Assembly: GCA_902478455.1 (NCBI GenBank) | Contig: CABSLJ010000001.1 | Location: forward strand, 1 to 57,759 | Direction of reading: 5' to 3' | Length of the DNA: 57,759 bases | Source of the DNA: an uncultured Oscillospiraceae bacterium | GTDB lineage: Bacteria; Bacillota; Clostridia; Oscillospirales; Acutalibacteraceae | Shown here: piece by piece, positions 1 through 57,759 of the stretch | Numbering within the stretch: position 1 is the stretch's first letter | How the letters are laid out: the number at the start of each line of letters is the position of its first letter | Notes under the pieces: model-generated | What the model was told of the DNA's origin: nothing | What the model saw: the letters and a program-made list of their open reading frames with translations, nothing else | The model's database searches: none | Position numbers and translations under genes: made by a program

Positions 1-54
1 ATTTTCTATAATATACACCGATTTGGTATACATTGCAAGAGGCTTGATAAAATT

Positions 55-540
55 TTATCTGTTTTTTGCCCGCTCAGCCGCGGCGACGGCCAGCCGGTCG
101 CACCGCTCGTTTTCCGGATGGCCGGCATGCCCCTTGACCCACACGACGGTGAGCCGGTGAATACCGGCCAGGCGCAGCAGCTCGTCCCACAGGTCGGGGT
201 TGAGGGCGGGCTCCTTTTTGTTGCGCATCCAACCGTTCTGCTTCCATTTTTTCGCCCAGCCCTTTTCGAGCGCGTTGCACACATACTGGGAATCGCTGTA
301 AAGCGTCACGGCGCAGGGTTCCTTTAAGAGCTTCAGCCCTTCAATGACGGCCGAAAGCTCCATGCGGTTGTTGGTGGTTTCCCGTTCGCCGCCGGAAAGC
401 TCCTTTTCATGCGCGCCGTAGCGCAGAATCGCGCCCCAGCCGCCCGGCCCGGGGTTGCCCTGGCAGGCGCCGTCGGTATATAGTTCAACCTGCTTCAATT
501 GCGTCGTCCTCTCCGGTGACAAAAATATGGGCCGGTTCAT
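55..540 (-). CDS. rnhA: ribonuclease HI
   Basis: Lies in ORF 55..633(-). Carries the type-1 RNase H core: [36 protein letters not shown] and [15 protein letters not shown]. The first ~30 aa of the ORF look non-native, so the start is placed at MNRPIF (540); 546 is also possible. Confidence 0.85.
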
Positions 541-614
541 TTCCATGAATGCCCAAGCTGTGCACCGCGTCATTATAACATAGAAATGGAAAGCAGCCAA
601 GGAGAAAATCAGGA

Positions 615-940
615 AAGCCCCCTGGAAAGCCACCGCCTCCCAGTTTGGTCAACGTTCTCATGCACAAGCGACAGCTTGGTATGCGAAGCATACTGCGCGC
701 CAGCGCCGCGTGAGGTTGTTATAAAAGGTAAACTGACAGTAACCAAGTAGCAATAACCGCAATCCTCTTGAAAAACCGTGGCTTCCCGTTTTGGTCAACG
801 TTCTCTCAGCCGTCGGCAATCTTCGATTGCCGCTTACGGCGTGAGGTTGTTATAGAAAGTAAATTGACCGCAGGGCAGCAGCAAAACCGCAAAGCCCCTT
901 GAAGAAGCGTAGCTTCTCCGCTTGGTCAACGTTCTTACAC
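615..940. repeat. threefold tandem repeat (periods about 146 and 131 bp) in the rnhA/rnj divergent intergenic region
   Basis: Box TTGGTCAACGTTCT occurs at 645-658, 791-804 and 922-935. Box GCGTGAGGTTGTTATA(A/G)AA(G/A)GTAAA(C/T)TGAC occurs at 708-737 and 839-868. Linker AACCGCAA-N4/5-CTTGAA is present. Between the boxes are hairpins of unrelated sequence at equivalent positions. Confidence 0.8.
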
Positions 941-1236
941 TCGGACATCCGCCCCAAAATGAGCGGGCCGCGGCGCGCGAAGGCGACGGGACCGAACGGA
1001 AAACAGTGCATTCTCTACCGATTTTGTCCAGCCGGGACGCGTTTTATCACGCCGGGCGAAAAAACAGCCGATTCTTTTCGGGAAAAATTTCCTCGCGATG
1101 TGATTATCAGCCTTCGGAAGCGGAAAGAATAAAAGTAAGCTTTGCTGTCCGGTGCAAAGACGGACGCGAAAGGGGTGGATGGAATCGCGCCTTTCCAGGA
1201 AGAACGCGGATATCGGAGCGCCCAATCGCGGCGCTC

Positions 1237-1265
1237 TTGACAGTATCCGCAACAAAGGGTACAAT
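1237..1265 (+). promoter_or_regulatory. sigma-A type promoter for rnj
   Basis: TTGACA (1237-1242), a 17-nt spacer, then TACAAT (1260-1265). It lies about 185 nt upstream of the RBS-supported GTG start of RNase J. Confidence 0.6.
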
Positions 1266-1450
1266 GAAACTACTATTTGTGTCCGGATTTTTTACTGTGC
1301 AAGTTGAAGGTTTTTCCGTTTGAACGTTTTGAATCTCGTCACATAGATCAAAAAGGGACATTTCTGGACCCTGTGGGAGGCATGCCCGCGGCACCGTTTG
1401 CCGGCGGGCTCTTAATGGTTGTGTCCCCAAAATTAAATGGAGGTTATTTT

Positions 1451-3532
1451 GTGCAATTAGATGTAAAGAAAAAGCCCGCCAAGAGCGCGCAGACGGAAGC
1501 TCCGTCCGCTTCGGAAAGGACGCGCGCGCCGGGCGGCGGCAGACAGGCCGACCAAATGCTCAGCGGCCGGGGAGGGGATATCGAAATCCCCGCGCCCCGT
1601 CAGTTCCCCAAGCGGGCCGTCAAACACCGCGAGCCGGCCGCCGCGCAGGATCGAAAGGCGTCGGCCACGGCGGCGCAGAAAAGGGAGACGGGCGAAAAGC
1701 AGCCCGCGCGGAAAAAGGAAGCCGCGCCCAAGGCCGCTCCCAAAAGCGCGCCCAGGAAAACCAAAACCGAAAATAAGGCGGCGCAGCCGCAGAACAATCT
1801 GCTCAAAGCGCCTGCGGCGGAGCAGACCGCTCCCAAAAGGCAGCGCAGAGGGCGCGGAAACGCCGAAAAGCCGGCGCCCTCCATCAAGGTCACCTTCCTC
1901 GGCGGACTCAATGAGATCGGCAAAAATATGACCCTGTTCGAGTGCGGGGACGATATGTTCCTTCTGGACTGCGGCATGGCCTTCCCGGACGGAGACATGC
2001 TCGGGGTGGACCTTGTTCTGCCCGATTTCACCTACGTTGAGCGCAACAAGGATAAGATCCGCGGCATCGTGCTGACCCACGGTCATGAGGACCACATCGG
2101 CTCGCTGCCCTACCTGCTCAAAAACATCAAGTTCCCCGTCTACGGCACCAGCCTGACGCTGGGACTCGTGGAGGGCAAGCTCAAGGAGCACAATCTCGTC
2201 GGCAGGGTACAGCTCAATGTGGTAAAGCCCGGCCAGACGATCAAGCTCGGCTGCATGGAGGTCGAGTTCATCCACGTCAACCACTCCATTCCCGACGCGG
2301 TCGGCATCGCCATCCATTCGCCCGCCGGCACTCTCGTGCATACGGGCGACTTCAAAATTGACTGCACGCCCACGTCCAACAGCGGCATGATCGACCTTGC
2401 CCGCTTCGCCGAGCTGGGCAAGGAGGGAGTGCTCGCCCTCTTCGCCGATTCCACCAACGCCGAGCGCCCCGGCTACACCATGACCGAGCAGAAGGTGGGC
2501 AACTCCTTTGAAAATCTCTTCAAGCGGGCGGAAAACAGCCGCATCATCATCGCAACCTTCGCCTCCAACATCGGCCGCGTGCAGCAGATCATCAACTGCG
2601 CCGCCAAATTCGGCCGCAAGGTGGCCCTTTCCGGCCGCAGCATGGTCAATGTGATGGGCATCGCCGTGGAACTCGGCTATCTCGACGTCCCCGAGGGCGT
2701 GTTGATCGACATCGACCTTTTAAACCGCTATCCCAAGGATCAGGTGGTTTTAATCACCACGGGCAGCCAGGGGGAGCCCATGTCGGCGCTCAGCCGCATG
2801 GCCTATTCCGACCACCGCAAGGTGGAGGTCGGTCCGGAGGACTTCATCATCATTTCGGCCAATCCCATCCCCGGCAACGAAAAGACGGTCGGCGCGGTCA
2901 TCAACGAGCTGATGAAGCACGGCTGCCAGGTGGTCTATGAGTCGATGTACGAGGTGCACGTCTCCGGCCACGCCTGCCAGGAGGAGCTGAAAATCATTCA
3001 GGGCGTCTGCAAGCCCAAGTATTTCATCCCCGTTCACGGGGAGCAGAAGCATCTGCGCAAGCACGCCATGCTCGCCAAAAGCATGGGAATGGACGACGCC
3101 CATGTCTTCATCGGGGACATCGGCAACGTCATCGAACTCAACCGCGACTACATGAAGCAGCTGCCCTCCGTCCCGGCCGGCCGCGTGCTGGTCGACGGCC
3201 TCGGCGTGGGCGACGTCGGCTCCATCGTGCTGCGCGACCGCAAGCACCTCGCCCAGGACGGCCTGATCGTCGTCGTCGCCACGCTCGACAGGGAGGGGCA
3301 TGTCGTCACCGGGCCGGATATCGTCTCCCGCGGCTTTGTCTATGTGCGCGAGTCGGAGCCTCTGATGGAGGACGCGCGCGCCCGTGTGCAGCGGATTCTG
3401 GACAATTGCGCCGAAGAACGGATTCACGAGTGGGGGACCATCAAGACGCGGGTTAAGGAGGACCTCTCCCGTCTGCTCTTTGAGCGCACCCGCCGCAACC
3501 CGATGATCCTGCCCATCATTATGGAAGTTTAA
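1451..3532 (+). CDS. rnj: ribonuclease J (metallo-beta-lactamase/beta-CASP) with a long basic low-complexity N-terminal extension
   Basis: Lies in ORF 1277..3532. The canonical RNase J N-terminus IKVTFLGGLNEIGKNM is present, along with HGHEDHIG (the HxHxDH motif) and beta-CASP and C-terminal domains. GGAGG at 1439-1443 precedes GTG 1451. An alternative ATG at 1556 still leaves an extension of about 100 aa. Confidence 0.9.
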   Translation: MQLDVKKKPAKSAQTEAPSASERTRAPGGGRQADQMLSGRGGDIEIPAPRQFPKRAVKHREPAAAQDRKASATAAQKRETGEKQPARKKEAAPKAAPKSAPRKTKTENKAAQPQNNLLKAPAAEQTAPKRQRRGRGNAEKPAPSIKVTFLGGLNEIGKNMTLFECGDDMFLLDCGMAFPDGDMLGVDLVLPDFTYVERNKDKIRGIVLTHGHEDHIGSLPYLLKNIKFPVYGTSLTLGLVEGKLKEHNLVGRVQLNVVKPGQTIKLGCMEVEFIHVNHSIPDAVGIAIHSPAGTLVHTGDFKIDCTPTSNSGMIDLARFAELGKEGVLALFADSTNAERPGYTMTEQKVGNSFENLFKRAENSRIIIATFASNIGRVQQIINCAAKFGRKVALSGRSMVNVMGIAVELGYLDVPEGVLIDIDLLNRYPKDQVVLITTGSQGEPMSALSRMAYSDHRKVEVGPEDFIIISANPIPGNEKTVGAVINELMKHGCQVVYESMYEVHVSGHACQEELKIIQGVCKPKYFIPVHGEQKHLRKHAMLAKSMGMDDAHVFIGDIGNVIELNRDYMKQLPSVPAGRVLVDGLGVGDVGSIVLRDRKHLAQDGLIVVVATLDREGHVVTGPDIVSRGFVYVRESEPLMEDARARVQRILDNCAEERIHEWGTIKTRVKEDLSRLLFERTRRNPMILPIIMEV

Positions 3533-3655
3533 GTTGTACAGCGCAAGCACTGCGCTTGCCGCAAAGGCGGCCGCCCGCGCGGGCGGCCTGGAGCCTTGCC
3601 GGCCGGGGAGGCCGGAAAGCCTGTTTGAGGCGTGCATTAGCAGCTGGAGGTGGCG

Positions 3656-5602
3656 GTGTTGAAAAAAAGAGTATGGATCGTGTCCCCGGTGTTTTACGTG
3701 CTCATTGCGGCCATGCTGCTCATGGCCGGCGCGAGCTGGTTCTGGGATGAGCGCGTCTTTTTTGCCGAGCTGGGGCTTGCGGCCGCCTGCGCGGTGGCGG
3801 TGCTCATCAGCCTCTTGAAATTCAGGAGTTATGTGCGCACCGTCGCCAAAAGCGCTGGCGGGATGCTCAGCGGAATCGACAAGAACGCCATGGAGCACTT
3901 TCCCGTGGCGGTCGCTGTGGCCGGAGAAGCCGGCGAGCTCGTGTGGAACAACCTCGCCTTCGCGGCCAGAGTGTGCGGCGAGCGGGACCATACGGGGGAG
4001 AGCGTGCTCCAGTTTACCGAGGGGAAGTCGATCCAGCAGATTTTAAGCCACAACGGCACCGACGTCTCCTACGGCAGCCGGCGCTTTACCGTCTTCGGCG
4101 CCGAATCGGGCAGCTCCACCATCCTTTATTTCATAGACGATACATATTACAAGGAGACCACCCAGGAATACAGCGAAAGCCGTCCCGCCGTGGCCCTCAT
4201 CCTGTTTGACAACCGCGAGGAGCTGGCGCGCGACGCGACCGACGAGCAGGAGGCCCAGATCACCGCTCAGGTGGACAACGCCCTGCAGAAGTGGGTGGCC
4301 AAGACCTCCGGGTTCCTGCGCAAAATCAGCGGCGGCCGCTACCTGATGATTGTTCAGGAGCGCAACATCCGCTCCTTTGTGGAAAATAAATTTGAAATTC
4401 TCGATGAAATCCGGAGCATCAAGCTCGACGAACGCCGCAGCGCCACCATTTCCATCGGCGTCGGCCGCGGCGGTGGCTCCTTGAAGGAATGCGAGGCGTG
4501 GGCCCGCAAGGCGCTCGATATGGCCCTCGGCCGCGGCGGAGACCAGGCGGCCGTCAAGCAGGGGGAGACTTACGCCTTCTTCGGCGGCGTGTCCAAGGGC
4601 GTGGAAAAGCGGGATAAGGTCCGTACCCGCGTCATCGCGTCCACGCTGTCCGACCAGATTCGCATAAGCGACTGCGTGCTCATCATGGGTCACCGCTATT
4701 CCGATTTGGACAGCGTCGGCGCGTCGGTCGGCATGTGGGGGGCGGTCACCAGAGGACTGGGCAAGCCGGCCTATGTGGTGGTCAACCGGGAGCAGACCCT
4801 CGCGCGCGTGCTGGTGGACAACGTCGAACAGGCGGAGGGGGAAAACGTCTTTATTTCCACCGAGCAGGCCGAGTCGGTGCTCACCGACAACACCCTGCTG
4901 ATCATTGTGGACACCCATTCCCCCGACTTCGTTGAAAGCCGCAGCCTGTATGAAAAGGCCAAGCGCGTCGTGGTCATCGACCATCACCGCATGATGGTCA
5001 GCCACATCAGCGACGCGATCATCTTCTACCACGAGCCCTACGCCTCCTCGGCCTCCGAGATGGTCGGCGAGCTCGTGCAGTATCTGGGCGAAGAGGGCAT
5101 CGGCCGCGTCGAAGCCGAAGCGCTGCTCGCCGGCATTATGCTCGACACCAAGAATTTCGTCCTGAAAACCGGCGTGCGCACCTTTGAGGCCGCCGCCTTT
5201 CTGCGCCGCAAGGGGGCGGACACGGTCGAGGTCAAGCGCCTGTTCTCCAATTCAATTGACACCTACAAGGCCAAATACCAGCTGGTTTCCTGCGCGGAGA
5301 TCTTCCATCAGTGCGCCATCGCCATCGCGGAGGACAATTTTCCGGACATCCGCATCGCCTCCGCCCAAGCGGCAGATGAGCTTTTGGGCGTTCAGGGCGT
5401 GCGCGCTTCCTTTGTGCTCTATCCCACCGAAGGGGAGATCAACATCTCCGCCCGCTCGCTCGGCGAGGTCAACGTGCAGGTCATCATGGAGGAACTAGGC
5501 GGCGGCGGACACCAGACTATGGCGGCGGCCCAGCTCAAGGGCGTCACCGTGCCCGAGGCGCGCGACCGGCTGATCGCCGTCCTCAGCGAGGCTAAAATTT
5601 AA
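3656..5602 (+). CDS. gdpP: cyclic-di-AMP phosphodiesterase GdpP (TM-PAS-degenerate GGDEF-DHH/DHHA1)
   Basis: Lies in ORF 3650..5602. It has two N-terminal TM helices, a DHH motif (VVIDHHR), DHHA1 (GGGGH), and a degenerate GGDEF-like middle domain. It sits directly upstream of rplI-dnaB, as in Bacillus yybT. The start is ambiguous (GTG 3650/3656, TTG 3659); GGAGG lies at 3646-3650. Confidence 0.85.
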
Positions 5603-5721
5603 TCCGCAATGAAAAGCGTCTGAGGGCCGCGGACTCACGCGGACTGTTTTGCGCATCTCCGGCGGTCCTTTGCAAGCCATACGGCGCCGAACCAGATTCT
5701 GAATTATGGGAGGAAACGATC

Positions 5722-6168
5722 ATGAAAATCATACTGCTCGAAGACGTCAAGGGCATCGGCAAAAAGGGAGAGCTGAAGGAAGCCTCCGACGGCTACGCCC
5801 GCAACTACCTCTTTCCCCGCAAACTTGCCAAGGAGGCCAACGCCCAGGCGATGAACGAATTCAAAAACGCCGAGCGCGCCAAGCAGCACAAGATAGAGAC
5901 CGAAAAGGCCAACGCCCAGGCCGCCGCCGCGCAGCTGGAGGGCAAGACCGTCAAGCTGACCGCCAAGGCCGGTCAGGGGGGCAAGCTCTTCGGCTCGATT
6001 ACGACCAAGGAGATCGCCGAAACGATCCGGAAGGATTTCGGCCTGGATATTGACAAACGCAAGCTGGAACTCGCCGGGGATATCAAGTCCTTCGGCACCT
6101 ATGAGTGCGAGGTAAAGCTCTACGCCGGCATTTCGGCGAAGCTTTTCGTGATGGTGGGCGAGGAATAG
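5722..6168 (+). CDS. rplI: 50S ribosomal protein L9
   Basis: 148 aa. The sequence [36 protein letters not shown] is the classic L9 N-domain. An RBS (GGAGGAAAC) lies upstream. Confidence 0.97.
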
Positions 6169-6205
6169 AATCCGATTTTTCAAGCGCGTCTGGAGGAAGC
6201 AAAGC

Positions 6206-7576
6206 ATGGCGGATTTTCAAGTGACATCGGGCTACGACGGGATCAACCTGCCCTACAGCCCCGAGGCGGAGCAGTCGGTCCTGGGGGCCGTGCTGCTCGA
6301 TTCGTCCTGCCTGGACCGTGTGGCGGAAATTCTGCCGCGCGCCGAATATTTCCACCTTGCCAACCACAGGATGATCTACGCCGCGATGCTCGACCTCTTT
6401 ACCATGGGCCGGCCGGTCGATTTCATCACCGTTCTCGAAAAGCTCAAGCAGGACGAGCACTTTGACGAGGCTTCCAGTAAGACCTACCTTCTGCAGCTGG
6501 CCCAGATAGTCCCCTCCATCTCCAACGTGGAGACCTACGCCTCCATCGTGCGGGACAAGTACGACGTCCGCACCCTGATCACCACCGCCCGGGACATCAT
6601 TGAAGACGCCTCGGACGGCGGGGCGGACGCGACCGCCCTGCTCGATTCGGCCGAGCAGCGCATTTTCGACATCCGCCGCGGCAAGAACATGCAGGGCCTG
6701 CAGCGGATCAACGAGCTGGTCATCGAAACCTTCGACCGCCTTGATTTGCTCAATTCCCCCGAGAGCGAGCTCTACAAGGGCATCCCCACCGGCATCGGCC
6801 TGCTCGACGAGACCATCACCGGTCTCAACCGTTCCGACCTCATCCTGCTTGCCGCCCGACCCGGCATGGGCAAGACCAGTTTTGCGCTTAACATCGCCCG
6901 CCACGTCGGCGTGCACGAGGGCCGCAGGGTGGCCTTTTTCTCGCTGGAGATGAGCAAGGAGCAGCTTTGCTCCCGTCTGCTCTCCACCGAGGGCATGGTC
7001 GGCGGCGTCAAGCTGCGCACGGGCAAACTGAGCGATTCCGAGTGGGTGCGCCTGATTGAGGCGGGGGACGTGCTCTCCAAAACCCAGCTCTATTTTGACG
7101 ACACCCCGGGCATCACCGTGCCCGAAATGAAGGCCAAGCTGCGCCGCCTGCGCGACGTCGACCTTGTCATCATCGACTATTTGCAGCTCATGTCGAGCGC
7201 CAAACGGATCGACAACCGCGTTCAGGAGATTTCCGAAATCACCCGAAATCTCAAGATTATGGCCAAGGAGCTGCATGTGCCGGTCATTACCCTTTCCCAG
7301 CTTTCCCGCGCCAGCGAGCAGCGCACCAGCCACAAGCCGGTGCTCTCCGACCTGAGGGATTCCGGCTCCATCGAGCAGGACGCCGACATCGTCCTTTTCC
7401 TCTACCGTGAGGATTACTATTCCGATTCGGAGACACCCTCCGAAAATACCGACAAAAACAGCGGGGAATGCATCGTGGCCAAAAACCGCCACGGCGAAAC
7501 CCGCTCGGTACCCCTCCACTGGCAGGGCGAATTCATGCGCTTTACAAGTCAGGAGGTCATGCGACGTGACAATTAG
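6206..7576 (+). CDS. dnaB: replicative DNA helicase DnaB
   Basis: 456 aa. Contains the N-terminal DnaB domain (PYSPEAEQSVLGAVL), Walker A (ARPGMGKTSFALN), Walker B (LVIIDYLQLM), and SQLSR/RDSGSIEQDAD. Confidence 0.97.
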   Translation: MADFQVTSGYDGINLPYSPEAEQSVLGAVLLDSSCLDRVAEILPRAEYFHLANHRMIYAAMLDLFTMGRPVDFITVLEKLKQDEHFDEASSKTYLLQLAQIVPSISNVETYASIVRDKYDVRTLITTARDIIEDASDGGADATALLDSAEQRIFDIRRGKNMQGLQRINELVIETFDRLDLLNSPESELYKGIPTGIGLLDETITGLNRSDLILLAARPGMGKTSFALNIARHVGVHEGRRVAFFSLEMSKEQLCSRLLSTEGMVGGVKLRTGKLSDSEWVRLIEAGDVLSKTQLYFDDTPGITVPEMKAKLRRLRDVDLVIIDYLQLMSSAKRIDNRVQEISEITRNLKIMAKELHVPVITLSQLSRASEQRTSHKPVLSDLRDSGSIEQDADIVLFLYREDYYSDSETPSENTDKNSGECIVAKNRHGETRSVPLHWQGEFMRFTSQEVMRRDN

Positions 7577-8948
7577 CAGCGGTTCCATCGAGGCCAAAAT
7601 CGCCCAGACGGCCGAGCGGTTCGCCATGCTGCCGGAAGGCGGCGCGGTGGTCGCCGGCGTTTCGGGCGGAGCGGACTCGATGGCGCTGCTTTTTTATCTG
7701 CTCAAGATTGCCCCCGAACGGGGGATTTCGGTCTGCGCCGCTCATCTCAACCACGGCCTGCGCGGGGAAGAGGCCGAGCGGGACGAGGACTTTGTCCGCT
7801 CCTACTGCGCCGCCCACGGCGTGGAATGCCGCGTGCGGCGTGCCGACGTGCGGGCCGAGGCAGCGCGGACCGGACAGTCGGAGGAGACCTGCGGCCGCAG
7901 TCTTCGCTACGCCTTTTTTGCCGAACTCGCGCAGGAGCGCGGCGCGCGCATTGCCACGGCCCACACCCTTTCGGACAATGTGGAGACGGTGCTTCTGAAC
8001 CTCGCCCGGGGGACGGGGCTTTCCGGTCTGTGCGGCATTCCGCCGGTGCGGGACGGAATCGTCCGTCCGCTTCTTTTTTTGACCCGCGCGCAGACCGAGG
8101 CCTATTGCCGGGAAAACGGCGTCCCCTTTGTGACCGACAGCACCAACCTGACCCCGGCCTACGCCCGCAACCGTCTGAGGCTCGAGGCCGTCCCCGCGCT
8201 CAAAAGCGTCAATTCCTCCCTGGAGGAGGCGGTGCTGCGCATGACGGGTACCCTCTCTGAGGAGGAGGCCTTTCTCTCGTCCGAAGCGGAGCGCGCCCTC
8301 GCGGCCGCCAGGCGGGACGGGGGCTACGACCTGCACGCGCTCGCCGGACTGCCGGCGCCTCTTCTGCGGCGGGCGGTCAAATCGGCCGCCGGGCCGTTTT
8401 CCTCGGGACAGGTGGAAAAGGTCCATGTGGAACTTCTCTGCCGGGCGGTCCGGGAGGGACACGGCGGAACGGCGCTTCCGGGCGGCCGCATCCTCGCCGC
8501 GCAGGGAGGCCTGCTGCGGGAACCGCCGGGAGAGGAGGACTTTCCGGAATGGAGCGTCCCCTTTGCCCCGCCGCTCGCCTTGACAGGGGACGGGCGAAGG
8601 CTCATAATAGAGGCAATCGACGGTGAAACCTACGGAAAACGGCTTAAAATTAACAATTTGTTATTTAAAAACGCCGTGGCGTATGATACAATAACCGGTA
8701 GCACAGTTTTGCGCAACCGCCGCGCTGGGGACCGGTTTTTCCCGGCGTCGCGCGGTGTGGGAAAGAGTTTGAAAAAACTGTTTCAGGAAGAGGGCGTCCC
8801 CGCCCATCGGCGCGGAAACGTCCCCTTATTGGCCGACGGCGGAGAAATTCTCTGGGTGGAGGGCGTAGGCCCTTCCGAAAGGGCGCGTGTCCGGGCCGAT
8901 ACCGAGCGCGTCGCACTGATTTTGCCGGAGGAGAAGAACAATGGTTAA
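7566..8948 (+). CDS. tilS: tRNA(Ile)-lysidine synthase
   Basis: Has the PP-loop SGGADSMAL and a TilS C-terminal domain. ORF 7407..8948 overlaps dnaB, so the start is placed at the in-frame GTG 7566 (ATG 7626 is an alternative). The tilS-hpt-ftsH order matches Bacillus. Confidence 0.85.
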   Translation: MTISSGSIEAKIAQTAERFAMLPEGGAVVAGVSGGADSMALLFYLLKIAPERGISVCAAHLNHGLRGEEAERDEDFVRSYCAAHGVECRVRRADVRAEAARTGQSEETCGRSLRYAFFAELAQERGARIATAHTLSDNVETVLLNLARGTGLSGLCGIPPVRDGIVRPLLFLTRAQTEAYCRENGVPFVTDSTNLTPAYARNRLRLEAVPALKSVNSSLEEAVLRMTGTLSEEEAFLSSEAERALAAARRDGGYDLHALAGLPAPLLRRAVKSAAGPFSSGQVEKVHVELLCRAVREGHGGTALPGGRILAAQGGLLREPPGEEDFPEWSVPFAPPLALTGDGRRLIIEAIDGETYGKRLKINNLLFKNAVAYDTITGSTVLRNRRAGDRFFPASRGVGKSLKKLFQEEGVPAHRRGNVPLLADGGEILWVEGVGPSERARVRADTERVALILPEEKNNG

Positions 8949-9480
8949 CGACATTCAAAACGTCCTGCTCAGCGAAGAGAAGCTCGCTTCCATCGTGCAC
9001 GAGCTGGGAGAGCGCATCAGCCGTGACTATGAAGGAAAAAATCTTTTGATGGTCAGCATCCTCAAGGGTTCGGTCGTCTTTATGTCCGACCTTATGCGCG
9101 CCGTCACCATCCCCTGCCGGATCGATTTTATGTCGGTCTCCAGCTACGGTTCGGGAGTAAAAACCAGCGGAGTGGTCAAGATAATTAAGGATTTGGACAT
9201 CCCGCTCGAGGGATATGACCTCCTCGTTGTGGAGGACATTCTCGACAGCGGCATGACCTTAAGCTATATTCTGGAGGTGCTCCAGGCGCGCGGCCCGAAA
9301 AGCATCCGCCTGTGCACCCTGCTTGACAAGCCCGAGCGCCGCAAGGTGGACATCAAGGCCGATTACGTCGGCTGCGAGGTGCCGGACGAATTCGTCGTCG
9401 GTTACGGGCTCGATTACGATGAAAAGTACAGGAATCTGCCCTTTGTGGGCATTTTAAAGCCTGAGGTATACAGCGAATAG
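8941..9480 (+). CDS. hpt: hypoxanthine phosphoribosyltransferase
   Basis: 179 aa. Contains the PRPP-binding motif LLVVEDILDSGMTL. It overlaps the tilS stop by 8 nt. Confidence 0.93.
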   Translation: MVNDIQNVLLSEEKLASIVHELGERISRDYEGKNLLMVSILKGSVVFMSDLMRAVTIPCRIDFMSVSSYGSGVKTSGVVKIIKDLDIPLEGYDLLVVEDILDSGMTLSYILEVLQARGPKSIRLCTLLDKPERRKVDIKADYVGCEVPDEFVVGYGLDYDEKYRNLPFVGILKPEVYSE

Positions 9481-9516
9481 GCGTTTTGAAATGGGACGCG
9501 CATACCCTGAAAAGGA

Positions 9517-11421
9517 GTGAAACAAAGCTTGGACAATAAAAAGACGTGGCGCAACCTGGCGATTTATCTGGGCATCCCCATTCTGATCATCGTGGTGATT
9601 GCGATGGTGACCAGCTCGCGCCCGCGCACCTCCTATAAATATTCCGAGATCATGAGCTACTTCAAGGAGCAGCAGGTCACCGAATACACCCTCGATTTCG
9701 GCACGGGCGAAATGGCCCTCAAGGTGACGCAGGACGACGGAACGGTCAAGGAGATCTACTACACCGTGCCCAATGTCGGCATCATCTATGAGGACATCAA
9801 GCCCTATGTGGAAGCGTATGACGAGGCGCATCCCGACAGCCCCATGGTCATCGACCTCCTGCGTCCGCAGGAGACGCCGTGGATTCTGAGCATCCTGCCC
9901 ACCATCATCCTGCTGGGCGCGATGGTGCTCTTCTGGATCTTCATGATGAAGCGCCTGAGCGCCACCATGGGCGACGGCGGCAAGCAGATGAACTTCGGCA
10001 AGGCCAAGATCAAGAATATGTCCGACGAAAAGCGCAAGACCACCTTTGCCGACGTCGCGGGAGCGGATGAGGAAAAGGAAGAGCTGCGCGAGATCGTCGA
10101 ATTCTTAAAAAATCCGAAAAAGTACAACGAGCTCGGCGCGCGCATCCCCAAGGGCGTGCTGCTTGTGGGCCCTCCGGGCACCGGTAAAACCCTGCTGGCC
10201 CGCGCCGTCGCGGGGGAGGCGGGCGTGCCCTTCTTCTCCATTTCAGGCTCCGATTTTGTGGAGATGTTCGTCGGCGTCGGCGCGTCGCGCGTGCGCGATC
10301 TGTTCGACCAGGCGAAAAAGAATTCCCCCTGCATCATTTTCATCGATGAAATCGACGCCGTCGGCCGCCAGCGCGGCGCGGGCCTCGGCGGCGGACATGA
10401 CGAGCGCGAGCAGACCCTCAATCAGCTGCTTGTCGAAATGGACGGCTTCGGCGCCAACGAGGGCGTCATCATGATCGCCGCCACCAACCGGCCCGACATT
10501 CTAGACCCCGCTCTCATGCGGCCCGGCCGTTTTGACCGTCAGGTCATGGTCGGCTACCCGGACATCAAGGGCCGCGAGGAAATCCTCAAGGTGCACGCGC
10601 GCGGCAAGCCGCTCGCGCCCGATGTGGAACTCAAGACCATCGCCAAGTCGACCGCCGGCTTCACTGGCGCCGACCTGGAAAATCTGCTGAACGAAGCGGC
10701 TCTCCTGGCCGCCAGAAAGAACCTCAAAGCGGTCACCATGACCGAGATCGAGGAGGCCACCATCAAGGTGGTGGTCGGCACCGAAAAGAAGTCCCGCGTG
10801 ATGAGCGAAAAGGAAAAGACCCTTACCGCCTACCATGAGGGCGGCCACGCCATCGCCACCTACTACTGCAAGACCCAGGACCCCGTCCACCAGATTTCCA
10901 TCATCCCGCGCGGCATGGCGGGGGGCTATACCATGTCCCTGCCGGCGGAGGACCGCTCCTACCGCTCCCGCAATGAGATGAAGGAGGATATCATCGTCCT
11001 GTTGGGCGGCCGCGTGGCCGAGGCGCTTGTCCTCGGGGACATCTCCACCGGCGCTTCCAACGACATTGAGCGCGCGACCAAGACGGCGCGCAACATGGTC
11101 GTCAAGTACGGCATGAGCGAATCGCTCGGACCGATTGCCTACGGCTCGGACAACGACGAGGTCTTCATCGGCCGGGATATGGGTCACATCAAGAATTATT
11201 CGGAAAAGACCGCTGCGGAGATCGACGAGGAAATCCATACGATCATCGTCAACGGCTATAAGCAGACCGAAGCCATCCTCAACGAGCATATGAACCAGCT
11301 CCACGAGGTTGCAAAGTACCTCTTCCTGCATGAAAAGATGAGCGGCGAGGAATTCCAGACCGTCATGGAAAAGGGAATTGCCGCGCTGGAAGCTTCTTCC
11401 GACGAAGAGGTCCCGCATTAA
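9517..11421 (+). CDS. ftsH: ATP-dependent zinc metalloprotease FtsH
   Basis: 634 aa. Contains two TM segments, AAA+ Walker A (GPPGTGKT), Walker B (IIFIDEID), SRH, and the zinc motif HEGGHA. The start is GTG 9517 or TTG 9529. Confidence 0.97.
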
Positions 11422-11430
11422 TTGAATCTT

Positions 11431-11468
11431 TGCCGGCGCGGAATCAGACTCTTGCGCCGGCATTTTTG
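11431..11468 (+). terminator. intrinsic terminator after ftsH
   Basis: Stem TGCCGGCGC (11431-11439) pairs with GCGCCGGCA (11453-11461), followed by TTTTTG. Confidence 0.75.
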
Positions 11469-11522
11469 TTTCAAATCTGCTTGCGGGGTCCGGCGGACTC
11501 CGTGAAGAAATGGGGAGATGCT

Positions 11523-12212
11523 ATGAGAAAAAACGCGACCCGCATCCTCTTTGGACTGACTCTGCTGGTGTTTGCCGTGCTTTTGGCCGGCAGAGAGGCC
11601 GCCGGCTGGGAGCTGTCTTTTGCCGGTTGGTGGACGGTGTTCCTCATTGTGCCGGGCCTTGCCGGGATCATCGGCTACGGCTTCAGCTTCTGGAACGTTT
11701 TTCTGGTTCTGCTCGGCGGCTGGCTGCTGGCCAACGCCCAGGGCTGGGTGCGCGACGTCCCCTCGGTGTACATATGGGTTGCCGCCCTTGTGCTTCTGGG
11801 ACTTTACCTCATCTTCGGCGGCTTCCGCAAACCTAAAATTCCCATTCCGCCTATCGTTTTGGACAGTGTCAAAACCCAGGACGGCAGTGATTTTCTCTCT
11901 TACGCGGCCGTGTTCGGCGGAGTGGAGGCCGCGAGCGATTGCAAGGCCCTGCGCGGTGGCAAACTGAGCGCCATTTTCGGCGGCGTCGAACTTGACCTGA
12001 GAAGTGCCGGCGTGCTCAACGGCGCGGTGATTGAGGCTGTCTCGGTCTTCGGCGGAATCGATATCCAGCCACCGCCCGGCTGCCGTATTCAGCTTGTCGG
12101 CGTGCCTGTCTTCGGCGGGGCGAGCAGCAAGGCTCCGCAGACGAACGACGAATCCCTCCCGCTTCTGACGATCCGCTACACGGCTATTTTTGGCGGTGTG
12201 GAGATTCTTTAA
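11523..12212 (+). CDS. LiaF/YvqF-like membrane protein (cell-wall-active antibiotic response domain)
   Basis: Lies in ORF 11430..12212, with the start at ATG 11523 after GGGGAG. The N-terminal half has several TM helices. The C-terminal half has repeated FGG(V/I)E/D beta-strand motifs (IFGGVELDL, VFGGIDIQ, IFGGVEIL) typical of the LiaF C-terminal domain. Confidence 0.6.
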   Translation: MRKNATRILFGLTLLVFAVLLAGREAAGWELSFAGWWTVFLIVPGLAGIIGYGFSFWNVFLVLLGGWLLANAQGWVRDVPSVYIWVAALVLLGLYLIFGGFRKPKIPIPPIVLDSVKTQDGSDFLSYAAVFGGVEAASDCKALRGGKLSAIFGGVELDLRSAGVLNGAVIEAVSVFGGIDIQPPPGCRIQLVGVPVFGGASSKAPQTNDESLPLLTIRYTAIFGGVEIL

Positions 12213-12251
12213 CCCGCGCCATTGCGCAAGAGTTTTTTCGGAAAACATAGA

Positions 12252-12296
12252 GGGGTACCCCCGGGAAACGCCGGTTTCCCGGGGGTACCCTTTTTG
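12252..12296 (+). terminator. intrinsic terminator (very strong 18-bp stem)
   Basis: GGGGTACCCCCGGGAAAC-GCC-GGTTTCCCGGGGGTACCC followed by TTTTT. Confidence 0.85.
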
Positions 12297-12328
12297 CGGA
12301 GAATGGTCTGAATGCAAAAGGGAATTTG

Positions 12329-12453
12329 CAGGGGCGCACAGCGTGCGCCCCTACGCCTGGCTTTCTGGGGATGGATGTAGGGGCGAACATCGTTCGCCCG
12401 CCGCCTTGGGTCCCGCTGGTAAACGCGGGCGCACAGTGTGCGCCCCTACGAAG
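12329..12453. repeat. cluster of three GC-rich REP-like palindromic units
   Basis: The three units are GGGGCGCACAGCGTGCGCCCCTACG (12331-12355), GTAGGGGCGAACATCGTTCGCCCGCC (12377-12402) and GGGCGCACAGTGTGCGCCCCTACG (12427-12450). A fourth copy lies at 19058-19088. Confidence 0.8.
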
Positions 12454-12473
12454 GGAGATAACACCCCTGGCAC

Positions 12474-12713
12474 TTATTTCCTGACGGATTTATGCGCGTA
12501 TGGAGCAAACACATTGGTTCTGCCCAAGATATAATCGGTTGAGGTGTGATAAAAATCCGCCAGCTTCAGCAGATGAATCACCGGAATGGTCTGAAAGCCT
12601 CTTTCGTATCTTGAGTAAACAGTTTGATTGATGCCTAGAAAATCGGCAATATCTTTTTGCAACAGGTCATTATCTTCTCTTAAATCTTTCAAGCGCGGAA
12701 AATACATAATCAT
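12474..12713 (-). CDS. XRE-family (Cro/C1-type) helix-turn-helix transcriptional regulator
   Basis: 79 aa. The sequence RLKDLREDNDLLQKDIADFLGINQTVYSRYERGFQTIPVIHLLKLADFYHTSTDYILG is a typical HTH_3 domain. The RBS GAGGG lies before the ATG. Confidence 0.85.
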   Translation of the reverse strand: MIMYFPRLKDLREDNDLLQKDIADFLGINQTVYSRYERGFQTIPVIHLLKLADFYHTSTDYILGRTNVFAPYAHKSVRK

Positions 12714-12721
12714 CCCTCAAT

Positions 12722-12792
12722 AGTACTTAATGATACTATTGACAGTACTATAGAAATATATTACAATGATCGAGGTAGAACTTAAAAGTACT
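12722..12792. promoter_or_regulatory. divergent promoter/operator region between two XRE genes
   Basis: Plus-strand promoter: TTGACA (12739-12744), 17 nt, TACAAT (12762-12767). Three AGTACT palindromic hexamers lie at 12722, 12744 and 12787, one of them directly abutting the -35. Confidence 0.55.
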
Positions 12793-12884
12793 ACCTGGGG
12801 GATGGAATCCTTATTCTGTATGCTACAGACGAGCCTTTTATTACAAAATCAGCGGGGAATAAAATTGAAGGGAGTATTCCATGC

Positions 12885-13139
12885 ATGGAGAAACGGAACT
12901 ACTTTCTCGTGTTTTGCCGCAACGTCAAGGCAGTGCGTCAAAGCTGCGGGATGACCAAAAAGCAGATGTCGCGCATTCTGGGCGTAAGCCCAAAGACGTT
13001 CAACAGGATTGAGGCGGAAGAGGTACCCAATATCAAGGTAGATCAGTTGGACCGTTTCATCACTCATTTCCATCTGAATGTGGAGAAGGCCTGCCAAATC
13101 CCCTTTGAATTGTGGGACAAGCAGGACGAGGAGAGGTAG
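12885..13139 (+). CDS. small XRE-like helix-turn-helix protein
   Basis: 84 aa. The sequence VKAVRQSCGMTKKQMSRILGVSPKTFNRIEAEE has an HTH pattern. The RBS GAAGGGAG lies about 10 nt upstream. Confidence 0.65.
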   Translation: MEKRNYFLVFCRNVKAVRQSCGMTKKQMSRILGVSPKTFNRIEAEEVPNIKVDQLDRFITHFHLNVEKACQIPFELWDKQDEER

Positions 13140-13194
13140 GGGCCAGCCGCCGCCCGGCGCGGGCCTCCGCTCAGAAAAATACAGGCGAAACGAT

Positions 13195-13237
13195 GCGGCA
13201 GAGAACGGCATTGACCGTCGTTCTCTGCCGCATTTTG
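13195..13237 (+). terminator. intrinsic terminator after the plus-strand XRE gene
   Basis: GCGGCAGAGAACG-loop-CGTTCTCTGCCGC followed by ATTTTG. Confidence 0.65.
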
Positions 13238-13644
13238 CCGATTTTTGGTATAACGGGTTGTCGATATAACAAATAGTATTCTATTTTGCATCGAAACCCA
13301 TGCGGTGGACGGCAATCCGGTCGCTCTGCTGTGAAAAAGAAAGAAACGCCTCTGTGAAGGCGTTCTGCTTTTCGGAAAGACGGTGCGCATAGCTCCAGAC
13401 TTCGACTTGATTCTTTCAAATCCTTAAGAATTCAACATTGAGCAATAATAAAAAGATAAAATACAAATAGTTTTTGTCTGCCGCATGGCCCTTCGCCAGA
13501 AAGTATGTTTTTTCTTTAACAAATAATCCGAAAGACGGTGAATCCTCCAAATGTGCCCGCGGTGTCCCGAATCTCCTTGCAAAGGCAGAAAGAAAGTAGT
13601 ATGATTGAAACTGTTCCAAATGGTACAGTTTTGGAGGCGGAACC

Positions 13645-14310
13645 ATGGACGATTATTCCATCCAAACGCTGCGCGCCTTCTTCCTCTTCCGGGATTTGGA
13701 GAAAGGGGAACAGGACCGGCTCTTTGCCGGGCTGCCCGAGCCGGTCGGCTACGAAAAGGGGGAAATCCTCTTTTCCCGCGCCTGCTTCCGCAAAGCCCTC
13801 GGCATTCTGCTCGAGGGGGAGGCCACCGTCCGTCGCTTTGGAGACGACCGGGTGATCCTCAACCGCTTAAGCAGAGGAAGCGCCTTCGGCGCCGCCGCTT
13901 TGTACGGAGACGGCGAGGAATATCTCACCGAAATCCGCGCCGCAAGCCCCGCGCGCGTTCTGTTCCTGACGCAGGAGCTGCTTTCCCGCCTGATGCGGGA
14001 GGATTTCCGCATCGCGGAGAATTACATCCGTTTTTTGTCCGGCCGCATCCGCTTTCTCAACGAGCGCATCGCCGGCTTTACGGAGGACAGCGCCGAGCGC
14101 CGCGTGGCCGATTATTTTTTTCAACACCGCCGGGAGGACGGCCGCGTCGAGTTGCAGGGGAGCATGGTCGAGCTCGCAAAGCTGCTGGGCATCGGCCGCA
14201 CGAGCCTTTACAGAGCCGTCGACGCGCTTTTGCAGTCGGGCGCTCTGCAAAAGGAAGGAAAAAACTACATGATGCGTCCACAACAGGCAGACGCCTGCTG
14301 GATCGATTGA
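13645..14310 (+). CDS. Crp/Fnr-family transcriptional regulator
   Basis: 221 aa. It has an N-terminal cNMP-binding-like beta-barrel and a C-terminal HTH (MVELAKLLGIGRTSLYRAVDALLQSGAL). The RBS GGAGG is upstream. Confidence 0.8.
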   Translation: MDDYSIQTLRAFFLFRDLEKGEQDRLFAGLPEPVGYEKGEILFSRACFRKALGILLEGEATVRRFGDDRVILNRLSRGSAFGAAALYGDGEEYLTEIRAASPARVLFLTQELLSRLMREDFRIAENYIRFLSGRIRFLNERIAGFTEDSAERRVADYFFQHRREDGRVELQGSMVELAKLLGIGRTSLYRAVDALLQSGALQKEGKNYMMRPQQADACWID

Positions 14311-14324
14311 AAGGATGAGTTGTT

Positions 14325-15398
14325 ATGAAGAAACTGAAATCAGCCGCCGCGCTGCTTATGGCGGTCGTGCTGGCGCTGACCCTGTTCGCCGGCTGCGCCG
14401 CGCAGGGAGGAGAGACCACCTCTTCCGCCGCAGGCGAGACCTCCTCCGCCGGAGAAGTCTCTTCCGCGCCGGAATCCTCGGCCGCGCCCGCCGAAAAGAC
14501 CGATGTCAACCTTATGATGATCAAGGGACCGACCGGAATCGGCGCGGTCCATCTGATGGAAGCCAATGACAACGACGAGGCGGCGAACCATTATAACGTG
14601 ACCATCGCCGAGTCGCCGGAGGACGTCGTCGCCAAGATCGCCAACGGCGAGGCGGACATCGCCGCCGTCCCCACCAACGTGGCCGCCTCCCTTTACCAGA
14701 AGACGAGCGGCAAGGTGGAGATGCTCGCCGTCAATACGCTGGGCGTGCTCTACATCCTGGAAAACGGCGACGGCATAGAAGAGATTTCCGATCTCAAGGG
14801 CAAGACCATTTACTCGACCGGCCAGGGTTCCAACCCGGAGTATATCCTCAACTACCTTCTGGAACAGAACGGACTGACCCCAGGTGAGGACGTCACCGTG
14901 AAATTCCTCTCTCAGAATGAGGAACTGGCCACTGTCCTCGCCACCGGCGAGGCCGACGTCGCCCTCGTGCCCGAGCCGACCGTCACCACGGTCCTGACCA
15001 AGAACGCCGACCTGCGCATCGCCCTCAACGTCACCGACGAGTGGGCCAAGGTGGACGATCAGAGCCGGCTCATGATGGGCTGCGTGGTCGCCCGCAAGGA
15101 TTTCATCGACGCGAATCCCGAGGCGGTGGAGGCTTTCCTTGAGGAGTACAAGGCCTCCATTGAAGCCGCCGTCGGCGACGTCGACGCAACCGCCGCCCTC
15201 TGCGAGCAGTACGGCATCATCCCCAAGGCCGCGGTAGCCAAGCAGGCCATTCCCAACTGCAATCTGGTCTATCTCGACGGAGCCGAAATGAAGGAATCCA
15301 TCACCGGATACTTCCAGGTGCTCTTTGACGCAAATCCCAAATCAATCGGTGGAGCGATGCCGGATGACGGATTCTACTATGAAAGAACGGCGCAATAG
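14325..15398 (+). CDS. ABC transporter substrate-binding lipoprotein (NMT1/THI5-like, NitT/TauT family)
   Basis: Signal peptide with lipobox LFAGC, a Ser/Ala-rich linker, then a periplasmic-binding fold. It is followed by a cognate permease and ATPase. Confidence 0.75.
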   Translation: MKKLKSAAALLMAVVLALTLFAGCAAQGGETTSSAAGETSSAGEVSSAPESSAAPAEKTDVNLMMIKGPTGIGAVHLMEANDNDEAANHYNVTIAESPEDVVAKIANGEADIAAVPTNVAASLYQKTSGKVEMLAVNTLGVLYILENGDGIEEISDLKGKTIYSTGQGSNPEYILNYLLEQNGLTPGEDVTVKFLSQNEELATVLATGEADVALVPEPTVTTVLTKNADLRIALNVTDEWAKVDDQSRLMMGCVVARKDFIDANPEAVEAFLEEYKASIEAAVGDVDATAALCEQYGIIPKAAVAKQAIPNCNLVYLDGAEMKESITGYFQVLFDANPKSIGGAMPDDGFYYERTAQ

Positions 15399-16152
15399 CT
15401 GGTGGAAGCTGCCGGCGGCGATTGTATTCTGGATCGCCGTCTGGCAGGCCGTCAGTATGCTGGTGGCGCAGGAACTTCTGGTTCCTGCGCCTTTGGCGGT
15501 TTTAAAGGTGCTGTGGCGGCTTGCGGGCACGGCGGTCTTTTGGCAGTCGATCGGTCTGTCCATGCTGCGGGTGGTCGCCGGTTTTCTGCTGGCGCTTCTC
15601 TGCGGCAGCCTCTTCGCCGTGCTCACCGAGCGGTTCGCTCTGGCCGACGCGCTGCTTTCTCCCATGCTGCGGCTGATCCGCGCGGTGCCCGTGGCTTCGT
15701 TTATCATCCTGGCGCTCGTGTGGCTCAAAAGCACCCTTCTGCCCGCCTTCATCGCCTGGATGATGGTCACGCCCATGGTGTGGGAAAACGTCCGCCAGGG
15801 CATCCGCCAGACCGACAGGCAGCTTCTGGAGATGGCGCGGGTCTACCGTTTCGGCCGGTGGCGGACCTTTCTGCGGGTGCGCGTCCCGTCGGTTCTGCCC
15901 TACTTCCTCGCGGCCTGCACCACCGGTCTGGGCTTTGCCTGGAAATCGGCCATCGCGGCCGAGGTCATCAGCCGTCCGGCCGTTTCCATCGGCCGCCGCC
16001 TTCAGGACGCAAAGGTCTACCTGGAGACGCCCGAACTCTTCGCCTGGACGGCGGTCGTCATTGTGTGCAGTCTGCTGCTCGAAAAGCTGTTTGTCTTTTT
16101 GGTGCGCCGGGGCGGCCGCAGCTTTCTGCGCCGGGGAAGGGGGGAGAACTGA
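15379..16152 (+). CDS. ABC transporter permease (NitT/TauT family)
   Basis: Lies in ORF 15325..16152 and is a multi-TM protein with a BPD_transp_1-like core. The start ATG 15379 (or 15364) overlaps the end of the SBP gene. Confidence 0.8.
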   Translation: MKERRNSWWKLPAAIVFWIAVWQAVSMLVAQELLVPAPLAVLKVLWRLAGTAVFWQSIGLSMLRVVAGFLLALLCGSLFAVLTERFALADALLSPMLRLIRAVPVASFIILALVWLKSTLLPAFIAWMMVTPMVWENVRQGIRQTDRQLLEMARVYRFGRWRTFLRVRVPSVLPYFLAACTTGLGFAWKSAIAAEVISRPAVSIGRRLQDAKVYLETPELFAWTAVVIVCSLLLEKLFVFLVRRGGRSFLRRGRGEN

Positions 16153-16754
16153 TGGCCCTTTCGTTTGACAACGTCTCCTTTCACTACGGGGAAACCGAGG
16201 TGCTCCGAGATTTCTCCCTGACGCTGCCCGGGCGGGGCGTGGTCTGCTTTCTGGGGGAATCGGGCTGCGGAAAGACCACTCTTCTGCGCCTGCTTCTGGG
16301 ATTGGAAGCGCCCGAACGCGGCGCGGTGACCGGCCGGGACGGGCTGCGCTTTGCCGCCGTCTTTCAGGAGGACCGCCTGCTGCCGTGGCTTACCGTGCGG
16401 GACAATCTCGCCGTCCCTCTCAGAGGGGAGAAAGCGGCCGCCGCCGTGGAAAAGGCCCTGCGGCTCGTCGGCCTGGAGCATGCGGGAGAGCTGTATCCCG
16501 ACGAGCTCAGCGGGGGCATGAAGCGCCGCGCGGCCATCGCCCGCGCGCTGGCCTACGGAGGGGATGTGCTGGTGCTGGACGAACCCTTCACCGGCATCGA
16601 TGAAGCCCGCTGGCAGGAGCTTGCCTGCCTTCTCCGCAAGGAATATGAAGAAAAGCTGATTCTGCTGGTCACCCATGTGCGCGCCGAATGGGAGGCGTTT
16701 GAAGCAAAGACGTACGCCTTTGCGCCGGGGCCCCTCTCTGGGCGGTGGGAATAG
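16152..16754 (+). CDS. ABC transporter ATP-binding protein
   Basis: This is the C-terminal 200 aa of ORF 15402..16754. ATG 16152 overlaps the permease stop (ATGA). Contains Walker A (GESGCGKTT), the signature LSGGMKRR, and Walker B (VLVLDEPF). Confidence 0.88.
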   Translation: MALSFDNVSFHYGETEVLRDFSLTLPGRGVVCFLGESGCGKTTLLRLLLGLEAPERGAVTGRDGLRFAAVFQEDRLLPWLTVRDNLAVPLRGEKAAAAVEKALRLVGLEHAGELYPDELSGGMKRRAAIARALAYGGDVLVLDEPFTGIDEARWQELACLLRKEYEEKLILLVTHVRAEWEAFEAKTYAFAPGPLSGRWE

Positions 16755-17049
16755 AGGCGGGCGCCGTAAGACATGCCAGACTTTGCTGTGCCGGTACTGC
16801 GGCGCGGCGGACGGGAACCCGGGGCGGCCGGTGGTATAATCAGGCGGAATTTTGCAAAGCTAAGACTGCCAGAGACACGGAAAGGTCGCCCCGCCTCTTG
16901 ACATGATGCGGGGAAATAGGGTACAGTAAAAGGAGCCGGGCGCCATATATTGGGCCCGGCCCTGTTTGGTTCCGTTTCCAAAAGGCCGGCCGCGCCGCCG
17001 GCTTTTTGCAAGCGGAAGGACAGGCTATCACACTACAGGAGGAAAACGC

Positions 17050-19032
17050 ATGGCAAAAAAGGCTGCTTCCTACGGCAACGACAGTATCTCGTCCTTAAAA
17101 GGGGCCGACCGGGTCCGCAAGCGCCCCGCCGTCATTTTCGGCTCGGACGGCATCGAGGGCTGCGAGCATTCCATTTTTGAGATTCTCTCCAACTCCATCG
17201 ACGAGGCGCGCGAGGGCTACGGCAACGTCATCACCGTCACCCGGTATGAGGACGGCTCGGTCGAGGTGGAGGACCACGGCCGCGGCTGCCCCGTGGATTA
17301 CAACAAAAACGAGGGGCGCTACAACTGGGAGCTCGCCTTCTGCGAGCTGTACGCCGGCGGCAAATACAAAAACAACGAGGCCGAAAGCTACGAGTATTCC
17401 CTGGGACTCAATGGACTGGGACTGTGCGCCACCCAATACGCCTCTGAATACATGGATGTCGACATCCGGCGCGACGGCTTCCGCTACACCCTCCATTTTG
17501 AACGGGGGGAGAACGTCGGCGGCCTTCACAAGGAGCCCTACGCAAAAAAGGACACCGGCTCCAAAATCCGCTGGAAGCCCGACCTCCAGGTCTTCACCGA
17601 CATCGACGTCCCGCTTGAGTATTTTCATGAAACCATCAAGCGCCAGGCCATTGTCAACGCCGGCGTGCTTTTTCAGTTCCGCGTTCAGACGGGCAAGACC
17701 TTTGAGACGACCGAATACCGCTATGAAAACGGCATCGCCGACCACGTCCGCGAGCTCGCAGGGGAGGACAGCCTGACGCCCGTCCAGGTCTGGCACGCCG
17801 AGCGCAAGGTGCGCGACCGCGCCGACAAGCCCGAATACAAAACCAAAATAGGCGTCGCCTTCGCCTTCTCCAACCGCCGGAACATCGCCGAATATTACCA
17901 CAACTCGAGTTTCCTGGAGCACGGCGGCGCGCCCGAAAAGGCGGTGCGCAACGCCTTTGTCTACCAGATCGACGCCTATCTCAAGCAGACGGGCAAATAC
18001 AACAAGAACGAAAGCAAGATCACCTTTGCCGACGTTGAGGACTGCCTGATCATTGTCATCTCCTCCTTTTCAAGCGTCACCTCCTACGAGAACCAGACCA
18101 AAAAGGCCATCACCAACAAGGGCATTCAGGACGCCATGGTGGAGATGTTCCGCCACAACCTGGAGGTCTATTTTATTGAAAATCCTCTGGACGCGGACAA
18201 AATCGCCGCTCAGGTGCTCATCAACAAGCGCAGCCGTGAGGACGCCGAAAAGACCCGCTTGAACCTCAAGAAAAAGCTGACGAGCAACATGGACATCACC
18301 AGCCGCGTGGCCAAGTTCGTCGATTGCCGCAGCAAGGATGTGGGGGAGCGCGAGCTCTTCATCGTGGAGGGCGATTCGGCCCTCGGCGCCTGCAAGCAGG
18401 CGCGCAATCCCGATTTTCAGGCCATTATCCCCATCCGCGGCAAGATTTTAAACTGCCTTAAGGCCGATTATGACAAGATATTCAAAAGCGATATCATTAC
18501 CGATCTCGTCAAGGTGCTCGGCTGCGGGGTGGAGGTCAAAAGCAAGGCCAACAAGGACCTCTCCTCCTTCAACCTCGAAAGCCTGCGCTGGAGCAAGGTC
18601 ATCCTCTGCACCGACGCCGACGTCGACGGCTTCCAGATCCGCACTCTGCTTTTGACCATGCTCTACCGGCTGACCCCCACGCTGATCGAGGTCGGCAAGG
18701 TGTTCATCGCCGAGTCTCCCTTGTATGAGATCAACACGAAAAGCGAGACCTATTTCGCCTACACCGAAAAGGAAAAAGAGAAGTTCCTGGAGCAGATCGG
18801 CAGCGCCAAATACACCATCCAGCGCTCCAAGGGACTGGGCGAAAACGAGCCGGAGATGATGAGCCTGACCACCATGAATCCGGCCACCAGAAGGCTCATC
18901 AAGGTCCTCCCGGACGACGCCGAGCGCACCTCCCAGGTTTTTGACCTGCTTTTGGGGGACAACCTCTCCGGCCGCAAGGATTACATCGCCGAAAACGGTC
19001 ATCTTTATATCGACATGACCGACGTAAGCTAG
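17050..19032 (+). CDS. type IIA DNA topoisomerase subunit B (ParE/GyrB family, divergent)
   Basis: Start is MAKKAASYGNDSISSLKGADRVRKRP after AGGAGG. Contains a GHKL ATPase (EILSNSIDEA, DHGRGCPVD, GLNGLG) and Toprim (FIVEGDSA, DADVDGFQI). Confidence 0.88.
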   Translation: MAKKAASYGNDSISSLKGADRVRKRPAVIFGSDGIEGCEHSIFEILSNSIDEAREGYGNVITVTRYEDGSVEVEDHGRGCPVDYNKNEGRYNWELAFCELYAGGKYKNNEAESYEYSLGLNGLGLCATQYASEYMDVDIRRDGFRYTLHFERGENVGGLHKEPYAKKDTGSKIRWKPDLQVFTDIDVPLEYFHETIKRQAIVNAGVLFQFRVQTGKTFETTEYRYENGIADHVRELAGEDSLTPVQVWHAERKVRDRADKPEYKTKIGVAFAFSNRRNIAEYYHNSSFLEHGGAPEKAVRNAFVYQIDAYLKQTGKYNKNESKITFADVEDCLIIVISSFSSVTSYENQTKKAITNKGIQDAMVEMFRHNLEVYFIENPLDADKIAAQVLINKRSREDAEKTRLNLKKKLTSNMDITSRVAKFVDCRSKDVGERELFIVEGDSALGACKQARNPDFQAIIPIRGKILNCLKADYDKIFKSDIITDLVKVLGCGVEVKSKANKDLSSFNLESLRWSKVILCTDADVDGFQIRTLLLTMLYRLTPTLIEVGKVFIAESPLYEINTKSETYFAYTEKEKEKFLEQIGSAKYTIQRSKGLGENEPEMMSLTTMNPATRRLIKVLPDDAERTSQVFDLLLGDNLSGRKDYIAENGHLYIDMTDVS

Positions 19033-19057
19033 GCATACGCCGGGCCGCACTGTTTCA

Positions 19058-19088
19058 GCGGGCGCGCGGCGCTGTGCGCCCCTACGCG
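19058..19088. repeat. REP-like palindromic unit (same family as 12329-12453)
   Basis: GGGCGCGCGGCGCTGTGCGCCCCTACGCG lies between the two topoisomerase genes. Confidence 0.7.
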
Positions 19089-19179
19089 TTCTGATCCTAT
19101 ATTTTACGCAAAGTGGGCGGGGCCCCATCCCGCAGAAGACCCAATCCACGCAACAAACCAACGTCTGGAGTGAATATGA

Positions 19180-21429
19180 ATGCCCCCCAGAAAGAAAAAA
19201 CCGGACGAGGCCAAACAGCCGCCCCTTTCGCAGGCGCACGGCGTCATCGAGGGCGCGGGAGAGATCGTCGACCAGCCGATCATCAGCACCCTCGAGCAGA
19301 ACTACATGCCCTACGCGATGAGCGTCATCCTGTCGCGCGCCATCCCGGAGATCGACGGCTTCAAGCCCAGCCACCGCAAGCTGCTCTACACCATGTACAA
19401 GATGGGACTGTTAAACAGCGGGAGAACCAAATCGGCCAACATCGTCGGTCAGACCATGAAGCTGAATCCCCACGGTGACGCCGCCATCTACGACACCATG
19501 GTCCGTTTAAGCCGTGGCTATGAGGCGCTGCTGCACCCCTTTGTCGATTCCAAGGGCAATTTCGGCAAGTTTTATTCGCGCGATATGGCCTGGGCCGCCT
19601 CCCGTTACACCGAGGCCAAGCTCGACGCCATCTGCCAGGAGCTCTTTCGCGACATCGACAAGGACACCGTCGATTTCGTCGATAATTACGACAATACCTT
19701 AAAGGAGCCCACTCTGCTCCCGGCGAGCTTCCCGTCGGTGCTGGTCAACGCCAACACGGGCATCGCCGTCGGCATGGCGAGCTCGATTTGCTCCTTCAAC
19801 CTCCGCGAGGTCTGCCAGACCACCGTCGCCCTCATGCGCGACCCGGAGCACGACATCGCCTCCACGCTGCTCGCGCCCGACTTCACCGGCGGAGGACAGA
19901 TTCTCTACGACCGCACCGCGCTCGACACTATCTACCGCACCGGCCGCGGCGGCATCAAAGTCCGCGCCCGCTATACCTACGATGCCTCGGCCAACTGCAT
20001 CGATGTTTCCAGCATCCCGCCGACGACCAGCGTCGAGGCCATCATCGAAAAAGTCATCGAGCTGGTCAAGCAGGGAAAATGCAAGGAAATCGCCGATATC
20101 CGCGACGAAACCGGCCTCGACGGCCTCAAGATCACCATCGACCTCAAGCGCGGCGTCGACCCGGACAGGCTGATGCAGCGTCTTTACCGCATGACCCCGC
20201 TGGAAGACACCTTCTCCTGCAACTTCAACGTCCTCATCGTCGGCGTCCCCCGCGTGATGGGCGTGCGGGAGCTTTTGGAGGAATGGGTGGCCTTCCGCAT
20301 TGAATGCGTCCGCCGCAGAACCCATTTCGACCTCGTCAAAAAGCAGGAAAAGCTGCACCTGCTCAAGGGCCTTCAGCGCATCCTGCTGGACATCGACAAG
20401 GCCATCGCCATCGTGCGCGGCACGGAAGAGGAGAGCGAGGTCGTTCCCAACCTCATGATCGGCTTCGGCATCGACCAAATCCAGGCCGAATATGTCGCCG
20501 AGATCAAACTGCGCCATTTAAACCGGGAATATATCCTCAACCGCATCGCCGAGATCGAAGCCCTCGAAAAGGAGGTCGCCGAGCTTCAGGGCATCCTCGG
20601 CAGCAAGGCGAAGGTCAAATCGATCATCATCTCCGAGCTACAGGAGGTCGAACGCAAGTACGGCCAGCCGAGAAAGAGCATGCTGATCTATCCCGATGAA
20701 ATCGAGGAGGCCGAGGAGATCGAGGAAATTCCCGATTATCCCGTCCATCTCTTCTTCACGGAGGAGGGCTATTTCAAAAAGATCACCCCTCTCTCCCTGC
20801 GCATGAGCGGAGAGCAGAAGCTCAAGGAAGGCGACAGAATCGCCCAGGCGGTGGAAACCACCAACAATACCGACCTGCTCTTCTTCTCCAGCCGCTGCCA
20901 GGTCTACAAGGCCAAAGCCTCCGATTTCCCGGACACCAAGGCCAGCGTTCTGGGCGATTACATCCCCGCCCGGCTGGGCATGGAGGAGGGGGAGACGGCC
21001 GTGTTCATGGCTGTCACCAGGGAGTACGACGGCTACATGCTCTTCTTCTTTGAAAACGGCAAGCTCGCCAAGGTGGATATGAACGCCTACGCCACCAAGA
21101 CCAACCGCAAAAAGCTCACCGGCGCGTACAGCGACAAATCGCCCCTTGTTTCAGCCGTCTACGTCCACAATGATCTGGAATGCCTGCTGACCGCCTCCTC
21201 CGGCCGGATGCTTCTGGTGCACACCGGAGCGGTCGCTCCAAAGTCGACCCGCAACACCCAGGGCGTGGCGGTCATGACCCTGAAGCGCGGCCACCGGCTG
21301 CTTTCCGCCGAACCCTATGCCGAGGACCGCTTCGCCAAGCCCAACCGCTACCGCACCAAGACGTTGCCGGCCGCCGGCGCGCTGCCCGCCGCGGAGGATA
21401 CCTCCGGCGAGCAGCTGACCATGGAATAA
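19180..21429 (+). CDS. type IIA DNA topoisomerase subunit A (ParC-like, no GyrA box seen)
   Basis: 749 aa. Contains MPYAMSVILSRAIPEIDGFKPSHRKLLY, HPHGD-like NPHGDAAIYD, and the catalytic Tyr context AASRYTEAKL. The beta-pinwheel CTD is short, and I could not find a QRRGGKG-type GyrA box. Confidence 0.85.
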   Translation: MPPRKKKPDEAKQPPLSQAHGVIEGAGEIVDQPIISTLEQNYMPYAMSVILSRAIPEIDGFKPSHRKLLYTMYKMGLLNSGRTKSANIVGQTMKLNPHGDAAIYDTMVRLSRGYEALLHPFVDSKGNFGKFYSRDMAWAASRYTEAKLDAICQELFRDIDKDTVDFVDNYDNTLKEPTLLPASFPSVLVNANTGIAVGMASSICSFNLREVCQTTVALMRDPEHDIASTLLAPDFTGGGQILYDRTALDTIYRTGRGGIKVRARYTYDASANCIDVSSIPPTTSVEAIIEKVIELVKQGKCKEIADIRDETGLDGLKITIDLKRGVDPDRLMQRLYRMTPLEDTFSCNFNVLIVGVPRVMGVRELLEEWVAFRIECVRRRTHFDLVKKQEKLHLLKGLQRILLDIDKAIAIVRGTEEESEVVPNLMIGFGIDQIQAEYVAEIKLRHLNREYILNRIAEIEALEKEVAELQGILGSKAKVKSIIISELQEVERKYGQPRKSMLIYPDEIEEAEEIEEIPDYPVHLFFTEEGYFKKITPLSLRMSGEQKLKEGDRIAQAVETTNNTDLLFFSSRCQVYKAKASDFPDTKASVLGDYIPARLGMEEGETAVFMAVTREYDGYMLFFFENGKLAKVDMNAYATKTNRKKLTGAYSDKSPLVSAVYVHNDLECLLTASSGRMLLVHTGAVAPKSTRNTQGVAVMTLKRGHRLLSAEPYAEDRFAKPNRYRTKTLPAAGALPAAEDTSGEQLTME

Positions 21430-21477
21430 TGGGGAGCGATCCCGCTTGTCCAAACGAAACAGGCCGCCCTTTTTCTT

Positions 21478-21740
21478 GCATTCCCCCGGAATGCGTCCCG
21501 ATGCGCTCATGCCGCGCGGGGCTTTTTCCCGCTTCGGCGGGGGATGATGTCAGGGGATTTCTCCGGTTCCCCTGCCCTGTTTCATGCATTCCCCTGGAAT
21601 GCGATTGTATGCGCTCATGCCGCGCGGGGCTTTTTCCTGCTTCGGCGGGGGATGATGTCAGGGGATTTCTCCGGTTCCCCTGCCCTGCTTCATGCATTCC
21701 CCTGGAATGCGGTTGTATGCGCTCATGCCGCGCGGGCAGT
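21478..21740. repeat. tandem repeat, 108-bp unit, about 2.4 copies
   Basis: Units start at 21478, 21586 and 21694, each beginning with GCATTCCCC(C/T)GGAATGCG. Copies 1 and 2 are near-identical. Copy 3 diverges after GCCGCGCGGG into the long inverted-repeat arm. Confidence 0.9.
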
Positions 21741-21947
21741 TTCTTCTTTTGCTGGTGCAAAAGAAGAAACCAAGAAAAGCACCTTCGGACCGGCTTACGT
21801 GTACGCTGCGCGTACAAAATGCCGGTCCGATGCTTCCCCGGAAGTTCAGGTGCAATGGGGTCGGCCAGGTGTAAACCGGAGGAATGAAGCCCGACTCCAT
21901 TGCCGAAGCGACTGCTCTACGCGGCGTTGCCGACACCCCGTGGTTTT
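21713..21947. repeat. left arm of a long imperfect inverted repeat
   Basis: From TTGTATGCGCTCATGCCGCGCGGGCAG to CCCCGTGGTTTT. It matches the reverse complement of 22757-23055 in three conserved blocks separated by a variable insert. Confidence 0.85.
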
Positions 21948-22043
21948 AGAAACACACCCGGGAAAGATCAGAATCAGGTGTGCCTGGTTTCAGCTTTTGA
22001 TTCAACAGGCCGCCTTTGTGTTTTTTTGCTCTGCAAATGCCCT

Positions 22044-22337
22044 CTATGCCAGCACGCCGACATTCTTGAGCAGCCAAACGCAGTCTTTAAAACCCTGACG
22101 GTAAAGAAGCTCTGTTTCATGCTCGGCGGCTGTGCCCAACTCGAGAAGCACTTCGTCCACCATATCCTTCTCGTCTTTTGTCAGATTGGTGCTGAGCATT
22201 TCATCCAGATATTCTTGCCTCACGCTTCGGTACTCATATTCCTTTGTGCCCTTAAGTCCTTCTAATGCGCAAGAGAGTAAATTTCCCAAAAACTCGTTCC
22301 ATTCTTCATTTCTGTTCATAACTTTCATTCCTTTCAA
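22044..22337 (-). CDS. small acidic helical protein of unknown function (91-97 aa)
   Basis: ORF 22044..22337(-). The likely start is ATG 22319 or 22328, after AAAGGA. The protein ends in LYRQGFKDCVWLLKNVGVL. It has no TM segment and no recognisable catalytic motif, and it sits in AT-richer DNA. Confidence 0.55.
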   Translation of the reverse strand: MKGMKVMNRNEEWNEFLGNLLSCALEGLKGTKEYEYRSVRQEYLDEMLSTNLTKDEKDMVDEVLLELGTAAEHETELLYRQGFKDCVWLLKNVGVLA

Positions 22338-22460
22338 AGCTCAGTCAACCCTTGAAAGAATTTGCAGCGCATGGTATGATATTTACGCTGTAACTGTCTT
22401 TCAGACGGTTGCTGTGTGGGGGAAGCGGCTTTTCTTTTGAGAGATGGGAGCCGCTTCCTT

Positions 22461-22649
22461 TCATTTTTCTTTGAAATTGCTCAGCTTGGCATATAAAATG
22501 TCAATGCCTTCCCTCACAATTTCTGACCGCGATTTTCCTGTAATCCTACAACAAAAATCAAGCCGTTTCAGTTCGTCTGCTGTCATTTTTGTTTCAACAC
22601 GCATTTGTCTTGGATTGTCAGAACGCGGCCTTCCTGTTCTCGGACTCAA
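22461..22649 (-). CDS. ribbon-helix-helix (CopG/Arc-like) DNA-binding protein
   Basis: 62 aa with a TTG start after GAGGTG. GRPRSDNPRQMRVETKMTADELKRLDFCCRITGKSRSEIVREGIDILY fits the RHH pattern (beta strand, then two helices). Confidence 0.65.
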   Translation of the reverse strand: MSPRTGRPRSDNPRQMRVETKMTADELKRLDFCCRITGKSRSEIVREGIDILYAKLSNFKEK

Positions 22650-22667
22650 TCCATCACCTCACTTTTC

Positions 22668-22708
22668 ATCCGTATATAAATTATATTTTTATACGGATAA
22701 AAAGTCAA
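22668..22708 (-). promoter_or_regulatory. consensus promoter with overlapping palindromic operator for the RHH cassette
   Basis: Minus strand: TTGACT (22708-22703), 17 nt, TATAAT (22685-22680). The inverted repeat ATCCGTATA (22668-22676) / TATACGGAT (22690-22698) brackets the -10. Confidence 0.7.
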
Positions 22709-22756
22709 TAGAAAACACAAAATTTTAATTCACTTTTGTATCTCAATCGATTTCCT

Positions 22757-23055
22757 AAATCCACGGGGCATCGGTAGATATACGTAGAGCAGCCACTTCG
22801 GCAATGGGGTCGGGCTTTATTCCCCTGGTTTACACCTGGCCGACCCCATTGCACCTGAGCTGCCGGGGAAGCACCGGACCGGCGGTCGTTGCACGACGGC
22901 ACACGCCTGCGGCGCGACTCTCTTGGAGAGATACAGTAAATGACTTGTTTACTGATTCTTTTTGAGAGGCTCACCGGAGGTGCGTACCGTTGTGTAACAA
23001 CCTTCTTTTGCACCAGCAAAAGAAGAACCTGCCCGCGTGGCACGAGCGCATACAA
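22757..23055. repeat. right arm of the long imperfect inverted repeat
   Basis: The reverse complement reads TTGTATGCGCTCGTGCCACGCGGGCAGGTTCTTCTTTTGCTGGTGCAAAAGAAGG ... CCGGTCCGGTGCTTCCCCGGCAGCTCAGGTGCAATGGGGTCGGCCAGGTGTAAACCAGGGGAATAAAGCCCGACCCCATTGCCGAAG ... CCCCGTGGATTT. Confidence 0.85.
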
Positions 23056-23059
23056 TCTC

Positions 23060-23113
23060 TTGACAAACCCAGTGTTACGATTATAATTGATATATCAACT
23101 ATTGATATATCAA
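23060..23113 (+). promoter_or_regulatory. marR-operon promoter plus duplicated palindromic operator
   Basis: TTGACA (23060-23065), 16 nt, TATAAT (23082-23087). Two copies of the 12-bp palindrome TTGATATATCAA lie at 23087-23098 and 23102-23113. Confidence 0.7.
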
Positions 23114-23128
23114 GAAGGAATGGGATGG

Positions 23129-23572
23129 ATGGAACGCACCTTTCACATGCTGCTCTACCGCGCTTTTCACGCACAGCGGAAATATTTGCGCCGGTGCATG
23201 GCGGAAATCGGACTGGGCGCGGGGCAGCCGAAGCTGATTTCCTATCTTGCGGCGCATGGCCCCTGCCGGCAGCGGGAGATGGCGGATTATTTTGAGGTGG
23301 ACCCGGCTGCGGTCTCCCGGATGCTGGAAACGCTGCAAAAGGGCGGCTTCGTCACGCGGCGCACGGACGGGCAGAGCCGGCGCTGCGATTTGGTCGAACT
23401 CACCCCCAAGGGGAGGCAGGCCAACGAGGCGTGGCAGCAGCGCTGCCGGGAGATGGAGAGCGTCATGCTGCGTGACTTTCCTCCCGGGGATCGGGAGCGC
23501 TTCGCGGCCTATCTGGCGCGCGCCTACCAGAATCTTCGGGCGTGGGAGGAGGAGCACCCGTGCGGGATTTAA
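23129..23572 (+). CDS. MarR-family transcriptional regulator
   Basis: Lies in ORF 23087..23572. The winged HTH is GQPKLISYLAAHGPCRQREMADYFEVDPAAVSRMLETLQKGGFVTR. The start is ATG 23129 (or 23120) after AGAAGGA. Confidence 0.85.
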   Translation: MERTFHMLLYRAFHAQRKYLRRCMAEIGLGAGQPKLISYLAAHGPCRQREMADYFEVDPAAVSRMLETLQKGGFVTRRTDGQSRRCDLVELTPKGRQANEAWQQRCREMESVMLRDFPPGDRERFAAYLARAYQNLRAWEEEHPCGI

Positions 23573-25323
23573 AAACGCTTTTGCGCTATCTGGGACCCTA
23601 TCGCAGGGACCTGTTGATCGGGGCGCTGCTGGTGCTGGTGGAAACCGCGTTTGAGCTGGTCATCCCCGTGCTGATGGCCGACCTCATCGACGTTGGCGTG
23701 GCGAACCGCGACATCGGCCATATCCTGACGCAGGGCGCGCTGATGGGACTGTGCGCCCTGTTTTCGCTGGCCACCGGCCTGCTGTACGCCCGGTTTGCCG
23801 CCCGCGCCGCCTACGGCTGGGGCGCGCGCATCCGGGAGGCCCAGTATGAAAAGGTGCAGCAATACGCCTTTTCCAATCTGGACCATTTCGACAGCTCCTC
23901 TCTCGTCACCCGCATGACCACCGACGTGACCGTGCTGCAAAACGCCGTCAACGGCGGACTGCGTCCGCTGGTTCGCAGTCCTGTGATGTTCTTGATGGGC
24001 TTGGGGCTCTCCTTCTGGATGAACCCGCAGCTCGCGCTGGTGTTTGTCGTGTGCGCCCCGGTTCTGGCGGTGATCCTCGTCTGGGTGGTCCGCAAGGTGG
24101 CTCCCATGTACGGCCGCCTGCAAAAGGCGGTGGACCGCCTCAATCACGTGGTGCAGGAGGGACTTACCGCCATTCGGGCGGTCAAGGCCTTTGTCAGGGG
24201 AAAATATGAGGAAGAGAAATTCCAGGGGATCAATGAACAGCTGATGGCGACCAGCCAGAAGACCTTCCACTACGCCGTGCTGAACCTGCCCGCCTTCCAG
24301 CTGACCATGTATCTTTCCATTGTGCTCATCATGTGGTTTGGCGGAAATATGATCCTGAATTCTCAGCTTCAGGTGGGAGAACTCACCGGCTTTTTGAGCT
24401 ATGTTCTGCAGGTGATGAATTCCCTGATGATGATCACCAACGTCTTTCTGCTGCTGACCCGTTCCCTCGCCAGCGCCCGGCGCGTCGCCGAAGTGCTGGA
24501 GGAGGAGATCGTCCTCACCTCTCCGGAGCATGCGGTTATGGAGGTACCCGACGGCGACATCGATTTTGAGGGGGTCTCCTTCAAATACCGCCCGGAGGCA
24601 AAGGAATACGCTCTTTCGGATGTCAATCTCCACATCCGGCCGGGGCAGACGGTGGGGATTCTGGGCGGTACCGGCTCGGCCAAGACTACCCTTGTTCAGC
24701 TCATTCCCCGCCTGTACGACGTTACCGAGGGGAGCGTCCGGGTGGGGGGCCGGGATGTGCGCGAGTATGACCTTCAGACACTGCGGGACGCGGTTGGCAT
24801 CGTCTTGCAGAAGAATGTGCTGTTTTCCGGTACTGTGCGGGAAAATCTCCTCTGGGGCGACCCGGACGCCGACGACGAAACCCTCTGGGCAGCCTGCGAA
24901 GCGGCCTGCGCCGACGAATTCCTCAAACGGATGCCCGGCGGCCTGGACGCCGACCTCGGGCAAGGGGGCGTCAATGTGTCCGGCGGGCAGAAGCAGCGCC
25001 TGTGCATTGCCCGTACCCTGCTCAAGCGTCCGCGGATTCTGATTTTCGACGATTCCACCAGCGCGGTGGACACCGCAACCGAGGGGAAAATTCGTGCCGC
25101 CCTCGCCAAGCGCACCGACGTAACCAAAATCATCATCGCTCAGCGCGTCACCTCTGTTATGGGCACCGATCAGATCGTCATTCTGGACGACGGCCGCATC
25201 CACGCTGTGGGAACTCATGAGGAGCTGCTGGCGCACGATGAGATTTATCAGGAGATTTACGCGTCTCAGATGAAAGGAGGGGAAGCGTATGGCGGCACGT
25301 CAGCTCAGTGCGAAGAAGCCTAA
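23560..25323 (+). CDS. ABC exporter, fused permease/ATPase (type I exporter half-transporter A)
   Basis: GTG 23560 follows GGGAGGAGGAG. It has a six-TM ABC_membrane domain, Walker A (GGTGSAKTT), the signature VSGGQKQR, and Walker B (ILIFDDSTS). Confidence 0.9.
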   Translation: MRDLKTLLRYLGPYRRDLLIGALLVLVETAFELVIPVLMADLIDVGVANRDIGHILTQGALMGLCALFSLATGLLYARFAARAAYGWGARIREAQYEKVQQYAFSNLDHFDSSSLVTRMTTDVTVLQNAVNGGLRPLVRSPVMFLMGLGLSFWMNPQLALVFVVCAPVLAVILVWVVRKVAPMYGRLQKAVDRLNHVVQEGLTAIRAVKAFVRGKYEEEKFQGINEQLMATSQKTFHYAVLNLPAFQLTMYLSIVLIMWFGGNMILNSQLQVGELTGFLSYVLQVMNSLMMITNVFLLLTRSLASARRVAEVLEEEIVLTSPEHAVMEVPDGDIDFEGVSFKYRPEAKEYALSDVNLHIRPGQTVGILGGTGSAKTTLVQLIPRLYDVTEGSVRVGGRDVREYDLQTLRDAVGIVLQKNVLFSGTVRENLLWGDPDADDETLWAACEAACADEFLKRMPGGLDADLGQGGVNVSGGQKQRLCIARTLLKRPRILIFDDSTSAVDTATEGKIRAALAKRTDVTKIIIAQRVTSVMGTDQIVILDDGRIHAVGTHEELLAHDEIYQEIYASQMKGGEAYGGTSAQCEEA

Positions 25324-27133
25324 GGATCTGCGCTACACGCTCGGCGCGCTGCTTTCCTATATGGGCAGGCACAAGTTCCTGCTGCTGGCCGTCGCCGTGC
25401 TGGTGACCGTCAGCGCCCTGGCCAACCTGATCGGCACCTATATGATCCGGCCTGTGGTCAACAACTTGGCCTCCGGCAATGTGCATACCCTGGCCGCCGG
25501 GGTTCTGACGACCGCCGTCATCTATGGAATCGGCGCTCTCTGCTCCCTGGGTTACACCCAAACCATGGTGCGGGCGGCTCAGAAGGTCCTTTATGACATC
25601 CGCCGGGATCTGTTCGCCCATCTGCAGACCCTCCCGCTCAGATTCTTTGACGCCCAGCGCCACGGTGATGTGATGAGTTATTTTACCAACGATGTGGATA
25701 CCATCTCCGACGCGCTCAACAACAGTTTCGCCATGGTCATCCAGAGCTTTATCCAGATGGCGGGGACCCTCGTGATTCTGTTTGTCCTCAACTGGCAGCT
25801 TTCCCTGATCGCGGTGGCGTGCTACGCGGCCATGTTCTTCTACATCCGCTTCAGCGGCCGGCGCAGCAAGGTCTACTACACCCGCCAGCAGGCCAGCCTG
25901 GGGGACCTGGACGGCTACATCGAGGAGATGGTCGGCGGCCAGAAGATCGTCAAGGTGTTCAATCACGAGCAGGCGAATCTGGAGCGTTTCCGCCAGAAAA
26001 ACGAGGCCCTCCGCAAGGCCGGTACGGGGGCGCAGAGCTACGCCGCCACCATGGTTCCCGCCGTGGTGAGCATCTCCTATGTCAACTATGCCATTGTGGC
26101 CGTTTTAGGCGGCATCATGGCCCTGCGCGGTATGACCGACGTAGGCAGCCTCGCAAGCTATCTGGTGTTCGTCCGGCAGGCCGCCATGCCCATCAACCAG
26201 TTTACGCAGCAGAGCAATTTTCTGCTGGCCGCCCTGGCCGGCGCCGAGCGGGTCTTTGAAGTCATGGACCGCAGACCTGAGGTCGACGAGGGAAAGGTGG
26301 AGCTGGTCAACGTCAAAGAGCAGGACGGCGCGCTTCTCCCCTGCGGGGAAAAAACGGGCCGCTGGGCATGGCATAAGCCGGACGGGACGCTTATCCCGCT
26401 GCGCGGGGACGTGCGGTTTCAGGATGTGTGGTTCGGCTACGAAGCGGGCCATCCGATTTTGAAGGGCGTCAGCCTTTACGCCAAGCCCGGTCAGAAGATC
26501 GCCTTTGTGGGTTCCACAGGAGCGGGAAAGACCACCATCACCAACCTGATCAACCGCTTTTACGACGTCCAGGGCGGCAGCGTCGTCTACGACGGCATCG
26601 ATGTGCGGGACATCAAAAAGGATTCCCTGCGCCGCTCGCTGGGCATTGTGCTGCAGGACACCCACCTCTTCACCGGCACCATTGCCGACAACATCCGCTT
26701 CGGCAAGCTGGACGCCACCGACGAGGAGATCGAGCGGGCTGCCCGCATCGCCAATGCCGATTCCTTCATCCGGCGTCTGCCCCAGGGATACGACACCATG
26801 GTCACGGCCGACGGCGCCAATCTCTCCCAGGGGCAGCGGCAGCTGCTTGCCATTGCCCGTGCGGCGGTGGCCGACCCGCCGGTGCTCATTCTGGATGAGG
26901 CCACCTCTTCCATCGACACCCGCACCGAATCGCTCATCGAAAAAGGGATGGATCAGCTCATGGAGGGACGCACGGTGTTCGTCATCGCCCACCGGCTGAG
27001 CACGGTGCGCAACGCCAACGCCATCCTGGTGCTGGAGAATGGAGAGATCGTCGAGCGCGGCGACCACGAGGACCTGCTGCGCCAGAAGGGCAAGTATTAT
27101 CAGCTTTACAACGGCATGTTTGAACTGAGCTGA
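25289..27133 (+). CDS. ABC exporter, fused permease/ATPase (half-transporter B)
   Basis: 614 aa. Contains Walker A (GSTGAGKTT), the signature LSQGQRQL, and Walker B (VLILDEATS). It overlaps the upstream gene and is a likely heterodimer partner. Confidence 0.9.
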   Translation: MAARQLSAKKPKDLRYTLGALLSYMGRHKFLLLAVAVLVTVSALANLIGTYMIRPVVNNLASGNVHTLAAGVLTTAVIYGIGALCSLGYTQTMVRAAQKVLYDIRRDLFAHLQTLPLRFFDAQRHGDVMSYFTNDVDTISDALNNSFAMVIQSFIQMAGTLVILFVLNWQLSLIAVACYAAMFFYIRFSGRRSKVYYTRQQASLGDLDGYIEEMVGGQKIVKVFNHEQANLERFRQKNEALRKAGTGAQSYAATMVPAVVSISYVNYAIVAVLGGIMALRGMTDVGSLASYLVFVRQAAMPINQFTQQSNFLLAALAGAERVFEVMDRRPEVDEGKVELVNVKEQDGALLPCGEKTGRWAWHKPDGTLIPLRGDVRFQDVWFGYEAGHPILKGVSLYAKPGQKIAFVGSTGAGKTTITNLINRFYDVQGGSVVYDGIDVRDIKKDSLRRSLGIVLQDTHLFTGTIADNIRFGKLDATDEEIERAARIANADSFIRRLPQGYDTMVTADGANLSQGQRQLLAIARAAVADPPVLILDEATSSIDTRTESLIEKGMDQLMEGRTVFVIAHRLSTVRNANAILVLENGEIVERGDHEDLLRQKGKYYQLYNGMFELS

Positions 27134-27205
27134 CGATGCCGGGCGGTCAAGGCTTCCCAAGTCCTTCATGACCGTCTCAACCGTTTGAAATCTTCCCGCA
27201 AAAAA

Positions 27206-27268
27206 GAAAAAGCCCGCCGGCTTTCGGAAGCGCATTTCTTCCGAAGCCCGCGGGCTTGTTTCATTTGC
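27206..27268. terminator. bidirectional terminator between the ABC operon and ppiB
   Basis: AAAAAGCCCGC...CGGCTTTCGGAAG...CTTCCGAAGCC...GCGGGCTTGTTT forms a nested hairpin flanked by A and T tracts. Confidence 0.7.
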
Positions 27269-27353
27269 GGGGAAGCGTCCCAACAAAAGCGCCGGAAATT
27301 TCTGGAGAAACTTCGCCGGGGCGCTCAGTCGGGTGCTGCGCCGAGAATAAGAT

Positions 27354-27872
27354 TTACAGGGTAACGGGAGGCTCGTAGCTCTCACCGAAGGTTTCCACGG
27401 TCACCCTTTTCATCACTTCGTCGCGCAGCGGCTTGTCCTGAAAATTGCGCTTGACCGAGACCACGCGCTCGGCTTCCTCCATGCCCTCGATTACCTTGCC
27501 GAAGGAGGCGTACTGACCGTCGAGATGCGGGGCGTCCGCCACCATGATGAAGAATTGGGAGCCGGCGCTGTCCGGATGCCCGGAGCGGGCCATGGACAGC
27601 ACGCCCTTTTGATGCTTTAAGGGGTTGGCAAAGCCGTTGGCGGAAAATTCCCCCTGGATGCGGTAGCCCGGTCCACCGGTGCCGCGACCGTCCGGGTCGC
27701 CGCCCTGGATCATAAAGCCGGGGATGACGCGGTGGAAGATGAGCCCGTCATAAAAGCCCTTCTGAACCAGAGAGATAAAATTCCGCACGGTATTGGGCGC
27801 GATTTCGGGGTAAAGCTCCGCCTTGATGACGTTGCCGCTCTCCATTTCGATGGTGACAATCGGATTTTGCAT
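27354..27872 (-). CDS. ppiB: peptidyl-prolyl cis-trans isomerase, cyclophilin type
   Basis: Contains [15 protein letters not shown] and SAGSQFFI. The start is MQNPIV after GGAGGAAATCAC. Confidence 0.93.
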
Positions 27873-27960
27873 GTGATTTCCTCCATTCATACGTTGTGCT
27901 GTTTATCATACACGATTTTGGCGTGGGCTTCAAGTACCGGCGCTTCTTTCGGCACCAGCC

Positions 27961-28308
27961 CTAATAGGTCAGAATCACAGCCATGAGTTCGACCGTCTCC
28001 TGCCCTTTGTTGGCGATGGAATGGCCCTCGCCGCCGAGGGTCACCGCCGCGTCTCCGGGCAGCAGCCTTTTCTCGGTTTCTCCGTCCATGAAGCTTGCCT
28101 TGCCCCGGAGAAGATAAAAGATTTCCTCCTCGCCCTCATGGATGTGCGCGCCGATGGAGCAGCCCGGCTGCAAAATGATTTTTGCAAACAGCCGCGCTTT
28201 TCCCTTGTATTCCCCTCCCTCCAGAATGTGTACCAGTTCGACGGTTCCGTCTCCGCCGCGCATGCGTTCCTTGAGTTCGTGACGCATCTGTTCCGCTTTT
28301 TTGACCAT
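27961..28308 (-). CDS. cupin-domain protein
   Basis: 115 aa. Contains cupin motifs GAHIHEGEEEIFYLLRG and GDAAVTLGGEGHSIAN. Confidence 0.8.
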   Translation of the reverse strand: MVKKAEQMRHELKERMRGGDGTVELVHILEGGEYKGKARLFAKIILQPGCSIGAHIHEGEEEIFYLLRGKASFMDGETEKRLLPGDAAVTLGGEGHSIANKGQETVELMAVILTY

Positions 28309-28511
28309 AAAAATGCCTCCAATTGCTTCTATTGCGCTAAAATAAAAGAAAATGCTGGGGATTTGTTTGTCAGTATTAATCTATCATGTTTCGCAAAAAA
28401 ATACAAATACTATTGTGCGCCATCTTTCAGAATGTTTTCCGAATTGTGGCGAATGCGCATGCGCTGCGGAAGCGCTCCGCAGCTTGTCAACAACCTATAG
28501 GAGTGAAACCA

Positions 28512-28781
28512 ATGAAAAAAGCGATCTCTGTTCTGGCCGTTCTCCTGCTGTCCGCCGCCCTTTTCACGGGCTGTGACAACGGCAACGGCAATGTCTCTTC
28601 CGCGCCTGGAGTGTCGGACATCATCCCGGACGTCTCTTCCATGATCCCGAGCGAGCCGATAGAAAGCCGTGTGGAATCGGGAGAGGTTTCCAGCCATGTG
28701 GATGACAAAACTTCCAGCGTCGTCTCTGGAGAGAATTCTCATGTTGCTTCGGGCGAAGAAAGCCCGGCCGCTTCCGAGTAG
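28512..28781 (+). CDS. small Ser-rich lipoprotein
   Basis: MKKAISVLAVLLLSAALFTGC is a signal peptide with a lipobox, followed by a low-complexity Ser/Val/Glu-rich tail. The RBS is TAGGAG. Confidence 0.6.
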   Translation: MKKAISVLAVLLLSAALFTGCDNGNGNVSSAPGVSDIIPDVSSMIPSEPIESRVESGEVSSHVDDKTSSVVSGENSHVASGEESPAASE

Positions 28782-28813
28782 CGGTTTTCTCGCTTTTTGC
28801 GTGGAGCAAAACC

Positions 28814-28856
28814 AAAAAACCGGGAAACGCCCTTGTGGAGCGTTTCCCGGTTTTTC
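28814..28856. terminator. bidirectional intrinsic terminator
   Basis: AAAAAA-CCGGGAAACGC-loop-GCGTTTCCCGG-TTTTT lies between convergent genes. Confidence 0.85.
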
Positions 28857-28869
28857 TGTAGGAATCCGG

Positions 28870-30219
28870 TTATTTTTCTGCGGGGGTTTCCTTGTCGTTG
28901 GGGGAGACCTCCACATCGTCCCCTTCAAAATTGGTGGACGCCGCCTTTTTCTCCGGCAGGCAGAGGTTGAGGATGATGCCGACAATAATACCCAGCCCGA
29001 TGCCGCTGAGCGAGAACGCGGTGCCGAAATTCACCACGGCGCCGCCGATGGAGAGCACCAGCATGACCGCGGCGATGGAGAGGTTACGGTTTTTGGAGAA
29101 GTCGACCTTGTTCTCCACCAGTGTGCGCAGGCCCACGGAGGAGATCATGCCGTAAAGCAGAATGCAAAGTCCGCCGAGCACCGGCTTCGGTATGGTTTCA
29201 ATCAGGGCGATAAACTTGCCGCAGAAGCTCATCAGAATGGCGACCACAGCGGCGATGCGCAGGGTAACCGGATTGTAGTTGCCCGTGGTGGCGAGCACGG
29301 CGGTGTTTTCCGAATAGGTGGTATTGGCGGGACCGCCCATAAAGCCGGCCGCCATGGTGGCGAGACCGTCGCCCAGCATGGTGCGGTGAAGGCCCGGGTC
29401 CTTGGTGAAGTTTTTGCCGACGACCGAGCCGTTGGCGTAGATGTCTCCCACATGCTCCACGGCGGAGACCAGGGCAATCGGCGTGATGAGCGCGATTGAA
29501 TGCAGGTCAAAGACGGGCGGGAAGCTGAATTTGGGAAGGCTGAACCACGGCGCGGTGGAGAAGACGTCCAGATTCATCAGCATCGGGTTGGCCACGCCGG
29601 TCAGCACCAGAATGAGGGAGAGCACGTAACCGGTCGCCAGCGCGATGATGATGCCCGAAAGCTTCAAAAGTCCCTTGGCGTAGGAGGTGATCACCACGGC
29701 GATGATCAGCACAACCGCCGCGATAATCCAGTGCATGCCCAGGTCAAAGTTGGTGACTGGCACGTTTGCGGCGTATTCGGAAAACTGGATGTTGCCGATG
29801 GCCGAGGTGGACAGGCACAGCCCGATGATGGCGATGCCCACGCCGCGCACAACGGGAGGGAAGAGACGGTCGATAAACCTCGGCCCGAAAAATTTGATCA
29901 GCAGGGCGACGACCAGATAGACGGCGCCGGCGCAGATGATGCCGCCCATCGCCTTGGGAATGGTGGAGCCGTACTGGGAAGCGTCCGTCCCGATGACGGC
30001 GACCAGGGCGGGAATGAAGGCGAAGGAGCTGCCCAGGAAAACGGGCACCTTGCCGCCGGTGCACAGGTGGAAAATGAGCGTGCCGATACCCGCGGCCAGC
30101 AGGGCCACCGCGGGATCAAGTCCCGTGAGAATGGGCACTAGGATGGTGGCGCAGAACATCGCAAACGCGTGCTGCACGCCCAAGAGGATCAGCTTGCCGA
30201 CCCCGTCTTTTTTCTGCAT
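28870..30219 (-). CDS. nucleobase:cation symporter-2 family permease (uracil/xanthine permease-like)
   Basis: 449 aa with about 13 TM segments. LGVQHAFAMFCATILVP matches the NCS2 signature region of UraA/PyrP. Confidence 0.85.
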   Translation of the reverse strand: MQKKDGVGKLILLGVQHAFAMFCATILVPILTGLDPAVALLAAGIGTLIFHLCTGGKVPVFLGSSFAFIPALVAVIGTDASQYGSTIPKAMGGIICAGAVYLVVALLIKFFGPRFIDRLFPPVVRGVGIAIIGLCLSTSAIGNIQFSEYAANVPVTNFDLGMHWIIAAVVLIIAVVITSYAKGLLKLSGIIIALATGYVLSLILVLTGVANPMLMNLDVFSTAPWFSLPKFSFPPVFDLHSIALITPIALVSAVEHVGDIYANGSVVGKNFTKDPGLHRTMLGDGLATMAAGFMGGPANTTYSENTAVLATTGNYNPVTLRIAAVVAILMSFCGKFIALIETIPKPVLGGLCILLYGMISSVGLRTLVENKVDFSKNRNLSIAAVMLVLSIGGAVVNFGTAFSLSGIGLGIIVGIILNLCLPEKKAASTNFEGDDVEVSPNDKETPAEK

Positions 30220-30389
30220 GATGAATCGTCCCCCGTTCTTTGTGTTAACTTTTCCTTTATAAATTTACAGGCATCGGGGGCGGAAGTCAAGCGATAGTTT
30301 AAAATTTGTTAACATTTGTCGGTTTTTATCCCTTTCACGGGCCGGACGCATGTGTTACAATAAAAGAAAAGGGCAAGGGGGGATTCGCG

Positions 30390-30992
30390 TTGGATTTTGA
30401 CGCCCTCACCGCCGGCATCGAGCCGGGCGGACTGCGCAGCAAAAATGAAATTCGCATTCTCATCTGTTATATGCTGACAAGCGTCGGCGCGAGCCTTTCC
30501 AAAGACGGCGTCATCGCCGTGCTGCAGGAAAACGGCTTTGCCAATTATTTTGAAACGGCGGACGCCATCTCCGACCTTCTGGAAAACGGCAACATCGCCC
30601 CGGACGAGGCGGACGCCTCCTCCTACCACATCACCGATTCGGGCCGTATGATCGCCCGTCAACTCGACGTTACCCTGCCGTTTTCGGTGCGTGAGCGGGC
30701 GCTCAGCGCCACGCTCAATCTGCTCGCCAGAATCAAACGGGAAGCGGAAAACCAGGTGCACATCAAAAAATGCGACCGCGGCTATCAGGTCGACTGCCAC
30801 ATTTCGGGCGGGGACATGGACCTGATGAGCTTTACCCTCTATGTGCCCGACCTGCTGCAGGCCAAGCTGGTGCGCTCCCGCTTTCAGGAAGACCCCGAAC
30901 GTGTCTACCGCTGCATGCTCGCCCTCGTCACCGGCAACGCCGATCTTGTCTCCGACGCGCTGCGCGCGCTTTCCGGCGAACAGGAGGACTGA
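30390..30992 (+). CDS. DUF4364-like protein
   Basis: Lies in ORF 30306..30992. NEIRILICYMLTSVGASLSKDGVIAVLQENGFANYFETADAISDLLENGNI resembles the DUF4364 N-terminal winged-helix-like region. The start is tentatively TTG 30390. Confidence 0.5.
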   Translation: MDFDALTAGIEPGGLRSKNEIRILICYMLTSVGASLSKDGVIAVLQENGFANYFETADAISDLLENGNIAPDEADASSYHITDSGRMIARQLDVTLPFSVRERALSATLNLLARIKREAENQVHIKKCDRGYQVDCHISGGDMDLMSFTLYVPDLLQAKLVRSRFQEDPERVYRCMLALVTGNADLVSDALRALSGEQED

Positions 30993-31192
30993 GTTCCGGC
31001 GGCTTGAGCGCATAACGGAGGAAGCATCGCCGCCTCCTGCGCGGCGAAGAACCCGTTCTCCCTCACCGGATGGACCGCGCGGTCTTGCGTCGGTATCCGG
31101 GATGAGGAGGCGTTCGGAATTGTCCGCAGCCGGGAAGATGCGCGGCTCTCAGCGCCGCTTTGTACCGTTGGCAGGCTTTTTCCATGAGAAAG

Positions 31193-31225
31193 GGGGACGC
31201 ATACATGCGTCCCCCTCGTATTTTA
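31193..31225. terminator. hairpin terminator between convergent genes
   Basis: GGGGGACGCAT-AC-ATGCGTCCCCC followed by a T-rich stretch. Confidence 0.6.
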
Positions 31226-31322
31226 CCGTTCCCAGTCTGTTCTTTGTTACAACAGGTTTTCAAACGGCTGGTTCTGTTTTTCTCCCACGTCCTATGGCCG
31301 ATGCACGTCCGTTCCCGTCCTT

Positions 31323-31583
31323 CTACAAAATCAGGTTTAAGAGAAGGAGCATTGTCACGCCCGGAATGCCCGCCACGGCGGAGACGCTCAGCGTCAGCAG
31401 GCTCAGCGGCAGCACAACTCCGGTGTACGCCCCCGTCAGATTGACCGCGATGAGGGCCAGAAGACCGTTGACCATCCCTCCAAGCGCCTTCTTGACCGGC
31501 TTTTGGGAGCGGACGATCACCTGGAGCAGCACCAGAAGTCCGAAAATTCCGACGGCGATCAATGCGATCAACCATCCAGGCAT
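31323..31583 (-). CDS. bofA: pro-sigma-K processing inhibitor BofA
   Basis: 86 aa with two TM segments. The KPVKKALGG...AVNL...GIPGV pattern matches B. subtilis BofA. It sits directly downstream of a yaaL-like gene, as in Bacillus. Confidence 0.8.
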   Translation of the reverse strand: MPGWLIALIAVGIFGLLVLLQVIVRSQKPVKKALGGMVNGLLALIAVNLTGAYTGVVLPLSLLTLSVSAVAGIPGVTMLLLLNLIL

Positions 31584-31586
31584 GCT

Positions 31587-31874
31587 TTAACACTCATCCC
31601 CCTTCACAGGAATCTTTGTACAAAAAGGTGAGGAGGAAAGCTCATGCTGCCGCGCCTTGCGCAAAAGACACCGGTAGCGGGCGTTGAGAGCCTCCCTTTC
31701 GTAGATGCAGGCTTCGATCATATCGCTGTCGCTTTCCATTTCAAACCACCGCTCCACGCAGGCGAGGCGGCGGCTGACGTCCTTGATCTCGTCGAGAATC
31801 TGCTGCCTTTGCGCTTTGTCCTGTTTTTCCGCTACGTTCTCGGCATGTCTGATCATTCTGAGAACACCTTCCAT
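31587..31874 (-). CDS. YaaL-like DUF2508 protein
   Basis: 95 aa. WFEMESDSDMIEACIYEREALNARYRCLLRKAR fits the DUF2508 pattern. The yaaL-bofA synteny supports the call. Confidence 0.65.
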   Translation of the reverse strand: MEGVLRMIRHAENVAEKQDKAQRQQILDEIKDVSRRLACVERWFEMESDSDMIEACIYEREALNARYRCLLRKARQHELSSSPFCTKIPVKGDEC

Positions 31875-32043
31875 TGAACCAATCCCACCTTTGTTTTATT
31901 TCTATGCCAATAGGTTGGGCAATTATACCATTCAATATACTGCATTCTGTAAATTTTGGAGGGCTTCCAGTCCCCGTCGTACAGAAAACCGCGCGGTTGG
32001 TTTAAAAGGGGGAAAGCGGCTGCCGCCGCGTGAAGGGAACGGG

Positions 32044-34143
32044 TCATTCGACCGGCTCAAAATCGACCGTCCCCTCGGCCACGCTGGCCGCGATGACGCG
32101 GACGCGCAGCGCTCCGCCGATGGCAAGCCGCCGTCCGCTGATTTCGTCGGTGTGGCAGGTCAGGCCGTCGAAACGGAAGCGGCAGCCGGGGAAGGCGTCG
32201 AGGCTCACGTATCCCTCAGCGCTGTTGGGAAGCTCCACAAAGAGGCCGCGGGCGGTCACGCCGCTGATGACGCCGTCGTATTCCTCGCCGATGTGCGCCG
32301 TCATATACTCGGCCATATAGCATTTTTCCGCCTCCCGCTCGGCCGTCAGGGCGCGCAGCTCGCAGATGGAGGATTCCGACGCGGCGCTGGCGGCGAATTC
32401 GGTGTATTTGCGCGTCAGCTTTTTGTCCGGCTCGCCCGCCACGGCGTCACTGAGAATGCGGTGGATGGCGGTGTCCGGATAGCGGCGGATGGGGGAGGTG
32501 AAGTGGCAGTAATCCTCGAGCGCCAGGCCGAAGTGGCCCAGCGGACGAAAATCGTAGCGGGCCTTGGCCATGGTGCGCAGAATCTGGTGGGAGATCACGC
32601 GCGCCGCCGGCGTATCCTTGGACTGCTCCAGCAGGCGGGCAAAATCGCCGGTGGAAGCCCCCTCGCGGATGCGGCTGTTGGCAAGCCCCAGCGCGCCGGC
32701 GAGCTCGCTCAGGGTGCGCACCCGCTCGGGGTCGGGCGCTTCGTGCACGCGGTAGACGAAGGGCAGCCCGCGCTCCCTGGCAAGTCTGGCGGCCGCCTGA
32801 TTGGCAAGGATCATGAGCTGCTCGATCATCTCCTCGGCCTCCCCCTGACTCCGGGCGGAAAGGCCGACGCAAACGCCGCGCTCGTCCAGCTCGAAGCGGG
32901 ATTCCCCGCTTTCGAGTTCCATGGTGCCGCGCCGCCCGGCGCAGTCCTTTAACACCTGCGCAAGCGCTCTCGCCGCCTTGAGGGAGGCGAGCACGGGCTT
33001 ATACTTTGTTTTCAGGGAGGCGTCGGCTGAGCCGTCGAAAATCCGGTTGACCTCGCTGTAAACGCCGCGCACCTTGGAGCGGATGACCGTCTTGCGGAAC
33101 GAACAGGAGAGCAGCTCTCCCTTTTTGGAAACGCGCAGGAGCGCCGAAAAGGCGAGCTTGTCCTCCCCCGGATGGAGGGAGCACAGCCCGTTGGAGAGCT
33201 CCTTGGGCAGCATGGGGACCACGCGGTCGGCAAAATAGACCGAGGTGCCCCGACGCTGCGCCTCGCGGTCGAGGGGGGAGTTGGCCCGGACGTAGTGGGA
33301 GACGTCGGCAATGTGCACGCCGAGCGTCCAGCCTTCCCTGGTTTTGGAGATGGAGACGGCGTCGTCGAGGTCCTTGGCGTCGGCTCCGTCGATGGTGAAG
33401 ATGAGCTCGTCGCGCAGATCGAGCCGGTTTTGGAGCTCTTCCGCGCGGATTCCTTTTTCGGCAAGGGTGCGTGCGCTCTCCAGGACCTCCGGCGGGAAGT
33501 CTACCGGAATGGCGTTGGCGTCGAGAATCGCGTCGGCGCACACTTTGGCGCTGCTCGCCTTGCCGTAGATGTGCAGCACCCGGGCGGTCAGGCCAGAGCG
33601 ATGGGGGCGGCTGGAGAGCACGGCCTGCACCTTGTCCCCGTTGCGCGCGCCGAGCATAGCGCCCCGCTCGATGGGAATGTTGAAGCGGAAGGCGCTGTCC
33701 GGAATCAGTTCACAGCCGCCCCGGAAACGGGAGATAGTGCCGGTCAGCGTCCGGCTGCCCTTGACAAGAATCCGTTCCACAGAGCCGTTGCGGCCCTTGT
33801 CTGTGTCATAAAGCTTATGAAGCATGACGGTATCCCCCAAAAGCGCTCCCTTGAGATGCTCGGTGGGGATGAAGATATCCGCGCCGCCGTCGGCCGGGCG
33901 GGCAAAGGCAAAGCCCTTGGATTGGGAGACGATTTTAGCAGGCGTCAGACCGGAAGAACGCGCTGAGAGCAGCTTGCCCTTTTTGGTGACGATCAGCTTG
34001 CCATCGGCCTCCAGACTGCGGAGCGTGGCAGTAAAGGCCGCCTGGTCTCTGGCGCCGATGCTTTTGTAAAGCGCGGCGGGCTCAACGGCGTCGGTTTGCT
34101 TTTCCATGGCGCGCGCAATCGCGCTTTTCATAGTTTCTTTCAT
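32044..34143 (-). CDS. rnr: ribonuclease R
   Basis: 699 aa. It has cold-shock/OB N-terminal domains, RNB catalytic motifs (IDGADAKDLDDAVS, HFGLA..YCHFTSPIRRYPD), and a C-terminal S1 domain. Confidence 0.93.
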   Translation of the reverse strand: MKETMKSAIARAMEKQTDAVEPAALYKSIGARDQAAFTATLRSLEADGKLIVTKKGKLLSARSSGLTPAKIVSQSKGFAFARPADGGADIFIPTEHLKGALLGDTVMLHKLYDTDKGRNGSVERILVKGSRTLTGTISRFRGGCELIPDSAFRFNIPIERGAMLGARNGDKVQAVLSSRPHRSGLTARVLHIYGKASSAKVCADAILDANAIPVDFPPEVLESARTLAEKGIRAEELQNRLDLRDELIFTIDGADAKDLDDAVSISKTREGWTLGVHIADVSHYVRANSPLDREAQRRGTSVYFADRVVPMLPKELSNGLCSLHPGEDKLAFSALLRVSKKGELLSCSFRKTVIRSKVRGVYSEVNRIFDGSADASLKTKYKPVLASLKAARALAQVLKDCAGRRGTMELESGESRFELDERGVCVGLSARSQGEAEEMIEQLMILANQAAARLARERGLPFVYRVHEAPDPERVRTLSELAGALGLANSRIREGASTGDFARLLEQSKDTPAARVISHQILRTMAKARYDFRPLGHFGLALEDYCHFTSPIRRYPDTAIHRILSDAVAGEPDKKLTRKYTEFAASAASESSICELRALTAEREAEKCYMAEYMTAHIGEEYDGVISGVTARGLFVELPNSAEGYVSLDAFPGCRFRFDGLTCHTDEISGRRLAIGGALRVRVIAASVAEGTVDFEPVE

Positions 34144-34337
34144 AGATTTCCTCCGCGCGCCGATTTTCGGCGCGATTCCTGTATGACTTTCTGTTTCTGC
34201 TTCTCACGGAGCTTCTTCTAAAATCCCGGCGCATTTTACGCCGAAGCATGGGCGCACAAGCGCGGCTGATTTTATTCTGCCACAATTGCGCATAGAAAAA
34301 CCCCGCGATACCGCGGGGTTTCAAGGATCGGTTATTC

Positions 34338-34598
34338 CTATTTGGCGGTGAAGAACACGATGATGTTCATCACAATATCAAGCACAAAAAAGCCGATGGC
34401 AATGAATTTGGTCCAGCGGGCCAGGAAAGCGTCAATGGAGCGGGCCTTGTTTTTAGCGAAGAAGGTGTCCGCGCCACCGGTGATGGCTCCCAGGTTTTGC
34501 TGGTGGCCTTCCTGCAGCAGGACGACGATGATAATGCCCACGCAAAAGATCGCGAATATAATTCCAAAAATAAACTCTGTGACACCCATTGTGTGCAC
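34338..34598 (-). CDS. secG: preprotein translocase subunit SecG
   Basis: 86 aa with two TM segments. LLQEGHQQNLGAITGGADTFF is the SecG signature region. It lies upstream of rnr, as in Bacillus. Confidence 0.85.
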   Translation of the reverse strand: MHTMGVTEFIFGIIFAIFCVGIIIVVLLQEGHQQNLGAITGGADTFFAKNKARSIDAFLARWTKFIAIGFFVLDIVMNIIVFFTAK

Positions 34599-34992
34599 CT
34601 CCGTAAGTTATCCACATGATACTAAACTAGAATATCATAAACCGACTGTATTTGCAAGCTATTTTTTCAGTTTTTCGCCGCTTTTTGAACCAGAATCTGC
34701 CATGTTTAAAGGAAATGCGGACGGGTATTCTATTATCAGGCTCCCTGAAACACGTTTTGAACCGTTTCGGATAGCCTGGCCGCCGCCTTCCCGCCCATTG
34801 GGCTACGGGAGGCGGTGGTTTCTTTTGTGATGCATTTTCCTTCCCGATACCATATCATTCCAGGAGTAAGCGGCGCCAGGCCGACCATACTACTACCAGG
34901 CTGTTTGAGACAACTATTTGCGTTTGCTGTTTCGAATTGCCTGGGCCATGTTCTCCGGGAAACCGGGGACATGGCTTTTTATTTGCCTGCGT

Positions 34993-35472
34993 TTAAACCG
35001 AGTCCTTCCGGACGGCGTCTCCCGCTTTCTTTTTTCCGATTCTGAAAATGAAGAATTTGCAGTAGGAAAAATCGAGGATAAAGTTTAACAGCATCTTTGT
35101 GATCTTGGCCAGGTATTCGTTCCAGCCGCTGTCGATCAAAAAGGAGATGAACTGCACCCCCAGCGGCGTGGCAACGGCGTAATACAGCCCGTACAGCGCC
35201 ATACCCAAATAGAGATTGCTGGCCGACTGGAAGGTGTACTTCCGGTTGAGGGTAAAGTTAAACAGGCACGAGAGCACCACCGAGGCCACCTCGGCGATCC
35301 ACAGCGTCTCCCTGGTGCAGAACAGGTTGATGACCGTAAAGGAAACGAATTCTATGATTCCCGCGCCCAGGCTGAAGCAGACAAATTTCAGAAACTGAAG
35401 CACTGCCGCCTTTGCGCCCCTGGAACCCGAAGAAACTTCTGCTTTTTCCGGCGAGGCGATTCGCTCGTTCAA
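34993..35472 (-). CDS. GtrA-family membrane protein
   Basis: 159 aa with four TM segments. Contains FLKFVCFSLGAGIIEFVSF and NRKYTF, typical of GtrA-like proteins. Confidence 0.75.
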   Translation of the reverse strand: MNERIASPEKAEVSSGSRGAKAAVLQFLKFVCFSLGAGIIEFVSFTVINLFCTRETLWIAEVASVVLSCLFNFTLNRKYTFQSASNLYLGMALYGLYYAVATPLGVQFISFLIDSGWNEYLAKITKMLLNFILDFSYCKFFIFRIGKKKAGDAVRKDSV

Positions 35473-35646
35473 TGGTTGACCCCCTTGCCCGCCCTAGGCA
35501 TGCCCTGAGGCGGCTTGCGTTTTTTTCAGTGTAGCACAGATCGACAAGTTTTTCCACCCTTAGTACGTGTTTGCACAGGTCCCGCCGGGCGACGCTTGTT
35601 CCAGTAAAGGGGAGGGGCCGTCCGAACGGCGCCCTCCCCCGGCAAA

Positions 35647-36924
35647 TTACTGAATTTTATCCTTCCCGCCCATATACATCCGCAGCGGCTGCGGGATGGC
35701 GATGGAGCCGTCGGCCTGAAGGTTGTTCTCCAGAAAGGCGATCAGCATTCTCGGCGGGGCGACCACGGTGTTGTTGAGGGTGTGGGGGAAGTAGTTCCCC
35801 TTTTCGCCCCTGACGCGGATGCCCAGCCTTCTCGCCTGGGCGTCTCCCAGATTGGAGCAGGAGCCCACCTCGAAGTACTTCTGCTGCCTGGGGGACCAGG
35901 CCTCCACATCGATGCTCTTGACCTTGAGGTCGGCGAGGTCGCCCGAGCAGCACTCGAGCGTGCGCACGGGGATATCAAGCGAACGGAAGAAGTCGACCGT
36001 ATGATGGTAGAGCTTGTGGAACCACTCCATGCTCTCCTCGGGTTTGCAGACGACCACCATCTCCTGCTTTTCAAACTGATGGATGCGGTAGACGCCGCGC
36101 TCCTCAATCCCGTGCGCGCCGACCTCCTTGCGGAAGCAGGGGGAGTAGCTGGTCAGCGCCTGAGGCAGCTCTTCCTCTTTTAAGATGGTGTCGATGAACT
36201 TGCCGATCATCGAATGCTCGCTCGTGCCCACAAGATAGAGGTCTTCCCCCTCGATCTTATACATCATGTTTTCCATCTCAGAAAAGCTCATCACGCCGGT
36301 CACGACGTCGCTGCGGATCATGTAGGGGGGGATGTAGTAGGTGAAGCCGCGGTCGATCATGAAATCCCGCGCATAAGAGAGAATACCCGAATGCAGACGG
36401 GCGATATCTCCCTTGAGGTAGTAAAAGCCGTTGCCGCTGGTTTTGCGGGCGCTGTCCAGGTCGATGCCGTTGAGGCGCTCCATGATGTCGACATGATAGG
36501 GCACCTCAAAGGCGGGCACCGCCGGCTCGCCGAAGCGCTCAACCTCCACGTTTTCGCTGTCGTCCCGGCCGATGGGCACCGAACCGTCGATCAGGTTGGG
36601 TATGACCAGCATCCGCTCACGGATTTTGGCGCTGAGCTCGTCCTCGAGCACCTCCAGGTCGACGAGCTGCTGGCCGATCTCGGTGCTCTGCGCCTTGGCC
36701 GCCTCGGCCTCCTCCTTCTGGCCCTTGGCCATCAGAGCGCCGATCTGCTTGCTGACAACCTTGCGCTGGTTGCGCAGCGAATCCCCCTTGGCCTTTGCCT
36801 CGCGGAACTGCTTGTCCAGCTCGACGACCTCGTCGACGAGGGGGAGCTTGTCGTCCTGGAATTTTTTCCGGATGTTTTCTTTGATGCATTCCGGGCTTGT
36901 GCGGAACAGTGCGATGTCCAACAT
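35647..36924 (-). CDS. serS: seryl-tRNA synthetase
   Basis: The start MLDIALFR at 36924 follows GGAGG. It has an N-terminal coiled-coil arm and class II motifs (CFRKEVGAHG; FEKQEMVV; GSCSNLGDAQARR). The ORF extension to 37092 overlaps the T-box leader and is rejected. Confidence 0.95.
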   Translation of the reverse strand: MLDIALFRTSPECIKENIRKKFQDDKLPLVDEVVELDKQFREAKAKGDSLRNQRKVVSKQIGALMAKGQKEEAEAAKAQSTEIGQQLVDLEVLEDELSAKIRERMLVIPNLIDGSVPIGRDDSENVEVERFGEPAVPAFEVPYHVDIMERLNGIDLDSARKTSGNGFYYLKGDIARLHSGILSYARDFMIDRGFTYYIPPYMIRSDVVTGVMSFSEMENMMYKIEGEDLYLVGTSEHSMIGKFIDTILKEEELPQALTSYSPCFRKEVGAHGIEERGVYRIHQFEKQEMVVVCKPEESMEWFHKLYHHTVDFFRSLDIPVRTLECCSGDLADLKVKSIDVEAWSPRQQKYFEVGSCSNLGDAQARRLGIRVRGEKGNYFPHTLNNTVVAPPRMLIAFLENNLQADGSIAIPQPLRMYMGGKDKIQ

Positions 36925-36939
36925 ACTGATTGCCTCCTG

Positions 36940-37268
36940 CTTGTTTGAAGTGATGTCTGGAATAAAAAAAGAATCCTCCATCCCCTTCTGTTTGGGACGA
37001 AAGATTCCGTGTTGCCACCCAATTTGCCGGAGCTGACTGCAGCCCGGCCACTCAAAGGTGCGGTAAAGGGCACCGGCCTTCCGGCTCATCACCGGCCGCT
37101 CAAAGGGTGGAACAGCCCTGCCCGCCGCCGGTTCGCACCATCCACCGGCTCTCTGAAGGCGCGCTTGGGGCCTTAGCCCTTTTCCAACGCGTTTGCCTGT
37201 TTGCTTCTGTGATCGAATATCCCGGGAAAGGGGAAATCCGGCTTCCCGGAGCGGGAAGCGCTCTTTGC
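36940..37268 (-). promoter_or_regulatory. T-box riboswitch leader of serS
   Basis: On the minus strand, the T-box sequence AAATTGGGTGGCAACACGG lies at 37028-37008. It is followed by the terminator GGAATCTTTCGTCCC...GGGGATGGAGGATTC plus a T-run. AGAGAG and GGTGG stem-I elements are upstream. The promoter is TTGCAA (37303-37298), 17 nt, TACAAT (37280-37275). A UCC-A triplet at 37111-37108 is a candidate Ser specifier. Confidence 0.85.
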
Positions 37269-37521
37269 TTCTCTATTGTATACCATTATCGCCCGGCTTG
37301 CAAGAAAAAATGCGGCGGGAATCCATGTTTTACTGAAAAAGTACAGGATTGGCAGGTTCCACTGTTCTTCCGGGAAAGACCGTTTCCCCGGTGCGGTGAG
37401 TCCTTTGCAGACATGATTTGCCGGTCTTTACAAAAAAGAAATCTGACCTGTCTATCATAGAGTCTGAAACAAATACGGGCAGAATGGATAAAAAGAAACG
37501 GCTTTTTGCAAAAACAAATGA

Positions 37522-37720
37522 TTGACAAACCGCCGGCCCCGGTTTAAACTGAAACTATCCTGAATAAGTGGTGGAGTCTGTCATAGGGCGCGATATGTGC
37601 TCTATTTATTCATGGTGTTTCACAAAAGATGGAGGAATCGCACTCGATTTTTCGATTGGATCCCTGACTTTTATGAAGACAAGGGCAGAACTTCGTTTGG
37701 AGGTTCTGCTTTTTTATTTT
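37522..37720 (+). promoter_or_regulatory. hppA promoter and structured leader ending in an intrinsic terminator
   Basis: TTGACA (37522-37527), 17 nt, TAAACT (37545-37550). The hairpin GCAGAAC (37685-37691) / GTTCTGC (37703-37709) is followed by TTTTTTATTTT. It lies about 95 nt upstream of the hppA ATG. Confidence 0.6.
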
Positions 37721-37813
37721 CAGAAAGAATTTGTGGGCATTGGGATGAATCTGTCCGGAAGCCACCCTTTGTTTGGGAAATACGCAATTTGTCAGAAGGG
37801 ATTGGTCACGTTT

Positions 37814-39901
37814 ATGGAGCCCCAGCTTTCAATGTTCTATGCGCTCTCTTTCATCGCGGTCGCATTGGCGTTTGCCTTTGCCGTCTACCTGTATTTGTGG
37901 GTCAAGAGACAGCGGACGGAAAACGCCAAAATCAAAGAGGTATCCGCGCTGATCAAAGAGGGCGCAAATACTTTTATGCGCAGGGAATATAAAATTCTTG
38001 CGATTTTTGCCGGCGTGGCCGCTGTACTTATCTTTTTGTTTCTGCCCGCCCCTGTTTGGAAAGGCAAGATTCTGAGCAACTTATCCATGGCGCTCGCCTA
38101 TCTGGCCGGAACGGCTCTTTCCGCCGTGGCAGGTAAGATCGGCATTCTCGTCGCCACCTGCGCCAACTCCCGCGCCGCTGAGGGTGCGAAGCGCGGCATC
38201 AAGCCGGCATTTTTGATCGGTTTCCGCGGCGGCGCCGTGATGGGGCTGGCCGTGGTCGGTTTTTCCCTTTTGGGCGTAGCGGCGGTTTTGATGATCGTTG
38301 GAGATTCCACCATTCTCCTGGGTTTTTCATTCGGCGCAAGCTCTCTGGCCCTCTTTGCCAAGGCGGGCGGTGGTATCTTTACCAAAACGGCCGACATTTC
38401 CGCCGACCTGACGGGTAAGGTGGAGCTCGGCATCCCGGAGGATGACCCGCGCAATCCGGCCGTTATCGCCGATAATGTCGGCGATAACGTCGGCGACGTC
38501 GCCGGCATGGGCGCCGACCTGTTCGATTCCAACGTCGCAGCCATGGCCTCGGCGCTGGTCATCGCCCAGTCGCTTTCCGGCGGAAAATTTGCCAACGTCT
38601 CCATGGTGTTCTGCTATGCGGCGCTCGGACTGATCGCCTCCATCCTCGGCATCGCCGCCGCCCGCATCGGCAAAAAAGGCAACCCGACCAGAGCGCTCAA
38701 CTCCTCTACTTATATCACAACCGCCATTTTCATTGTGCTGACCGCGCTGGCGACGCTGCTGTTTGAAGGCTTCTCCTGGCGCATCTGGGGCGCTTCCGCC
38801 GTCGGCCTGCTGGTCGGCGTTATCATCGGCATCACGACCGACTATTTCACCGACGACTCCAAGCCCATTGTCCGGCGCGTGGCCCATGCTTCCAAATCCG
38901 GTCCGGCGTTTACCATTCTGTCCGGCGTTTCCTACGGCTTTGTCTCCGCTCTGCCCGCTATGGCCGGCATCGCTGTTTCGGCGCTGGTCGCTTATAAAAT
39001 CTGCGAGCCCATGGGCCCGGGCTACGCTATTTTCGGCATCTCCATGGCCGCCGTCGGCATGCTGTCCATCGTCGGCATGATCATCTCCAACGACGCCTAC
39101 GGCCCCATTGTGGACAATGCCCGTGGTCTGGCCGAGATGGGCGACCTCGGTGAGGAAACCATCCGTACAGCCGACGAGCTTGACAGCGCCGGCAACACGG
39201 TAAAGGCGGTCACCAAGGGCTTTTCTATCGGCGCCGCCGGCTTGACGGTCATCTCCCTGCTCGGCGCCTTCCTGTCCGAGGTCAACGTCGCTCTCATCGA
39301 GGCGGGAAAGCAGGCCATCACGGGTTTTGACATCATGAATCCCACCGTCTTCTTCGGCATCCTGATTGGCGCGGCCATTCCGGCGGTTTTCTCCGCCATG
39401 CTCATCCTCGGTGTGGACAAAAACGCCCAGCGCATGGTGGGGGAGATTCACCGCCAGTTTGATTCCATCCCCGGTCTGCGTGAGGGCAAGGCGGGCGTCA
39501 AGCCGGAATACGGCAAATGCATCGACATCGCCACGAGCGGCGCGCTCCGTGAGCTGATTCCGGCCGGACTGATGACCATTGTCGCCACGCTGATTGTCGG
39601 CTTTGTCGGCGGTCCGCTGGCCATCGGCGGCTTCCTGCTGGGCAATATTGTGACCGGTCTGCTCCTGGCGCTGTTTATGTCCAACGCGGGCGGCCTGTGG
39701 GACAATTCCAAAAAATATGTCGAATCGGGCAACGAGGGCGGCAAGGGCAGCGACGCCCACAAGTCGGCCGTTGTGGGAGACACGGTGGGCGATCCCTTCA
39801 AGGACACCGCCGGTCCGTCGATCAACACGCAGATTACGGTCGTCTCTTTGGTCGCGTCCCTGATGTCCTCTCTGTTTGTCGCCTTTTCCATCTTTGGTTA
39901 A
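37814..39901 (+). CDS. hppA: membrane-bound proton-translocating pyrophosphatase (K+-independent signature)
   Basis: The start is MEPQLSMFYAL. It has about 16 TM segments and the motifs GGGIFTKTADISADL, DNVGDNVGDVAGMGADLFDS and DTVGDPFKDTAGPS. GNTVKAVTKGF carries the Lys that marks K+-independent enzymes. The ORF extension 37568-37813 is rejected. Confidence 0.93.
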   Translation: MEPQLSMFYALSFIAVALAFAFAVYLYLWVKRQRTENAKIKEVSALIKEGANTFMRREYKILAIFAGVAAVLIFLFLPAPVWKGKILSNLSMALAYLAGTALSAVAGKIGILVATCANSRAAEGAKRGIKPAFLIGFRGGAVMGLAVVGFSLLGVAAVLMIVGDSTILLGFSFGASSLALFAKAGGGIFTKTADISADLTGKVELGIPEDDPRNPAVIADNVGDNVGDVAGMGADLFDSNVAAMASALVIAQSLSGGKFANVSMVFCYAALGLIASILGIAAARIGKKGNPTRALNSSTYITTAIFIVLTALATLLFEGFSWRIWGASAVGLLVGVIIGITTDYFTDDSKPIVRRVAHASKSGPAFTILSGVSYGFVSALPAMAGIAVSALVAYKICEPMGPGYAIFGISMAAVGMLSIVGMIISNDAYGPIVDNARGLAEMGDLGEETIRTADELDSAGNTVKAVTKGFSIGAAGLTVISLLGAFLSEVNVALIEAGKQAITGFDIMNPTVFFGILIGAAIPAVFSAMLILGVDKNAQRMVGEIHRQFDSIPGLREGKAGVKPEYGKCIDIATSGALRELIPAGLMTIVATLIVGFVGGPLAIGGFLLGNIVTGLLLALFMSNAGGLWDNSKKYVESGNEGGKGSDAHKSAVVGDTVGDPFKDTAGPSINTQITVVSLVASLMSSLFVAFSIFG

Positions 39902-40165
39902 GCGGACGCTTCTCTCGTAAATCAGATCATTACCTCTCTATCTCCCAATATGTAAAACCGGAAGGGGTTTGCCGTCAGGGTAGCCCCTCCGGCGGCGGGA
40001 ACAGGCAGGACGGAAGGACCTGCGGCTTTTTCCTGTTGCCCCCGGGCGCGCTGCAAGCTTTGCGGCGCGCCCTTTTTGATAGTCTGTTTCAGGTTACGGC
40101 GGGAGCGTGGGGCGGAGGAAAGGCCGCAGTTATCCAACGGAAAAAACGGCGGCTTTGGATTGCCG

Positions 40166-40194
40166 TTGCACACGGGGAAGGGAAGCGGTATAAT
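40166..40194 (+). promoter_or_regulatory. promoter of the nuclease-helicase gene
   Basis: TTGCAC (40166-40171), 17 nt, TATAAT (40189-40194). It lies about 34 nt upstream of the ATG at 40228. Confidence 0.55.
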
Positions 40195-40227
40195 GATACC
40201 GATAAAATTCGACATCGGAGGCAGCGT

Positions 40228-43200
40228 ATGACCATTGCCGACCTTCATATCCACTCCAAATACTCCCGCGCCACCAGCCGGGACTGTGACCTTGCGCACC
40301 TGGACCTGTGGGCGCGGCGCAAGGGCATTGGCCTGTTGGGCACGGGAGATTTCACCCATCCCGCCTGGCGCGCCGAACTTGCCGAGCAGCTTGTTCCGGC
40401 CGAGGAGGGGCTTTACACCCTGCGCGGAGACCTGCGCCTTCCCGCAGCGGTCGCGGGAGGGGAGGAACAGCCGCGCTTTGTCCTTTCGGGAGAGATCAGC
40501 TCCATCTACAAGAAAAACGGCCGTGTGCGCAAGGTGCACAACGTCATCCTGCTGCCGAGTCTGGAGGCGGCCGAGGAACTGTCCCACAAACTGGAAGCCA
40601 TCGGCAACATCCATTCGGACGGCCGCCCCATTTTGGGGCTCGACAGTCGCGACCTTCTGGAGATCACGCTGGAAAGCTGTCCTTCGGCCGTTTTCATCCC
40701 GGCCCACATCTGGACGCCCCATTTTTCCCTCTTCGGGGCCTTTTCCGGCTTTGACGCCATAGAGGAATGCTTTGAGGACCTCACGCCGCACATCCACGCC
40801 CTTGAGACCGGCCTTTCCTCCGACCCGCCCATGAACTGGCGGGTCTCCGCCCTGGACGGCTACACCCTCGTCTCCCATTCGGACGCCCATTCCCCGCAGA
40901 AGCTGGGGCGGGAGGCCGACCTTCTGGAGATAGACCTCTCCTATCCGGCCTTGGCCCGCGCCCTCGAAACAGGGGAGGGCTTTCTCGGGACGCTCGAGTT
41001 TTTCCCCGAGGAGGGCAAGTATCATCTCGACGGCCACCGCGCCTGCGGCCTTTGTATTCCCCCTTCGGAAACCGTGCGTCTGGGCGGAAAGTGTCCTGTC
41101 TGCGGCAAAAAAATCACCATCGGCGTGCAGCACCGCGTGGAGGAATTGGCCGACCGCGCGGAGGGCGTTTCCCGCCCCGGCGGCAAGCCCTTTGAGAGCA
41201 TTGTCCCCTTGCCGGAGGTCATCGCCAGCTCGACCGGCGCTTCCCCTACGGGCGTGCGCACGCTGGAAACCTACGCCCGCCTTCTGTCCGCACTCGGCAC
41301 GGAATTTACCATTCTGCGCGAGACCCCGCCTGAGGAGATCGAACGGGTCGCCGGTCCTTGTGTGGCCGAGGGCGTCCGCCGCCTGCGCCGCGGCCAGGTG
41401 GAGCGCGCGCCAGGCTATGACGGGGCCTATGGAACCATCACTCTGCTGAATCCTTATGAAATAGAAACCATCAACGGCCAGCTTTCCCTGTTCGGCATGC
41501 CGGCGGGGAAGCCCAAAAAGCCCGCGCGGCGGTCTGCGCCCAAAGCGAAGGACGCGCTGCCCAAAACGGCGGAGGAACCGAACGCCGCTGCAACTGAGCA
41601 GCTCAATCCCGAGCAGCGCGAGGCCGTGGAGGCGGTGGAGGAGGCCGTCGCCGTCGTGGCGGGGCCGGGAACCGGCAAAACGAAAACCCTCGTCGCCCGC
41701 ATCGCCTATCTTGTGGAACAGCGCGGGGCAACGCCGGAGAGCATTACGGCCGTCACCTTTACCAACCAGGCTGCGGCCGAGATGCGCGAACGCCTGGAGC
41801 AGCGTCTCGGCAGAAAGGGCGTGCGCGGCATGCAGATCGGCACCTTTCACTCCATCTGCCTGCGCCTGCTCGGAGATGTGACCCTCATCGGCGAGGCCGA
41901 CGCTCTCGACATCGCCGCCGGACTGCTCTCCTCCCGCGGCCTCAGAAGCACGCCGCGGGCCCTTGTGCAGGCCGTTTCCAGAGTCAAGAACGGCTGCTCC
42001 TGTGAGGCGGTCGGTCTGGAGGAGGAACTTTTCGAGGCTTATAACGCCGCCCTGCGCGGGGAAGGCGTCCTCGATTTTGACGATCTTCTTCTCCAAGCCC
42101 TCTCCTGTGCGCCGGAGGACAAGCGCGCTTTTACCCACTTGCTGGTGGATGAGTTCCAGGACATCAACGACGTGCAGTATGGCCTTGTGCGCGCGTGGAG
42201 CCGGGAAGGGGAGAGCCTCTTCGTCATCGGCGACCCCGACCAGTCCATCTACGGTTTCCGGGGAGCCGGAGGCCGCTGTTTCGAGCGGCTGAGGGCCGAC
42301 CTGCCCGGCCTGCGGGAAATTCGCCTGCTGCAGAACTACCGCTCCACGCCGGAAATCCTCAACTGCTCCCTTTCGGTCATCTCTCACAATCCGGGCGGCG
42401 CTCGCCTGCTGCATCCCAACCGTGGGTCGGACGCTCCTGTCCGCCTGTTGACCGCCGGGAGCGACTTTTCCGAGGCCATCTTCATCGCCAAGGAAATCGG
42501 CCGCATGGCCGGCGGCGTGGATATGGTGGAATCGGACGCCTCTCCCTCGGGGCGGACGGTCTTCCGCTCCTTTTCGGACATCGCCGTGCTCTGCCGCACC
42601 CACCGTCAGGCCGAGCTGATTGAAAAATGCCTCCGGCACGACAGCATCCCCTGCGTCGTCGCCGGCCGGGAGGATTTCCTTTCGAGCGACGAGGCGCGCG
42701 GCGCGCTCGGTTTCTTCCGCTTTCTGCTCGATGCGGGCGATCTGCCTTCCCTGCGGGCCGCGCTGAAGTTTTGTTGGGGCTGTCCCGCCGATCTGATCGA
42801 GCAGGCGGAAAGCCTCTGCCGGTCGGTGAGCGGTCCGTGTGATCCCGCCTCCCTTCGGGCGGCGCTGGGGGACCGGACGGCGCTTTTGCCCTGGATTTTG
42901 GCTGTGGAGGAATACACGCCCCTGGTCCGCAGGGAGAAGCCGCGCAAACTGCTCGAACGCTTCCTGGGGGAAAGGACGCCCTCAAAGCCGATGGAGCGTC
43001 TGTTGAATATGGCGGTCTTTCACGCGGACATGCCCTCCTTCCTGCAAAACCTGCTGCTGGGGCAGGAGGCCGACCTGCGCCGCGCGTCGGGCAAGGATTA
43101 CGCTTCGGGCGCGGTGCGCCTGATGACCCTGCACGGTTCTAAGGGACTCGAATTCCCCGTCGTCTTCCTGCCCGGCGTCAGGGCGGGGAACATCCCGCTG

Positions 43201-43404
43201 GAACGACCGGACCGCCCTGCCGATCAGGAGGAGGAACGCCGTCTGTTTTTCGTCGGCATGACCCGCGCTCGGGAGGAGCTGATTCTGCTGACCGCACCCG
43301 AGGGCTCGGCTTTCCTTGAGGAGCTTCCCGCCGAGGGCGTTGTGTCCGGCCCTATCTCCGACCACAAACGTCGGCCGGACGCCGAACAGATGAGCCTGTT
43401 TTAA
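40228..43404 (+). CDS. fusion protein: Endonuclease-Q-like PHP nuclease with zinc finger (N-terminal ~400 aa) plus UvrD/PcrA-type SF1 helicase (C-terminal ~610 aa)
   Basis: ATG 40228 follows GGAGGCAGCGT. The N-terminal part has MTIADLHIHSKYSRATS, HNVILLPS, PAHIWTPHFS, SHSDAHS and a Cys cluster HRACGLC...CPVCGKKITIGVQHRV. After a Lys/Pro/Ala linker come the helicase motifs GPGTGKTKT (Walker A), LLVDEFQDIN, VIGDPDQSIYGFRGA, LQNYRSTPEIL, TLHGSKGLEFPVVF and FFVGMTRAREEL. Confidence 0.8.
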   Translation: MTIADLHIHSKYSRATSRDCDLAHLDLWARRKGIGLLGTGDFTHPAWRAELAEQLVPAEEGLYTLRGDLRLPAAVAGGEEQPRFVLSGEISSIYKKNGRVRKVHNVILLPSLEAAEELSHKLEAIGNIHSDGRPILGLDSRDLLEITLESCPSAVFIPAHIWTPHFSLFGAFSGFDAIEECFEDLTPHIHALETGLSSDPPMNWRVSALDGYTLVSHSDAHSPQKLGREADLLEIDLSYPALARALETGEGFLGTLEFFPEEGKYHLDGHRACGLCIPPSETVRLGGKCPVCGKKITIGVQHRVEELADRAEGVSRPGGKPFESIVPLPEVIASSTGASPTGVRTLETYARLLSALGTEFTILRETPPEEIERVAGPCVAEGVRRLRRGQVERAPGYDGAYGTITLLNPYEIETINGQLSLFGMPAGKPKKPARRSAPKAKDALPKTAEEPNAAATEQLNPEQREAVEAVEEAVAVVAGPGTGKTKTLVARIAYLVEQRGATPESITAVTFTNQAAAEMRERLEQRLGRKGVRGMQIGTFHSICLRLLGDVTLIGEADALDIAAGLLSSRGLRSTPRALVQAVSRVKNGCSCEAVGLEEELFEAYNAALRGEGVLDFDDLLLQALSCAPEDKRAFTHLLVDEFQDINDVQYGLVRAWSREGESLFVIGDPDQSIYGFRGAGGRCFERLRADLPGLREIRLLQNYRSTPEILNCSLSVISHNPGGARLLHPNRGSDAPVRLLTAGSDFSEAIFIAKEIGRMAGGVDMVESDASPSGRTVFRSFSDIAVLCRTHRQAELIEKCLRHDSIPCVVAGREDFLSSDEARGALGFFRFLLDAGDLPSLRAALKFCWGCPADLIEQAESLCRSVSGPCDPASLRAALGDRTALLPWILAVEEYTPLVRREKPRKLLERFLGERTPSKPMERLLNMAVFHADMPSFLQNLLLGQEADLRRASGKDYASGAVRLMTLHGSKGLEFPVVFLPGVRAGNIPLERPDRPADQEEERRLFFVGMTRAREELILLTAPEGSAFLEELPAEGVVSGPISDHKRRPDAEQMSLF

Positions 43405-43428
43405 CAGCTGAAAAACCACAGGATAAAG

Positions 43429-43459
43429 AAAAACGGACGCGCCTGCGTCCGTTTTTTTA
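43429..43459 (+). terminator. intrinsic terminator after the nuclease-helicase gene
   Basis: AAAAACGGACGC-GCCT-GCGTCCGTTTTTTT. Confidence 0.85.
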
Positions 43460-43613
43460 TCCTGTATTTTGAGAGCAACCTCATTTCCGCCTGGTTTCGC
43501 GCCTTGTATGTTCCCGGCGCAGAGTGGGAAGGCCTCGCCGCAGGCACAATACCCTTCCCTTTGGAATATACTGGGGAGACGAAACTGTATTTTTACCTTG
43601 GGGGGAAAATAGG

Positions 43614-44300
43614 ATGGAACAACAATCGTTTCAGTCTATGGTGGACAGATATAAAGAAGATATGCTTCGTATGGCGCGCTCGGGCGCGGGAAAAAATCCA
43701 GCCGCGAGGCAGACGCTTGCACAGCAGCCCGTACAGCAAAACGAACAGCCCGCCGAACCGGAACCGCAGCCAATGACTCCGGCGCCGCAGATGGAGGAGC
43801 CGTCGGCGCCGCCTCCGGCTGTCTCCCGTGGGGACGGCCAGCTGACCGACCCGGAGCGCCAGTCGGCCTCCCAGATGGACAACGACGCGCCCGAGGTGCT
43901 GGATCAGTCGGTTCCGGAACCCATGACCTATCAGGAATTTCTGCGCCGCAACAGAAGCGTGGGAGAGCTGAAGATCGAAGCGTCGCTGGGGCAGGGAGCC
44001 GTCCCGATTGAAGGCGTCAGGATCACCGTGTACAAACGCTTTACCGACGGTCCCAGAAGGTTTTACACCTTGTGGACTGACTTCAGCGGCATGGTAAACG
44101 GTATTCTGCTGCCCGCGCCCGACCGGTCGCTCTCTGAGCGTCCGTCCAACCAACGTCCCTATGCCGTCTATGAGGTGTCGGCTGAGCATCCCGATTTTGA
44201 GCGAATGGTATTTCCCCAGACGCCGGTTTTTCCGGGCATCACATCGATTCAAAAAGTTCGTCTGGTGCCCAGCTCGGCTGCGCAGCAGCAAAACCAGTAG
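43614..44300 (+). CDS. hypothetical protein with a Pro/Gln/Glu-rich linker and a C-terminal beta-sandwich-like domain
   Basis: ATG 43614 (MEQQSFQSMVDRYKEDML) follows a G-rich RBS-like stretch (GGGGGGAAAATAGG). The middle third is low complexity. The C-terminal ~100 aa (GELKIEASLGQGAVPIEGVRITVYK...) resembles carboxypeptidase-regulatory-like folds. It is adjacent to a peptidoglycan-binding protein gene. Confidence 0.5.
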   Translation: MEQQSFQSMVDRYKEDMLRMARSGAGKNPAARQTLAQQPVQQNEQPAEPEPQPMTPAPQMEEPSAPPPAVSRGDGQLTDPERQSASQMDNDAPEVLDQSVPEPMTYQEFLRRNRSVGELKIEASLGQGAVPIEGVRITVYKRFTDGPRRFYTLWTDFSGMVNGILLPAPDRSLSERPSNQRPYAVYEVSAEHPDFERMVFPQTPVFPGITSIQKVRLVPSSAAQQQNQ

Positions 44301-44318
44301 AAGGGGGAGGGACAGTAT

Positions 44319-45671
44319 ATGCCGGAGCCGATTATCCCGGAGACCATCACCGTGCATCTGGGGGCGCCTTCCGCCTCTGCGCGCAATGTGGTCGTCCCTT
44401 TTATCGATTACATCAAGAACGTCGCCTCAAGCGAAATTTACCCCACCTGGCCGGAGTCCGCCCTGCGGGCCAATATCCTTGCGCAGATCAGCTTCGCCCT
44501 CAACCGCGTGTACACCGAATGGTACCGCAGTCAGGGCTATGATTTCGATATTACCAACTCCACCCGTTACGACCAGAAGTTCATTGAAAACCGGGACTAT
44601 TTCGATACCGTCTCCCGCATCGTGGACGATATTTTCAACAACTACGTGGTCCGCCAGGGAACCATACAGCCCTATTTCACCCAGTATTGCGACGGCCGCA
44701 ACACCACCTGCGACGGTCTCTCCCAGTGGGGTTCGGTCGATCTTGCGAACCGTGGGCTGGTTCCCTATGAAATCCTGCAGTATTATTACGGCAACGACAT
44801 CAATATTATCACCAACGCGCCCGTTCAGGCCAATGTGCCCTCCTATCCCGGCGTGCCGCTTCGGCTCGGGGATTTCAGCGAGGAGGTGCGCACCATTCAG
44901 CGCCAGCTCAACCGCATTGCGCTCAACTATCCGGCCATCCCCAGAATTCCGGAAGAGAACGGCTTTTTCGGGCCCCAGACCGAGGCGGCTGTGCGCAAAT
45001 TTCAGCAGCTGTTCGACCTGACGGTCGACGGCATCGTCGGCAAGGCCACCTGGTACCGCATCAAATATCTTTACAACGCCGTCAAGGGGCTTTCCGAACT
45101 CCAGTCCGAGGGCATTACCTTTGACGAGGCCAGCCGCATTTTTGAAAGAGAGCTTGAGGAAGGGGACACGGGCGTTCAGGTCCGTCTGATTCAGTATTAC
45201 CTAGCGGTTATCTCCTACTTTGACAATGAAATTCCCCAGGTTGTCATCGACGGGAACTTCGACGGCAACACGGTGGCCGGCGTCCGCGCCTTTCAGAGAA
45301 AATACGGCCTGCCGGAGACCGGCGTCGTCGACCGGCAGACCTGGAATGTCATAACCCGGATTTACAACAGCATTGTGCAGGGCATTTCACCTGAAATTAT
45401 ACCGGGCGCCGATGAAATCTACCCAGGGCGCTTTTTAAGTCTCGGCATGGAAGGGGAGGATATCCGCACCCTCCAGCGCTTTTTACAGGAAGCGCGTTCG
45501 GCCGATCCATCCATCCCCGCAGTGGAAACGACAGGAACCTTCGACCAGGCGACCGACGCCGCCGTTCGTTACATTCAGGCGCAAAACGGCCTGCCGGTCA
45601 ACGGCATTGTGGGACCTTTGACCTGGGACGCCGTTGTCCGCCTTGCGCGCCAGTCGCGCACCGCCGGCTGA
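44319..45671 (+). CDS. peptidoglycan-binding protein (three PG_binding_1 repeats) with a SpoIID/LytB-like N-terminal region (tentative)
   Basis: 450 aa. There are three repeats of the pattern G..V..(I/L)Q..L......DG.FG..T..AV..FQ...GL...G.V. The N-terminal VPFIDYIKNVASSEIYPTWPESALRANILAQISFALNR resembles the SpoIID conserved region. Confidence 0.65.
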   Translation: MPEPIIPETITVHLGAPSASARNVVVPFIDYIKNVASSEIYPTWPESALRANILAQISFALNRVYTEWYRSQGYDFDITNSTRYDQKFIENRDYFDTVSRIVDDIFNNYVVRQGTIQPYFTQYCDGRNTTCDGLSQWGSVDLANRGLVPYEILQYYYGNDINIITNAPVQANVPSYPGVPLRLGDFSEEVRTIQRQLNRIALNYPAIPRIPEENGFFGPQTEAAVRKFQQLFDLTVDGIVGKATWYRIKYLYNAVKGLSELQSEGITFDEASRIFERELEEGDTGVQVRLIQYYLAVISYFDNEIPQVVIDGNFDGNTVAGVRAFQRKYGLPETGVVDRQTWNVITRIYNSIVQGISPEIIPGADEIYPGRFLSLGMEGEDIRTLQRFLQEARSADPSIPAVETTGTFDQATDAAVRYIQAQNGLPVNGIVGPLTWDAVVRLARQSRTAG

Positions 45672-45738
45672 GCGCTTCCCCTGGAAGACAGCGCCGCAGG
45701 ACCTGCGTTCCCACAAAGACCGCATGGACGCCCGTGTC

Positions 45739-45780
45739 AAAAAGCCCGCCGCTGCTTGACTTGCAGCGGCGGGCTTTTTG
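45739..45780. terminator. bidirectional intrinsic terminator
   Basis: AAAAAGCCCGCCGCTGC-TTGACTT-GCAGCGGCGGGCTTTTT lies between convergent genes. Confidence 0.85.
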
Positions 45781-45876
45781 ATGCGGGGAGGGGGACAGGG
45801 ATATCTTTCCCCACTTTCGGAGAGTCGTTTGGAATCTTCCAAAGTGGGAGGTACCGGAACGCTTCCACGAAACAGC

Positions 45877-46221
45877 CTAGCGCACCGGCTCATAGTCGAT
45901 GTGAGATTCCTCGTCGGTCGCCTCCAGCTTGAAGATGACCGGCCGCAATCCGTCGTTGCAGCTGCAGATGGCCACACCCGGCACGCGGATCCAGTCTCCG
46001 TAATAGAAGAGATCGTTGCCCGCACCGTGCGCCAAGGCAAAAACATATTGATAGATCGCCTTCCACGCCTCGTCGCATAACCCGTCCGGTTTGGCATAGT
46101 CGGCATAAAACACCTGGCCTTCCCGCAGCATGGGGCAGGCCTTCAGCCCTTTTGCGCCGTAAACCGCCGCGAGCTCTTCATCGAGCGTGGTTTTCAGCAC
46201 CGTGATTTTCACCTTATTCAT
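45877..46221 (-). CDS. TIGR04076-like small Cys-containing protein
   Basis: 114 aa. The pattern CPMLREGQVF...PDGLCDEAWKAIYQYVFAL..GA...W....V.ICSCNDGLRPVIFKL matches my recollection of the TIGR04076 family. Confidence 0.55.
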   Translation of the reverse strand: MNKVKITVLKTTLDEELAAVYGAKGLKACPMLREGQVFYADYAKPDGLCDEAWKAIYQYVFALAHGAGNDLFYYGDWIRVPGVAICSCNDGLRPVIFKLEATDEESHIDYEPVR

Positions 46222-46985
46222 CGTTCAGACTCCTTTCCGGTTTTTTGCGGAATCCCTGTACCAGGGAATTTCTTTCTCTTGTGATTGGAAGAAAAGGCAC
46301 GGCGAGTGCGCTGCCGCGCCGCCTGGACTGTCTTGTCGGAATTCGCGCCCCTGGCGGTCTTTCGTTTGGCGAACATGCCGATACCCACCAGCAAAAAGAC
46401 CATGCTGAGCGCTGCGCCGAAGAGGGCGCTGCTGCTTACCGCGTAAGGGGAACCCTGATGCGTCAGCAGGGTGCACTGGGTAACCACGATGGACACCATC
46501 GCGTCGGCGAAGCTGACGATCTTCAGCGCCAGGATGATAGGGCTTTTCATGCGCCGGGTGACCACCGTGCCGTAAATGGCAAAACCGAGCTTGATAAAGG
46601 AGATAAACGCCACCAGATAGACGATATATCCCCGGTAAACGGTCGAATCACCATCCACATACATCTTCAGGCAGATGAAAAAGTATGCCACACCCATCAG
46701 GGACAAAAACAGACCGGTGTATCGGAAGACGCCGAATTCCCTATCGTATCTTTCCGTTGCGTCCCGCATTTTGACTGCGTATGCATACTGCCTCAAAAAG
46801 AAAAGGCGCGCACAGCACAGCAACAGATAATAAAAGGCGTTCATAATAAACCACAGCGAGAAAAGAGAGAATCCCAACAGCAGCTTGCCCACGCCGATAA
46901 GAGCGTTGGTCGTCAGGGACGCCTTTGTAATCGCCAGGGTCCTGTCGGTGTAATTTCCCAGCCGGTCCCGGAAGGGCGCTTGCAT
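46218..46985 (-). CDS. integral membrane protein of unknown function
   Basis: The start MQAPFRD (46985) follows AAGGGGAG. It has about 6 TM segments. Its stop overlaps the start of the downstream TIGR04076-like gene (ATGA-type coupling). Confidence 0.6.
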   Translation of the reverse strand: MQAPFRDRLGNYTDRTLAITKASLTTNALIGVGKLLLGFSLFSLWFIMNAFYYLLLCCARLFFLRQYAYAVKMRDATERYDREFGVFRYTGLFLSLMGVAYFFICLKMYVDGDSTVYRGYIVYLVAFISFIKLGFAIYGTVVTRRMKSPIILALKIVSFADAMVSIVVTQCTLLTHQGSPYAVSSSALFGAALSMVFLLVGIGMFAKRKTARGANSDKTVQAARQRTRRAFSSNHKRKKFPGTGIPQKTGKESER

Positions 46986-47046
46986 AGGCGCTCCCCTTTC
47001 TTGTTGATCTTTGCCGCCTTGTGGAGCGGGATGAAAGCGGCTATTC

Positions 47047-49317
47047 TCATCCGTTTGGAAGCGCGGCAGGCTTCCGGGAGGAAAGCCACAGCTCAAATTC
47101 GTCGATCGGCAGCGGCCGGGAAAAGATGTAGCCCTGCACCATATCGCAATGGACGCCGCACAGAAAATCCAGCTGCTCGGGCGTCTCGATGCCCTCGGCT
47201 ACGGTTTTAGCCCCGATTTTTCTGGCCAGCTCCACAATGGACGCCACCACGTCCCGTGTTTTGGGCTGTTCCACGTTTAAGAAGAAACGGCGGTCGAGCT
47301 TGACAACGTCTATGTCGAACTCCATCAAGAGCCCCAGGGAGGAATAGCCCGCGCCGAAATCGTCCAGCGAGCACAAAAAACCCTTGCGGTGCATCTCGCG
47401 CGTCTGTTCTTTTACAAGCTCTATGCTCTGATCGTCAAACAGGATGGATTCGGTCAATTCCAGTTCAATCAGACCGCGCGGAATTCCGTACCGGCCGGCG
47501 ATCTCCTCAAACGGACAAAGACAATCGGGTCGCTTGAAATGCTGGCGGGACAGATTGACGGAAATCGGAAAGACGGCTCTTCCCTCCTCCATCCACCGCC
47601 GGAGCGTTTTGCAGACCTCCTCAAAGATGAACAGATCCAGCTTGCAGATTTTTCCGTTCTTTTCAAACAGGGGAATAAAGTCGGAGGGGAAAATCACTCC
47701 GCGCTCCGGATGATGCCAGCGGACCAGCGCCTCGGCGCCGCCGATTTCTCCGCTTTCCAGCCATACCTTCGGCTGTAGAAACGCCTTGAAATCGCCGTTT
47801 GTCAAAGAGGTTTCAAATAGTTCGTTGAGCTCATATTCCATTTGGAGCTGCTGTGTCAGAGAGGAATCGTAAAAACCGCAGAGCTCTCCCTCCTGGACGG
47901 TGCGGCTGCGGCAGGCGGTCTTGGCCCGGTCCTGGATCAGCGTGATCTCCAGCGACGGATCGTCCACAATATAAACGCCCGCATAGAGGGTCAGGTGGTA
48001 GGGATTCAGACTGCGCGCTTCCTCCGCCATGGCGGAAAGACGCTGTTGAATAACGGCGGGGTCCTTTTCCTGCAGAAGGAGGAAAAAATTGTCCGCGTCG
48101 GCCCGGGCGGCCAGCTCATCGTCACGGATGCTCCGGCGCAGCGCCTGCATCACATTGCGCAGGGTGTTGTCCCCCTCGGCGCTCCCGTAGTTCGCGTTGA
48201 TCAGCTTGAAATTTCTGATGTTCATGAGGGCCACGGCGCAGTTTGAGGGTTTCATCCCCTGCAGCAGCCGTCCGCAGTCGATTTGGAAGGAGGCGTTGTT
48301 CTGCCCGCCGGTCAGTTGGTCCACGAAGGCGATGCGCTCCAGTTCCCTGGAATGACTGCGGTAAAGGTGGTAAAAGGCAAACAGGATGACCGCAAACAGC
48401 AGGATGGTACCGGCAATGATCAAAAAGTTCTGATTGATGTAAAAATCGGTTTCGTGGGAGATCAGATTGGAGGGAACCAGCGTCAGCAGCACCCAATCGT
48501 AGCTCGTCAGCGGATGGTAGGAAAGCACCAGCTCGGTGCCGTCCACCGCGGTAAAGGAGAAGATGCCGCTTTGGCGGTTGTGCATATTCGCCTGCATTTG
48601 CAGGATATTCTCTACCAGTGGACCGCTTTCGTGCTGGGAAAAAATATCGTCCAGCTGCAGGAAGGGGTCAAGATCGGTGGGGGAAATGACGACGTTGCCG
48701 TCAATGTCAATAATGCAGGTGATTCCCTGCCCGGAAAAGCTCTTGGGCTCAATCAGCTTCTGCATGTTTTCCTTGCTACGCACCCCGGCCAGCACGCCGG
48801 CCACCCGTTTTTCCTTGTAAATCGGAATGGAATACAAGATGCTTTCCTTATCCAGAAAGGATACCCCGCTTTGCCCCGCAAAGGAGGAGATGACGCCGGG
48901 CTGACTGAGAAGATCGCCCTCGAAAGGAGTACTGTAACAGCGTCTGCCTTCCTCATCGATCAACACAAGGGAGGTGAAACCGAGTGCTGAGGCCTTGCGG
49001 CTCAGGAAAGACTGCACAGAAGCAATGGTTCTGTCATTGTCCATTCGCTGCAGCGTGTCGGCCAGAATTTCCAGATCCAGAATGTTCTTGGAAAGTCGGT
49101 AGTCCACGTCGTCGGCCAGTTGAAGCGATACGTCGCCCACATAGACCGTTGTCCTCCGGTTGATAGCGTCCCTTAAATTTGAAGCATTCCACAAAATTGC
49201 GGCGGACGCCAGCACAATCAGCACGGCCAGCAGCGCAAGAGACGTTTTGTACGGAAGGGATCGTGTGTGGAGCTTTCCAACGCCGCGCCCTGAAAAAGAT
49301 TTTTCTGCTTTTCTCAT
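47047..49317 (-). CDS. Cache-sensor GGDEF(degenerate)-EAL protein, likely c-di-GMP phosphodiesterase
   Basis: 756 aa. It has an N-terminal TM, an extracytoplasmic Cache-like domain and a second TM. The GGDEF-like domain has RADADNF in place of RxGGDEF. The EAL domain is intact (EALVRW, DDFGAGYSSL, KLDRRF, EGIET, QGYIFSRP). Confidence 0.85.
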   Translation of the reverse strand: MRKAEKSFSGRGVGKLHTRSLPYKTSLALLAVLIVLASAAILWNASNLRDAINRRTTVYVGDVSLQLADDVDYRLSKNILDLEILADTLQRMDNDRTIASVQSFLSRKASALGFTSLVLIDEEGRRCYSTPFEGDLLSQPGVISSFAGQSGVSFLDKESILYSIPIYKEKRVAGVLAGVRSKENMQKLIEPKSFSGQGITCIIDIDGNVVISPTDLDPFLQLDDIFSQHESGPLVENILQMQANMHNRQSGIFSFTAVDGTELVLSYHPLTSYDWVLLTLVPSNLISHETDFYINQNFLIIAGTILLFAVILFAFYHLYRSHSRELERIAFVDQLTGGQNNASFQIDCGRLLQGMKPSNCAVALMNIRNFKLINANYGSAEGDNTLRNVMQALRRSIRDDELAARADADNFFLLLQEKDPAVIQQRLSAMAEEARSLNPYHLTLYAGVYIVDDPSLEITLIQDRAKTACRSRTVQEGELCGFYDSSLTQQLQMEYELNELFETSLTNGDFKAFLQPKVWLESGEIGGAEALVRWHHPERGVIFPSDFIPLFEKNGKICKLDLFIFEEVCKTLRRWMEEGRAVFPISVNLSRQHFKRPDCLCPFEEIAGRYGIPRGLIELELTESILFDDQSIELVKEQTREMHRKGFLCSLDDFGAGYSSLGLLMEFDIDVVKLDRRFFLNVEQPKTRDVVASIVELARKIGAKTVAEGIETPEQLDFLCGVHCDMVQGYIFSRPLPIDEFELWLSSRKPAALPNG

Positions 49318-49548
49318 ACCGGATGTCTCCCAAATCCATGTTCTGCGGGATGGTTTTATCCCTTTGATCTCGCTGAAAAAATCAATTATCCCGCCTTAAA
49401 AGGATGGCGGCTTTGAAAATCTATAGTATTTATCATATTCTAACATAATTTACGCTTCGCGTCGATACAAGTATTGGAATGATACGCTGCTTTTCTGCAA
49501 ATGCAGGCGATTTTCAGCCTCTGTGAATTGTCAGGAAGCTCAGGAAAC

Positions 49549-49599
49549 TTGACAAGGGGAAAAAAGACGAGTATGATAATCGCTGTTGAACGTGTTCAA
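49549..49599 (+). promoter_or_regulatory. promoter and palindromic operator of the TetR-MMPL-GLUG operon
   Basis: TTGACA (49549-49554), 17 nt, TATGAT (49572-49577). The palindrome TTGAACGTGTTCAA lies at 49586-49599. Confidence 0.6.
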
Positions 49600-49626
49600 A
49601 TTCATACAGAAGGCGGGTTGCGGAAT

Positions 49627-50286
49627 ATGGATGATGTGAAGAGCCGCGTGCTGGACGCCGCCAGGACGCTCTTTTTAAAGCAGGGCTACAAAAAGACGAC
49701 CATCCGGCAGATCGTCGAGCATTCGGGGGTGCTCATCGGGAGCATCTACCATTTCTTTGAAAACAAAGAGGATGTTTTCCGCGCCCTTGCTTTGAGCGTC
49801 TATGATCTCAGCGAGCGGTACGCAAGGGAGCGCCTGGCCCGGGAGGCCGGTCCGGTCTACCGGTGCGCCGTCAGTGGAGCGCTTATGCTGAGCGCGGTCG
49901 AGGAGGATGAACGGGTTGCCGAACTGAGCTTTGAGGCCTACAATTCCACCTATATTCTCGGCGGACTGGTGGAGCATATGGCAAGGCGCGCCCAAGAGGT
50001 ATTTTCCCCTTACAATCCCGGCGCTTCTCACCGCGATTTCTGCCGGAGGGCGCTGGCGGTCAGCGGCGTCATGCGCAGCATGATCGCCGTCCGGCTGATG
50101 CCTCCCGCCACCGGGCTTTCCCTTTCACTGGAGGAAAAGATCGACACCTTCCTGGAGGCCGGTCTGTACGCCTACGGCGTACCGTCTGAAGAGATTGAAG
50201 CCATCAAAAGCCGTTTGCGGACGGACGGCGCGCTCTTGCGCGAAGCGACGCGCGACCTCATCGCCGCTTACGCCGCTCCTGTTTGA
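49627..50286 (+). CDS. TetR/AcrR-family transcriptional regulator
   Basis: The start is MDDVKSRVLDAARTLFLKQGYKKTTIRQIVEHSGVLIGSIYHFFENKEDVF, which is the TetR_N HTH. Confidence 0.88.
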   Translation: MDDVKSRVLDAARTLFLKQGYKKTTIRQIVEHSGVLIGSIYHFFENKEDVFRALALSVYDLSERYARERLAREAGPVYRCAVSGALMLSAVEEDERVAELSFEAYNSTYILGGLVEHMARRAQEVFSPYNPGASHRDFCRRALAVSGVMRSMIAVRLMPPATGLSLSLEEKIDTFLEAGLYAYGVPSEEIEAIKSRLRTDGALLREATRDLIAAYAAPV

Positions 50287-50383
50287 GAAGCGCCAGCGCC
50301 GCGTCGAAATCGTCTTTGGCGGGCGCACAAAGGGTCCTCATGCCGCAAAGCGAAGCAACTGTCTGACAATCGGGAGGTAAAGC

Positions 50384-52681
50384 GTGAAAAACAATCCACT
50401 CAAAGCGGTTTCCAAATTCATTGTGGAAAAACGGTTCTTTTTCTTTCTGCTGTTCGGCGCGATGGCGGTGTTCTGCGCCTTGTCCTTTGGGAAAGTGCAG
50501 GTCAACAGCGATATCACCGCCCTCCTGCCGGAAAATACCGATACCCGCCGTGGGCTGAGCATTATGGAGGAGGAGTTTACCACCTTTGCCACGGCGCAGG
50601 TGATGGTCTCCAACGTCACCTATGAGCGCGCCTCGGAGCTCCGGGAGAGGCTGGAACAGGTGGACGCCGTCTCTTCCGTAGCCTTTGACGACACCGCCGA
50701 GCATTACGCCTCTTCCTCCGCGCTGTTTTCCCTCTCCTTTTCCGGCGCCAAAGACGACGAACGGGTCCTCGCCGCCATGGAGGAGGTCAGAAGCCTCCTG
50801 CAGGATTACGATGTCAGCATCTCCTCCTCCATTGGGGAGGATTTCGTCAGTGAGCTGGCGGAGGAGATGGTGACCATTCTGGCCGTGGCGATGGTGGTCA
50901 TCGTCGCCGTGCTTTTATTCACCTCAAAAAGTTATTTTGAGGTCGTCATCCTGCTGATCGTTTTTGCCGTGGCCGCCGTGCTGAATATGGGCACCAACTA
51001 CTGGCTGGGGGAAATCTCCTCCATCACCAACTCCATCGCCGTCATCCTGCAGCTCGCCCTCGCCATCGACTACGCCATCATCTTCTGCCACCGTTTTCAG
51101 GACGAGTTTGAAAGGAACGGTCATGTCAAGACCGCTTTAATCGATGCGCTTTCCTATTCGATCCTTGAGATTTCCTCCTCCAGCCTGACCACCATCTCCG
51201 GCCTGGTCGCCCTGACCCTCATGCAGTTCCGGCTGGGCTACGACCTGGGACTGGTGCTGGCCAAGGGCATCGTATGCAGCCTGCTGACCGTTTTTCTCCT
51301 GATGCCGGGCCTGATCATGCTCTTTAACAAGCCGCTGCTGAAGACCCGTCACAAAAAGCTTGTGCCGGACATCAGCCGCTGGGGCCGCTTTCTGGCGCGG
51401 GGAAAGCTGCCGGTATTCCTGATCCTTTTCGCCGCCGTCATCCCCTTTGCCATCGTGGGTTCCTCCTTGTGCGAGTACGTCTTCGCGGACGCCTCCATCG
51501 ACCGCATCGTTCTTTCGGAATCGGATAAGGTCCGGCAGAAGATTTACAGCACCTTTGACGAAACCAACGCCATCGCCGTGCTTGTTCCCATCGGAGATTA
51601 TGAGAAGGAGGGGGCGCTCATCCGGGAGATCGAAGCGCTGCCGGAGATCAAATCGGCCACGGCCCTCGCCAACATCGAAATCGAGGACGGCAAAATGCTG
51701 ACCGACGGCTACACCGCCCGCTCCTTCTCCGAACTCATCGGCGTGGACGTGGAGACGGCGGAGCTTTTGTACGGACTCTACGGGCTCCAGCATGAGCAGT
51801 ACCAGCCCATCGTCGGAGACCGGGAAGCTTATACCGTGCCGCTGATCGACATGTTTGAATTTCTCTTTGAAAAGGCCGACCAGGGCATGATAAGTCTCGA
51901 CGCTGAAAAGACCGCGATGCTCGAGGACATGAAATCCCTGCTCGACGAGGCCCTCCTTCAGCTGCGGGGTGAGCGCTACGTTCGTATGGCGTGCACCGCC
52001 ACCGTCCCGGTGGAGGGGGAGGAGAGTGTCGCCCTGGTGGATACCATCCGCTCCCTCGCGCAGGAGCAATACGGCGAGGATGTCCTTGTGGTGGGAGACA
52101 TCACCAGCGCCAAGGAGCTGGCCGACTCCTTCAACAACGACAACAAGCTCATCTCCCTTCTGACCATTCTCTTCGTCTTCCTGGTGCTGCTGTTCACCTT
52201 CCGTTCGGCGGGCGCGGCCGTCCTGCTTCTTCTGGTCATCCAGGGCAGCATCTGGATCAATTTTTCCTTCCCTTATCTCAGCGGGACCAACCTCTCCTTT
52301 ATCACCTATCTGATTGTCGACGCCATCCAGATGGGCGCGACCATCGACTACGCCATCGTCCTGTACAATCGCTTTCAGACGCATAAGGCGCACTGTCCGC
52401 CCAAGGAGGCGATGGCCATCGCCGTCAATGAAAGCTTTTCCACCATTCTCACTTCGGGAATCATCATGGCGGCCGCCGGTTTTATCATCGCCTACCTGAC
52501 CACGGACGTTTACATCGGGGCCATCGGCCTGACCATCGGGCGCGGAGCGTCGATCTCCATTCTTCTGGTTCTGACCGTGCTGCCGCAGCTGCTGCTGGCG
52601 GGCAACCGCTTCATGGAAAAAACGACCATTGATTTCAAAAAACTCTTGGGAGGTGGAAAAGATGACCCACAGGACGAGTAA
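50384..52681 (+). CDS. MMPL/RND-superfamily membrane transporter
   Basis: 765 aa. GTG 50384 follows GGGAGG. It has two repeats of a 6-TM bundle, each preceded by a large extracytoplasmic loop (MMPL-like topology). Confidence 0.8.
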   Translation: MKNNPLKAVSKFIVEKRFFFFLLFGAMAVFCALSFGKVQVNSDITALLPENTDTRRGLSIMEEEFTTFATAQVMVSNVTYERASELRERLEQVDAVSSVAFDDTAEHYASSSALFSLSFSGAKDDERVLAAMEEVRSLLQDYDVSISSSIGEDFVSELAEEMVTILAVAMVVIVAVLLFTSKSYFEVVILLIVFAVAAVLNMGTNYWLGEISSITNSIAVILQLALAIDYAIIFCHRFQDEFERNGHVKTALIDALSYSILEISSSSLTTISGLVALTLMQFRLGYDLGLVLAKGIVCSLLTVFLLMPGLIMLFNKPLLKTRHKKLVPDISRWGRFLARGKLPVFLILFAAVIPFAIVGSSLCEYVFADASIDRIVLSESDKVRQKIYSTFDETNAIAVLVPIGDYEKEGALIREIEALPEIKSATALANIEIEDGKMLTDGYTARSFSELIGVDVETAELLYGLYGLQHEQYQPIVGDREAYTVPLIDMFEFLFEKADQGMISLDAEKTAMLEDMKSLLDEALLQLRGERYVRMACTATVPVEGEESVALVDTIRSLAQEQYGEDVLVVGDITSAKELADSFNNDNKLISLLTILFVFLVLLFTFRSAGAAVLLLLVIQGSIWINFSFPYLSGTNLSFITYLIVDAIQMGATIDYAIVLYNRFQTHKAHCPPKEAMAIAVNESFSTILTSGIIMAAAGFIIAYLTTDVYIGAIGLTIGRGASISILLVLTVLPQLLLAGNRFMEKTTIDFKKLLGGGKDDPQDE

Positions 52682-55469
52682 CCGCGCGCTTGCGCTTTTG
52701 ATGGTCTGCCTTCTGCTGTGTTCCGCCTTGTGCGTTCCCGTCGCCGCGCAGGAGAGCGTCCTCTCCATCGGTACCAGGGAGGAGTGGCTCGCCTTTGCGG
52801 AAAACTGCCGGACCGACGCCTACTCCAAGGGGCTTTCGGTGCGTCTGACGGCGGACATTGACCTCTCCGGCGCGGAGAAGCCCGTCGTTCCGGTCTTCTG
52901 CGGCAGTTTTGACGGCGCAGGACACAGCGTCACGGGCTTTGTGCTGGACACGGAGAGCGACGACCAGGGCCTCTTTCGCTATCTGACCCAAGAGGCGGTG
53001 GTGCGCGGCCTCCGGCTCGAGGCGTCCGTCACCGGCCGGGGAGAGGCCTCGGGAATCGGCGGAATCTGCGGCAGCAACCGCGGGCTGATCGAGAACTGCG
53101 CCGTTTCAGGCGATGTCTCGGGCTATGAGCAGGTCGGCGGCGTCGCGGGCGTCAACGAGGCGGAGGGCCGGATCAAAGACTCTTCCTCCTCCGCTGTGCT
53201 CGCGGGCACCTACCAGACGGGCGGCATCGCCGGGAGCAACGCGGGCTCCATAGAATCCTGTCAAAACACCGGAGACATCAATCTGGAGGCCAACGGATCG
53301 GCCACAAACACCGGAGGAATCGCCGGCGTCAACGAGGGCGTGATCCTCCGCTGCTCCAACGCTGCGGACGTCGGCTATCTCCACACCGGCTATAACGTCG
53401 GCGGTATTGCCGGACGCAACAACGGCTTTGTAAACGGCGGTGTCAATTCCGGGAACATCCTAGGCCGGAGAGACGTCGGCGGCATCGCCGGGCAGATGGA
53501 GCCCTCCTTTCAACTGGAATACGCCCAAAGCGCCATGGCGCTTCTGGACGAAAGCGTCTCTGATTTTACCGGCCGGCTCAATGGGACCGCCTCCGCCCTG
53601 CAAGGGATGATCGAGGACGGCGCGGCCGGGCTGCAGGACATTTTCTCCGACCTCTCGGCCTTTTCGCAGGGACTCAGCGGAGACGTCGACGCCCTTTTCC
53701 AGAACATGACCTGGAAGGAAGAGGTTCAGGCTGCGCGCGACGCCATTCTCGCCGAGCTCGAGAACATCAGGGACAGCCTGCCCGACCCCTCCGCGGTCGC
53801 AGGCCTTCTGCGGGAAATTGAGACGCTGCTCGGCCGGTTTGAGAGCGCGCCTCCCCTGGAATGGCTCCGCCTTGTGCGGGAACTGTCCGGAAAGCTTTCC
53901 GAACTGTCCGCCCTGCTTCAGGGCTTTGATTTGCCCGCAGGCAGTCTGGAAAGACTCGCCGCAGGCTTTGCCGACCTGTCCTCCGCCGTGGTGAACGGCC
54001 TGCATCAGTTTGGGGAGGGAAGCGCCGGCGTGCTGGAGAACGCCTCGTCCTCCCTTGCGGCCCTGACGCAGGGGATCGACGCCTTTTTAAAGGACGCGTC
54101 TTCCGCTTCCTCCGAACTGCGGACGGAAGTGTCCGGCCTTTCCGGAACGCTTGCCGAGCTGCACAAGCGCGTGGAGGATGTGCTCGCAGGCAGGGAAGAG
54201 ACGGTGGAGGACCTTTCGGAGCTCGTCGAACGCCAGGCCGATGGGATGATTGTATCGGCCGGGAACACCGGGAAGGTCTCGGGGGATTACAACATCGGCG
54301 GCGTGGTGGGAAACCTTTCGGTCGAGCTTTCCCTCGATCAGGAGGAGACCTCCCTTCCGACGGCCGACGAGCTGCTTTTTTCCGACGTTACCCTCTACGT
54401 CAAGGCGACGGTTTACGCCTGTGAAAACGCGGGAGAGATTTCCGCCAAGTACGACTGCGCCGGGGGGATCATCGGCTACGGAAGGCGCGGCGCGGTTATA
54501 GAGAATCGGAATGCGGGCAACATATCGGCAGGGGAACGCTATGCCGGCGGCGTGGCGGGGAACTTCCTGGGAACGGTCCGCGGCTGCCTGAGTCTGTCCC
54601 TGGTCGCGGCCTCCTCCTATGCAGGCGGCATCGCGGGGCAGGCCAAGCAGGTGGAGGACTGCGCCGCCGTTCCATGGATCGAATCGGACGGCGCTTACGT
54701 CGGAGCGATTGCAGGCGCGCTGACCGGCTCGGGCGCACGCAATGTCTTTGTGCATGAAAAGCTTGGCGGAGTGGACAACATCAGCTGCGAGGGAATCGCC
54801 ACGCCGGTGGACTACCAGACCCTGATGGCGCAGGAAACGCCGCCCGAGCTTTTCCGCACGGTGACGCTCCGCTTTGAGGTGGACGGCGCTGTGTGGAAGG
54901 AGATCACCCTTCCCTACGGCGAAGGTCTGAACGAGCTGCCCGCCGGCCCCGAACAGGAGGGCAAATACTGGACATGGGAGACCTTTGACGCCGACTGCGT
55001 CCGCTACAGCCGTACGGTCGGCGGCAGCTGGAGCAACCTGATCGCCACCATTTCCACCGGGGAGGAAAAGCCTCTGTTTCTGGCGGAGGGCGCGTTTCTT
55101 CCCGGCGTCCGTCTGGAGGCTGTGGAGAACGCCGGCGCGGGGGACGCCTGCCCGGGTCTTACTCTGTTGGCGGCCTATGAGCTCCATGTGTCCGATCCCG
55201 CCTGTGAACGGATGGTCGTCCGTTTTCTGACCGAAGAGGAGGGGGAAATTTACGTCCCCACCGCGCAAGGCCTGCAGCCCATTCCCCACCGCCGGGACGG
55301 TAGCTACATCGTCTTCGAGCTGGAAAACGGACAGAGCTTTCTTTATGCGGCCAAGGAGGAGGCCGACCGCCTGGCACCGATGCTGGTCGCGGCTGGGGGA
55401 ATTCTCCTTGCCGTAGGGTGCGTCCTGCTGTGGTACCGCGTCGGCAGAAGGCGCAGAAGCAGGGGATAG
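52662..55469 (+). CDS. large cell-surface protein with two blocks of GLUG-type repeats, a central helical region and a C-terminal TM anchor
   Basis: The start MTHRTSNRALALLMVCLLLCSALCVPVAAQE is a signal peptide after GGAGGTGG, and it overlaps the MMPL gene by 20 nt. Repeats include (V/T/A)GGIAG.N.G.I..C.N.G.I. The C-terminal LAPMLVAAGGILLAVGCVLLWYRVGRRRRSRG forms the anchor. Confidence 0.75.
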   Translation: MTHRTSNRALALLMVCLLLCSALCVPVAAQESVLSIGTREEWLAFAENCRTDAYSKGLSVRLTADIDLSGAEKPVVPVFCGSFDGAGHSVTGFVLDTESDDQGLFRYLTQEAVVRGLRLEASVTGRGEASGIGGICGSNRGLIENCAVSGDVSGYEQVGGVAGVNEAEGRIKDSSSSAVLAGTYQTGGIAGSNAGSIESCQNTGDINLEANGSATNTGGIAGVNEGVILRCSNAADVGYLHTGYNVGGIAGRNNGFVNGGVNSGNILGRRDVGGIAGQMEPSFQLEYAQSAMALLDESVSDFTGRLNGTASALQGMIEDGAAGLQDIFSDLSAFSQGLSGDVDALFQNMTWKEEVQAARDAILAELENIRDSLPDPSAVAGLLREIETLLGRFESAPPLEWLRLVRELSGKLSELSALLQGFDLPAGSLERLAAGFADLSSAVVNGLHQFGEGSAGVLENASSSLAALTQGIDAFLKDASSASSELRTEVSGLSGTLAELHKRVEDVLAGREETVEDLSELVERQADGMIVSAGNTGKVSGDYNIGGVVGNLSVELSLDQEETSLPTADELLFSDVTLYVKATVYACENAGEISAKYDCAGGIIGYGRRGAVIENRNAGNISAGERYAGGVAGNFLGTVRGCLSLSLVAASSYAGGIAGQAKQVEDCAAVPWIESDGAYVGAIAGALTGSGARNVFVHEKLGGVDNISCEGIATPVDYQTLMAQETPPELFRTVTLRFEVDGAVWKEITLPYGEGLNELPAGPEQEGKYWTWETFDADCVRYSRTVGGSWSNLIATISTGEEKPLFLAEGAFLPGVRLEAVENAGAGDACPGLTLLAAYELHVSDPACERMVVRFLTEEEGEIYVPTAQGLQPIPHRRDGSYIVFELENGQSFLYAAKEEADRLAPMLVAAGGILLAVGCVLLWYRVGRRRRSRG

Positions 55470-55572
55470 AAGACAACGACAGACAATCTGCCGCATCTCT
55501 TGACGAAGATCAGAAAAGGCGACATGCTCCCCGGTCAGGGGCGCATATCGCCTTTTTGTTTTCCGGCGGCGG

Positions 55573-56277
55573 TTACCGCCGTTCGCAGGGGAGGGAAAGC
55601 AGGCGGCGCACGGTCAGCCTTGCGGCCTCCACCGTGAACCACACCTCATATCCGGCAAATTCCAGCTTGTAGACCCGGTCGGGCGCGTCCTGATACCCGG
55701 GACGCGGGTCCTGCGCGAGCACCTGAAGCAGTCCCGCGCGCAGACCGGGTTCCACGCGCTCCAGAAGCGCATCGGGAAAGTCTACGGAGAGCGCCCCCTC
55801 CTTCCGCTGAAGCGCAAAGCCCCCCGCGGCGTCGGGATGGGAATCGGTGTAGGGGAGATAGGGCTTGATGTCGTAAATGGGACTGCCGTCCATCAGATCC
55901 GCGCCGGAGACGTACAGCACCGGCCCTTCGGCGGTGTGCAGCCTGATGCCCTCGAGCCGCACCGAAGAAAGGCCGATGGCGTTCGGCCGGAAGGGGGAGC
56001 GGGTGGCGAAGACGCCCATCCGCTTGTTGCCGCCAAGGCGCGGCGGCCGGACGGTGGGGGACCAGCCTTCCCGCATGGCTTCGGAAAACTGCCACAGCAG
56101 CCAGATGTGGGAAAAGCCCTCCAATCCCCGCAAAGCGTCGGGATTGCGGTATTCCGGCTCGAAGACAACGGTCGCCCGCAGGGCGTCCGCCAGCCCGCTC
56201 TGGCGCGGGATGCCGAACTTCGTGGGAAAATCGCTTCTGATGTGCGCGATGATGTGCAGCGGTACGGCTCGGGACAT
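55573..56277 (-). CDS. trmO: tRNA (m6t6A37) methyltransferase TrmO (TsaA/YaeB family)
   Basis: The start MSRAVPL follows AAAGGAG. IAHIRSDFPTKFGIPRQSGL, RPNAIGLS and DGSPIYDIKPY are typical TsaA motifs. Confidence 0.85.
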   Translation of the reverse strand: MSRAVPLHIIAHIRSDFPTKFGIPRQSGLADALRATVVFEPEYRNPDALRGLEGFSHIWLLWQFSEAMREGWSPTVRPPRLGGNKRMGVFATRSPFRPNAIGLSSVRLEGIRLHTAEGPVLYVSGADLMDGSPIYDIKPYLPYTDSHPDAAGGFALQRKEGALSVDFPDALLERVEPGLRAGLLQVLAQDPRPGYQDAPDRVYKLEFAGYEVWFTVEAARLTVRRLLSLPCERR

Positions 56278-56407
56278 AAAACGACTCCTTTCCGCCCGGC
56301 GGGGACGGAGCATTCTTGCAGAATAAAACGGAATCAGGGCGCGGTTGGTTGGCGGCCTTCTCAGGCGGATGCGGATGGGGATTCCAGGTTCCGCTTTTCC
56401 CGCTTTA

Positions 56408-56458
56408 TTTTACAATAAAAACAAGAGAAAGTCGATTGCCTCGTACAATCGACTTTCT
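56408..56458 (-). terminator. intrinsic terminator after the GH13 gene
   Basis: On the minus strand: AGAAAGTCGATTG-TACGAGG-CAATCGACTTTCT followed by CTTGTTTTTATT. Confidence 0.8.
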
Positions 56459-56511
56459 TTTCGATCCATATTTTTATATCCTGTCTGTACAACGTTCCCT
56501 CTGCCGGGGCC

Positions 56512-57759
56512 TTACAGCAGATAGGCTGCCGCTTCATACGGCTGCAAAAGCTTCGCACTGTGCGCCTCATAGTTGGAGATCAGCGGTTTGCCGCCTTCCG
56601 GGTCATGCAGGGGGCAAGCCGCCGTTTCCCCGGTAAAGTTGCATAGCACCCGCAGCCGTTTTCCCTGATACTCCCGTTCATAGGCCCAGAAGCAATCCGA
56701 TTCCCCGTCGAGCAGACGGTAGCCTCCTTCCACGATGAGCTCCATTCCGTGCCGCAGGGCGATCAGCCTTTTGTAGTAGGAGAAGACCGAATCCGGGTCG
56801 TTTACCTGGTTTTGTGCGTTGATATAGCTGTGGTTGGGGTTTACCTCAATCCACGGCGCGCCGCCGGTAAAGCCCGCCTGAGGGGAGGCGTCCCACTGCA
56901 TGGGGGTGCGGGCGTTGTCCCGGCTGCGCAGCCCGAGGCAGCGCAGCATCCTTTCTTCGGAAATGAGTCCCGCCCCTGTGAGCTCCTCATACATGTGCAG
57001 GCTTTCGACGTCCCGGTACTGCTCCAGGCGGGTAAAGCCCGCGCCGGTCATGCCCAGCTCTTCGCCCTGGTAAATGTAGGGCGTGCCTTTGAGCAGGTGC
57101 AGGCAGGTGGCGAGCATTTTGGCGGAGAGGACGCGGTGTTCCTCCTTCTCGCTGCCAAAACGGGAGACGGCCCGCGGCTGGTCGTGATTGCTCCAGTACA
57201 GACTGTTCCAGGCGACGCCTTCAAGCCCCTCCTGCCAGCGGCTGATGACCGCGCGCAGCTCCTTGAGGGAAAAACGCTCCTCGGTCCACTTGCCCAGGGG
57301 GCCGTTGCCGATTTCCACGTGCTCGAATTCAAAGACCATGGAAAGCTCGCTTCCGTCGGCTCTGGCGTATTTTTTGGCCTCCTCCAGCGTGACGCCCGCC
57401 GTCTCGCCCACCGTCATCAGATCGTGGAGGGAGAGCACCTCCCGGTTCATTTCCTGCAGGTAGTCGTGCACCTTGGGCCCGTTGAACACATAAGGCCCGG
57501 CGTCTCCGTAAAGGCCGCCGTGCTTCTCGCCGTCGGGCAGGCCGGGGTGCTTGGAGATCATACTGATGACGTCCATGCGGAAGCCGTCGATCCCCTTTTG
57601 GCACCACCATTCCATCATGTCGTACACCTCGCGGCGCACGGCCGGGTTTTCCCAGTTGAGGTCGGGCTGTTCCTTTGCGAACATATGCAGGTAATACTGC
57701 GCGGTGGCCTGGTCGTAATCCCAGGCGCTGCCGCCGAAGGTGCCGCCCCAGTTGTTGGG
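56512..57759 (-). CDS. GH13 alpha-glucosidase / oligo-1,6-glucosidase family enzyme (5' end outside the window)
   Basis: The reading frame is open to the window edge (PNNWGGTFGGSAWDYDQATAQYYLHMFAKEQPDLNWENP). GIDGFRMDVI carries the catalytic Asp region. VGET (Glu) and NHDQPR are also present. Confidence 0.88.
   Translation of the reverse strand, partial: PNNWGGTFGGSAWDYDQATAQYYLHMFAKEQPDLNWENPAVRREVYDMMEWWCQKGIDGFRMDVISMISKHPGLPDGEKHGGLYGDAGPYVFNGPKVHDYLQEMNREVLSLHDLMTVGETAGVTLEEAKKYARADGSELSMVFEFEHVEIGNGPLGKWTEERFSLKELRAVISRWQEGLEGVAWNSLYWSNHDQPRAVSRFGSEKEEHRVLSAKMLATCLHLLKGTPYIYQGEELGMTGAGFTRLEQYRDVESLHMYEELTGAGLISEERMLRCLGLRSRDNARTPMQWDASPQAGFTGGAPWIEVNPNHSYINAQNQVNDPDSVFSYYKRLIALRHGMELIVEGGYRLLDGESDCFWAYEREYQGKRLRVLCNFTGETAACPLHDPEGGKPLISNYEAHSAKLLQPYEAAAYLL

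What the first reader, a model, noticed from the sequence alone, without database searches (positions are those of the whole stretch)
21713..23055. AT-richer two-gene cassette bracketed by ~235/300-bp imperfect inverted repeats, wedged between the topoisomerase A gene and the marR promoter
**What the sequence shows**
- Positions 21713-21947 and the reverse complement of 22757-23055 share three long conserved blocks.
- Block 1: TTGTATGCGCTC(A/G)TGCC(G/A)CGCGGGCAG(T/G)TTCTTCTTTTGCTGGTGCAAAAGAAG.
- Block 2: CCGGTCCG(A/G)TGCTTCCCCGG(A/C)AG(T/C)TCAGGTGCAATGGGGTCGGCCAGGTGTAAACC..AAGCCCGAC(T/C)CCATTGCCGAAG.
- Block 3: CTGCTCTACG ... CCCCGTGG.
- The ~800 bp they enclose is visibly AT-richer than the surrounding ~60% GC chromosome.
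- This interior carries its own consensus promoter and two small minus-strand genes.
- No transposase, integrase or invertase is present anywhere in the window.
- The right arm ends 5 bp from the -35 of the marR/ABC-exporter promoter.

**Possible interpretations (inference)**
- A non-autonomous composite mobile cassette, with MITE-like arms mobilised in trans.
- A segment that can invert by recombination between the arms.
- Two convergent copies of a structured RNA gene that captured a cassette.

I do not recognise the arms as any known IS end, attC, riboswitch or RNA family.
Basis: seen in the sequence. Interest (0 to 1): 0.78.

Follow-up and report, generated by a model that had tools for sequence, protein, structure and literature searches.

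The report
Recombining repeats flanking a mobile-element relic
Two inverted copies of a hairpin-rich repeat, found so far in one uncultured gut bacterium, flank a two-gene leftover of a mobilizable element. They appear to swap partners with two more copies elsewhere in the chromosome, so this looks like an ordinary repeat-driven recombination hotspot rather than a new transposon or a catalogued RNA.

Summary
Arms at 21713-21952 (+) and 23055-22752 (-) are imperfect inverted repeats around a 0.8-kb AT-rich interior. The interior has its own promoter and two minus-strand genes.

The interior is an orphan piece of an integrative mobilizable element (IME): an autoregulated RHH repressor plus a 91-aa DUF6809-like helical protein. 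In relatives this pair sits directly after a MobV relaxase.

The arms are not IS or MITE ends: they have no terminal inverted repeats and no target duplications. They match no Rfam family. They are two of at least four copies of a non-coding unit, 243 nt (short) or 307 nt (long), sometimes preceded by 106-108-nt tandem sub-repeats. The other two copies lie between alr and purL.

Metagenome contigs show three things:
- mosaic arms, which indicates gene conversion;
- a solo arm upstream of marR joined to purL, with no cassette;
- the reciprocal junction, with alr-side repeats joined to the cassette.

All four junctions fit one crossover inside a 120-nt identical stretch, that is, a chromosomal inversion polymorphism by homologous recombination. 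One short contig suggests the cassette itself can flip.

Evidence that the unit acts as an RNA is inconclusive. The family is narrow and of modest interest.

The parts
21466..21736 (+). Tandem array of 2.5 copies of a 108-nt sub-repeat directly downstream of parC. Each copy begins with the first 24 nt of the unit (TTGTATGCGCTCATGCCGCGCGGG). Copy number differs between contigs, from about 1.5 to 4.5.
   Evidence: TRF and the repeat finder. L004 lacks one copy and L079 has more.
21713..21952 (+). Left arm: a short-form copy (243 nt) of the hairpin-rich non-coding unit, sense on the + strand. It ends CCCCGTGGTTTTAGAA.
   Evidence: RNA fold energy is -113.5 kcal/mol, z = -5.45. The alignment gaps of 6 + 58 nt are not a multiple of three, so no ORF is conserved between the arms.
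21953..22043 (.). Spacer between the left arm and the stop codon of the 91-aa gene. It has no similarity to the IME homologues.
   Evidence: BLAST of the interior against IME loci aligns only interior positions 84-477 and about 650-763.
22044..22319 (-). Gene for a 91-aa acidic three-helix protein, weakly DUF6809-like. Function unknown.
   Evidence: 60 homologues, nearly all 91 aa. Pfam DUF6809 E = 0.045; phrog_28204 E = 2e-5. AlphaFold2 mean pLDDT 86.7, three helices. No PDB fold match at E <= 0.001.
22320..22460 (-). Intergenic leader between the two cassette genes. Its proximal part of about 60 nt is conserved upstream of 91-aa/DUF6809-type genes in IMEs.
   Evidence: Interior 369-510 is 78% identical to L017 6012-6152. 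Direct repeat D1 in L017 lies at 3933-3991 and 6094-6152.
22461..22649 (-). Gene for a 62-aa ribbon-helix-helix (CopG-type) repressor.
   Evidence: Pfam RHH_1 E = 8e-4; phrog_876 'transcriptional repressor' E = 2.6e-12. A 59-aa homologue sits in the same position in the IME loci.
22661..22708 (-). Cassette promoter (TTGACT-17-TATAAT, 22708-22680) overlapping a 21-nt palindrome (22661-22705), the probable RHH operator.
   Evidence: An equivalent palindrome (ACTTTCTGTCCG.../...CGGACAGAAAGT) lies upstream of the RHH gene in L011.
22752..23055 (-). Right arm: a long-form copy (307 nt) of the same unit, sense on the - strand. Its 5' end lies 4 nt from the marR -35.
   Evidence: RNA fold energy is -134.9 kcal/mol, z = -5.69.
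22884..23001 (.). Self-complementary segment of about 117 nt that distinguishes long-form from short-form units.
   Evidence: nhmmer matches this segment to itself on the opposite strand, E = 7e-9.
22796..22915 (.). Stretch of the right arm corresponding to the 120-nt segment that is identical between the marR-side unit (L001) and the truncated unit next to purL (L083). This is the crossover interval of the inferred inversion. The window's own allele differs here in a small hairpin.
   Evidence: Four-way alignment of L001, L083, L082 and L006. Allele differences are shown.
23060..23113 (+). marR promoter (TTGACA-16-TATAAT, 23060-23087) followed by two TTGATATATCAA palindromes (23087-23098 and 23102-23113). 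This is a boundary, not part of the repeat.
   Evidence: The same promoter is present in Ca. Avimonas, which has no unit.

Best explanation
**What the arms are**
- They are two of at least four copies of a low-copy, hairpin-rich, non-coding repeat unit in one uncultured Oscillospirales species.
- The unit comes in a short form (243 nt) and a long form (307 nt).
- Some copies are followed by a tail of about 60 nt. Some are preceded by 106-108-nt tandem sub-repeats that re-use the unit's first 24 nt.
- In genomes arranged like this window, copies L and R lie between parC and marR. Copy A and a 5'-truncated copy dB lie between alr and purL.

**What the interior is**
- The AT-rich interior is horizontally acquired DNA: an orphan module of an integrative mobilizable element.
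- It holds an RHH repressor with its own promoter and operator, and a 91-aa DUF6809-like helical protein.
- In relatives this pair sits directly downstream of a MobV relaxase.

**How it works**
- The units act as substrates for general (RecA-type) homologous recombination.
- The arms convert each other, giving mosaic alleles.
- A reciprocal crossover between R and dB, within a 120-nt identical stretch, re-joins marR to purL and joins the cassette to the alr-side repeats. That is a chromosomal inversion, polymorphic between samples.
- The inverted-repeat bracket in the window is one state of this system. It is neither a transposon end pair nor a site-specific switch.

**Shown versus inferred**
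- Shown: repeat anatomy, IME origin of the cassette, a solo arm without the cassette, all four junction types, and mosaicism.
- Inferred: RecA-type recombination as the agent, the inversion (rather than some other rearrangement) as the link between the configurations, and loss of the rest of the IME by deletion.
- The units probably act, if at all, as co-transcribed 3' hairpin blocks, like BOX or BIME elements.
For: **Anatomy and significance**.

**Cassette comes from an IME**
- Homologues P0002 and P0008 (76-77% identity) lie in Int - NikA-like - AAA_25 - Mob_Pre - RHH(59 aa) - 91 aa - cargo (restriction-modification or ThsB) - TnpV/DUF6809.
- The operator palindrome is conserved.
- The arms are absent from those loci.

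**The unit exists without the cassette**
- L025, L026 and L082 carry purL - terminator - tail - unit - marR. They are 99.4-99.6% identical to the window from 22784 rightward.

**Second locus**
- L083 comes from the same sample as the window-type contig L001. It reads alr - 38-aa ORF - sub-repeats - unit A - tail - truncated unit dB - tail - purL.

**Reciprocal junctions**
- L082 = R left part + dB right part.
- L006 = dB left part + R right part.
- The switch falls inside 120 identical nt.
- The window-type arrangement is seen in 4 metagenome samples, and in the window contig itself. The other arrangement is seen in 3 samples.

**Mosaic arms**: L009L carries an R-type middle and L007L carries the window-R hairpin allele.

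**Not an IS end, MITE or known RNA**
- No TIR or TSD.
- No Rfam hit.
- No phage or plasmid DNA match.
- No mobility genes in the window.

**Narrow distribution**
- 0 pattern hits in 185,579 species genomes and in viral contigs. The only JGI metagenome hit is the alr junction itself.
- The unit is absent from 44 related marR loci.
- Only 6 spurious-ORF relatives appear among 1.84 billion protein representatives. The five sequenced or traced map to these two loci.
Against: - The alternative configurations rest on short-read metagenome contigs that cross repeats. A 120-nt exact repeat can be mis-joined by an assembler.
- L006, L079 and L084 are short (0.7-1.5 kb), and L082 has only 2.7x coverage.
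- The single long-read contig (L085) stops at window 22707, before the right arm.
- Only about 90 kb of the genome was seen, so the copy number (four) is a lower bound.
- The relative orientation of the two loci on the chromosome is unknown.
- Two compensatory base pairs and strongly negative folding z-scores leave room for a selected RNA or ssDNA structure.
- How a 0.7-kb IME fragment came to lie exactly between two inverted units, both cut at the same position after CCCCGTGG, is not explained.
Confidence: 0.68

Rival explanations
1. The unit is a gene for a structured non-coding RNA of about 245-370 nt, present in several paralogous copies. The window shows two convergent copies with a cassette captured between them. 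The repeats are kept because the RNA does something, and recombination is only a side effect.
For: - Both arms fold far better than shuffles (z = -5.45 and -5.69).
- RNAalifold gives 54 pairs with 98.4% of cells paired. Two pairs (261/281 and 263/279) change on both sides and stay paired.
- A GUAA tetraloop hairpin is invariant in all 9 copies.
- Peripheral hairpins vary in length and sequence while their bases are kept.
- Copies carrying the tail end in a weak hairpin plus a T-run.
Against: - There is no Rfam match even at E <= 10.
- No sigma-70-like promoter lies upstream in the sense direction of any copy.
- The antisense strand folds equally well or better in 7 of 9 copies.
- The compensatory changes all come from one haplotype, and most pairs never vary.
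- No homologue was found outside one species, so conservation cannot be tested.
Confidence: 0.15
2. The whole structure is a non-autonomous composite transposon. MITE-like arms, mobilised in trans by a transposase encoded elsewhere, carry the two-gene cassette from site to site.
For: - Inverted arms bracket foreign, AT-rich DNA.
- A solo arm exists at marR.
- The block of sub-repeats, left arm and cassette is seen next to alr as well as next to parC.
Against: - Terminal inverted repeats are no better than shuffles, and there are no target-site duplications.
- The arms are GC-rich, and no transposase was found in the window.
- Every new junction lies inside homologous unit sequence, and both reciprocal products are found. 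That is the signature of homologous crossover, not transposition.
- The unit is absent from all other genomes searched.
Confidence: 0.06
3. The locus is a fixed, non-recombining relic. The alternative arrangements (purL-unit-marR, alr-repeats-cassette, flipped cassette) are chimeric joins made by metagenome assemblers at the repeats.
For: - Many contigs break inside the arms or sub-repeats (L005, L008, L010, L028-L032, L077, L078), so assemblers do struggle here.
- The crossover interval is an exact 120-nt repeat.
- Several key contigs are short or of low coverage.
Against: - The purL-unit-marR junction is identical in two independent samples, on contigs of 12.8 and 6.2 kb.
- The reciprocal junction appears in a third sample (L006).
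- In two of the three samples, parC-side contigs from the same sample stop before reaching marR, which is compatible with the alternative configuration (L078+L082, L005+L026).
- Mosaic arm alleles show that exchange between copies really happens.
Confidence: 0.15
4. The interior is a programmed invertible segment (an inverton) flipped by a site-specific recombinase acting on the arms. Flipping would switch expression of the cassette or of the marR/ABC-exporter operon.
For: - The interior is bracketed by inverted repeats and contains a promoter.
- L079 versus L006 suggests both orientations exist.
Against: - The arms are 240-307 nt, not the 10-40 nt typical of invertase sites.
- No invertase or integrase is in the window.
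- The cassette promoter and both genes lie inside the segment, so they move together.
- The marR promoter lies outside and keeps the same upstream unit sequence in both configurations. Flipping would therefore change no promoter-gene connection.
Confidence: 0.04

Closest known systems
BOX elements of Streptococcus pneumoniae / S. suis and other mosaic intergenic repeats such as BIME and NIME (PMC3049150)
   Same: - Modular build: an end module shared with a tandemly repeated inner module whose copy number varies between strains, then a terminal module.
- Non-coding and strongly base-paired.
- Some copies sit just downstream of genes, where they would be co-transcribed.
- They create spurious ORFs in annotations.
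   Different: - Only four copies at two loci are seen, against more than 100 dispersed copies for BOX.
- The units are much longer (243-370 nt plus 108-nt sub-repeats).
- They are GC-rich and have no terminal inverted repeats.
- They are known from one species only.
Chromosomal inversions by homologous recombination between inverted repeats such as rrn operons, IS copies or REP clusters (own knowledge)
   Same: - Reciprocal exchange occurs inside identical sequence.
- Both new junctions are recovered.
- The flanking genes are swapped: marR joined to parC or to purL.
- The arrangement is polymorphic between strains.
   Different: - The repeat is only about 0.2-0.3 kb, with a 120-nt identical core.
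- It is not an IS element or an rRNA operon.
- The size of the inverted segment is unknown.
MITEs and IS-flanked composite transposons
   Same: - Inverted arms bracket a small foreign cassette.
- A solo arm occurs elsewhere.
- The arms are highly structured.
   Different: - No TIR, no TSD and not AT-rich.
- No cognate transposase.
- The junctions lie inside the repeats rather than at their ends.
Integrative mobilizable elements of Firmicutes with a MobV (Mob_Pre) relaxase and a tyrosine integrase (PMC5704250; PMC12084326 for Faecalibacterium)
   Same: The two cassette genes, their promoter/operator palindrome and the leader before the second gene are homologous (about 72% nt, 76-77% aa) to the pair found directly after Mob_Pre in such elements.
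   Different: No integrase, relaxase, AAA_25, cargo or TnpV is present here. Only about 0.7 kb remains, so this is a relic or a domesticated fragment, not an element.
Invertons: invertase-driven invertible promoters or segments (own knowledge)
   Same: The segment is flanked by inverted repeats, contains a promoter, and there is a hint of two orientations.
   Different: - The arms are about ten times longer.
- There is no invertase.
- Exchange also occurs with remote copies.
- No promoter-gene connection changes.

Membership tests
MITE / IS-end pair | Terminal inverted repeats at the two ends of each unit | tested here: not met
   Best local match of the first 45 nt against the reverse complement of the last 45 nt scores 4-10. 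Shuffles give mean 5-6.5 and maximum 9-11. Tested for six unit versions, with and without the tail.
MITE / IS-end pair | Target-site duplication flanking the unit | tested here: not met
   The flanks of L, R, A and the marR/purL copy share no direct repeat.
MITE / IS-end pair | Many dispersed copies and a cognate transposase in the genome | tested here: inconclusive
   Four copies at two loci in about 90 kb examined. No transposase in 34 ORFs of the window. The rest of the genome was not available.
Any Rfam RNA family | Covariance-model match at or near the gathering score | tested here: not met
   0 matches at gathering thresholds in the whole window. In 21300-23300 only chance-level hits, at least 30 bits below threshold.
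Structured non-coding RNA gene (novel) | Covariation supporting a conserved secondary structure | tested here: inconclusive
   Of 54 pairs, 43 are invariant and 2 have changes on both sides, in three sequences of one haplotype. The covariation score of 0.080 exceeds all shuffles, but the sequences are close paralogues.
Structured non-coding RNA gene (novel) | Own promoter and terminator, and a preferred strand | tested here: not met
   No sense-strand sigma-70-like site upstream of any copy. The antisense strand folds as well or better. Only a weak terminator-like tail is present in some copies.
BOX-like mosaic intergenic repeat | Modular structure with a tandemly repeated inner module of variable copy number, and a stable predicted fold | tested here: met
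   (24-nt A-box + 84 nt) x 1.5-4.5 copies, then A-box + unit body. Folding z is about -5.5.
BOX-like mosaic intergenic repeat | High copy number dispersed through the chromosome | tested here: inconclusive
   Only two loci were found. The spurious-ORF search of 1.84 billion representatives returned 6 proteins; the five sequenced or traced map to these loci. No complete genome was available.
Site-specific invertible segment (inverton) | Short inverted repeats recognised by an invertase, usually encoded nearby | tested here: not met
   Arms are 240-307 nt. No recombinase domain was found in the window.
Integrative mobilizable element | Integrase plus relaxase/oriT module bounded by att sites | tested here: not met
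   Only the RHH and 91-aa genes are present. Homologous full elements (L011, L017) carry Int, NikA-like, AAA_25 and Mob_Pre.
Integrative mobilizable element (origin of the cassette) | Homology and shared local architecture with the IME accessory pair | tested here: met
   76-77% aa identity for the 91-aa protein. Same gene order, same spacing, a palindromic operator and a conserved leader.
Type II toxin-antitoxin pair (RHH antitoxin + toxin) | Second gene belongs to a recognised toxin family | tested here: not met
   No Pfam, PADLOC or PDB match to any toxin. The protein is an acidic three-helix bundle.

The most novel reading that the evidence does not exclude
The unit is a previously undescribed structured nucleic-acid element of about 245-370 nt, with an invariant GNRA-capped hairpin and variable peripheral stems. 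It would be maintained because it acts as an RNA, or as a folded single strand, that promotes or directs the exchange between its own copies. In that reading the parC/marR and alr/purL loci form a reversible chromosome switch, and the IME-derived RHH/DUF6809-like pair was recruited to it.
Probability: 0.07. Interest if true: 0.7.

Novelty: new member of a known kind. Interest (0 to 1): 0.33.

Why it matters
- It documents an uncatalogued, species-restricted structured repeat in a gut Oscillospirales bacterium.
- With junction-level resolution, it shows how a unit of about 0.25 kb with a 120-nt identical core appears to be enough to re-wire gene neighbourhoods between strains: marR next to parC or next to purL.
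- It also shows a small relic of a mobilizable element lodged between two such repeats.
- For metagenomics, it is a practical warning. These repeats break or may mis-join contigs, and they generate spurious 90-190-aa "proteins" that populate protein databases.
- It does not reveal a new mechanism. Repeat-mediated inversion and BOX-like repeats are well known.

Tried and rejected
**Searches that found nothing**
- Rfam at gathering and at permissive thresholds.
- blastn of 21440-23100 against plasmids and phages.
- Exact-pattern scans for the GNRA-hairpin motif in viral, genome and JGI metagenome collections: 0 hits.
- The 24-nt A-box pattern gave only one JGI contig, the alr junction, and none in viral contigs.
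- A word-indexed protein search with the arm's spurious translation.
- blastn and nhmmer of the unit against 44 marR loci of related species and against the IME loci.

**Look-ups that did not help**
- Exact look-up of the 97-aa ORF failed because its start was wrong. The true product is 91 aa.
- ParC look-ups only gave contigs that break in the sub-repeats.
- The hoped-for diverged copy (P0082) turned out to be an error-prone long-read contig of the same locus that ends before the right arm.

**Ideas tested and dropped**
- Ancestral gene order from relatives: none has parC, purL or alr near marR.
- A GC-skew switch at the locus: none.
- tRNA or tmRNA: none.
- Fold search for the 91-aa protein: only generic helical bundles.
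- Protein-coding arms: rejected, because the indels between arms are not multiples of three and no frame is shared.
- A strand preference from G-U pairs: rejected after folding the antisense alignment, which uses as many wobble pairs.
Full report
**1. The observation**

The sequence is as described. The repeat finder reports inverted arms 21821-21952 / 22752-22883 (132 nt, 85%) and 21713-21766 / 23002-23055 (54 nt, 94%). The alignment of the two arms shows long identical blocks separated by a 6-nt and a 58-nt gap. A 24-mer and a 29-mer taken from the blocks occur only here in the window, with none expected by chance.

The interior (21953-22751) has 38-47% GC. The arms have about 57% and the flanking genes 60-70%.

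On the minus strand the interior carries:
- a near-consensus promoter (TTGACT-17-TATAAT, 22708-22680), overlapped by a 21-nt palindrome (22661-22705);
- a 62-aa RHH gene (22649-22461);
- a second gene whose true product is 91 aa (22319-22044).

The marR promoter (TTGACA-16-TATAAT) starts 4 nt beyond the right arm.

Each copy begins with the arm's first 24 nt.

I tested 34 of about 45 ORFs of the window against Pfam. All hits are housekeeping genes (RNase J, GdpP, DnaB, TilS, HPRT, FtsH, ParE/ParC, MarR, ABC exporters, RNase R, SerRS, H+-PPase, a UvrD-type helicase and others). There is no transposase, integrase or invertase.

**2. The interior is a fragment of an integrative mobilizable element**

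The 91-aa protein has 60 homologues, almost all exactly 91 aa. For two of them (P0002 and P0008, 76-77% identity) the encoding contigs show the same small RHH gene followed by the 91-aa gene, directly downstream of a Mob_Pre (MobV) relaxase. The full order is tyrosine integrase - NikA-like - AAA_25 - Mob_Pre - RHH - 91 aa - cargo (Vsr/methylase/HinfI, or ThsB-TIR) - TnpV/DUF6809. This is the architecture of Firmicute IMEs (PMC5704250).

Nucleotide similarity to the window (about 72%) covers both genes and the promoter region only. The palindrome upstream of the RHH gene is conserved in kind. A leader of about 60 nt before the second gene recurs before DUF6809-type genes in the same elements.

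The 91-aa protein is weakly DUF6809-like. It is predicted with confidence as a three-helix bundle (pLDDT 86.7). It has no informative PDB, PADLOC or toxin match.

The AT-rich interior is therefore foreign DNA: an autoregulated RHH-plus-small-protein module that has lost the rest of its element. The arms are absent from the IME loci.

**3. The arms are copies of a low-copy structured repeat that exists without the cassette**

An exact look-up of the MarR protein returned contigs from two samples (L025/L082 and L026). In these, marR and its promoter are preceded by one long-form unit. Beyond the unit come a tail of about 60 nt, a terminator and purL, with no cassette and no parC. These contigs are 99.4-99.6% identical to the window from 22784 rightward.

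A profile search of 1.84 billion protein representatives with the spurious 183-aa ORF that gene callers place over the left arm returned only six proteins. Their contigs gave a second locus (L083), from the same sample as a window-type contig (L001). It reads: alr (divergent) - 38-aa ORF - 3.5 sub-repeats - unit A (short form) - tail - 35 nt - 5'-truncated unit dB - tail - purL terminator - purL.

The genome type represented by the window therefore has at least four copies at two loci.

Outside this species I found nothing:
- 0 hits for a 19-base motif in one genome from each of 185,579 species, in JGI metagenomes and in viral contigs;
- a single JGI hit for the 24-nt A-box, which is the alr junction itself;
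- no unit upstream of marR in 44 related species, whose best MarR identity is 71% (Ca. Avimonas, Fimivicinus, C. leptum and others);
- no plasmid or phage DNA match.

**4. What the unit is not**

- It matches no Rfam family, even at E <= 10.
- It is not coding: the indels between copies are not multiples of three.
- It has no terminal inverted repeats above shuffled controls and no target-site duplications. It is GC-rich. It therefore fails the defining MITE features listed in PMC3049150.

**5. Is it an RNA?**

Both arms fold much better than shuffles (z = -5.45 and -5.69). Nine distinct copies give a consensus of 54 pairs, including an invariant GUAA-capped hairpin. Two pairs are compensated on both sides.

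Against this:
- the compensations come from one haplotype, and 43 pairs never vary;
- the antisense strand folds as well or better in most copies and uses as many wobble pairs;
- no sense promoter precedes any copy.

I regard RNA function as unproven. The left arm and unit A lie downstream of parC and of a 38-aa ORF respectively. If transcribed, they would be 3' hairpin blocks, as proposed for BOX and BIME elements. The modular build (A-box + 84 nt, repeated, then A-box + body) also resembles BOX elements (PMC3049150). The copy number, however, is far lower.

**6. The units recombine**

(a) The copies are mosaics. L009's left arm carries the long-form middle and R-type loop. L007's left arm carries the hairpin allele of the window's right arm. 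Four or five alleles of one small hairpin are shuffled among copies.

(b) A four-way alignment shows a clean reciprocal pattern:
- The marR-side unit of a window-type contig (L001) and the truncated unit next to purL (L083, same sample) share 120 identical nt.
- L082 (and L026) equals the left part of the former plus the right part of the latter.
- L006 equals the converse: alr-side unit A - tail - dB left part, then the R right end, the RHH gene, the 91-aa gene and the inverted left arm.

These are the two reciprocal products of one crossover. If the two loci are inverted relative to each other on the chromosome, the event is an inversion.

The window-type arrangement is seen in four metagenome samples, and in the window contig itself. 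The alternative is seen in three samples. In two of those three, parC-side contigs from the same sample stop in the repeats, as that arrangement would predict.

(c) L084 shows a crossover nearer the 5' end, between A and R. L079 places alr and its sub-repeats next to the left arm on the 91-aa side. This is the opposite cassette orientation to L006, as expected if the 1.3-kb segment between two inverted units flipped in the alternative arrangement.

(d) Sub-repeat copy number varies from about 1.5 to 4.5.

**7. Caveats**

- All of this comes from metagenome assemblies. Many contigs end in these repeats. A 120-nt exact repeat can be mis-joined, and three of the informative contigs are under 1.6 kb.
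- The one long-read contig (L085) confirms the parC - sub-repeats - left arm - cassette order but ends at 22707.
- I could not establish the ancestral order: no relative has parC, purL or alr near marR.
- I could not establish the genome-wide copy number.
- I cannot explain why both cassette-flanking arms end at the same point (CCCCGTGG + TTTAGRAA), where other copies continue into the tail.

**8. Verdict**

The finding is real, and the arms are uncatalogued. The best-supported reading is ordinary in kind. A small family of structured repeats serves as a substrate for homologous recombination: gene conversion, a strain-polymorphic inversion, and possibly local flipping. A relic of a mobilizable element is lodged between two of the copies.

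It is neither a composite transposon nor a site-specific switch. RNA function remains possible but unsupported.

Novelty: a new member of a known kind (mosaic intergenic repeats and repeat-mediated rearrangement). Interest is modest.

Noticed in passing
window 21466-21736; L079 460-925; L083 10031-10358: The 106-108-nt tandem sub-repeat array differs in copy number between contigs, from about 1.5 to 4.5. It is present at both the parC and the alr loci. Each copy contains small hairpins (CCCGC-TTCG-GCGGG, CAGGGGA...TCCCCTG, GCATTCC...GGAATGC).
   Followed up: partly
window 22320-22400; L017 3933-3991 and 6094-6152: A conserved leader of about 60 nt (CGTAAATA..CATGCG.TG.AAAT..CAAGGGTTG....GAAAGGA) precedes both the 91-aa gene and DUF6809 genes in IMEs. 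It may be a shared promoter or a 5'-UTR element.
   Followed up: partly
window 23087-23113: Two copies of the palindrome TTGATATATCAA, 3 nt apart, overlap the -10 and 5' UTR of marR. They are a likely MarR operator. A related sequence (TCAATCATTGATCTATCAAT) is present in Ca. Avimonas (L033, about 2213-2232).
   Followed up: no
L083 9850-9966: A 38-aa ORF (MEILHRHPRPIAREESTSVSGDLDDFIFCDEEWYESER) with a good Shine-Dalgarno sequence lies between alr and the sub-repeats. Transcription from it would run into unit A.
   Followed up: no
L003 / L027 (sample ERZ28508961), region corresponding to window about 23570-24800: In this strain the first ABC-exporter gene after marR appears disrupted. A 233-aa ORF is called on the opposite strand, and only a 261-aa ABC_tran fragment remains. 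In L026 the second exporter gene is called at 590 aa rather than 614 aa.
   Followed up: no
window 1-21429: The gene content upstream is RNase HI, RNase J, GdpP, DnaB helicase, TilS, HPRT, FtsH and ParE/ParC. This cluster is often origin-proximal in Firmicutes, so the repeat-mediated inversion might be centred on the origin. No GC-skew switch is visible in the window.
   Followed up: partly
window 21544-22098 (+), 22705-23055 (-), 21272-21817 (-): Gene callers turn the repeats into 90-190-aa 'proteins' (P0074-P0081) that sit in public protein collections. They are artefacts, but they proved useful as handles for finding other copies.
   Followed up: yes
L082 1-800; L083 19400-20570: Phage Mu-like baseplate genes (Gp48, Baseplate_J) lie about 9 kb from the purL-side unit, so a prophage is near the second repeat locus.
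   Followed up: no
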